From contig JANJXX010000010.1 of assembly GCA_024720975.1 (NCBI GenBank), forward strand, positions 1-34,819: a stretch of DNA of 34,819 nucleotides. The letters run 5' to 3'. Under the pieces are notes generated by a model. It was not told the DNA's origin and searched no databases. It worked only from the letters and a program-made list of their open reading frames with translations. The position numbers were made by a program, and so were the translations under genes. This stretch comes from Thermoproteota archaeon (lineage in GTDB: Archaea; Asgardarchaeota; Njordarchaeia; Njordarchaeales; Panguiarchaeaceae). Numbering within the stretch: the stretch's first letter is position 1; each line of letters begins with the position of its first letter. This document shows, piece after piece, positions 1 to 34,819 of this stretch.

Positions 1-1
1 A

Positions 2-1105
2 ACAGCATATGCAGAGGCGAATCTGCTCGTCTGCAATGTGCTTATTGTTTACGATGAAGCACATGATTATTACTTCACTGCCAGCTATCTGTCAAAATTC
101 GTAGCCCTACTAGAGAAGTATGGTGGAGTATACGTAAATAGAAGACCCTTCGATAAAAACTTACTCGGAAATGCAAGCCTACTAGTAATGATGCATCCGC
201 AAGCGCCACTTTCCAGTGAAGAGATTACATTAGTAAAGAATTATCTAAACAATGGTGGTAAAATAATTATTGCTGCTACTTGGTACAAATACTTCCAACC
301 ATATGTTAACAACATTACGGCAGACTATGGAATATACTTCGTAGACTCAGAAATAATGGATGACACCTACAATATCGGAGGGAAGCCCTATTACCCAATA
401 CTGTACAACTTAGCTAGACATCCAATGTGCCTTGGTGTTCAATATGTTGCTGCTCCATCCTCAGCATACATGCTCATAACACCTGATGTTACTGCTATTG
501 TGCGAGGAAATCCAACGAGTTATGGAGTATCTGACGAAGGTCCTACGGGGGTTAATGGTTCGAATTTGATTGCTGTGGCGACCAAAAGATTAAGTGGTGG
601 GGGTATTATTGTAGCCCTTGGTGGTGCAAGCATTGTATCTGACTGGATCTTCGAGAATAATTCTGTATTCATCGAAAATATGATAAGATGGATCTTCGAT
701 ACCGAGAATCCGAATGTAACCATAAGTGTTGAGTATACCTACAATGACACTTATCCCATTCGCGCTAAGATAACAGTAAGTGCTAGTGATAACATGGCAC
801 TCAAGAGAATTCTAATCACAATAAATGGTACAGTGATTCATAAGAATGAAACATTGCTCGTACCTGAATACACTTACCTATTTGAGATAGCAGACAATGG
901 CACATACGTTATACGAGTGGTAGTAATGGACTGGAGCGATCTCACAAGCGAGGCCGAAGAAACAGTGACGATAATACTTCCACCAGCGCCGTCTCCTCCA
1001 CCGCCTCCTCCACCATCTCTAATGCCTATTGTTGCAATAGTAGTTGTCTGTGCTATATTAGTTGTCGCTGCAATCGCCTTCCTTAGATTTAAAATTAGGA
1101 AGTAA
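2..1105 (+). CDS. 5'-truncated membrane-anchored surface protein (GATase-like/DUF4350-GldG-type domain + Ig-like domain + Pro linker + C-terminal TM)
   Basis: The frame is open from base 2 (TAYAEANLLVCNVLIVYDEAH...). It has a YDEAH motif and L..EE...+.NYL.NGG.++, typical of GATase-like surface domains. A beta-rich Ig-like segment follows, then PPAPSPPPPPPPS, a hydrophobic helix and an RFKIRK tail. Confidence 0.7.
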   Translation, partial: TAYAEANLLVCNVLIVYDEAHDYYFTASYLSKFVALLEKYGGVYVNRRPFDKNLLGNASLLVMMHPQAPLSSEEITLVKNYLNNGGKIIIAATWYKYFQPYVNNITADYGIYFVDSEIMDDTYNIGGKPYYPILYNLARHPMCLGVQYVAAPSSAYMLITPDVTAIVRGNPTSYGVSDEGPTGVNGSNLIAVATKRLSGGGIIVALGGASIVSDWIFENNSVFIENMIRWIFDTENPNVTISVEYTYNDTYPIRAKITVSASDNMALKRILITINGTVIHKNETLLVPEYTYLFEIADNGTYVIRVVVMDWSDLTSEAEETVTIILPPAPSPPPPPPPSLMPIVAIVVVCAILVVAAIAFLRFKIRK

Positions 1106-1243
1106 ATCAACTTCAGCATTTTTCATTGCATAAAATCGTTAATGCTTTCAAATTTATTTTTTATGAAGGATAAGTCTTTAGATTTAGTCTAGTTGATCCA
1201 AAGGCCCGAGAGCCTTGCAATTGCCTACTGTTAGCTTATCCTG

Positions 1244-2605
1244 GTGATTCATGTGAAAAAGTTTGACGCGTCTGATCTTATAAGAAAACCTGATTTAAAG
1301 GCTGTTCTTGCACTTTTGGTGATCTTTGCCTTTGCTATGACATTCACCGTGTATAACTTATATGCTCAGAGTATCCAAGAAGAGGTGCCTATAAATTATC
1401 GTATAACAGCGCCCTATAATCCACCCCCCAGACCGCATAAGGATGGTGAAGTTATCGTCGGCAGAAGGTACTTTACAGTCAGGCTCTACGTGATTCTTAG
1501 CAAGAATATTACAAGTATGGAAGCATACTTGGACGTGACCGGTGAATGTATATATCCTGAGGGAGCCAACGCCACTTTTGAGCCATATCTTTCTGGTGGT
1601 GTTCCTAGGGTTTCAGCTTATAAAGTTTCATTGGATGGCAAGTCGGAGGAGGTAAATGTCTCAGCATCTTTGATAACTTTAGAGGGAAGAAAGTATATCT
1701 ATATTACTTTGCCAGGGAGACTCGCTGGAGAGGCTTATGACCTATACTGGCAATTAGTTCCCCCGAGTGAGATACCTGAAGGCATTGATAAATATATGAT
1801 CGGATTAGAAGTGAAGTTCACCCTGTACTACCCCGATGGCACTTCCGAGTGGCTAGAGATTCCACCAAAGATTATTAACATCATCCGCCCTCCAGTTATG
1901 AATTATATAATAGTAGCTACTTTGGCAGCCGCTGGATTTGGTCTGATAATTCTAGCCGGATTCATGGGATTCTTTAGGTTGTTTTCAACACTGGATCTGA
2001 TCATAATAGCGATAATATCAGCTATGCAGGTAATATGGGTACATGTTATAGGAAGGCTCTTGGTTTTCCCTGTTCTCAATAGAATACCACTGACTTACAA
2101 CTTTGCAGTTGGAGACTTTCCATACATCCTGCTATTAATATTGGCCGTAATGTTAATCAGAAAGCCTGGAACTGTGAGCCTAACGCTATTCGTATATAAC
2201 CTAGCCAGTCAAATAATGGGGTTCTATTCGTTCGATCCAGTATGGTGGGCATACCCAATAGCCGAGGGAATAGTCCCCGATGTATGGATCCTCCTGAGAG
2301 GCGAAGCTGTCCTTACAGATAAAGTTGTCTTTCTGAAGAGACATGTTTCAGCGGAGAAGCTTGAACTTGCTCCTAAGTTCGGTCCACTTAAATACATCGA
2401 CGGATTCATAATTGGATTTGCCCGAGGCTTCACAATGCAATATACACTATATGTTGTTTTCTTCCCATACCTTTATAGGTTAAGCTATAGTATGGGTTAT
2501 GTCTTCTGGTGGTTGGTTATACCTTGGTCCATTGGGAATGCCATAGAAGCAGTAATCTCGGTCCCAATGTGTGAGAATATTCGCAAGTCTGCGGCTACGA
2601 TATAA
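1244..2605 (+). CDS. ECF-transporter S-component-like membrane protein (YkoE/MptD-like) with an extra N-terminal extracellular domain
   Basis: N-terminal TM, then a ~170 aa soluble beta-rich domain, then FSTLDLIIIAII...LIRKPGTV with about 6 TM helices, the pattern of YkoE-type S components. Confidence 0.6.
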   Translation: MIHVKKFDASDLIRKPDLKAVLALLVIFAFAMTFTVYNLYAQSIQEEVPINYRITAPYNPPPRPHKDGEVIVGRRYFTVRLYVILSKNITSMEAYLDVTGECIYPEGANATFEPYLSGGVPRVSAYKVSLDGKSEEVNVSASLITLEGRKYIYITLPGRLAGEAYDLYWQLVPPSEIPEGIDKYMIGLEVKFTLYYPDGTSEWLEIPPKIINIIRPPVMNYIIVATLAAAGFGLIILAGFMGFFRLFSTLDLIIIAIISAMQVIWVHVIGRLLVFPVLNRIPLTYNFAVGDFPYILLLILAVMLIRKPGTVSLTLFVYNLASQIMGFYSFDPVWWAYPIAEGIVPDVWILLRGEAVLTDKVVFLKRHVSAEKLELAPKFGPLKYIDGFIIGFARGFTMQYTLYVVFFPYLYRLSYSMGYVFWWLVIPWSIGNAIEAVISVPMCENIRKSAATI

Positions 2606-2648
2606 GCCTTCTTAACTTTTATTTTTGATGGTTTCCTAATCTCAGGAG

Positions 2649-3227
2649 TCAAGAAGGACACATGGATAAGAATTCAAGTGCCAACTTTACGGCCGTAAAG
2701 AGATTATCTATTTTGCGGTTACTGATGGTTGAGCCCAGTATTATTGATCTTATTCCTACGGCTTCTGAAGCCTTATGATCGTTCTCTGTATCACCTATAA
2801 ACACCACTTTATTTTTGTCCACTCCAGCCTGCTCTAAGACGTACATCAGTTGGTCAGTCCTGTTTAATGAGTACTCTCTTGTCACAATTATTGAGAATTT
2901 ATCCTTAAGTCCTAGAACCTCTAAAACTTTACTTGCCGGTTTTAAACCTTGCAATGTGACAAGTGCTTTGGTTACACCCTCTATGATTCTAAAGCTCTCA
3001 TTTAATTTTGGATCTATGTACATGTTTTGTATAGATTCTAGTTCGAATTCATCGATAATCTCGAATGCTTTTACTCTTTCATCATCTGTAAGTGAGAGAA
3101 GAAAACTATAAATTGATGTGAAGACTTTTTCGTCGCCAAATTCTTTGTAAAGTCTCCTCCTGAGCTCGTCATAATTTATGGGAAGCTTAACTAAAGTCCC
3201 ATCAAGATCAAAAATTAATAGACTCAC
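2649..3227 (-). CDS. HAD-superfamily hydrolase (phosphatase)
   Basis: Motif I IFDLDGTL, motif II LVT, motif IV FIGDTEND. Its start overlaps the upstream stop by 4 nt. Confidence 0.9.
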   Translation of the reverse strand: MSLLIFDLDGTLVKLPINYDELRRRLYKEFGDEKVFTSIYSFLLSLTDDERVKAFEIIDEFELESIQNMYIDPKLNESFRIIEGVTKALVTLQGLKPASKVLEVLGLKDKFSIIVTREYSLNRTDQLMYVLEQAGVDKNKVVFIGDTENDHKASEAVGIRSIILGSTISNRKIDNLFTAVKLALEFLSMCPS

Positions 3228-4306
3228 AGTATTCTCCTCTTTTTGCCGTCGGGGAGCAGTAGTACTGCACCACTGTCTATGTGGCGTATAAGTGTTACTC
3301 CGTCAGGAAACATGTCTGGTCCTACAAATTCTACGTCATCAGCTTCCTCAAGTCCAAGTTTTATGTATACATATGGCAAGTTATAGTTTGCATTGTATCC
3401 TAAGGCCTTGATGCCAGCATAACACCACAATCCAAGCGTCGTGTGTGGTCTGGGATTTATCTCAGTTATATATGGCTTGTTGTCTTTGTATTTGATGTCG
3501 AAGCAGTAGAATCCAGAGGCTGTTGGGTCTAGAGTCCTTATAGCCTCCATGCAGACTTTTGTAAGTTTATCATCAATAAATACTCTGGCTACCGCCGGAG
3601 TTCCCGTTAAGCCAGATGGGGATAAATGTGGATATATGTACTCAAGCCTCTCTCTGGAGAATGAGGCTACGAGTTTGCCATTATACCATAAACTGTCCCA
3701 TGCAGCATCTTTTCCAGGTATATATTCCTGTACAATAATATCATCAGTGGTTACTGCACCTCGTAGAACCCACAGTCTGACCCAATGTTCTGCTTCCTCA
3801 ACACTATTCACTGGTAAACTCAGGCGCGCGCCTGCACCCTTTCTTGCTCGTATCCATACGGGCCATCCAAATTCCTCTGCAATCTCTTTTAGAGCTTCTG
3901 GATCATACTTTCTAGTCTCTGGGACTGGAATTCCCCTTTCCTTAAAGAATTTATATGTGAGATATTTGTCGCATAGAATGTCAATTATACTTTCCTTTGG
4001 CAAGAGTGTCTTAACACTAAGCTTATTTAGATTTTTGACAATGACCTCAACCTCAACGTCTGGTTGTGGGTGTAGGAGGTCTATTTTTTCTTGTTGAATT
4101 ATACGCTTAAGCTCAGGTATGTAGTCTGGCAACTTTGCTTTTGGAACTTTATAGATTTTCTCAATGGGAGTCAGGTGGATAAGCCACTCCCCAGCATCAG
4201 TTCCTATGATGTGGAATTTTTCTGGAGCCTCTAGGAGGGCTCTGATGAAATTAATAGCAGCTGGACCTCCGCATCCGGTAACAAGTATTCTTCTTTCATC
4301 CATCAT
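3224..4306 (-). CDS. ATP-grasp domain protein (CarB-like/PylC-like carboxylate-amine ligase)
   Basis: ILVTGCGGPAA N-domain; DKYLTY, GIPVPET, VQEYIPG and YITEINPR ATP-grasp motifs. Confidence 0.85.
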   Translation of the reverse strand: MMDERRILVTGCGGPAAINFIRALLEAPEKFHIIGTDAGEWLIHLTPIEKIYKVPKAKLPDYIPELKRIIQQEKIDLLHPQPDVEVEVIVKNLNKLSVKTLLPKESIIDILCDKYLTYKFFKERGIPVPETRKYDPEALKEIAEEFGWPVWIRARKGAGARLSLPVNSVEEAEHWVRLWVLRGAVTTDDIIVQEYIPGKDAAWDSLWYNGKLVASFSRERLEYIYPHLSPSGLTGTPAVARVFIDDKLTKVCMEAIRTLDPTASGFYCFDIKYKDNKPYITEINPRPHTTLGLWCYAGIKALGYNANYNLPYVYIKLGLEEADDVEFVGPDMFPDGVTLIRHIDSGAVLLLPDGKKRRIL

Positions 4307-4362
4307 ATTTCTACACTCTCGTAATTTCTCTGATATTTCGAATTACTCCCATTAAAAACCGT

Positions 4363-5730
4363 TTATATGGCTGCTAATGCTTTGATGGCTCTTACTTTAT
4401 TTATCGTTTCTCTAATCATCTTTTTTGCAACTGCAAGATGAGGCTCTGGCTCGAATAGTTGCTTTAACTCTTCTTCTTTGAAATGTTGTCTAAAGATGTG
4501 GTTACTTAAGACGAGATCAATGAATGTTTCTTTCGTTTCGTGGGCCTTCATTGCCAGTTCTCTTACGAGCATGTAAGCCCTCGCTCTGCCGTAGCCTTTG
4601 AGTGCTAGAGCGTTTGCTAGTATTTCTGAGAATATGAGACCCTTTGTCATGTTGAGGTTCTCTCTTACTTTATCCGTATCTACCTTTAATCTTGATAAAA
4701 TTCTAATCATCTTGTCTAATTGCTCATCCAGGATTAAGAATGCCTCTGGGATTAATATCCTCTCGGCACCACTATTTGTGAGATCTCTTTCATGCCAAGT
4801 AATTATGTTCTCCAGGGCTGCTATTGTTAAACTACGTAATATTTTGGCTAGTGATGATACATTCTCCGCTGCAATTGGATTTCTTTTGTGGGGCATTGCT
4901 GTTGATCCTATCTGGGTTTCGATGAATTCTTCTTCAACTTCTGCAATTTCCGTCCTCTGTAAGTTTCTTATTTCAGTAGCTAGCTTATCTAGACTCGATG
5001 ATATATTAGCAAATAGTAGAAAAAGTTCAGCTAGAATATCCCGCGATATTATTTGCACCGCACTTCTGTCCGGCTTTAAACCAAGTTCACTTAAGACTTC
5101 AGCCTCTATTTCCTCGCCTAGTTCTCCAAGTCCTGTGTGTATTCCAACGGCGCCGCTAATCTTTCCGACATATAATCTTTTCTCTAGATCTTGTATCCTC
5201 TCCCAGTGTCTTAGAAATTCCTCAGCGAATACTGCAAATTTTCGACCAAAGAGATAGACATTTGCATGAATACCATGTGTTCTAGCAACGCAAGGAAGGT
5301 TCATATACTTTTCGGCCAAATCTGCTAACTTTTCTAGGAGGTTGAGTAGCTTCCTCTTTATGATCTTCATGGAATCCTTTATAACTACCATCTTGGCAGT
5401 GTCACGCAAGTCTTCGGAGGTAAGTCCTATATGAAGCCACTCCCCCAGTTCACCCATTTTTCTCGCAAGCACATTAATTAGAGCCATAATGTCATGTCTT
5501 GTTATTCTTTCCTCCTCGAAAACAGCATCAATAGAGAATTCATCCAAAGACCTTCTAAGAGCCTCACTGGTACCCTTTGGAACGAGCCCCCTTTTTTCTT
5601 GAGCACAAACGACTAGATACTCTATCCATGCCATGGTTTTATAGAGATTTTGAACGGACAGAATTCTCCTTAATTCTTCACATCCATATCTGTATTCAAT
5701 TGGGTGTACTCTCTCACCAACACCGCTCAA
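4363..5730 (-). CDS. purB: adenylosuccinate lyase
   Basis: TRHDI, HIGLTSED, ARTHG, GKISGAVG, GSTAMPHKRNP signature and HERDLTNS. Confidence 0.97.
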   Translation of the reverse strand: MSGVGERVHPIEYRYGCEELRRILSVQNLYKTMAWIEYLVVCAQEKRGLVPKGTSEALRRSLDEFSIDAVFEEERITRHDIMALINVLARKMGELGEWLHIGLTSEDLRDTAKMVVIKDSMKIIKRKLLNLLEKLADLAEKYMNLPCVARTHGIHANVYLFGRKFAVFAEEFLRHWERIQDLEKRLYVGKISGAVGIHTGLGELGEEIEAEVLSELGLKPDRSAVQIISRDILAELFLLFANISSSLDKLATEIRNLQRTEIAEVEEEFIETQIGSTAMPHKRNPIAAENVSSLAKILRSLTIAALENIITWHERDLTNSGAERILIPEAFLILDEQLDKMIRILSRLKVDTDKVRENLNMTKGLIFSEILANALALKGYGRARAYMLVRELAMKAHETKETFIDLVLSNHIFRQHFKEEELKQLFEPEPHLAVAKKMIRETINKVRAIKALAAI

Positions 5731-6737
5731 GGTTTTCGCCTATCAATAGCCTCGTGAATCTCCAATCCAGTTCTGATAATTGTTACAGGAACACCTAGAT
5801 TTCTCTCAAGCTCCAGGATGTGCTCCTTTGCCTCAGGACTTAACTCATCCCAAGATCTCTTCCCCCGATCTTTGGGAAACAAAGCATCAAGTTTTGTGAT
5901 GGCTATCTGGGTTGCACTGTTAAGGCGTATGGCTCTCTTAGCGAGCTCATAATTGAAAGGAGCAGCCCTCCGTAATCGTCCAGTGACAGTCCCGTATTCC
6001 TCCCATCCTCGTCTTTTCACTTCATCTGCGGGAAGTTCTCCAGGAAGCGGACCTGCCCCAACCCGTGTGACGAAAGCTTTGAAGACCAAGACTACCTCAT
6101 CAACATCCTTGGGTCCTATCCCAATATCTCCACAGAGAGTTCCCGCGGTAGTATCTTTAGATGTTACATACGGGTAGAAGCCATGGTACAACGAGAGAAA
6201 TGTGCCTTGCGTGCCCTCAACGAGTACCCTCTTGTTACTATCTATAGCCTCCCAGATTTCATCGGGAACACTTGTAATTAATTGGCGAAGTGTATCAACA
6301 TCTCTCGCTAATTTGAGAATTCTCAGCGCTCTATCAGCATTGGCCTGACCGCATCCTGTAAGCGTACTACCAATTTCACCCTTGAGGTGGGCCGACTCCT
6401 TCTCTCTCTGAATGTGTATTTCCTCTATTATCCCTGCATTTTTATCAACACCAACTCTTTTTATATCGATCTCATACATCCGAATTTCATTGAGGAGTAC
6501 TTCGGGATTTACCAAAACCCCAGGACCTATGAGCAGCCTGCTTTTTTCATACACAAAGCCAGAAGGTACCTGCCTTAGCCTGTAAGTCCTTCCATTGTAG
6601 ATTACAGTGTGACCGGCGTTTGGTCCTACGCCCCCTCTAGCACATATGTCAACCTTGTCTTTCAGTGCTAAAAATCCGACAACACTACCCTTGCCTTCGT
6701 CCCCGAAGAAACCGCCGATGACTAGATATACAGGCAT
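5727..6737 (-). CDS. purA: adenylosuccinate synthetase (short archaeal type)
   Basis: GGFFGDEGKG, GPNAGHT, EGTQG, YPYVTS, EYGTVTGRLRR and TKLD. Start moved to ATG 6737 (MPVYLVIGG). Confidence 0.97.
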   Translation of the reverse strand: MPVYLVIGGFFGDEGKGSVVGFLALKDKVDICARGGVGPNAGHTVIYNGRTYRLRQVPSGFVYEKSRLLIGPGVLVNPEVLLNEIRMYEIDIKRVGVDKNAGIIEEIHIQREKESAHLKGEIGSTLTGCGQANADRALRILKLARDVDTLRQLITSVPDEIWEAIDSNKRVLVEGTQGTFLSLYHGFYPYVTSKDTTAGTLCGDIGIGPKDVDEVVLVFKAFVTRVGAGPLPGELPADEVKRRGWEEYGTVTGRLRRAAPFNYELAKRAIRLNSATQIAITKLDALFPKDRGKRSWDELSPEAKEHILELERNLGVPVTIIRTGLEIHEAIDRRKP

Positions 6738-6804
6738 GAATTTCACCAATAGTACAAAAGCGAACATAATAATATTAAAGTATTTACAAACCAAATGAGA
6801 GAAC

Positions 6805-7470
6805 TTAGGAGCTTTTAACCATAACTACGCATGCAAACTTCATCGGAATTACTTGCTTCTGTGATTTTACTTGGACTACTAAAACCCTATTGATCTTGTC
6901 GATTTTAAGTATCTCTATGTCAGCGCCAGGTTTAATATTAGTGTGTATCACAAGTGCCAATACCTCCGGTGCCTCAAATGCTATTCTTGAGACGATAAAT
7001 TTCCCTAAGCCAGCTTCCAGAAGCGGGATGTCGTCGGGCTCTGCAATGCGTAGGTTCCTATCAGGTATAGGATTTCCATGAGGACAGAACTTAGGATAAT
7101 CTAGGAATACTTCCAACCTGTTAATAGTATCCTCAGATAGTACGTGTTCCGTCCTGCAAGCTTCATTATGTGCTGCTATAAGATCATGCCCTAATTTATC
7201 GTGGAAGAAAACTTCGCACATCCGGTGGGCCCTAAGAATCCTTGCCACCCTAATAATACCTCTCTCAGTTAGCCTAACACCTTGATATCTCAAGTACTCC
7301 AAATACCCCTTCTTCGCAAGTCGCTGAAGAGTTATAGTTACAGTACTAGGGGCGTATGCCATAAACTCGGCTAAGAGCTTAGGTTTTACGTAGCCTTTCC
7401 CGCCAGGCATCAACCGATATATAGTCTTCAGATAATTCTCAGCGCTTTCTGATAGTTCATCCATAGACAT
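6805..7470 (-). CDS. DtxR/MntR-family metal-dependent transcriptional regulator with C-terminal FeoA/SH3 domain
   Basis: ENYLKTIY, HTH, HR.CE.F, EAC.TEH, FCPHGNPIP and a FeoA-like tail. The start is probably ATG 7470 or 7464. Confidence 0.92.
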   Translation of the reverse strand: MSMDELSESAENYLKTIYRLMPGGKGYVKPKLLAEFMAYAPSTVTITLQRLAKKGYLEYLRYQGVRLTERGIIRVARILRAHRMCEVFFHDKLGHDLIAAHNEACRTEHVLSEDTINRLEVFLDYPKFCPHGNPIPDRNLRIAEPDDIPLLEAGLGKFIVSRIAFEAPEVLALVIHTNIKPGADIEILKIDKINRVLVVQVKSQKQVIPMKFACVVMVKSS

Positions 7471-7496
7471 ATCAGGCAGACTCCCTCTCAAAGATC

Positions 7497-7508
7497 TTAA
7501 GTACCTAA
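7497..7508. promoter_or_regulatory. candidate DtxR-family autoregulatory operator (TTAAGTACCTAA)
   Basis: One-mismatch TTAGG-N2-CCTAA palindrome 27-38 nt upstream of the regulator ATG. A perfect copy lies at 8839-8850. Confidence 0.3.
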
Positions 7509-7616
7509 ATTATGCTGGGGATCAGTAGTTTAATCCCAATCTCATAATACCGCAAAAGCATTTTTATAAAGTGTAAATTTATAAGATAGAATGCTGTAGA
7601 CGGCCGGTGTTAATGC

Positions 7617-7991
7617 GTGCCAGAGATACCCATTAGGCGAGTATTAATCTTTGATTATGGCGGATTGCAAGTTGTCGTTAAATTTCCCAAGGGAAATTAC
7701 AAGGTTGTATTAGAGTGGTCAGAGGAACTTAGCTTGAGGGGTGCGAGCTTTGTAGCTCGTATCCTCGAAAAGAAAACCAAGAATATTGACTTTCTGGAAT
7801 TACGGCCAGGTCTATCAGCATACATCGGATCTAAATACATAACTGTTATAGAGCATAAGAAACTATCTCCAACTCGCGTCAGGGAACTCGCAAGGAAAAT
7901 TGATGCGTTACTATCGTCGATAAGTGCCATTACTCCAAAGGACATGGGTGAGGCAGTGGCTAGGGCAGTAAAGGTGGAGTTTGGAGTTTGA
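7617..7991 (+). CDS. small hypothetical protein, possibly longin/roadblock/profilin-like fold
   Basis: 124 aa with a beta-beta-alpha-beta-beta-beta-alpha-alpha-like pattern (VLIFDYGG.....TVIEH...RVRELARKIDALL). The fold call is inference. Confidence 0.55.
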   Translation: MPEIPIRRVLIFDYGGLQVVVKFPKGNYKVVLEWSEELSLRGASFVARILEKKTKNIDFLELRPGLSAYIGSKYITVIEHKKLSPTRVRELARKIDALLSSISAITPKDMGEAVARAVKVEFGV

Positions 7992-8001
7992 GTGAGGTAT
8001 A

Positions 8002-8051
8002 TCCGATGTCGGGTTTCTCATCACACTTCAGTAGCATCAGGCTATCGTCAT
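8002..8051 (-). ncRNA. candidate C/D-box guide sRNA
   Basis: Minus strand: ATGACGA (C) - 13 nt TAGCCTGATGCTA - CTGA (D') - AGT - GTGATGA (C') - 12 nt GAAACCCGACAT - CGGA (D variant). It is 50 nt long and intergenic. Confidence 0.6.
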
Positions 8052-8221
8052 TTAAAATAATTTGGACTTCTTGTAACCTTTAAGTAAGAAATTGTGTGAA
8101 TAAAAGAGAGAAGAAATTTCTGAGAAAGCATAGATAGTTGAATTCGTGTGATTTTTCTATGTTCTTGAATTTTTGCATGATGGTCTTTCTTTATTCCTAC
8201 GTTGGACTTTATTATTAACAA

Positions 8222-8644
8222 TTATGGACTGATAAACTTAAACAGTGTTTCAAAGTCCTCAGGTGGAATCTTTATCATCGCTCTCCTTAGTCTGACAGAC
8301 CAATACCTAACCCCACTTAGGAAACTCAGCTTCTTGGCAACTTCTTCAAAGGGTAGTAATTCCTTTGGAACAACCACTGGCTCTATCTTAACACGATACG
8401 GAAAGATCTCATCCTTTTTAAGTCTGGGGCTGATAAAAATTTTTTCGCGGCTCTCAAACGGTTCGGAAATGACCTTGAAAATTCCACCAACTTTTTTAGG
8501 AGCAACGTAAAATATAAGAAAGTCACCGGGCTTGATGTCGCTAATAAAACGCTTGCCACTCTTCTCGGGAAGCCCCCAGATGTGCTTCTCCTTGATAATA
8601 TTCCAGTTTTCCTCATTAGTAACACAGAGCCAGTAATTAGTCAA
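8222..8644 (-). CDS. EVE domain protein (PUA-like)
   Basis: YWLCVTNEENW...WG...IKPGDFLIFYV...FPYRV...IPPEDF. The start is probably TTG 8644, preceded by a GGGGGT RBS. Confidence 0.9.
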   Translation of the reverse strand: MTNYWLCVTNEENWNIIKEKHIWGLPEKSGKRFISDIKPGDFLIFYVAPKKVGGIFKVISEPFESREKIFISPRLKKDEIFPYRVKIEPVVVPKELLPFEEVAKKLSFLSGVRYWSVRLRRAMIKIPPEDFETLFKFISP

Positions 8645-9061
8645 TATTGACCCCCAAACATAAAGTGATTTCAACCTACGTAAAGCGTTCAAATTTCATT
8701 TAAAAAACATAGGTACTGCTATAGCAGATATAGCCTTCATTCTTACTATGAAAGACAAGTTTTCGGTTTTTTTAATGAATATAAAGTTAAGTCTCAATTA
8801 TCACAAATTCTATGCTTTAACCACAGCGCTTGGCAACCTTAGGATCCTAACAGATGTTTCGCCTGCGGCGAAAATCTTATCTAAGGTACTATCTCAAAGT
8901 CATATCGCCATTTTTCAAGAGCAAAGTAATTGTGAGATAATTCGTAAGTTTTTTATTTAACCCACTAATTCCACTTTTTCAACCTCCTTTAAAAAATTGA
9001 AAAATTAGTTGAAATTATATAAGCCATTATGTATTTATTTCAATTATTTGAGGGACGATAT

Positions 9062-9508
9062 ATGAAGAAGTTAGACGAACTAGATTTTAAGATACTTAGT
9101 ATCCTTCAGAAAGATTGTAGAGCCAACTTTGTCACAATTTCTAAAGAGTTGGGAAAGTCCGTCACAACGGTAGCTTACAGACTTAATAGATTATTCAAAA
9201 TGGGGATAATAAAAAAGTGTACTGCAATTGCTGATGCAAAAAAGCTTAATCTTAATTATAGTGCCATCATAATGGGGCGAATTAAACCCGGAAAGTTTGC
9301 GGAGTTATCTAAATTCTTTGAAGATCATGAGGAAGTTCAGCTCGCTTTTGCCATTACTGGTCAGTATGATTTCTGTCTTTATGCAGCATTTAAGGACGAA
9401 AGTGCATACTTCAAATTCATTGAGGATCTCCATAAAACTGAATGCGTTACGGAAACGACGACGTTCTATATTGTCAAGAAGATGAAGGAAGACATCAGAG
9501 TTTTGTAG
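9062..9508 (+). CDS. Lrp/AsnC-family transcriptional regulator
   Basis: LDELDFKILSILQKDCR HTH and ITGQYDF RAM domain. GAGGG RBS before ATG 9062. Confidence 0.93.
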   Translation: MKKLDELDFKILSILQKDCRANFVTISKELGKSVTTVAYRLNRLFKMGIIKKCTAIADAKKLNLNYSAIIMGRIKPGKFAELSKFFEDHEEVQLAFAITGQYDFCLYAAFKDESAYFKFIEDLHKTECVTETTTFYIVKKMKEDIRVL

Positions 9509-9538
9509 TGAAGTATTAAAAAATTATGTAAAATGCTT

Positions 9539-11383
9539 CTACTTCCAGAGAACATCTGCCACTTCTGGAAGACCTAGTTTCTCGAGGGTTTCTTTGGTAG
9601 GGATGCCGTTTTCGTTCCAACCGCGTAGTTCATAGTACCAGCTCAGCATTTTGTTGTAGTTGTCGTAGTCAAGTTTTGCACCTTTTTCAGGGCCCTTTGT
9701 AAGTGGTTCTTTAAACCATCTCGCCGGTGGGATGTCGTAGCCTCTTAGCCACTTTTTGCCCTCAGCTTTGTATTCTCTTACCCAGAAGGCTCTAATCAGT
9801 GAATATATTCTGTTTGTTAGTTCCTGGATAAATTCATAGCTTATTTTCATGCCAGTTGCAAAGTAGAATAGATCATAGTACTCCTCATATGGATAGCCAA
9901 CCTCGATCCATGGTAGTCTGCATGTTGTTAAGGTTTCGAAGAGTCCTCCCCTTAGGTTTTGTAGCCAAACTAATGTCTCAACTTTTTCCTTGTTGTATGC
10001 ATGGCGCTCGTATTGTTTAATTTCGCGCATTATTATCCATGCATCCTTGTGATGAGCACCTATAGGCGAAGTTCCATACGCTAGTGCCATTCCGGGGGCT
10101 GCATGACAATCATATGCACTTATTGGCAAGCCTTTTACGTGCATTGCAAAGCTTTCTGACCCCTTGCCTAATTTCTTTGCCGTGAATTCTATTCCTTCGG
10201 CTAACATTTTGCCCAGCTTTGTCTTCTTGTAAGTTATGTCTTTAATAAGTTCAGCTGCTTTCTTATAGTCCCCCCACTCGATCTTATCTTTGATTATTCC
10301 TCTCTCAGACAACTCCATGGCAAAACCTATAGCACTGCCAACACTTATCGTATCAACACCAAACTTATCAGCTAAGAGATTTAAGTAAGATACTTTGTTA
10401 AGGTCGCCAATTCCTATGTTTGAGCCTAGCATTGCAACATTCTCATAGTCTAGTTCTGTTATGAATTCGCCCTCGTCAACCTTAAATCTCACGTTATGAC
10501 CACAAATCATATTGCAATTTGGACAACCCTTGGTAAATTGCTTGAGTTTCTCTAGAACCTCTCCAGTAATTCCCTCGTATTCATCGAAAACGCCCTCCCT
10601 GAAGTTGTATGTCGGAAGAACACTTGCTTCCTGGCACCACCGAAGTACACCAGTTGTTCCTTGTCTCATCCAGAAATCATACGCATCGCTTTGCTTAATT
10701 TTTGAATAGCCCTCAGCTCCCTTCTTTACAAGCGATTCCTTATCAAACAAGGGGATTTCCCTATCTCCATGAGCGACGATTGCCTTAAGGTTCTTGGATC
10801 CCATAACGGCGCCCATTCCGGGTCTTCCGCCGGCTCTGCCCTTCTCGGACATAACAACGGCATACTTGACTAGATTCTCCCCGGCTGGACCTATTTCAAC
10901 AATGCCAAAACCTTTGCCTGTCTCACTCTCTAATTTATCCTCGGTTTCGAAAGTATCAAGACCCCACAGGTGCTCGGCACTTTTTATCTCGACTTTTTCA
11001 TTTTCTATGAATATATACACAGGCTTCTTTGCTTTTCCCTCGATCACTATTCCATCATAACCTGCTTTGCGAAGGCTCACTGAGAATTTAGTTCCAACAT
11101 TTCCGTCGCCATATCCATGGGTTAGGGGAGATTTTGATGCAACAACGATCTTGCCGGAGCTCGGTAATGGAAGTCCAGTCAAGGGCCCTGCCATGAATAC
11201 GAGCTTATTATCTGGTGATAAAGGGTCCGTACCGGGCTTTATCTCGTTCCATAGAATCCAAGCAGCAAGTCCTCTGCCACCCACAAATTTTGCTAATACG
11301 TCTCTATCTACTTCTTGGATTTTAACACTTTTTTTCGTGAGGTTTATTCTGAGAATTTTTCCATTCCAGCCATAGAGTGGCAT
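9539..11383 (-). CDS. for: tungsten-dependent aldehyde:ferredoxin oxidoreductase, formaldehyde (FOR)-type
   Basis: GGRGLAAWILW, KSPLT.GYGDGN, GRPGMGAVMGSK, CPNCNMIC, ELDYENVA.LG, GAHHK.AW and CRLPW closely resemble Pyrococcus FOR as recalled. Confidence 0.9.
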   Translation of the reverse strand: MPLYGWNGKILRINLTKKSVKIQEVDRDVLAKFVGGRGLAAWILWNEIKPGTDPLSPDNKLVFMAGPLTGLPLPSSGKIVVASKSPLTHGYGDGNVGTKFSVSLRKAGYDGIVIEGKAKKPVYIFIENEKVEIKSAEHLWGLDTFETEDKLESETGKGFGIVEIGPAGENLVKYAVVMSEKGRAGGRPGMGAVMGSKNLKAIVAHGDREIPLFDKESLVKKGAEGYSKIKQSDAYDFWMRQGTTGVLRWCQEASVLPTYNFREGVFDEYEGITGEVLEKLKQFTKGCPNCNMICGHNVRFKVDEGEFITELDYENVAMLGSNIGIGDLNKVSYLNLLADKFGVDTISVGSAIGFAMELSERGIIKDKIEWGDYKKAAELIKDITYKKTKLGKMLAEGIEFTAKKLGKGSESFAMHVKGLPISAYDCHAAPGMALAYGTSPIGAHHKDAWIIMREIKQYERHAYNKEKVETLVWLQNLRGGLFETLTTCRLPWIEVGYPYEEYYDLFYFATGMKISYEFIQELTNRIYSLIRAFWVREYKAEGKKWLRGYDIPPARWFKEPLTKGPEKGAKLDYDNYNKMLSWYYELRGWNENGIPTKETLEKLGLPEVADVLWK

Positions 11384-11588
11384 AAGCAACCCCTAAGGCT
11401 TTTCAAAGATAGCTAATGAAAATAGCTTATATTACTTGGTATATGTGTTTGGCATAGAATCGTCAGCTTATCTTTAAATAGAGTTTCGTGATTTAGAAGT
11501 TGCGTAGATTAGTTCTACTTAGATTTATGATCCAGCAACCCCTGCAAATAACCCTAAAAATGCAAAATGAGTTTTAGTAGGTCTCATA

Positions 11589-12089
11589 TTAGAGAACTTT
11601 TTCTGTCTCTGTCTTGCGAGCATGTTGGTACTCTAGGCTGTATTTTTCCAGCTCCTTAAGGATTTCAGGATTCTTACTTATCAGTTTATCGACAAGACTT
11701 AGATATCTCGAAATGCGTACCGCATCTGGAGAGATTTTAACCAGGTTTTCTCCATTAACCAAGACGTAGTGCTCCTTCTCTACTTTTTCTCCAACGATGT
11801 AAATAGCTTCATTAACAGCGGCCTGAAGTGTCAAACAGTGGGGTGAGCCCTCAATTGTCACAACGGTAATTTTATTCGGTTTATTTGACCTTATCATTGA
11901 TGCTATCTTGCCATAAACTAGCTGGCCATTTTCTTCTGGGCAAAATTCTAGTACTACTTTTCCTTCAGCTAGTTTGGAGTATAAGTTCGGGTTCACATGT
12001 TTGAGACACTTACTGCATATGAGCCAATGTGATCCACGCAGGATCTTTGCTTTCACCCAAAGGCTCAGGATCTCTGGCATCTCACTCAC
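11589..12089 (-). CDS. putative Fe-S binding protein (stand-alone C-terminal domain of '4Fe-4S ferredoxin' family proteins)
   Basis: Cys pattern LICSKC...FCPE...EGSPHC. Translationally coupled to thiC. Confidence 0.6.
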   Translation of the reverse strand: MSEMPEILSLWVKAKILRGSHWLICSKCLKHVNPNLYSKLAEGKVVLEFCPEENGQLVYGKIASMIRSNKPNKITVVTIEGSPHCLTLQAAVNEAIYIVGEKVEKEHYVLVNGENLVKISPDAVRISRYLSLVDKLISKNPEILKELEKYSLEYQHARKTETEKVL

Positions 12090-13386
12090 TTCCCTTTGAT
12101 TCTTTCAGTAGTTCTTCTAGGAGTATGTAGACGCATAGGGGTCCACACATTGTGCAACCCTTATCAGGTTGTGGGCCAAATTGTTCATGTATTGCTTTGG
12201 CAAGTTTGGGTTCTATAGCTAATTCTATAATTTTATTCCAATCTTGGCGTGCTCTAGCGATAGCTACTTCAAGATCATTTTTCTTTGCTTTCCAACCGTA
12301 TTTGACAATGTCCCCTGCATGAGCTGCAATTCTAGTTGCAATAACGCCAAGTTTTACCTGTTCTTCATTTGGTAAGCTCAAATGTTCGCTTGGAGTGAGA
12401 TAGCATAGGAAATCTGCACCAGCAGCTGCTGCTAATGCTGCGCCTATAGCAGCAGAAATGTGATCATAGGGCGTTGATATGTCTGTTACTATAGGACCGA
12501 GGACGTAGTAAGGTGCACCTTTTGTAATTCGCTTTTGGAGTTTTATATCCATGATAACTTCATTCAATGGAACGTGACCTGGTCCTTCGACCATTGTTTG
12601 TACATTGGCTTTTCTGGACCTATGAACAAGCTCAGCTATTGTTACAAGCTCTGCTACCTGGAAATAGTCGTGTGCGTCAACAATAGCGCCAGGTCTTAAC
12701 GCATCACCCAGACTTATGACGGCATCATACTCTTGGAACATCTCTAGGATGTAGTCGTAATTCTTGTATAGGGGATTTTCGGCTTTGTTATAATACATCC
12801 ATGCAGCTAATATCGCTCCGCCTCTACTAACTATTCCGGCAATTCTTTGGATGTACTTAAGCTTCATTATATGCTCATATCTTATACCAGCATGTATTGT
12901 CATGAAGTCTACTCCATCCTTCAAATGCTTCTCAATAACGCTTAGAATATCGTCTTCAGTCATGAATATTGGAGATTTCTTCTTTTCAGCAGCCTCGATA
13001 TAAGCTTGGTAGATGGGAACAGTACCAAACGGAACTGTCGAAAGGCTTATCAGCTCCCTTCTTATCGCATCAATATCCCCACCAGTACTCAGATCCATAA
13101 CAGTATCAGTCTCATTTTGAATAGCTACCTCTAACTTCCTCTTCTCCATATCGAGGTCATTGACAAGCATTGAGGTACCTATATTTGCATTAACTTTAGT
13201 TCTTAAACCATAACCTATCCCCACAAGCTTTATTTTGGACAGGTCCTTTCTGGCTACGTTTCTAGCGACAACTATACGGCCGTCAGCAATCCTCCTTAGA
13301 ATCTTTTTGTATGAAGTTTCCTCAATCTTTGCGAGTTCTTTTACTTCATCTACAACTAGTCCATCCTTGGCATATTTCATAATCAT
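12082..13386 (-). CDS. thiC: phosphomethylpyrimidine (HMP-P) synthase
   Basis: KVNANIGTS, MDLSTGG, GTVPIYQ, SRGG, SLGDALRPG, EGPGHVP, CYLTPSEHL and C-terminal CTMCGPLC. Confidence 0.93.
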   Translation of the reverse strand: MIMKYAKDGLVVDEVKELAKIEETSYKKILRRIADGRIVVARNVARKDLSKIKLVGIGYGLRTKVNANIGTSMLVNDLDMEKRKLEVAIQNETDTVMDLSTGGDIDAIRRELISLSTVPFGTVPIYQAYIEAAEKKKSPIFMTEDDILSVIEKHLKDGVDFMTIHAGIRYEHIMKLKYIQRIAGIVSRGGAILAAWMYYNKAENPLYKNYDYILEMFQEYDAVISLGDALRPGAIVDAHDYFQVAELVTIAELVHRSRKANVQTMVEGPGHVPLNEVIMDIKLQKRITKGAPYYVLGPIVTDISTPYDHISAAIGAALAAAAGADFLCYLTPSEHLSLPNEEQVKLGVIATRIAAHAGDIVKYGWKAKKNDLEVAIARARQDWNKIIELAIEPKLAKAIHEQFGPQPDKGCTMCGPLCVYILLEELLKESKGSE

Positions 13387-13510
13387 CTAGTATCCCCAAA
13401 AGTAACTTTCCAACCTGTTGTGGATTATTAATTTGAAGTTATTTACATTAGTTACTAGGCACTTTTGGATATAGAACAGAATCTTCTTGATCGCAATTAC
13501 GGTGTCACAT

Positions 13511-14899
13511 ATGGCTGAAATTTGTTATAAATATGCCAAGCTTCCTGAAGATATCCTGAGACTTGAAGCCATGGGGAACTTCTCCGCTGCTGAGGAACGG
13601 ATTCGCTGGCTACTAGCAAAAAATATCGATCAAGACCTAAGAGCGCGATTAGAATATGAGTTAGAAAGGATTAGAAGAATACCAAAAGATTTTGATGTGC
13701 CCGAAGAGGAGGCTATAAAAAAGCTTCGAGAGGAATTTGGAAATTATGCGATAACGAAGTTTGAGGAATGGATCTCTAGGGGCTATGTGGATTATATATT
13801 GATTAATGGAAAGAGGTATTTCTTCCGAGCTTTCATCGACAACTTACTGTTTCTTTGTGATGAAGAGATCTGCAAAGAGCTCAAACGGCTCAGAGAGAAA
13901 AGAGCCAGAAGCGCACGGGAGACCTTGATCAAGCATGTAGAGGAAATTGTTCAAGGCAATGAAGAAGGCTTTATAAAGCCAAGGAAAGTTGGGGTTCGAA
14001 TGACTCTCCGAGTGCTTCCTAACACATTAGAACCCGGTGAAATTGTTCGCTGTTGGCTTCCATATCCGGTAGAAAATGAGCAACAAGGAGACGTCAAACT
14101 ACTTGGAACCTCCCACAGCCAGTATCAGATAGCGCCATCTCAATATTATCAGCGAACCATATATTTCGAGGATAAGGCTAAAGAAGATGGATCAGCCGAG
14201 TTTTGGGTTGAGTATGAATACACAATAAAAGCCTTCTACAGGAGAATAAACCCAAATGATGTTAAGCCATTCGATGAAGAAAGTGAACTTTATCAAAGGT
14301 ACACCTCAGAGCAACCCCCTCATGTCATTTTCACTAGGCGATATAAGCAACTGGCCTCTGAGATCGTTGGCGATACTGAAAATCCCTACTTAAAGGCAGA
14401 GAAAATATATCGATGGGTTGCTGAGAATATGACATACACCTATGTGGCTGAATACTCAACATACGAGAATATAGGAGAATACGTCGCAGAGAACCTCAGA
14501 GGCGACTGCGGGTTCCATGCAATATTGTTTATTACACTAATGAGAATCTCAGGAATTCCAGCAAGGTGGCAAAGCGGTTGGTATGCAAACCCTGCTTTAG
14601 AAGGACCATCACCACACGACTGGGCACAGTTCTACATTGAACCATACGGCTGGTTGTTTGCTGATCTATCGTTCGGTAGGTATTGGAGAACACGCAATAA
14701 GATACTATATGAATTTTATTTTGGAAATATTGACAGCTTTAGAACAGTGTTCAATCTTGATATGATGGGAAATTTCTACCCGCCTAAGAAGTACCTAAGG
14801 TCAGATCCTGTTGACAATCAGAGGGGAGAGATAGAAACAGAGCATAGGAATATATACTATGACAGGATCACATACGAGCTAAAATATAAGCAAGCATGA
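13511..14899 (+). CDS. transglutaminase-like (papain-fold) domain protein
   Basis: Catalytic triad RGDCG / PHDW / FADL and GIPARWQSGW. The start is probably ATG 13511. Confidence 0.88.
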   Translation: MAEICYKYAKLPEDILRLEAMGNFSAAEERIRWLLAKNIDQDLRARLEYELERIRRIPKDFDVPEEEAIKKLREEFGNYAITKFEEWISRGYVDYILINGKRYFFRAFIDNLLFLCDEEICKELKRLREKRARSARETLIKHVEEIVQGNEEGFIKPRKVGVRMTLRVLPNTLEPGEIVRCWLPYPVENEQQGDVKLLGTSHSQYQIAPSQYYQRTIYFEDKAKEDGSAEFWVEYEYTIKAFYRRINPNDVKPFDEESELYQRYTSEQPPHVIFTRRYKQLASEIVGDTENPYLKAEKIYRWVAENMTYTYVAEYSTYENIGEYVAENLRGDCGFHAILFITLMRISGIPARWQSGWYANPALEGPSPHDWAQFYIEPYGWLFADLSFGRYWRTRNKILYEFYFGNIDSFRTVFNLDMMGNFYPPKKYLRSDPVDNQRGEIETEHRNIYYDRITYELKYKQA

Positions 14900-14974
14900 A
14901 ATCTGGGTCTTAAATTAGATTTGTTTTTTCACATATTCTCCAAATCTTGCTAGGAGCGGTTAAACCTTTGCTTA

Positions 14975-16165
14975 TTACTCATGTCTTAATGCTACTACAG
15001 GATCTAGTTTAGATGCCCTCCACGCTGGATATAGACCAGCTGCTATGCTTAGCCCTATTGCCATTGCTATAGATTTTAAAAAGGCTTCGATTGTGAAAAA
15101 TGGTTTTACTGGAAAACCTATTCTAGAGAAGAAAACGTCGATTATAGCATAAGATAGACCTATTCCACCGAAAACACCAAAGATGCTCCCAAATACGCCT
15201 ATAAGTATGGCTTCGTATAGGAATAGCATTAGCACATGTCTATCCTTGAAGCCTATAGCTTTCAGGACGCCTATTTCACGTATTCTTTCTAGCATTGATG
15301 TATACAAAGTCGTTATTATGCCTATACCAGCCACTAATAAAGCTACAACAGATATCGCTCCTATGTACATGTCAATTGCTTTTAATACATTATCTATGGT
15401 ATTCTTTATTTCCTCTGCTGTCGTAGCGCGTATGTTATATTTGCTTTGTATATATTTAACGGTTTCATTCAAGTATGTTTCGCTAGTTACTAAAACATAA
15501 ACAGTGTCATATCCTCGTGAATTAAAGATACGCATAGCATTTTCAAGTGGAATCCATGCGCATATATCTATAGGTATGGCAAAACTTCCAAAATAATCAA
15601 AGATGCCTCTGACAATAAAGCTTTTACGGATAGTATCTATGCGTGATCCCGCATACATAACAACTTGTACTTGAACTGGGCTGTTCACTTCGGCAAATGC
15701 TGATCCATCTGGTTCAAAGGCTACCTGATAGCCGAGGGCTATTCCCATAGTGTCATATTCTGATGGGTAATCTCCACTTAAAAGCTTCAGCTTCGGAACA
15801 AGCATAGGTAAATAGTTAAAGTCAATGCCAATGATCATACAATCCTTTGTAATGCCTCTAGCCGTTATTGTCGCTGGCCGACTCACTACCGGAATCACTG
15901 CCTTGACTTGGGGCAGTAATTTCATATCATCCACGAATGCTTGAGGAATGGGTTCGCCTCCAGAGGCTGTAACAATTATTATATTGGTTCCAAATTTTTC
16001 AAATTCACCAGCTATGAATTTTCTAGCCCCTAAACTCACGCTTTCAACGCCCACAATGAGAGTAACTCCTATAATAACCATGAATATAGTAAATATTGAC
16101 CTAACCTTGCGCTCTTTTAGAGCCTCAAATGCTAATATTACGAATTCCATAGAGGTCCCAACCAA
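14975..16165 (-). CDS. MacB/FtsX-family ABC transporter permease
   Basis: RKVRSIFT, FGTNII, ERIREIGVLKAIG and PAWRASKLDPVVALR. Confidence 0.95.
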   Translation of the reverse strand: MVGTSMEFVILAFEALKERKVRSIFTIFMVIIGVTLIVGVESVSLGARKFIAGEFEKFGTNIIIVTASGGEPIPQAFVDDMKLLPQVKAVIPVVSRPATITARGITKDCMIIGIDFNYLPMLVPKLKLLSGDYPSEYDTMGIALGYQVAFEPDGSAFAEVNSPVQVQVVMYAGSRIDTIRKSFIVRGIFDYFGSFAIPIDICAWIPLENAMRIFNSRGYDTVYVLVTSETYLNETVKYIQSKYNIRATTAEEIKNTIDNVLKAIDMYIGAISVVALLVAGIGIITTLYTSMLERIREIGVLKAIGFKDRHVLMLFLYEAILIGVFGSIFGVFGGIGLSYAIIDVFFSRIGFPVKPFFTIEAFLKSIAMAIGLSIAAGLYPAWRASKLDPVVALRHE

Positions 16166-16184
16166 GAAAAAATGAAAGATAAAA

Positions 16185-18071
16185 CTACACTCCTCCTGTG
16201 ATGGTCTGAAGTTTTCTCCTTCTTAAAATTAAGAATAAAGCTATGAAAGCGGCAATAATAGCTCCGATGTATATCACTGTTAGATATTCCTCTATAGTAG
16301 GCCCTGACGGTCCCGGACTTGGAGTCTCTTTAGGAGTTACTTGAATTGTGAAGTTTACTAGCAGGTAATTTTCATTATAAATATCATCAAAGTAGCAGAT
16401 CTTCGCGACGATATCATATGTTCCGGGTGGGACATCATCCTTTATCCTAAACTTCAGCAATACTGGAATTGGTGAGCCAGGCTCGATGGCACCAATATAA
16501 ACAAAACTCTCTGCAAGAAGTTCTATAAAATCTGCTGGGAGAATAGAGGCATTTGCGTATTGGGCTGATGAAACACCTACATTAAGCACTGTTACTGATG
16601 TTGTGACTGTATCCCCTGGCGTGATTTTTTCGGGCTTAACATACTTGCTAAATAACCTAAGATTTATTTCTCCTCTAATTATGAACTCAGCCGTATGGGA
16701 CTCCCGGTAAGAGCGCCCATACTTATCAACGAAGCTAACTTCAACAGTTAAAGTTAAGGTTTGTCCAATGAGTGAAACCTCTCCGAATGATGTTAACACC
16801 TTGGCTGGAGCATATAACCACAGCTCTATTGTGATTGTATCATTGGGTTTGACGTTGCGAAATGTCCAATGAGTATTGCTGAACATAGCTATATACTCAG
16901 GGTAGCTGATGTCTACCTCAACAGTTCCCTGCCAAACATTATTCCAGATTAGTATTGTCACGTTGTACTTCCTACCAGAATATACATACTCAGGAATCGA
17001 CTTAACCTCGGTAATACTTGTTACATCAACATTTATTGTCCAAGTTATGCTTGATGAGCTACCGTAAGTATCTATAGCTGTCACTGTTAGTGTATGTGAA
17101 CCGACATCGTCTTCAGTGGCAGAGTAGTTATAGCTTGTTGCATTAGAACCGGAGAGTATCTTTCTACCATCTAAGTACCATGTGTATGTAATATTATCTC
17201 CATCGGGATCTTCGGCATAAACGCTGAATGTTCTGTTGTCTCCAACATATATTGAAACTTGGCGGTCGCTGGGTGTATATTCTCTTATTTCAGGAGCTCT
17301 GTTAGGAACATTGATTGTCCATGACGTCTCATTCTTATCTGTCCCATCCAAAACTTCAGCCTTGAGATTATATCTTCCTCTTCCATGCAAGCTTGCATTG
17401 AATGTATATTCATTAGAGCCGACGAGAACCTCGGTACCATCAAGGAGCCACCTATATGTGATGCTATCACCATCAGGGTCATATGCATTTATTTTGAAGG
17501 TCCTTGTTTCGTTGAGGTAAACAGTTACTGTGCTTGAATCAGGATCCCTTTCTTTGATTATTGGCGCTCTATTCGGAATTATTACCTTGATCGTTAAATC
17601 TGTGGGGATTATTTCATAGTAGCCTGTATTGTTGTAAGCATAGCCCGTTATCCTGAGGTTTAGTTGATACTCTCCCTTAGATGCCGCATCGCTTATATCC
17701 AAATAAAAGGTCATGTAGAATGAACCATAGGGTATTATATCTCTAGCTTCGTTATCCGTCTCTATGGCGATCCCATCCGCTGTGGCAACATTGTCCTTGT
17801 CTTTTGAATCTTTAAAGTATTCGGTTAGGTTCAAGTATCCAATAACTCCTCGTAAATATAGGCTGGATCTTTGCTGCACAATGATAGTTAAGGGCACATT
17901 TTTACTGCCAGGTTGTGGGGTAACGTCGGTTTGATATGTTCCCCACTTGATGGTCTTTACCATGAACTCCACCGAAACCTGAGGGGCTGAAGCTGTATTT
18001 CCAACAATCATAAAGACTATGAGTATTAGGAATGCTGCTGCACTAACCTGCCTCTCTCTCACTTTTTTCAC
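16185..18071 (-). CDS. COG1361-type S-layer/surface protein with two PKD/Ig-like repeats, signal peptide and C-terminal TM
   Basis: Signal peptide, duplicated PNRAP...DPDGD.ITY.W.LDG...WTINV, PGTY motif and C-terminal TM + RRRK. It sits between the ABC ATPase and the permease. Confidence 0.8.
   Translation of the reverse strand: MKKVRERQVSAAAFLILIVFMIVGNTASAPQVSVEFMVKTIKWGTYQTDVTPQPGSKNVPLTIIVQQRSSLYLRGVIGYLNLTEYFKDSKDKDNVATADGIAIETDNEARDIIPYGSFYMTFYLDISDAASKGEYQLNLRITGYAYNNTGYYEIIPTDLTIKVIIPNRAPIIKERDPDSSTVTVYLNETRTFKINAYDPDGDSITYRWLLDGTEVLVGSNEYTFNASLHGRGRYNLKAEVLDGTDKNETSWTINVPNRAPEIREYTPSDRQVSIYVGDNRTFSVYAEDPDGDNITYTWYLDGRKILSGSNATSYNYSATEDDVGSHTLTVTAIDTYGSSSSITWTINVDVTSITEVKSIPEYVYSGRKYNVTILIWNNVWQGTVEVDISYPEYIAMFSNTHWTFRNVKPNDTITIELWLYAPAKVLTSFGEVSLIGQTLTLTVEVSFVDKYGRSYRESHTAEFIIRGEINLRLFSKYVKPEKITPGDTVTTSVTVLNVGVSSAQYANASILPADFIELLAESFVYIGAIEPGSPIPVLLKFRIKDDVPPGTYDIVAKICYFDDIYNENYLLVNFTIQVTPKETPSPGPSGPTIEEYLTVIYIGAIIAAFIALFLILRRRKLQTITGGV
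17028..17576 (-). repeat. tandem ~90-aa PKD/cadherin-like domain duplication within the surface protein
   Basis: Two protein-level copies at about 17307-17576 and 17028-17306, diverged at the DNA level. Confidence 0.8.
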
Positions 18072-19140
18072 CTACATTTAGCATTTCCTCCCGGATAATC
18101 ATTCCATCCCTTATATGGAGTATCCGGTCGGCTTTTTCAGCAACTGATCTATCGTGAGTTACTACAATCACAGTAATACCCAATTCCTTATTTAACTTTC
18201 TTAAATATCCTATAACCTCAGCACCCGTCTTAGAGTCGAGGTTTCCTGTGGGTTCATCGGCAAGAATTATAGCAGGCATATTCATTAAGGCTCGGGCTAT
18301 AGCAACCCTCTGTTGTTGACCGCCACTCAGGTAAACTGGTCGCCTTTTTAGAGCTGTTTCATCTAGTCCCATTATTTCTAAAAGGCGTCTTGCATTCTCA
18401 ACTCGTTTTTTCTTCGGTACTCCTGCAACCAGTGCTGGCATTTCGATATTTCGTAAAACGGTCGTTCTATTTATTAGATTGTACGCCTGGAAGATGAAGC
18501 CAATTTTTCTGTTTCTCAGCTCAGCTAGTCCATCAGAATCTAGCTTAGATACATCAACGCCATCAATGTAGACTTTTCCACTTGTTGGTCTATCTAGGGC
18601 TCCAATGATGTTTAATAGAGTAGATTTTCCAGAGCCCGAAGGACCCATTATAGCAACGAACTCTCCATTTCTAATCCTTAAAGATATGCCCCTAAGCGCA
18701 TGAACACTAACTGTTCCAGTGTAATAGTGTTTATGCACATTCTCAAGAACGACGGCAAACTCTGGATCAGTAACTTGCAGAGGACTACGCCTAGTGACCT
18801 CTTCGAGTTCTAAAGCGAGTATCACACCGGATATTCCAAGTAGTATTGCGGTGACGCCGCTGAGAAGAATCAATAATTGAGAGTATATTATAACAAAGAG
18901 TGCTGTTTGTAAGATGCCGTTAAGAATTTCAGCAATTGAAGCTATTGCTAAAATTACTATCAGTATTCTCTTTAATCGCGCTAGAAGTGGAACTAGCATA
19001 AGTGCCAAAACTATGCCAATGCTGCTCCAAAAAATTATTCCGCGGGGTAGAAATAGGAGCATTAAAGCTCTATCGATGAGAATTGCACTAAAAATAGCAA
19101 AAGCAAGAGTGCTGGGCTTTAAAAGCATCTTCGCACCCAT
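18043..19140 (-). CDS. LolD/MacB-type ABC ATP-binding protein with N-terminal multi-TM extension
   Basis: GPSGSGKST, LSGGQQQR, ILADEPTGNLD and VTHD. The first ~110 aa are hydrophobic (about 4 TM). Confidence 0.93.
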   Translation of the reverse strand: MGAKMLLKPSTLAFAIFSAILIDRALMLLFLPRGIIFWSSIGIVLALMLVPLLARLKRILIVILAIASIAEILNGILQTALFVIIYSQLLILLSGVTAILLGISGVILALELEEVTRRSPLQVTDPEFAVVLENVHKHYYTGTVSVHALRGISLRIRNGEFVAIMGPSGSGKSTLLNIIGALDRPTSGKVYIDGVDVSKLDSDGLAELRNRKIGFIFQAYNLINRTTVLRNIEMPALVAGVPKKKRVENARRLLEIMGLDETALKRRPVYLSGGQQQRVAIARALMNMPAIILADEPTGNLDSKTGAEVIGYLRKLNKELGITVIVVTHDRSVAEKADRILHIRDGMIIREEMLNVGEKSEREAG

Positions 19141-19395
19141 GAATGACTTTTTGATTTCATATCAAATGTCTAAAAAGGTCAACCAATAATTGCTCTTTTT
19201 TGACAGTTAAAGCCTTAAAAATAAACTTAAAATCAAGTGAATAGTAAGCCTGATATATATTTCTTTCTAAGAGCGCGGCTTTTCAATTACTTATATATAA
19301 GATATCTCTAAGAAAACAATGACTTAAGTTTACAGCAGCAAAATAAAAGACTTTTTGATTAGATTTTAATCATAAGTCTTTAGGGAGTGTCGTCA

Positions 19396-20289
19396 ATGTG
19401 CAAAATGTTAGGGTTAGTCAGTAACCTAGAGACATATATTGGTCCCTCCTATGAGATACTAGTCAGAATACTTCGCCAGCTCTGCGAAGGAGGAGATTGC
19501 CACGGAGATGGCTCGGGCTTTGCATGGTATGGAGCTAATGGCTGGGATGTAAAAAAGACCGAAAAGCCATTGTGGGAATCTAAAGAATTAGGTAGCTTCA
19601 TAGCGTATACGCGAAGTGTTGCGATGATAATCCATGCTCGGAGGTCATCATATCCAGCGATTTCCCTTCAAGGACCTAGAGTTGATAATTCGCATCCATT
19701 TCTGGCGGAGCTTTTTGGCTTTAAATGGGTATTTGCTCACAATGGAGCCGTCGATTTCAGAGATGATTTATACAGACTTAGCGTTAAGGATAAAGTGTTA
19801 GAATACAGGGGAAGAGTTTATAAGCTTGAAAGCTATGGAATAGACAGTGAAATTTTCTTTAGAATATTATTGCATACAATAGAAGAATTAGGAGAGGAAG
19901 AACCCAAGAGCGTCCCGGCGGCACTAAGGAGAATGCTAACTAGCGATATGTTCAGAAGAATTCACGCACTCAACTTTATTATGGGAAGTAACAAGTACCT
20001 CTATGCGTTCCGCTTCTGCGATGAGAGATACGCTGAGGCTGGTAAGTACTCGCTCTACTACCTAAAGCGTACAGGACTTAGTGAAGCTGGTAGGATCCTC
20101 TTGAGGAGGCCGAATGAGGCCAACCTCATAATAAGCTCCGAACCGTTCACGTCAGACAAATGGATTGGCGTTGCTAGAGAAATTAAGAAAGATCTCCCAA
20201 CAGAGGAATGGATACCGCTAGAAAATGGCGAAATTCTGATAGTTCCAATAGGTAAACCGGATAAAGCTACAAAGGAGGCAGTTCTATAA
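19396..20289 (+). CDS. class II glutamine amidotransferase (YafJ/EgtC/Dug3 family)
   Basis: N-terminal nucleophile MCKMLG, HGDGSG, IHAR, NSHPF, FAHNG, DSE and SEP. Confidence 0.9.
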   Translation: MCKMLGLVSNLETYIGPSYEILVRILRQLCEGGDCHGDGSGFAWYGANGWDVKKTEKPLWESKELGSFIAYTRSVAMIIHARRSSYPAISLQGPRVDNSHPFLAELFGFKWVFAHNGAVDFRDDLYRLSVKDKVLEYRGRVYKLESYGIDSEIFFRILLHTIEELGEEEPKSVPAALRRMLTSDMFRRIHALNFIMGSNKYLYAFRFCDERYAEAGKYSLYYLKRTGLSEAGRILLRRPNEANLIISSEPFTSDKWIGVAREIKKDLPTEEWIPLENGEILIVPIGKPDKATKEAVL

Positions 20290-20321
20290 ATCATAAAGCT
20301 TTCCTTAGGTCCGCGGGATAA

Positions 20322-21134
20322 ATGCAAGTATTGAGACTCAATGAAATATTCGGCGATTTAAGAAAGGTAATAATTGGTGTAGTGCACCTCAAACCCCTTC
20401 CTGGAGCTCCATTATGGAACGGAGATTTGAATGACATAATTGAGTCAGCCCTAAGGGATGCGAGGTCACTGGAAGATGGTGGAGTTCACGGGATCTTGGT
20501 GGAGAACTTTGGTGACTTTCCCTATAAAATCCGTGTTAGGGATCCAGAGACGCTGGCCGCCTTTACTTTGGTATCGCGAGAAGTTGTAAGGGAGGTCTCT
20601 ATTCCTGTGGGTCTAAATCTGCTCAGAAATTCTGCGATTGAGGCTGCATCAATAGCATACGTAGTAGGAGCAAAATTCATAAGAGTTAATGTATTCTCTG
20701 AACCAATGATAACAGACTCTGGAATAATTCAGCCTGCTGCTCCTGTTCTATTAAGACACATTAGTAAGTTGAATGCAAGATTAGGAATACTCGCAGATGT
20801 GAATGTGAAGCATGCTTATCCAATAACCCGCAGACCCATAGAGGATGTAGTTATTGATGCATTCAGGAGAGGAAATGCCTCATGCGTAGTCCTCACTGGA
20901 AGAAGGACCGGAGTTCCCCCTAGTAAGAATGTTCTCGAAAGGATCAGCAAGCTCGAGGAGGGACCTGTTCTCATTGGAAGTGGACTTGCGATTAGCAACA
21001 TTGATTTGCTCAAATTGGCAAATGGTGCTATTGTTGGGACATTTTTTAAGGAGCATGGAGATATAAGAAACCCCATTGACAAAGAAAGAGTTAGTAGGTT
21101 TATGGAAGCTGTTAGGAGTGTATCGTTGCCTTAG
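20322..21134 (+). CDS. BtpA/SgcQ-family TIM-barrel protein
   Basis: IGVVHL.PLPG, ENFGDFPY, GLNLLRN, DVNVKH, TG..TG, GSG and IVGT.FK. Confidence 0.93.
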   Translation: MQVLRLNEIFGDLRKVIIGVVHLKPLPGAPLWNGDLNDIIESALRDARSLEDGGVHGILVENFGDFPYKIRVRDPETLAAFTLVSREVVREVSIPVGLNLLRNSAIEAASIAYVVGAKFIRVNVFSEPMITDSGIIQPAAPVLLRHISKLNARLGILADVNVKHAYPITRRPIEDVVIDAFRRGNASCVVLTGRRTGVPPSKNVLERISKLEEGPVLIGSGLAISNIDLLKLANGAIVGTFFKEHGDIRNPIDKERVSRFMEAVRSVSLP

Positions 21135-21278
21135 GTTTGAATGCCTAGCACCTTAAACTTTAAAGATTTCAAAATCTTCAAGACTACTATAGCATTAAAA
21201 ACCATTTTCTGAATTATACTTTGAGCGAAGATATATAAAGTCTTGACTCTCACAACAGGCGGAGTAGGTCATATCAGT

Positions 21279-22397
21279 ATGAAGCAGGAGAAAACTCAGA
21301 AGACGTCTACTTGGATAGATGAAAACAAAATTTTGAATCTGATCAAAGCAGTAAATGAAGGTCTCGATGAAATCCTAATACAAATGCGAGAGGACAAAGT
21401 CTCGAAGGTCATTCCAGTGTACGAGTCAATACAGCCTCCGCAGAGTCATCTTCAAGTGACGTGTGATTCTGTATTAATACCAATTGAGCCCATTAAAAAC
21501 TACTATCCAAGATTGCCTGCCGACATTCTCGCAAAAACTGAGGAAGTTTTAAAGATTCTTGAAGATGAGGATGTAACAATAGTTGCTATTGACACTGGCA
21601 GATTCACATATGGTCCGCACGCGATCATAAACTTTGTTGTTATAAATGTTGGCTACTGGTACTATAGGTATAAGACCAAATTTGGAAAGTGTGCCAACGT
21701 ATCTAGGCTTCTTTCCGACATTACGAGGGACGTAGACGCACAAATACGTGCTAAGGAATTTGAGAAAGAAGTCATTGATAGCCTCTTAGATGAAGTTCAA
21801 GGAGAGAAAGTATTTGTCCTACTTGATGAGTGTCTATCTTTAGGCTATACACTATCTTTCGCTGAGGATGCGCGCTCTGAGATGATCAATAGGGTTGTTG
21901 AATTTATAGATGCAGTTATGAGAAAGGATGCTATTCCAGTCGGTATCTTCTACACAGGAGCAAGCAACATCTACGGAGGGATACTCATGCTAAATCCAAG
22001 TGTTGATATCCCTAGAGTTTCGGATGTGGCTCTTATGAATCGGGTCCTAGATCAGTTTAGTCGTTCGCCACTATTTGCAGCTTATAATAGAGCCATATGC
22101 GATAAAAGCCTTAAGATTTTGGCCTTCTATATCAAAGTTAAAGAGGGAAATATCCTAAGAATAGAGTTTCCAGAGCAATTGAGGGATCGAGTAGATGATA
22201 TACACTTGATTGTGGCATTTCAGTCTATACTAGGAGGTGGATATCCACTGGCTCTCCAAAGGGCACATGACAAAGCGGTGCTCGATGCTGAATATAGGCG
22301 CCTCATACTAGAGGAAGTTTGTAGAAGATTAGGTTTGCCGATTACTGATCTGATTCTTACTAAGAAGCAGATTAGAAAAGCCTGGCCAGTAGAATAA
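21279..22397 (+). CDS. nurA: NurA-family nuclease (divergent)
   Basis: VAIDTG, VLLDEC, RIEFP and GYPLALQRAHDKAVL. Start approximate. Confidence 0.8.
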   Translation: MKQEKTQKTSTWIDENKILNLIKAVNEGLDEILIQMREDKVSKVIPVYESIQPPQSHLQVTCDSVLIPIEPIKNYYPRLPADILAKTEEVLKILEDEDVTIVAIDTGRFTYGPHAIINFVVINVGYWYYRYKTKFGKCANVSRLLSDITRDVDAQIRAKEFEKEVIDSLLDEVQGEKVFVLLDECLSLGYTLSFAEDARSEMINRVVEFIDAVMRKDAIPVGIFYTGASNIYGGILMLNPSVDIPRVSDVALMNRVLDQFSRSPLFAAYNRAICDKSLKILAFYIKVKEGNILRIEFPEQLRDRVDDIHLIVAFQSILGGGYPLALQRAHDKAVLDAEYRRLILEEVCRRLGLPITDLILTKKQIRKAWPVE

Positions 22398-22426
22398 GCT
22401 CCCAAAGCTCGGTTGAGGTCTCAAAT

Positions 22427-23176
22427 ATGATTATGCTCGCAATCTTATCAACAATACTGATAATTCTGGTGGTATATCTACTATGGAATTTTCCGTGGTT
22501 GACTGGATATTTTGAACCTATAATCTACACACGGAAGCTTTCAGGAAGCAAAGTAGCTGTTTTCTCTGATACGCATATAGAGAGAGGAAGCCTCCCAACA
22601 AGTCTGACAGAATTTATTTTGAAGGAGAAATTTGATCTCTTGGTAGCAGCTGGAGATTTAATTGAGTATGGACACAAGAGAATAAGAGCCAACGACTTAG
22701 AGCGCAAGTTAGCAGAGATATTCAGCCAAGTTATACAATGTCCTTCTATCAGGGAAATCTTCTATATAACAAGTACGAGCTCTCACGATCCAAAGATAGA
22801 TAAAATACTAGAGCTAATGATCAACGGAAAAAAGGTTACAGTCGTGCCAGGGGTTCTCATACTCGATGATTCTGTCAAATACTACATCACACATGGGGAT
22901 TACGCATCAAGAAATGGCAGCATTGCCCGCATACTTAATAGAATTTTTGATCTCTGGACAGAGAAAAGGCTGAGAAAAGCTCTGAAGATGTCTAGCGAAG
23001 CATGGCTAATATGTGGACACACTCACATATCACGAGTAAGTACCGAATTAAGAATTGTAAATACAGGAAGCTGGCACAGAAAGGCTCTAGCCAAGCCAGA
23101 GTTCACGCTAGCAGTTATCGATACTGGAAAAAATATAGTAGCCCTAGAGAAGTTAGCGATTACTCCAGCCCGTTAG
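22427..23176 (+). CDS. membrane-anchored calcineurin-like metallophosphoesterase (LpxH-like)
   Basis: N-terminal TM; SDTH, GDLI, SSHD (in place of GNHD), THGD, GHTH and NTGSW. Confidence 0.85.
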   Translation: MIMLAILSTILIILVVYLLWNFPWLTGYFEPIIYTRKLSGSKVAVFSDTHIERGSLPTSLTEFILKEKFDLLVAAGDLIEYGHKRIRANDLERKLAEIFSQVIQCPSIREIFYITSTSSHDPKIDKILELMINGKKVTVVPGVLILDDSVKYYITHGDYASRNGSIARILNRIFDLWTEKRLRKALKMSSEAWLICGHTHISRVSTELRIVNTGSWHRKALAKPEFTLAVIDTGKNIVALEKLAITPAR

Positions 23177-23327
23177 CTACCACGCTAGGCATCTGATTGC
23201 TCCATTCAGTTCCCCTAAAACATGGGCTTCTTGTGTTCTCATCTAGTAGCGAGACCGCCGAGAGACGTATAAGCTGGCACTACTTAGCCTACCTTAGGGA
23301 ATGATCATTCCTTAATCCTAGTAACTA

Positions 23328-23843
23328 TTAAGCTAGTCCAAAAGCCTCGCTCCAAGTTTTGTAGTCAGAGGTATCTACTGATAAAGTCCATTCATTGAGC
23401 TTATCTTTGATTCTTGATACTAATTTCTTAATCTCATTTTTGTCCTTTAGATTAGCATCCATTGCGAATAGAACTACATTTTTATCCTCTTTAAAATTCC
23501 CCCATAACTCTATATGAAGTGGAATACCAGCAGTTTCGAGAGCTCTCTTTAGAATGTACAGATTATTCAAATGATTTCTATAATCATTTGGCAGAATAAG
23601 TGCTATTCCACTTTCCGGGTGCAGACCAGCTTTTCGATTCTGCAAGTGTCTCACAAGCTCGTTTAGGATAGCATCACTTGAATTTCTCTCAGTGTTATCT
23701 AGGACCGTAAGGTTCAAAAGCAGGGCTGCTAATATCTGTGCAAAGATTGCAGTTTCGTTGTCTTCAGGGTAGTAGTGAATTGGGAAACTTAAGTCGCTCG
23801 GAAATGCGATGATTAAAGATTTATTGCGATTAGTATCTTGCAT
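23328..23843 (-). CDS. hypothetical protein, possibly longin-like fold
   Basis: 171-aa ORF with a GGGGT RBS and an upstream TATA-rich tract. Its beta/alpha pattern ends VVLFAMD...EIKKLVSRIKDKLNEW. Confidence 0.6.
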   Translation of the reverse strand: MQDTNRNKSLIIAFPSDLSFPIHYYPEDNETAIFAQILAALLLNLTVLDNTERNSSDAILNELVRHLQNRKAGLHPESGIALILPNDYRNHLNNLYILKRALETAGIPLHIELWGNFKEDKNVVLFAMDANLKDKNEIKKLVSRIKDKLNEWTLSVDTSDYKTWSEAFGLA

Positions 23844-23999
23844 GTACGACCCCTAATTGGTGTTTTGTATCTATATATATTAAGGTTAAGTGGTGCATTT
23901 AAAATTTTATTTGTTAATATTTCCAGCATATAAAATATGCTTGAATAAAAATTCACTCTTTAGAGTTTAAAACAGTAAAAATAAGGATATGGCACACCA

Positions 24000-24050
24000 A
24001 TGATGAGCCAGCTGAGAACTGATCTTAATGATGATTGTTAAAAGCTCTGA
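24000..24050 (+). ncRNA. C/D-box 2'-O-methylation guide sRNA
   Basis: ATGATGA (24000-06) - 12 nt GCCAGCTGAGAA - CTGA (24019-22) - ATGATGA (24028-34) - 12 nt TTGTTAAAAGCT - CTGA (24047-50). Four perfect boxes with canonical 12-nt guides, intergenic. Confidence 0.92.
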
Positions 24051-24111
24051 CTTTAGTACTTTTATATCCTGTTTTGATTTACGAGTAATTGCTTTTCTTG
24101 GTGCTTTAATA

Positions 24112-24705
24112 ATGCGCCTGCTGGTAATTTCCGACACGCATGAAAATGTGAGAGTCCTTGATGCATTGCAGGATGTTATTGGTAAGCTTAAGCCTGAAGT
24201 TGTTATACACTGTGGAGATTTTATCTCACCAATAATCATTAGGAGATTGCTGAGGCTAGATGTAGATATTCAAGGGGTGTTTGGGAATAATGATGGAGAT
24301 GTAGATACAATATCTAGACTAGTAAAGGGTTCAAGAATACTCATAGAGAGTCAGCCCAAAGAGATTGAAATAAATGGTGAGAGAGCACTCGTTTTACATG
24401 GGTGGAAAAGCGTTGAACTGACACGAAGAATGGTGAAATCTCTGGCTCTAGGTGGTGATTATAGGTATATTTTCTACGGACACACGCATAACGTCGAACT
24501 AAGTATAATCAAGAATAGGAATTACCAAGTTCTTCAGGATGGATACAGTGAGGACACATCCTATAAGTTTAAAGTCGATGAATTTGACTCATTGGTACTT
24601 AATCCTGGAGAAGCATCAGGGATTCTAACTGGTATATCTACGTATGCATCGTTAGAGGTTACTAGGGATTATGTTCTAGTTGAAATAAAAAGATTAGAGG
24701 TTTGA
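24112..24705 (+). CDS. YfcE/MJ0936/Vps29-family metallophosphoesterase
   Basis: ISDTHEN, HCGDF, GNNDG, LHG, GHTH and NPGE. The true start is MRLLVISD at 24112; the longer ORF runs through the sRNA. Confidence 0.9.
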   Translation: MRLLVISDTHENVRVLDALQDVIGKLKPEVVIHCGDFISPIIIRRLLRLDVDIQGVFGNNDGDVDTISRLVKGSRILIESQPKEIEINGERALVLHGWKSVELTRRMVKSLALGGDYRYIFYGHTHNVELSIIKNRNYQVLQDGYSEDTSYKFKVDEFDSLVLNPGEASGILTGISTYASLEVTRDYVLVEIKRLEV

Positions 24706-24714
24706 TATTCTAGA

Positions 24715-25107
24715 TCAGAATTTTAGCTCAGTTTCTGAACTCCAAAGGCCGTGAATATTGCAGTATGAAAAAGCAATAAGCTTTCCAGGTTTTTCGGTTC
24801 TAAATGAAAACACAGCAATCGGCTCCGTATAAACCCCACTCGTGTTAGGTCCCTTTACGGATTCTCCATGGGCATTAAACTCAACAAAGCCTAGATCATA
24901 TGGAAAATTGGAGTCTTCGGGCCAGAATAATAGTCTGATCCATCTTATATGATGTTCAGTAGTATTTGGATGCGGAATTTCTTTACCAACGGATACGCGA
25001 ACCGTTATGAGTTTTTTTGCTTCGGCTTTCTCTAGGATCTCAATGACTGGAACGTGCTTTTCGGTTTTCCAATCAGCGGTTTTGAATATGTATGACAATT
25101 TTATCAC
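24715..25107 (-). CDS. sor: superoxide reductase (neelaredoxin, 1Fe-SOR)
   Basis: EKHVP, HPNTTEHHI and CNIHGLW iron ligands. Confidence 0.95.
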   Translation of the reverse strand: MIKLSYIFKTADWKTEKHVPVIEILEKAEAKKLITVRVSVGKEIPHPNTTEHHIRWIRLLFWPEDSNFPYDLGFVEFNAHGESVKGPNTSGVYTEPIAVFSFRTEKPGKLIAFSYCNIHGLWSSETELKF

Positions 25108-25292
25108 GCGAGATACTAGTTATTCAATTGCTTAATACATTTTTTAAGGTTTAAAAGATATTTATCAATATAGATAACTTATTGCTGAGAAATAAAGTAT
25201 CGTCTTTTATATTTTCTAATTATTGACGTTAATGTCTCAAAATTGATCTTGTCTAGGTTTATTAATTAAGTCGACTAATATTATTATAGTAT

Positions 25293-25832
25293 ATGCGATT
25301 CTTGCGGTGGCAACCAGTGGCATGCTATGACGTCTTGCAAGCAATAACCGAGAGAAGATCTATTAGGAAATATAGACCGGATAAAGTAGACTGCAACTTG
25401 ATATTGAAGCTTTTAGAAGCGGCTAGATGGACGCCCTCAGCCAAAAATGCGCAACCGTGGGAATTTATAATTGTTGATGACAAAGCAAAAATAGAAGCGA
25501 TCGCAAAAATTAAAGGCAGTAGTTGGATTGCAAGTGCTCCGATTCTAATAGTCGCTGTATCTGATCCAAGTGTAAGTCCTGTATATCACATGTCCGATAC
25601 TGCTATGGCTCTACATAACATCTCCCTTGCTGCCTTGAAATACGGTCTTGGAACTTGTTGGATTGGTATGCATGAGTGGAAAGAGGTAAAGGAGCTTCTT
25701 AAGATTCCACCGAACAAGACCCTAGTTGGAGCGTTAGCGGTTGGATACCCAGACGAAAAACCGCCCGCGAAAGAAAGAAAACCCATATCAGCAATAGCTT
25801 ACTATAATGAGTATGGATGTAGTATAAAATAA
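25293..25832 (+). CDS. nitroreductase family protein
   Basis: RRSIRKY, PSAKNAQPW, GLGTCWIG and VGYP. The start may be the downstream GTG. Confidence 0.93.
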   Translation: MRFLRWQPVACYDVLQAITERRSIRKYRPDKVDCNLILKLLEAARWTPSAKNAQPWEFIIVDDKAKIEAIAKIKGSSWIASAPILIVAVSDPSVSPVYHMSDTAMALHNISLAALKYGLGTCWIGMHEWKEVKELLKIPPNKTLVGALAVGYPDEKPPAKERKPISAIAYYNEYGCSIK

Positions 25833-25932
25833 GATTCTACCTTTGAAACGCTTTTCGCTGTATGAATTGGCTTTTGAATAACAATTGAAAACTTTTGGAA
25901 CTCCTTGCTAAAGGTTTGGTTCTAGAGAAAAA

Positions 25933-27024
25933 ATGGCAGCATCCTACGTGGAAAGATTACTATGGAAGTACTTTAAAGATAATGTGTTTGGCGGATTCAG
26001 TAGCTTTATAGACAGGAGTGCGCTTCCATGGACACTACTAATCTCATCAATGCTAGCATGTGAGTACTTATACAAAATAAGACCTGGATCAACAGTGCTC
26101 GTCGCCTTATCTCTAATGTTGATTGGAATTATTCTATGGAAACGTCCAATGAATTTCAGAGCGGCAATAATAAGCGCTATACTACTCAGCGCTCTATGGG
26201 CATATCCCGCAAAATTTGGATCAGGGTTTATTGATTTTCTAAATAACATAAGCATGCTTTATGGAACTCTATTCGCGTGGTATCTATTTAATGCCTCCAT
26301 GTTTATAATTCAGACAGCCAACTTTTTTGCATCTACAGCAGGAATAGTAATTCTATATGGTAGTGATAAAGAGAGGATTTTCCTATCACCACTGGAGCAG
26401 TTAATTTCTGCATCAGTGCTAGGATTGGCTGTCTGGAAACTCGAAACGAGACTTCTAGATCTAATAATAGTATCTGCCCCAATCCTGATAACATTATTAT
26501 TTGCACACGTTATCATGAGAGGTAAAGGAAGAATTTTAAAAAGTGCATATGGACTATTCACGTTTGTTGTTGTGCCATCAACAATAGGATTTGTGATGGG
26601 ACTAGGAAGGACCGTAAATGCAACTATCTGGTTTATAATAGCGGTATTCTCACTGCTATTTGCAATTCAAAACTACACAAGAACCCTAGTTAGAGAGAAG
26701 AGAGTTGGTTTAAAATTTGGCTTCCTAGCATTTCTGGGATTAATCCTGCTGATTCTTCATCTCATTATCACCCCAGAATATTCATTAGCTATATCAATAA
26801 GAGATGTATGGCTTCTATCGATATTAGCTGCAGCACTCGCTCCAATCGTATCTGCAATATACTTTTATGCAACAGGGAAGATTGAATACTATGTTAGAAG
26901 AAATATGTTTACATGGAAAACGATAGTACGAGAAATATCAACCGTGCTAGGGATGAAAGCTTTGGAAGGAATCAGAGGTATCATCTGGGGGGAAGTAATG
27001 AAGCTATTCGGAGGAAGGAAGTAG
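25933..27024 (+). CDS. polytopic membrane protein of unknown function
   Basis: 363 aa with about 10 hydrophobic segments. Confidence 0.7.
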   Translation: MAASYVERLLWKYFKDNVFGGFSSFIDRSALPWTLLISSMLACEYLYKIRPGSTVLVALSLMLIGIILWKRPMNFRAAIISAILLSALWAYPAKFGSGFIDFLNNISMLYGTLFAWYLFNASMFIIQTANFFASTAGIVILYGSDKERIFLSPLEQLISASVLGLAVWKLETRLLDLIIVSAPILITLLFAHVIMRGKGRILKSAYGLFTFVVVPSTIGFVMGLGRTVNATIWFIIAVFSLLFAIQNYTRTLVREKRVGLKFGFLAFLGLILLILHLIITPEYSLAISIRDVWLLSILAAALAPIVSAIYFYATGKIEYYVRRNMFTWKTIVREISTVLGMKALEGIRGIIWGEVMKLFGGRK

Positions 27025-27052
27025 TACAATTATACGGCTCAGGCTATTAAAC

Positions 27053-27520
27053 TCAAAGCGTTAACACAAATACATAGGCATCTTCACCATCCTCATAATA
27101 TTTTTTCATTGTAGATACAATTCTAAAGCCCAGCTTCTCATAAAGCCTAATCGCATCAGTATTAGACACACGGCATTCAAGACGAATAGTTCGCGCTCCT
27201 AACCTTTTGAATTCTTCTATTGTTTTTTGCATTAGTAGTGTCCCCAAACCCATCCTCCTATATTCTGGATGTACCGCCACACTGTAGACATGACCAAATA
27301 GATCACCTTTATAGTTTTCGAGCATACTGCAAGAGTATCCAACGATTCTATTTCCAAGCTGAGCTACAATGAATACATCCGCATTAGCCAGCAGAAATAT
27401 AAGATACTGCCGCGAGTAAGGTGCCTTAAAACTCAGCTTCTCTATTGTATAAATATCAGGGAGATCCTGAAGCATAGCCTTTCTAATGATTATTCCTGAG
27501 TAATTGTCCTCAGGGAGCAT
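27053..27520 (-). CDS. rimI: RimI/Ard1-type N-terminal acetyltransferase (GNAT)
   Basis: IEKLSF..PY, VAVHPEYRRMGLG, LECRVSN..AI.LY.KLGF and YYEDGEDA. Confidence 0.92.
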   Translation of the reverse strand: MLPEDNYSGIIIRKAMLQDLPDIYTIEKLSFKAPYSRQYLIFLLANADVFIVAQLGNRIVGYSCSMLENYKGDLFGHVYSVAVHPEYRRMGLGTLLMQKTIEEFKRLGARTIRLECRVSNTDAIRLYEKLGFRIVSTMKKYYEDGEDAYVFVLTL

Positions 27521-27576
27521 GTGATCACTTAATAACTTTCAGTGATTTCCCTATGTAGAAAAATTAGAAAAAAGAT

Positions 27577-28422
27577 TTATGGACCGAATATTCTTTGGGC
27601 CCAATTTGGCCATACAAGACCTGAGTATAGGAGTATCGCAGATGTAGCAAGGGATAACAACTTTGCATATGTAACGATAATCATGGCGATTTTTGCCCAT
27701 TCAACTTGTGTAGCCAGGGCTGCGAGTATACCATGGGGCATCATCAGAAACACTAGTAATAATAACAAGACAAGGGCTATGGTTACAAGTTTTATCCTCT
27801 TTGCTCCAGCTGGCAATTTCTCTAGCTCTGGACCTAGCTTTGCTTTAAGAGAAACATAAAACTTATGTACACTCATGATCCCCACAATTAATAGAAATAT
27901 TCCAGTTATCGGTTTAGTGTCGAATGCTCCTTCAGGTCTAATCATGTGCCACCAGTTATATGGGTTTAAACCAAGTGCTATACCCACAATACTGAGTGTA
28001 TAGAAAATGTAGTCAATGGGTTTTATTTCTCCAAGCTTATGGACACTATATGCATAAATCAACGAGAATGCTATAAAGACCCCCGTAACTGACAAGCTCG
28101 TGGCAGTTGGGTATAGGTAAAATGCTACATCAGCACCCAGTTGTATCAGCACTCTAGAATCATTCGTTAAGTAGAACAGTATATCTCCAAGTACATGGAT
28201 AGAATCAAAGAATGCTACTGTTAATATTGCAATTCCAAAATATTTGTATTCAACCCTCTGAGGAAACGTTCGATAAGTTCTCAAGAATAGAAGCCCCGCT
28301 ATCCACATTATAGTAAGGTAGACTATACCAATAATGAGCATTGCTAGAAATCCCCAGGTACCGTAGGGGTATGGTCGAGGCTGGGCATTAGCCCACATAG
28401 GCCAAGGGAGAGTTAGAGTCAT
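27577..28422 (-). CDS. seven-transmembrane protein without cytoplasmic output domain
   Basis: Seven hydrophobic segments counted by eye. C-terminal YSGLVWPNW motif. Confidence 0.7.
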   Translation of the reverse strand: MTLTLPWPMWANAQPRPYPYGTWGFLAMLIIGIVYLTIMWIAGLLFLRTYRTFPQRVEYKYFGIAILTVAFFDSIHVLGDILFYLTNDSRVLIQLGADVAFYLYPTATSLSVTGVFIAFSLIYAYSVHKLGEIKPIDYIFYTLSIVGIALGLNPYNWWHMIRPEGAFDTKPITGIFLLIVGIMSVHKFYVSLKAKLGPELEKLPAGAKRIKLVTIALVLLLLLVFLMMPHGILAALATQVEWAKIAMIIVTYAKLLSLATSAILLYSGLVWPNWAQRIFGP

Positions 28423-28565
28423 ATTACACCACCAGTCGTGTTTTAAACTATCCTAACTGCAGTATTATAAAGTATTATTTAAAAATATGGCAGAGAACTC
28501 TTATAATGTTAGGATTATGAGGTAAAAATGAAAACGGTAGAGCTTGCATCGGGCTAATTTTTGGG

Positions 28566-29321
28566 ATGTATATGCTTAGCTCGCAAGCTCTCGTGATCAA
28601 GATTAAGTGCACAATTTGTTCAGCGGAGAATGAAATTTGCATTGACAGGGTAGAGCTAGAAAGTGAACCATCTGGCGTTGTTAGGATTCCAATCGAGCAT
28701 TTCATTCCTCAACCGCATTTACTTGTCATTGACATTGATGCACATGGGACTATTAGAGGAGCATACATCATAAAGGATTACCCACTGCTGGAAGGAGTTC
28801 TAATGGGTGAAATTTTAGATACTATAGGTATTAGCAACTTGTCTAAGCTACTAGCTTGGCTCTTAGTGTATGATGAAGTAGATCTATATGGACGAAATCC
28901 AGATGTCACCAAACTAATTTCTACTTTTCTAAGTCACGTGTTTGGAAACGCTAGAAAGATTTCCTTGGGAAAAGAGAAAGCTAGGGTTAGACTCGACGTT
29001 TCTAATATACCAGAGCCAGAATTTAGTCTGAGCGTAATTAATCGCAGGTTGCAATCAGCCGTCAAAAATATCAAGAGTTCTAGCTCATTAATTGCATTTC
29101 TAAAGAATGAGTTTGAGAGATATGTGACTTATATTAATGTATTTGAAGAGGCTCTTAAAAGCACAAAGCGTCGCTTGACTATGGATGATTTTATTAGAAT
29201 ATCCGAAGGCAAATTACAGAGGGATGAAATCAAGCTGATACTAGCAGTGCTCAAGGCAAGGGGCATCGATGTGAGTAGAAAAGTCGAAATTCCCGAGTTC
29301 AAGATAGCGGAATTATTTTAG
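28566..29321 (+). CDS. hypothetical protein with N-terminal CxxC...H...H zinc domain
   Basis: KCTIC...IEHFIPQPHLLVIDIDAHGTIRG, a helical middle and a possible winged-helix C-terminus. Confidence 0.7.
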   Translation: MYMLSSQALVIKIKCTICSAENEICIDRVELESEPSGVVRIPIEHFIPQPHLLVIDIDAHGTIRGAYIIKDYPLLEGVLMGEILDTIGISNLSKLLAWLLVYDEVDLYGRNPDVTKLISTFLSHVFGNARKISLGKEKARVRLDVSNIPEPEFSLSVINRRLQSAVKNIKSSSSLIAFLKNEFERYVTYINVFEEALKSTKRRLTMDDFIRISEGKLQRDEIKLILAVLKARGIDVSRKVEIPEFKIAELF

Positions 29322-29331
29322 GCGTCTCTAC

Positions 29332-30336
29332 TTGCCTATAATAACTGGGCAAGTTGTTGTTTTTAAATGCCCTCAATGCGGGAGACGAGAGTTCTATACA
29401 GTCAGGAGGGAGGATATTGATGAAGCGCTTTCTCATGAGGTATCTAGAGTAGGATTTTTCCATGGTGACCATATACTTCTTTGTGGGTTAAACAGATTAG
29501 GCGAGCCCGTAACGAGGGGTATAGACTCACCAAACAAAAGAGATTTGTACTCTAGCAATAGGATCTACGCAGAAGGCTTCTTACTAGTGTGTACTGAAAA
29601 CCCACTGGGTAATTTTCAAATAGCTTTAGTTGACACAGACCAAAAAGTACTCGACTTACGCTGCTTTGCTGGAGATCTTAGTTCAATCCTGTTAATATTT
29701 TGGGGAGAAATCGACTCAATACTTAGAGAGTGTAGTTCGCGGGGGTATTTCATAATACCTATGGGTGCTAATCTTATCAAAATGAAAATTAACCACCTGG
29801 TTGCGTTTATCAAGATTATTGAGGGAAGGAATTTAGATAAGAGCATTGAATTCCTATCCAGCATACTTGAGAGGGATGTAGATGCAATAATTTCAGCAGT
29901 TAATAGTATTGATAAGAGTTTAAGGGATTCTTACAAATCGCTTCCTGAGCTTATTTGGTACATCCTTCTCCTTAAAAACGTTTTTCCAATGAATCCACCA
30001 GTGGTGACTTTGAGCAGGGTCATGCACTACATTGAAAATAGGCGCACCAACGTTCCTAATAAGGCTGATGTGGAAAACATTGAGTTGATATTAAGAGCAG
30101 ACGGGACTCTAGTAAGTATCTGTAGCAAATCAGAACTAATACAGCTATCAAAACCTGTAGCAGTCCTACTTGGACACGTCGAGTTTGTGGATTTAATCTA
30201 TGACAATAGAGGCGAAAAGATAAGCTTAGAAACACTTCTGAGGAACATTAAGTGTGAGCATGTGGGGCCTTTTCTAGACTTCCTAAGAGAGTTAGAAAAG
30301 CGTAAATTAGTTGGGATAAGTCCAAAGAAATTGTGA
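29332..30336 (+). CDS. hypothetical protein with N-terminal CxxC...HxxH zinc domain (paralogous domain to upstream gene)
   Basis: KCPQC...FFHGDHILL...RG. Starts 10 nt downstream of the previous gene. Possible C-terminal winged helix (FLRELEKRKLV). Confidence 0.7.
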   Translation: MPIITGQVVVFKCPQCGRREFYTVRREDIDEALSHEVSRVGFFHGDHILLCGLNRLGEPVTRGIDSPNKRDLYSSNRIYAEGFLLVCTENPLGNFQIALVDTDQKVLDLRCFAGDLSSILLIFWGEIDSILRECSSRGYFIIPMGANLIKMKINHLVAFIKIIEGRNLDKSIEFLSSILERDVDAIISAVNSIDKSLRDSYKSLPELIWYILLLKNVFPMNPPVVTLSRVMHYIENRRTNVPNKADVENIELILRADGTLVSICSKSELIQLSKPVAVLLGHVEFVDLIYDNRGEKISLETLLRNIKCEHVGPFLDFLRELEKRKLVGISPKKL

Positions 30337-30360
30337 TTGTATATTTAAAAGTGTGGAGAA

Positions 30361-32130
30361 TTAGCCCTGCTCCATTATCTGTCTGACGAGATCAAGTTTT
30401 CTTCTCTTGTGTTCTTTAAATATTTCTGCTGCTTTTTTGTAGTTCAGTACTTTAACTACCACTGGGAAATTAACTGCTTCTCCATGTATTAGTACCTCCT
30501 GTCTCTCAAGTACTGGTACTACCTTACGAAGTAAACTTGCACGAGGTGTCCCCATTAATGCTGCTCCTATATCTCGCTCATCAGTTAGTGTGAATACAAA
30601 GCTTGTCCACAGCATACTTATTACATCATCGTCTAGCTCACTCGGCTTTTGATCTATCACACAAAGTGTCACGCCTTTCTTTCTCATTTCCCTCGCAATT
30701 TCTCCAAATGGTGACATGCGATAAGTCTCCCTTCCCAAAAAGTTATGCGCCTCCTCTAAGAATATAACTATTTTCGTTTTCAGCTCCTCTCCCCTCACAA
30801 TCATACTCAATATCCTTTCTCTGAGGCGTCTGGCTATAAGGTTTGCCATTATCATGTACAATGGTGTCTCCTTTTCGTACTTACCCATGCTTATTACTAC
30901 ACTCCGACCGTTCTCGCTTACCAAATTGTCAACAATAGCGTCTATTGAACTCTTCTTCGTCTGCTTCTCCTCCTCCGTTATGTATGTGTATGGATAGTTG
31001 AGTAGTTGTTTAAGCTTTGCTGTTTGTGATCTGAAAGACGAACATGCAGACGGTCCAAGCCTATCTTTTATTACTTTTAGAATCATTCTCCTCAGTTTAT
31101 CCGCGTCCTCAACATTAGTTCTTTTCTTTATCTCATCCAAGATTTTTCTTCCTTCAATATCTTTCATCATCTTATCTTCAGAATCCTTATCGAGTATGAG
31201 ACCCCATATCCATAAGTCACCAAGTTTGCATCGTTTGTCTCGTTTTAGGATTGATGCGAACTCTCCCAAATGTTCAAGGAAGCCTTCGCTCACTCCAAAA
31301 ATTGGTGCTATGAGCCTCAAGTCATCTACTGTTAGGTCACTATAGTCTATCCTCAGTTCTTCCAGACCAGCTTCTTTTGCGAGTTCTAGGTCTGGTGTGT
31401 AGCGTAAGAATTTGTTTGAGAACAGGTTCATGCTCGCAATACCATCTGCTATCACATTTCCCTTATTGTCCCTCAGCTTGAGGCTATATTCAGAGTGCAT
31501 ATCAAATATCAGAAGTCTCAATCTCTTACTTTCTTTATCTACTGAACTTTTCTGATCATCGTACAGTATCATGTAACCGGCTAGAATATTGCCTAAGAAT
31601 GTCTTTCCCGTACCTGATTTGCCAAATATACCAAAGCTTAATTCGATCAGCTTCTCTATATCTACCGGTATGTATACTGTTGATTCGCCTGGTACTTTCG
31701 GAGTACCTATATTCCATAAATTCTTCTGATTCTCCTCACCAAAGAATACCTTAATATCCTCTTGGCGCACCTCAACGACGTCTGAATAGAAGTTAGGTAT
31801 TGTATCAGCGCTCCTCGGCATTTCGCCAGAGGATTGACCTAGGAGAGCTATTTCGATAAACCGAGTGTTTACATAGTCCTTGATAGCGTCCATTGCTATG
31901 TCCTTCAATTCATTGCCAATTCTAGATCCATAGAAGCTCTTAACAGTCTCTCCTGCCGATTCTATACCAATGTCAGTTATTACTCCGAGGTAGTGGTGTT
32001 TAGTACCTTTAATTACTACTAGGGCACCAACAGGATAATTCTCGATATTCTCATCCCTAACTAATACTTTCAAACCCCTGCTTAAGCTTCCCTCAATGAC
32101 TTTTCCAAGGGGACCAGCCAACTTATTCAC
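30361..32130 (-). CDS. herA: HerA/FtsK-family ATPase (HAS barrel + DUF87)
   Basis: N-terminal HAS barrel, Walker A GIFGKSGTGKT, IFDMHSEY, Walker B IFLEEAHNFL, IAREMRKKG and DQKPS. Confidence 0.92.
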   Translation of the reverse strand: MNKLAGPLGKVIEGSLSRGLKVLVRDENIENYPVGALVVIKGTKHHYLGVITDIGIESAGETVKSFYGSRIGNELKDIAMDAIKDYVNTRFIEIALLGQSSGEMPRSADTIPNFYSDVVEVRQEDIKVFFGEENQKNLWNIGTPKVPGESTVYIPVDIEKLIELSFGIFGKSGTGKTFLGNILAGYMILYDDQKSSVDKESKRLRLLIFDMHSEYSLKLRDNKGNVIADGIASMNLFSNKFLRYTPDLELAKEAGLEELRIDYSDLTVDDLRLIAPIFGVSEGFLEHLGEFASILKRDKRCKLGDLWIWGLILDKDSEDKMMKDIEGRKILDEIKKRTNVEDADKLRRMILKVIKDRLGPSACSSFRSQTAKLKQLLNYPYTYITEEEKQTKKSSIDAIVDNLVSENGRSVVISMGKYEKETPLYMIMANLIARRLRERILSMIVRGEELKTKIVIFLEEAHNFLGRETYRMSPFGEIAREMRKKGVTLCVIDQKPSELDDDVISMLWTSFVFTLTDERDIGAALMGTPRASLLRKVVPVLERQEVLIHGEAVNFPVVVKVLNYKKAAEIFKEHKRRKLDLVRQIMEQG

Positions 32131-32747
32131 CTAAGAGCCTCGAGAATACATTCGAGATATCTACCAACATTCTTTGGATCAGCCATGTATAGTGGTCTTG
32201 CTAGCGCGCGTACTAAACTTTGGCAGTTGGGATCCTTACTTAGAAAATAGTCCCTGTGTGTAAAGAAAAGCCCACGGAGCGTAAGTGGCTGAGCGCCAGC
32301 CTCTATCACATACCTTAAAAAGTCAAAATTCCATTCTCCATTAGGTCTAAAGAAAGCGTCTAGGAGATCATTAGAGTTCACTAGAAATGCGAGATCATGA
32401 AGTCTCGGCATCGATGCAGGGACATGATATAGTGTATTCCCTTTTACATGACTGGAGTAAACAACTGTTAATACTAGCCTGTGTTGGTAATCAATATCAG
32501 GATACTCCCTTAAAATCTCCTCTCGCCCCTTCCTGAGCGGATGTATTGATCCGTGTCTTGGTTCATGAGCAATGTTGACTGCTAACCCCACGGGTTTGAC
32601 TTGATCTGAGTTTATCGCTATTATCGACCCTACACGAATCTCGGAATAATGTTCTGGGTATACAAAAATGTCTATCTCCCCCGCGCGAACGCAGGCCACT
32701 TCACCTATAGCATTCTCTTTTACAGCAAAGAGGCTCGCCCAAACCAT
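32127..32747 (-). CDS. stand-alone HAS-barrel domain protein
   Basis: IGEV...VGSIIA...VGL..NI...P...P LHD pattern. Overlaps the herA start by 4 nt. Confidence 0.7.
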   Translation of the reverse strand: MVWASLFAVKENAIGEVACVRAGEIDIFVYPEHYSEIRVGSIIAINSDQVKPVGLAVNIAHEPRHGSIHPLRKGREEILREYPDIDYQHRLVLTVVYSSHVKGNTLYHVPASMPRLHDLAFLVNSNDLLDAFFRPNGEWNFDFLRYVIEAGAQPLTLRGLFFTHRDYFLSKDPNCQSLVRALARPLYMADPKNVGRYLECILEALR

Positions 32748-32971
32748 ATGTGCATCAACCTAAGCAAGTTCAGAACTAAGCCGCTTTAATGCTGCCCTCG
32801 TTGTCTCTCAATAATATATAGTATAAGATACAGCGTATTAAATTGGAAGAGTGGAATGAATTAGTTTATCTCAATATAACACAGCTAACCATGAAACTGA
32901 ATACCCTAATGAAACCAAGAAAAAAAGTGGGGAGGAATTAGAATTAGCGTTCAACTAGTCAGGTTAATTAA

Positions 32972-33541
32972 CTAAGCTCCGTGTTTGACTAATATTAGTT
33001 CCGCTAGCGGTATTGCTAGTATCACAATAAAGTATACTATGAGCAAGTCCAGGATAAACGACAGTGGTATAGCCATAGCTAAAAGCACCGATACAATTGC
33101 GTGCAGCGGTCTATCATTGTAAAACGCGTAAATACCAAGGGATAGATAGCTCAAGAAGGCGAATATTGAGATTGAGAGTAGACCACCACCAACTATCAAT
33201 AATGCAAATAGAATTGCCTCTATAGGCGTTTTGAGTACAATTTTTAGTCCCAATGCTGTGGTCGCACCGAAAGATGTTACCGATAAGCTATACATAAGCG
33301 AGAGGATGCAGACTGCCCTAATTTTTTCGCCGTATTTGGGCCAATTCATTAGTATTTTTAAGACACCCAGGAAAGTCAGTAAGCCACTAACTATCAGAAG
33401 AATTAAGACTGGAACAAGATCGCTAGAGATACTCCCAATAACTCCAATAATAACAGCAATTGGTAGATTTATAGCACTGCTGACGCCAAGATAACGTCTT
33501 TCATCTCCCTCTTTCAGCAAACGTAAGATCATCCAAAACAC
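32972..33541 (-). CDS. membrane protein of unknown function
   Basis: About 6 hydrophobic segments. Start uncertain. Confidence 0.6.
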   Translation of the reverse strand: MFWMILRLLKEGDERRYLGVSSAINLPIAVIIGVIGSISSDLVPVLILLIVSGLLTFLGVLKILMNWPKYGEKIRAVCILSLMYSLSVTSFGATTALGLKIVLKTPIEAILFALLIVGGGLLSISIFAFLSYLSLGIYAFYNDRPLHAIVSVLLAMAIPLSFILDLLIVYFIVILAIPLAELILVKHGA

Positions 33542-33687
33542 CTGGGATAGTGCTTTTTATTATCATTTAAAGTATCAAAGCTAAACACTTGTATTATGAA
33601 CTAGTTATGCATAATATTAATTCAGTGTACATGAGTTGACTTCTTAGAGTATATTTCGGTTAACGCTTGGAGAAGTAACCGTTATCA

Positions 33688-34709
33688 TTACCTGAGAAAG
33701 TCTCCCATTTCGTTAAACCACTTTGGCTCCTTGAATTTCATTGAGCATGCTAAGCATATCCTACCTTTAGGTGTTTCGCCCTTCAGAATCTTTCTAATAC
33801 AGCAAAGTACTCTGAGAAGAAGAATTGCGTCGAGCGTTATATAATGCTTCTTATCCTTATGTGAGCAGTAGCTTAGAACTCCTCTAGGCTTTCCGCGTAT
33901 CACATCCTTTAAGATACCTCTTATCGCTTTTTCTTTCGGGTAAGAGGCAAGTTTAAACATGAATTGAGGCATTTTTCCTTCAATTCTTGCTAATCCAATC
34001 TTCGCAAAACCTCCAATCTCTGAAGCATAATTAAGTCTCAACTTTAATTTTCCAACAATCTCCTTATTCCCTATCTCATTTATCAGGTAATCGATCACCT
34101 GATCAAAACATCCCATACAGAAGCTAAAATCTTTAACCGGAATACTTTTCCCCTCTCTAATTCACAGAAGTAGGTTTCTTCTTTACCGCCCTGCTGGATT
34201 TCTCTGGTGATAAACATGCTCTTTCTGCATAGATCCTGAGGAAGGGTTATCTTATTTGTGAGCTTCTCAGTCAAGTCCAGTATATCCCTTATACTTAAAT
34301 AAAACATGATCCAATTAGACCACTTTTCAGGCCCTATCTGGCGGGTGGATGTTCTCTCAATATGATATTTTTCTGGCCTAATGATTAAACGCACTTCTTT
34401 CTTAGTTTCATCTAATTCAACCTCAAGTGTGCACCTTTCCTCTGGGATAATGTAGGCTTCCCTTCCATCCTTAATCGTCCTCTCCCATCCCAAGTCTAGG
34501 GGGCTTTTACCGTATCTGGATGGATGAATAAGCCTTTCGATTGTTATTGGAGGCTTCCCGGAAACCCAACCTCGAAAATTGGCATATATTATTGGAAGCG
34601 GAGTTGGCTTTGGAACCCTAAAGCCAGCGCTGATGAGCTCTTCCTGAAGCTCAAGCGATGCTGGAAAATAAATTTGAAGCGACTCTATATCATAGGTTCC
34701 AACATGCAT
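33688..34709 (-). pseudogene. PhoI-like type II restriction endonuclease gene split by a -1 frameshift (pseudogene, recoded gene or sequence error)
   Basis: ORF 34095-34709 (TYDIES.QIYFP, ITIERLI, YH.ERTS, PEKW.NW, REIQQGGKE) and ORF 33688-34116 (FS.CMGCFD, FAK.G.A.I.GK.PQ, IRGILK, GKPRG.L.YC.H) match consecutive halves of Pyrococcus PhoI as recalled. Joined they give ~340 aa. Confidence 0.65.
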
Positions 34710-34739
34710 GCTTTACTCTTCCTTTTTCATACGATTTAA

Positions 34740-34758
34740 GGGTTTTTATACCTTCTTG
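34740..34758 (-). promoter_or_regulatory. BRE-TATA promoter candidate for the PhoI-like gene
   Basis: Minus strand CAAGAAGG-TATAAAAA-CCC, ~35 nt upstream of ATG 34709. Confidence 0.45.
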
Positions 34759-34819
34759 TTGTTGCAACACTCTTTTGCATTTTAACTCTTTCCTGGAGGA
34801 ATGTTCTAAGCTTTTTAGC

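Follow-up and report, generated by a model that had tools for sequence, protein, structure and literature searches.

A candidate box C/D guide RNA for the wobble uridine of tRNA-Lys(UUU) in an uncultured Njordarchaeales-labelled archaeon

An archaeal contig of 34,819 nt, analysed over its whole length (the window), almost certainly carries a previously unannotated box C/D sRNA gene of 51 nt at 24000-24050 on the plus strand. The RNA has two guides, and the one next to box D very probably directs 2'-O-methylation of the wobble uridine, U34, of tRNA-Lys(UUU). The other guide is complementary to the D-arm of the same tRNA, and a combined reading, in which one sRNA guides methylation of U34 while its second guide directs methylation of C13 or holds the D-arm open, is likely. 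The sRNA is a fresh example of a well-known class. The guide that it carries is shared by several archaeal lineages. None of the papers compared describes a guide for U34 of tRNA-Lys(UUU), and as far as these papers show the archaea-wide family appears to be undescribed.

The sRNA gene and its target tRNA

The element, as read in the region 23850-24200, follows the layout of an archaeal box C/D sRNA, in the order C, guide, D', spacer, C', guide, D (Table 1). The initial annotation had placed four consensus boxes and two 12-nt guides here, and the sequence agrees: the C/D boxes are present, the C'/D' boxes enclose a K-loop, and both guides are of the usual length of about 12 nt. A pattern for the full motif (RUGAUGA-N10-13-CUGA-N2-9-UGAUGA-N10-13-CUGA) was scanned against the genome, a 1.36-Mb metagenome-assembled genome (MAG) in 29 contigs with 40% G+C and 81% completeness. 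It matches nine loci, against none in the reversed genome and none in each of five shuffled genomes; thus, the motif at the sRNA locus is not due to chance. An internal CUGA at 24012-24015 was considered as the D' box and rejected, as it would leave a guide of only 5 nt.

Table 1. Features of the sRNA gene and of the gene that follows it (positions in the window)
Feature	Position	Strand	Remarks	Evidence
Putative promoter, A/T-rich TATA-like TTTAAAA	23966..23972	+	About 31 nt 5' of box C	Predicted from sequence
Box C, AUGAUGA	24000..24006	+		Sequence; canonical motif scan; alignment to box C of Rfam C/D models
D' guide, GCCAGCUGAGAA	24007..24018	+	12 nt; duplex with C11-G19 of tRNA-Lys(UUU); N+5 is C13	
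Box D', CUGA	24019..24022	+		Sequence; motif scan
D'-C' spacer, UCUUA	24023..24027	+	5 nt; loop of the K-loop	Sequence
Box C', AUGAUGA	24028..24034	+	Contains the AUG wrongly taken as the start of a 225-aa ORF	Sequence; ORF list; Pfam
D guide, UUGUUAAAAGCU	24035..24046	+	12 nt; duplex with G30-C39 of tRNA-Lys(UUU); N+5 is the wobble U34	
Box D, CUGA	24047..24050	+		Sequence; motif scan
Calcineurin-like metallophosphoesterase, corrected start	24112..24705	+	N-terminus MRLLVISDTHEN; not part of the sRNA	Metallophos_2

T-rich tracts lie 3' of box D. Upstream, an A/T-rich box like the putative promoter of Table 1 is also found at the sRNA loci of relatives, 20-34 nt 5' of box C. Among sequencing runs, the locus is present in hot-spring metagenome DNA runs only. 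No Rfam family, the sR families included, reaches its gathering threshold in the window. The best permissive match is RF01133 (sR3 of Pyrococcus; 26.9 bits, E 8.5e-05, threshold of 41 bits), in which only the boxes are aligned. This family and the other Pyrococcus sR families have the same box layout and length as the sRNA, but their guides are unrelated to those described here.

Which RNA do the two guides address? There is no tRNA inside the window. The genome has 41-46 tRNA genes, as called by ARAGORN and Infernal, together with one 16S and one 23S rRNA gene. Both guides were compared with 46 tRNAs and the 16S and 23S rRNAs (8,956 nt), and only runs of pairs that include position five, counted from the box, were accepted; this is the nucleotide modified under the N+5 rule of archaeal C/D RNPs (PMC6009581, PMC7994747). 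For each of the two guides the best match is tRNA-Lys(UUU), the product of a sole gene (C11:397903-397996) whose 20-nt intron lies on the 3' side of the anticodon stem. That both guides might serve one tRNA had been raised when the sRNA was first noticed, and the scan of the stable RNAs gives this answer; the proposed target sequences are present in tRNA-Lys(UUU), and neither guide has a longer match in 16S or 23S rRNA.

The target of the D guide comprises the 3' end of the 5' strand of the anticodon stem, the whole anticodon loop, and C39. The duplex of 10 bp consists of a G30-U wobble pair beside box D and nine Watson-Crick pairs, and its fifth pair is A:U34. Complementarity to the anticodon loop of a tRNA-Lys(UUU), with U34 at N+5, had been proposed in the initial annotation and holds for the genome's own gene. 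The D' guide forms nine Watson-Crick pairs with its D-arm target (CUCAGCUGG), with G:C13 at the fifth position. Two mismatches are adjacent to box D', and past G19 the A20 of the tRNA stands opposite a guide G and does not pair. The earlier assignment of this guide to a tRNA D-arm was therefore right as to the place, although the complementary stretch is 9 nt and not the 10 nt originally given. Both duplexes have at least about 9 bp and a Watson-Crick pair at N+5, and both are of normal length, because the other canonical sRNAs of the genome form duplexes of 9-11 bp with rRNA or tRNA.

The second lysine tRNA of the genome, tRNA-Lys(CUU) (C27:26068-26153), presents C34 to the guide's A at N+5, an A-C mismatch. 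Its D-loop also differs (CAGCCCGG) and has only C11-C16, six pairs, in common with the D' target; therefore, both guides discriminate in favour of the UUU isoacceptor. Antisense pairing with the anticodon loop, N+5 at position 34 and discrimination between isoacceptors are the marks of a wobble-34 guide, and the D guide shows all three.

How often would such matches arise by chance? When the guides are shuffled, a Watson-Crick run of at least 9 over N+5 is found in the stable RNAs for 2.5% of D and 6.2% of D' guides. Both shuffled guides find such a run in one tRNA in only 3 of 200,000 trials (about 1.5 per 100,000), and random genomic 12-mers do so in 5 of 200,000. The D guide is U/G-rich, and a shuffle that permits G-U pairs lets 31% of shuffled D guides reach 10 contiguous pairs; the Watson-Crick-only shuffle was adopted in its place.

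A number of other observations were made on the tRNA and rRNA genes of this genome. A canonical sRNA at C11:291377-291425 (+) has a D guide, AGAUCUUGAGUG, that is complementary to the anticodon loop of tRNA-Leu(CAA) over 10 Watson-Crick pairs and has C34 at N+5, and a D' guide that matches tRNA-Leu(UAA) over 10 bp. Thus, wobble-directed tRNA guides recur in the genome. At C27:25879-26153, tRNA-Ser(GCU), a C/D sRNA (25983-26031) whose two guides match 16S rRNA, and tRNA-Lys(CUU) follow one another with gaps of 8-36 nt; the same sRNA lies between the same two tRNAs in a congener (locus L015), which suggests that the cluster is a conserved polycistronic unit. The tRNA-Lys(CUU) gene has, within the D-arm and following roughly position 21/22, a non-canonical intron of about 13 nt and is miscalled by ARAGORN as an intron-bearing tRNA-Leu(taa); the mature sequence can be read from the intron-less genes of congeners. 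On C11, the 23S (+) and 16S (-) genes are convergent rather than operon-like (390761-396110), with tRNA-Ala(UGC) between them, and tRNA-Lys(UUU) is located 1.8 kb beyond the 16S gene. This layout is either an unusual arrangement or an artefact of MAG assembly.

Occurrence of the guide in archaea and variation of its D-arm partner

The related genomes were searched with the pattern UGAUGA-N3-UUAAAAG-N2-CUGA. As the seven central nucleotides of the match to the anticodon loop are set by this pattern, only the flanks are independent evidence. It is found in 4 of 41 related genomes, namely the source genome (G000), two of the four other genomes of the genus (G002 and G004), and one genome from a different family of the same order (G005). 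Across the phylum, and with canonical boxes, 4 of 400 genomes have it; these are 4 of the 14 in its own order, against 0 of 386 elsewhere. A relaxed pattern found no copy of the sRNA in the congeners G001 and G003 (MAGs 78-81% complete). The matching congeners have been deposited as 'Candidatus Njordarchaeota archaeon' (GB_136) and 'uncultured Nitrososphaerota archaeon', and the first label is also that of the genome of the other family (B7_G17); the use of both names within one genus reflects the unsettled placement of the lineage.

Boxes and guide are conserved in these relatives, and the flanks continue the pairing. The free 5' ends of the relatives' guides (GGG, UGG, and AGG) pair on with C40 and U41 to give 10-12 bp, and the duplexes of the two congeners (GGG and UGG) reach 12 and 11 bp. 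The D guide of the source genome is the weakest of its family, with nine Watson-Crick pairs, a terminal G-U, and two mismatched nucleotides at its 5' end. The anticodon arm of tRNA-Lys(UUU) is the same in the congeners (UCAGG-CUUUUAA-CCUGA). Their tRNA-Lys genes are without an intron, and the intron is thus apparently dispensable for the guide.

Is the guide restricted to this lineage, as the initial annotation implied? A wider scan, in which each of 185,579 prokaryotic species was represented by a single genome, gave 35 exact matches in archaea and 29 in bacteria, 64 in all. The archaeal ones come from Ignisphaera, Desulfurococcaceae, Thermosphaera, and other Desulfurococcales, from Acidianus copahuensis, and from Caldarchaeales ('Aigarchaeota'), Wolframiiraptor, Nitrososphaeria, Methanomethylicia, Woesearchaeota, and Njordarchaeota-labelled genomes; the original scope was thus too narrow, as the guide occurs widely among archaea. 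The two sets of matches differ at positions that the pattern leaves free. A G opposite C39 is present in 34/35 archaeal matches and 4/29 bacterial ones, GG opposite C39-C40 in 29/35 and 4/29, and C opposite G31 in 32/35 and 7/29, while a second box pair at the distance expected of an sRNA is present in 30/35 archaeal matches and in 0/29 of the bacterial ones. The contrast is plain, although p-values computed from it are overstated, since related genomes are not independent. To judge from these sequences, the free positions fit a tRNA-Lys guide in the archaeal matches, unlike in the bacterial ones.

The tRNA-Lys(UUU) sequence was retrieved from 28 matching genomes, and 23 sRNA/tRNA pairs were compared. 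In all 23, the Lys guide makes 10-12 contiguous pairs and has U34 at N+5. Two search patterns failed to find tRNA-Lys(UUU) in G043, G049 (Acidianus), G059, and G064, and only G047 yielded one. In this last genome, a Caldarchaeales MAG, the gene (locus L115, position ~1501, minus strand) seemingly has an intron on each side of the anticodon loop, making two; the duplex between this tRNA and the sRNA guide of the same genome measures 12 bp before splicing and 11 bp after it. The Lys guide does not always occupy the same place in the sRNA. It is at the D position in the Njordarchaeota-labelled genus (G000, G002, and G004), in Methanomethylicia, Nitrososphaeria, and Caldarchaeales, and in one Woesearchaeota genome; it is at the D' position in Desulfurococcales, in the Acidianus versions, and in G005.

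The second guide is more variable. In the congener G004, the D-arm guide (GCCAAGCUGAGCU) pairs with A9-U17 and has C13 at N+5. In Methanomethylicia, the D' guide (GCUGGCUGAGCG) makes ten Watson-Crick pairs with G10-G18 of its own tRNA-Lys (D-loop CAGCCAGG), again with C13 at N+5, and two compensatory changes distinguish these pairings from those of the source genome: A:U17 has become G:C17, and C:G18 has become U:A17a. Nitrososphaeria, Wolframiiraptor, and one Caldarchaeales genome have D' boxes of the xxGA type and D' guides that pair with U12/C13-U20a over 8-11 bp, where N+5 is C16. By contrast, the second guides of Desulfurococcales and Ignisphaera match tRNA-Lys only weakly or with many G-U pairs, and the D' guide of the congener G002 is unlike the others; it has no D-arm match and matches weakly the 3' acceptor end and trailer. 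A D-arm or D-loop guide coupled to the U34 guide thus recurs in at least four deep lineages, with variation in the exact nucleotide addressed. The difference in G002 and the shift of N+5 to C16 elsewhere suggest that the exact site of any D' methylation is under no strong constraint.

This variability bears on whether the D' guide methylates anything at all. It has been considered that only the D guide is a methylation guide, and that the D' guide serves as a chaperone or tether that opens the D-arm, or is drifting towards an orphan state. About 80% of the Pyrobaculum sRNAs that target tRNAs have a single guide with a target (PMC6009581), and the two mismatches beside box D', the unrelated D' guide of G002 and the movement of N+5 between C13 and C16 among lineages all agree with such a role. 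Furthermore, C13, which is located in the D-stem, was not found as a documented 2'-O-methylation site (Cm13) in the literature compared. Nevertheless, a D' guide without a methylation target is unlikely. Nine Watson-Crick pairs over N+5, in the very tRNA that the D guide addresses, are very unlikely to arise by chance, and the pairing with the D-arm persists in Methanomethylicia, by way of compensatory changes, and in Nitrososphaeria, where the guides differ in sequence. There is also a precedent in Sulfolobus, where U34 and the D-loop nucleotide G18 are both methylated (PMC7668247). The reading in which both guides are active is preferred here, but for C13 itself as a methylated nucleotide the chances are about even.

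Other targets, reading frames, and neighbouring genes

Could the real targets be sites in rRNA or mRNA, the matches to tRNA-Lys being incidental? In favour of this, the D' guide can form eight Watson-Crick pairs and one G-U pair near the 5' end of 23S rRNA, and a genome-wide scan found matches of 11-12 bp for both guides in ORFs and intergenic DNA, one of them 3 nt upstream of a tRNA. The rRNA match is, however, weaker than that to the tRNA, and the D guide finds nothing above 8 bp in rRNA, with mismatches. The near-perfect genomic matches, about 1-2 per guide, occur at the number expected by chance for a 12-mer in 2.7 Mb of two-strand sequence, the many genomic matches of 10-12 bp are likewise no more frequent than chance predicts, and the changes seen in the guides of relatives preserve the pairing with tRNA-Lys. 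Such alternative targets are therefore very improbable. The match next to the tRNA gene (C19:142249-142331) is a full complement of the D guide at C19:142335-142346 (-), with 11 Watson-Crick pairs and one G-U; it was rejected as a chance hit, one match of this kind being expected.

It is harder still to believe that there is no RNA gene and that the boxes are coincidences within the coding N-terminus of the 225-aa ORF (24028-24705, +), which spans the 3' half of the sRNA and takes its ATG from box C', or within a 90-aa ORF on the minus strand (23967-24239), both of which are open through the region, for the first 28 residues of the former are an extension that homology does not support, the full box pattern is absent from the control genomes, and the same RNA is found in relatives beside unrelated genes. 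Position 1 of the Metallophos_2 profile falls on residue 29 of the 225-aa ORF, the Met at 24112 (Pfam, E 1.1e-25), and thus the ORF is over-extended, as had been suspected from the outset. We take the N-terminus that begins at this Met to be a typical start for the metallophosphoesterase family. With the corrected start, the sRNA lies upstream of the gene, with 61 nt between the end of the one and the start of the other, and a TATA-like box in this interval (TTTTATAT, 24061-24068) may be the metallophosphoesterase gene's own promoter. In practical terms, an over-extended ORF call is corrected and an unannotated RNA gene is added.

A second gene for a calcineurin-like metallophosphoesterase (22427-23176, +) lies on the other side of the sRNA region. 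The neighbourhood also contains a 171-aa ORF without a Pfam match (23328-23843, -) and a gene for a desulfoferrodoxin/superoxide-reductase-like protein (24715-25107, -). When four neighbouring proteins were compared with six homologous sRNA loci, tblastn gave no match. The genes around the sRNA therefore differ between genomes, and this fits the reported variability in the genomic context of archaeal C/D sRNA genes (PMC7994747).

Proposed mechanism, known guides, and significance

The proteins of a C/D RNP are encoded in the genome: fibrillarin (C11:235371-236045; PF01269, 318.7 bits), Nop5 (C11:229495-230199; PF01798, 211.8 bits), and two members of the L7Ae family (PF01248, 104.6 and 64.2 bits). 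Expression of the sRNA and formation of Um34 and Cm13 are what we infer by analogy with characterised archaeal C/D RNPs. The sRNA would be transcribed from its own promoter, and L7Ae would bind to the K-turn formed by boxes C and D and to the K-loop formed by C' and D'. A Nop5 dimer would bridge the L7Ae sites, and two copies of fibrillarin would sit over the two guide-target duplexes. Pairing of the D guide with nucleotides 30-39 should bring the 2'-OH of U34 into the methyltransferase site and give Um34 or a 2'-O-methylated xm5/s2 derivative. Pairing of the D' guide with C11-G19 may give Cm13, or may merely keep the D-arm open.

At what stage would the tRNA be modified? The pairing requires an unmodified A37 (and U34) and an unfolded D-stem and anticodon stem; therefore, the RNP most likely acts on the nascent or precursor tRNA. 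The two sites are 21 nt apart, and the duplexes might form at once or in sequence. The latter would resemble the case of pre-tRNA-Trp, for which sequential methylation is reported, as cited in one of the sources compared (PMC7994747).

The closest known counterpart is found in Sulfolobus, where an sRNA targets both U34 and G18 of tRNA-Gln and those modifications have been observed (work of 2004, as cited in Wolff et al. 2020, PMC7668247); Um34/s2Um34 has been observed in tRNA-Gln of S. acidocaldarius (PMC7668247). Like the sRNA described here, it is a trans-acting dual guide for the wobble uridine and the D region of one tRNA. It differs in acting on tRNA-Gln(UUG) and on G18 in the D-loop, rather than on tRNA-Lys(UUU) and C13 in the D-stem, and the Lys guide is predicted from sequence.

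In Pyrobaculum, sR27 is directed to U34 of tRNA-Gln and sR46 to U34 of tRNA-Thr (Lui et al. 2018, PMC6009581); sR46 is among the few sRNAs of this genus with both guides on one tRNA (PMC6009581). They too are anticodon-loop guides with N+5 at position 34 and a single tRNA target each. However, these families are specific to Pyrobaculum, in contrast to a Lys guide found in several lineages of archaea, and the wobble targets listed for Pyrobaculum are tRNA-Trp, Gln, Val, and Thr, with tRNA-Lys not among them (PMC6009581).

Elsewhere, in Pyrococcus and Haloferax, tRNA-Trp, tRNA-Met, and tRNA-Leu are known or predicted targets of RNA-guided methylation at the wobble nucleotide (PMC7994747, PMC2584109, PMC4033218). 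There as well, Nm34 is made by an RNP of L7Ae, Nop5, and fibrillarin, and in the case of tRNA-Trp two sites in one tRNA are modified sequentially. In contrast to the Lys guide, the Pyrococcus and Haloferax guides modify C34 or, in tRNA-Leu, U34, and the tRNA-Trp guide is intronic and not a free-standing gene. U34 of tRNA-Lys(UUU) is also expected to bear xm5s2U-type base modifications, and any cross-talk with those pathways would set the Lys case apart.

It can tentatively be proposed, although it is at present rather doubtful, that these sRNAs form an old, undescribed pan-archaeal family dedicated to tRNA-Lys(UUU), which includes several Thermoproteota lineages, Woesearchaeota MAGs, and, in the phylum of the source genome, only the thermophilic order to which that genome belongs, and which would hold the precursor by its D-arm and anticodon loop at the same time. 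If this is true, 2'-O-methylation of U34 would be an early RNA-guided step that precedes t6A37 and xm5s2U34 and imposes an order on the maturation of tRNA-Lys, the tRNA that depends most on modification. Moreover, the restricted spread of the guide in its phylum (4/14 in the order, 0/386 elsewhere), against its wide spread in Thermoproteota, could bear on the disputed placement of genomes labelled Njordarchaeales.

U34 of tRNA-Lys(UUU) is among the most modification-dependent nucleotides in translation, and its stabilisation in thermophilic archaea is partly mapped. The conserved guide predicts Um34 or a 2'-O-methylated xm5/s2 derivative, and perhaps Cm13 or Cm16, in many uncultured lineages as well as in cultured relatives of Acidianus and Ignisphaera. 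With this prediction, tRNA-Lys would join the short list of tRNAs with RNA-guided wobble methylation, and would provide the second case, after Sulfolobus tRNA-Gln, in which guides for the D region and the wobble position are coupled.

Follow-up and report, generated by a model that had tools for sequence, protein, structure and literature searches.

Is the endonuclease gene at the end of this contig a recoded gene or a broken one? The stretch of DNA analysed here (the window, 34,819 nt) comes from an Asgard archaeon and carries, near its end, a minus-strand gene that is laid out in two frames. The upstream ORF (34709..34095) encodes a 204-aa product made up of 188 native residues (ending ...ELERGK) followed by 16 out-of-frame residues; the C-terminal half is encoded in the -1 frame, in a region that is open over 34161..33688, with its first ATG at 34116 and its stop codon at 33690-33688. 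A G GGA AAA heptamer lies in the 0 frame at 34152-34146 (GGA is codon 187, for Gly187, and AAA is codon 188, for Lys188, with the preceding G completing the motif), and a -1 slip at this site would generate ...ELERGK-SIPVKDFSFCMGCFD. A preliminary description of the locus noted the -1 relation of the two halves, the confinement of the frame switch to their overlap, the heptamer with its predicted slip product and the otherwise intact state of both halves. All of this stands: sequence and ORFs agree, and no further lesion is found in either half. The preliminary description went on to prefer recoding or homopolymer phase variation. The reading favored here, with a probability of about 0.8, is that the gene belongs to a horizontally acquired PhoI-type cassette whose endonuclease is knocked out or strongly attenuated by a recent and real 1-nt deletion. 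An attractive recoding candidate is thereby corrected to a probable young pseudogene in a decaying restriction-modification cassette.

Both halves match the PADLOC type II restriction endonuclease profile PDLC03542, and do so consecutively (profile positions 3-181, E 3e-39, and 180-307, E 2e-27, of 316). (What this means operationally is that two ORFs that might have matched unrelated families instead occupy adjoining positions of the same profile.) They align in the same consecutive manner with Pyrococcus horikoshii PhoI, the N-terminal half with residues 6-183 (41% identity, E 2e-44) and the C-terminal half with residues 182-315 (44% identity, E 1e-30), jointly spanning that protein end to end, so that the initial designation "PhoI-like" is correct. 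A search with the N-terminal ORF yields 54 clusters, nearly all of them single proteins of ~320-345 aa and several of them named PhoI by NCBI. A profile of 25 full-length members yields 136 clusters, including the 318-aa P. horikoshii protein (P0095; UniRef name PhoI) at E 1e-127. Neither half is assigned to a family by Pfam or NCBIfam, nor are the full-length relatives, and the PhoI name was therefore traced via this profile search to the P. horikoshii protein. (A scan of genome contigs with two peptide patterns recovers 20 loci; P. horikoshii is not among them, since the patterns do not fit its protein.) The window gene can be assigned, on homology, to the endonuclease of a PhoI-type type II restriction-modification cassette. 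It departs from the uninterrupted ~320-345-aa ORF of the family by a 1-nt deletion after codon 188.

The nature of the break is seen in DNA alignments with relatives. The closest of these, L001 (Logan assembly SRR21619497; 93.6% nucleotide identity), has GGGGAAAAGGTATT in place of the window's GGGGAAAA-GTATT or, divided into codons, GAG AGG GGA AAA GGT ATT CCG in L001 versus GAG AGG GGA AAA G-T ATT CCG in the window. The gap (column 564 of the alignment) falls at 34144..34145, where GT in the window corresponds to a glycine codon, GGT or GGC, in relatives; the lost base comes from the GG that follows the G4A4 run and not from inside a long homopolymer. The break is a plain 1-nt deletion that turns the Gly189 codon from GGT to GT. 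L001 is in frame at this site and yet has the identical heptamer, which there codes for Arg-Gly-Lys. At the corresponding position the heptamer is missing from three other relatives: contig C22 of the window's own metagenome-assembled genome (MAG) has GGG AAA (a synonymous difference), L002 (GCA_038850145.1, a Bathyarchaeia MAG) has GTG AAA and L003 has GGT GGG, none of which is slippery.

Other members of the family are broken in other ways. The gene of L003 (107-1118; protein P0015, 72% identical, present in three independent assemblies, L003, L004 and L005) is split by a +1 insertion of its own, located where an A4 run meets G (between GGAAAA and GG), 35 nt upstream of the deletion in the window and within the same purine-rich stretch. 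L001 carries a 1-nt insertion at ~1250-1290, near its 3' end, by which the last ~25 residues, including the terminal CxxC, are replaced. Because these lesions differ in sign and place, they point to repeated inactivation by mutation of purine-rich sequence rather than to a conserved recoding device.

Purifying selection has acted on both halves of the gene: dN/dS is 0.17-0.23 relative to L001 and 0.07-0.10 relative to C22 and L002, and of the downstream-half changes that fall on the branch of the window 7 are synonymous and 4 are non-synonymous (P = 0.003 against neutrality). It follows that the downstream half was selected for most of the branch and that the deletion is recent. An old pseudogene is ruled out by the low dN/dS of both halves. 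A recent pseudogene, which the preliminary description had kept as a fallback, is supported; the pattern of selection fits a young pseudogene and recoding equally well.

The AlphaFold2 model of P0003, an in-frame relative that is 88% identical, forms one compact beta-rich unit (pLDDT 89, pTM 0.89), in which the break maps to the turn of a beta-hairpin, between strands 177-183 and 190-198. The C-terminal half contains the family-invariant CxxC (C198, C201), K237, K246, K253 and C282-x-H284. Lacking this half and these invariant residues, the 204-aa product is likely to have lost its function under standard decoding and is most likely inactive; the window gene is accordingly best described, provisionally, as a young pseudogene or hypomorph.

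The preliminary description found no methylase in the window. The 3' end of one is present (34736..34819, minus strand), immediately upstream of the endonuclease gene: the last 27 codons and the TAA of a beta-class N6_N4 DNA methyltransferase gene, which the end of the contig, and of the window, cuts off. The methylase stop and the endonuclease ATG are separated by a spacer of 26 nt (34710..34735), the two genes being tandem and co-directional. A TATA-like element, TATAAAAA, at 34750-34743 lies within the methylase 3' end; C22 and L002 are without it and have GATAGAAA instead. The methylase segment in the window aligns with the methylase 3' ends of L001, C22, L002 and C28 (another contig of the same MAG). 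The complete gene is carried by a sister contig, L040 (GCA_024720985.1), which matches the window at 100% identity across 3725 nt and extends farther upstream. Its methylase gene, 26 nt upstream of the endonuclease ATG, is intact and encodes a 303-aa PF01555 protein in which TSPPY and DPFLGSG motifs are present. This protein shares 90% identity with the C22 methylase and, compared over its full length, 61% with the enzyme that adjoins PhoI in P. horikoshii. The latter is presumed to be M.PhoI, which is listed as a GGCC m4C enzyme (PMC11033074). The endonuclease gene is thus adjoined by an N4-cytosine methyltransferase of the kind expected as cognate partner in the PhoI family, and the question of a GGCC-type methylase, raised at the outset, finds a probable answer directly upstream, in an enzyme of predicted m4C type.

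The comparison with the PhoI system of P. horikoshii OT3 (R.PhoI; M.PhoI, GGCC, m4C) is close in its components, the two endonuclease halves and the PF01555 methylase with its SPPY motif having the identities given above, and less so in its architecture. The P. horikoshii genes are convergent and overlapping, whereas those of the window stand in tandem, methylase then endonuclease. PhoI does not have the extra C-terminal tail of ~25 aa, with a second CxxC, that is found in the window's clade. The window's host is an Asgard archaeon and its endonuclease gene is frameshifted. The window endonuclease would presumably share GGCC specificity. In the genome, GGCC occurs 1832 times against an expectation of 2173 in a second-order model; the ratio of 0.84 is the lowest of all 256 tetramers, the next most depleted being CATG (0.855) and GATC (0.889). 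An initial reading by eye had found no evident avoidance of GGCC; the tetramer is in fact mildly depleted, although not eliminated, which is consistent with past GGCC restriction pressure.

The window is the whole of contig C1 of a 29-contig, 1.36-Mb, 81%-complete MAG (G000). Comparison of the same locus among strains was anchored on a neighboring 206-aa protein that is 100% conserved on 23 contigs. A variable segment (window 33574-34819) lies between an HAD hydrolase/54-aa gene and the genes of a 186-aa membrane protein, the 206-aa protein and a HerA-like protein, with flanks that are 97-99.9% identical; among strains this segment is a hypervariable island. The methylase gene together with the frameshifted endonuclease gene is found in the window and in L045, L047 and L048. 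In L046, which keeps the methylase, the endonuclease gene is reduced to its last ~240 nt. In L044, and at the start of contig C28, the methylase is accompanied by an endonuclease remnant and a 570-aa STAND/nSTAND3-like NTPase, and L049 has unrelated ORFs (299 aa, 79 aa) in place of the cassette. No intact endonuclease gene is seen at this locus among the compared sister strains, and every allele in which some part of the cassette survives still has the methylase gene, either complete or truncated by nothing more than a contig end. The loss of most of the endonuclease gene from sister strains at the same locus indicates that the endonuclease is dispensable and decaying in the species. The window allele is the earliest stage of this decay. 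The variable island is directly adjoined by a pair of genes, one encoding a 589-aa HerA-like ATPase (30361-32747, minus strand; PF01935 DUF87, PADLOC HerA models) and the other, upstream and overlapping it by 4 nt, encoding the 206-aa protein, which has no family match; the pair may serve in repair or in defense.

Three diverged versions of the cassette, with 80-87% nucleotide identity, are held in the MAG: C1 (33688-34819), C22 (1-1858; L007) and C28 (1-1314; L008). Their presence implies that, at this locus, the bin combines more than one strain or population. The MAG's contigs break at the cassette. C28 has an intact methylase and only a remnant of the endonuclease gene. The 3-kb contig C22 carries an intact methylase together with an endonuclease gene that stays in frame up to the contig end, where it is cut off; the C22 copy shares 86% identity with that of the window. 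Over 1859 nt the C22 cassette matches that of L002 at 98.3% identity, with flanks that do not match. The GC content of C22 is 0.426, against ~0.40 in the rest of the bin; either the cassette has moved between phyla very recently or C22 was assigned to the wrong bin.

The endonuclease gene is not found in the 4 same-genus or the 9 same-order genomes searched, and the sole match in the same phylum (G024) shares its coordinates with an Atabeyarchaeia chromosome, CP147779.1 (L026). Homology to the cassettes of other hosts ends exactly at the endonuclease stop codon, and the flanks beyond it are unrelated. Absence from relatives and sharp borders mark the cassette as a mobile accessory element.

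Leaky or programmed -1 frameshifting at G GGA AAA, which would yield a little full-length endonuclease (differing from the native protein only by Gly189Ser) and so keep a toxic nuclease low, is the explanation to be weighed first against a pseudogene; it is unlikely. Its appeal lies in the placement of an X XXY YYZ heptamer in the 0 frame, inside the 21-codon overlap and directly before the deletion, as is characteristic of a programmed -1 site, in a gene whose two halves are free of other damage. In-frame heptamers of this form (Y = A or T) number 1208 in the 1104 long ORFs of the genome, with 76 reading exactly GGGAAAA. The chance that one falls in a 21-codon overlap is ~0.06 and, in a related intact gene, a fraction of ~0.026 of random 1-nt deletions would be rescuable by such a heptamer; the placement thus has a chance probability of ~0.03-0.06. 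Since purine runs favor ribosome slippage as well as indels during replication, much of the coincidence between heptamer and deletion is explained.

There is also a precedent in the fucA1 alpha-L-fucosidase gene of Saccharolobus solfataricus, in which -1 frameshifting takes place at A AAA AAT (PMC1616953, PMC8211752). The full-length product of fucA1 has been shown in vivo and in vitro, the slippery site is flanked by rare codons and a putative stem-loop, and the relatives are full-length (PMC8211752). The likeness is that in both cases an archaeal gene is divided between the 0 and -1 frames, a slippery heptamer lies where these frames overlap, and the relatives are full-length. With full-length relatives and a conserved slippery region alike on record for fucA1, in-frame relatives by themselves are compatible with leaky expression. 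The contrast is that the fucA1 product is demonstrated, whereas the window gene is known from its sequence, shows no comparable structure in its predicted fold and has a heptamer that is not conserved.

Conservation of shift and signal across diverged homologues, the other mark of a programmed -1 site, is lacking at this locus. The ~130 homologues are single in-frame ORFs, and the shift is restricted to one near-clonal lineage (0-1 SNP in 4.8 kb). The heptamer predates the shift, being present in the in-frame L001, and is not shared by C22, L002 or L003. Known stimulators of frameshifting are spaced 5-9 nt from the slippery site (PMC8211752). For the 106 nt downstream of the heptamer (34145-34040) the predicted pseudoknot-free fold has -19.5 kcal/mol and is no better than that of shuffled sequences (z = -0.82), and its single stable hairpin lies farther off, starting 43 nt downstream. 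The preference of the preliminary description for recoding is not borne out, and the outright deletion of the endonuclease gene in sister strains, as well as the breakage of a second family member by a shift of opposite sign, also speak against it. Should slippage nevertheless prove true, the gene would join fucA1 as the second cellular -1 frameshift in archaea and the second such archaeal case to be experimentally tractable; restriction enzymes and Asgard lineages would each gain their first example.

That the true gene is in frame, one G having been lost in building the consensus near a contig end in a strain-mixed region, is distinctly unlikely. The site is ~670 nt from the contig end, the MAG contains the cassette in three diverged versions, and Ns in the scaffolds suggest short-read assembly. 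On the other hand, GAGAGGGGAAAAGTATTCC is identical in three more NCBI MAGs (GCA_024720985.1, GCA_038843635.1 and GCA_024720875.1), so that the same G4A4G1 stands in four MAG assemblies, which belong to at least two accession series (JANJY*, JAWBRX). The three further MAGs differ from the window by 0-1 SNP over 4819 nt, the single SNP being at window position 30189 in two of them. The exact 204-aa product is present on six public contigs. (The exact 142-aa product that would start from the downstream ATG is not on record, as gene callers choose another start, and neither allele was recovered when JGI metagenomes were scanned for exact patterns.) Sharing of the allele by four assemblies makes a one-off assembly error, another possibility raised initially, unlikely, but speaks less against a systematic sequencing error; as these assemblies are near-clonal, they are silent on long-term maintenance of the frameshift.

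Reversible length change in a purine run, which would toggle the endonuclease within the population, is very improbable as an account of the allele. Phase-variable restriction-modification genes are established in bacteria, and the indel adjoins the G4A4 run. It does not lie within that run, as homopolymer phase variation had been taken to imply, and the element that changed is GG to G. Contingency genes have long simple-sequence tracts, much longer than 4 nt, that are heterogeneous in length; the G4 and A4 runs here are each just 4 nt and have the same length in four assemblies. Moreover, G4A4 is not special, as runs of 4 nt or more number 15 in the endonuclease gene. Just as improbable is a functional split, in which the two ORFs would be translated separately (the downstream one from a GTG overlapping the upstream TGA or from the ATG at 34116) and the chains would assemble into active enzyme: gene callers do annotate a 136-aa downstream gene with a 4-nt overlap with the upstream stop, but either start loses the invariant Cys198 and strand 190-198, the GTG start loses Cys201 as well, the break is in a hairpin turn of a compact predicted unit and not in a linker, and the 54 homologue clusters include just one other such N-terminal fragment, broken elsewhere.

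The history that would account for these observations under the preferred reading, a young pseudogene, can be outlined as follows. A cassette in which the methylase gene precedes that of the endonuclease would have been acquired horizontally. Deletion of one base from the Gly189 codon (GGT to GT) would then have left a 204-aa product without the whole C-terminal half and, with the m4C-type methylase upstream intact, methylation would be kept while cutting was lost. The heptamer would be ordinary Arg-Gly-Lys coding sequence inherited from an in-frame ancestor; we infer that it adjoins the deletion because purine runs are sites of replication indels, and not as a recoding signal. Such a mutational hotspot, like the loss of activity itself, is a probable rather than a directly observed part of this history.

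Decaying type II cassettes, in which a pseudogene of the endonuclease accompanies an orphan methylase, provide the closest general parallel. The window likewise has an intact methylase beside a disabled endonuclease; nothing essential differs, and the window is a fresh example with a single lesion so far. The case is an ordinary first step in the decay of a restriction-modification pair. For annotation, its value is in placing PhoI-type GGCC-like cassettes among the mobile accessory modules of a hot-spring Asgard archaeon, in providing a hypervariable locus at which the methylase outlives the endonuclease, and in identifying a site at which the MAG is a composite of strains.

Two observations concern the PhoI family at large. 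A sequence search of the PDB with the family yields nothing, and the P0003 model, compared as a whole, has no clear structural match there (Foldseek best E 0.03; VIA wide best Z 3.6; PabI, 2dvy, Z 2.7). The model itself is confident, and the nuclease fold of this characterized family may be one that has yet to be described. Finally, the 607-aa protein P0113 contains PF01555 and also fits the PhoI-family profile over ~88% of its length; it is apparently a natural methylase-endonuclease fusion.
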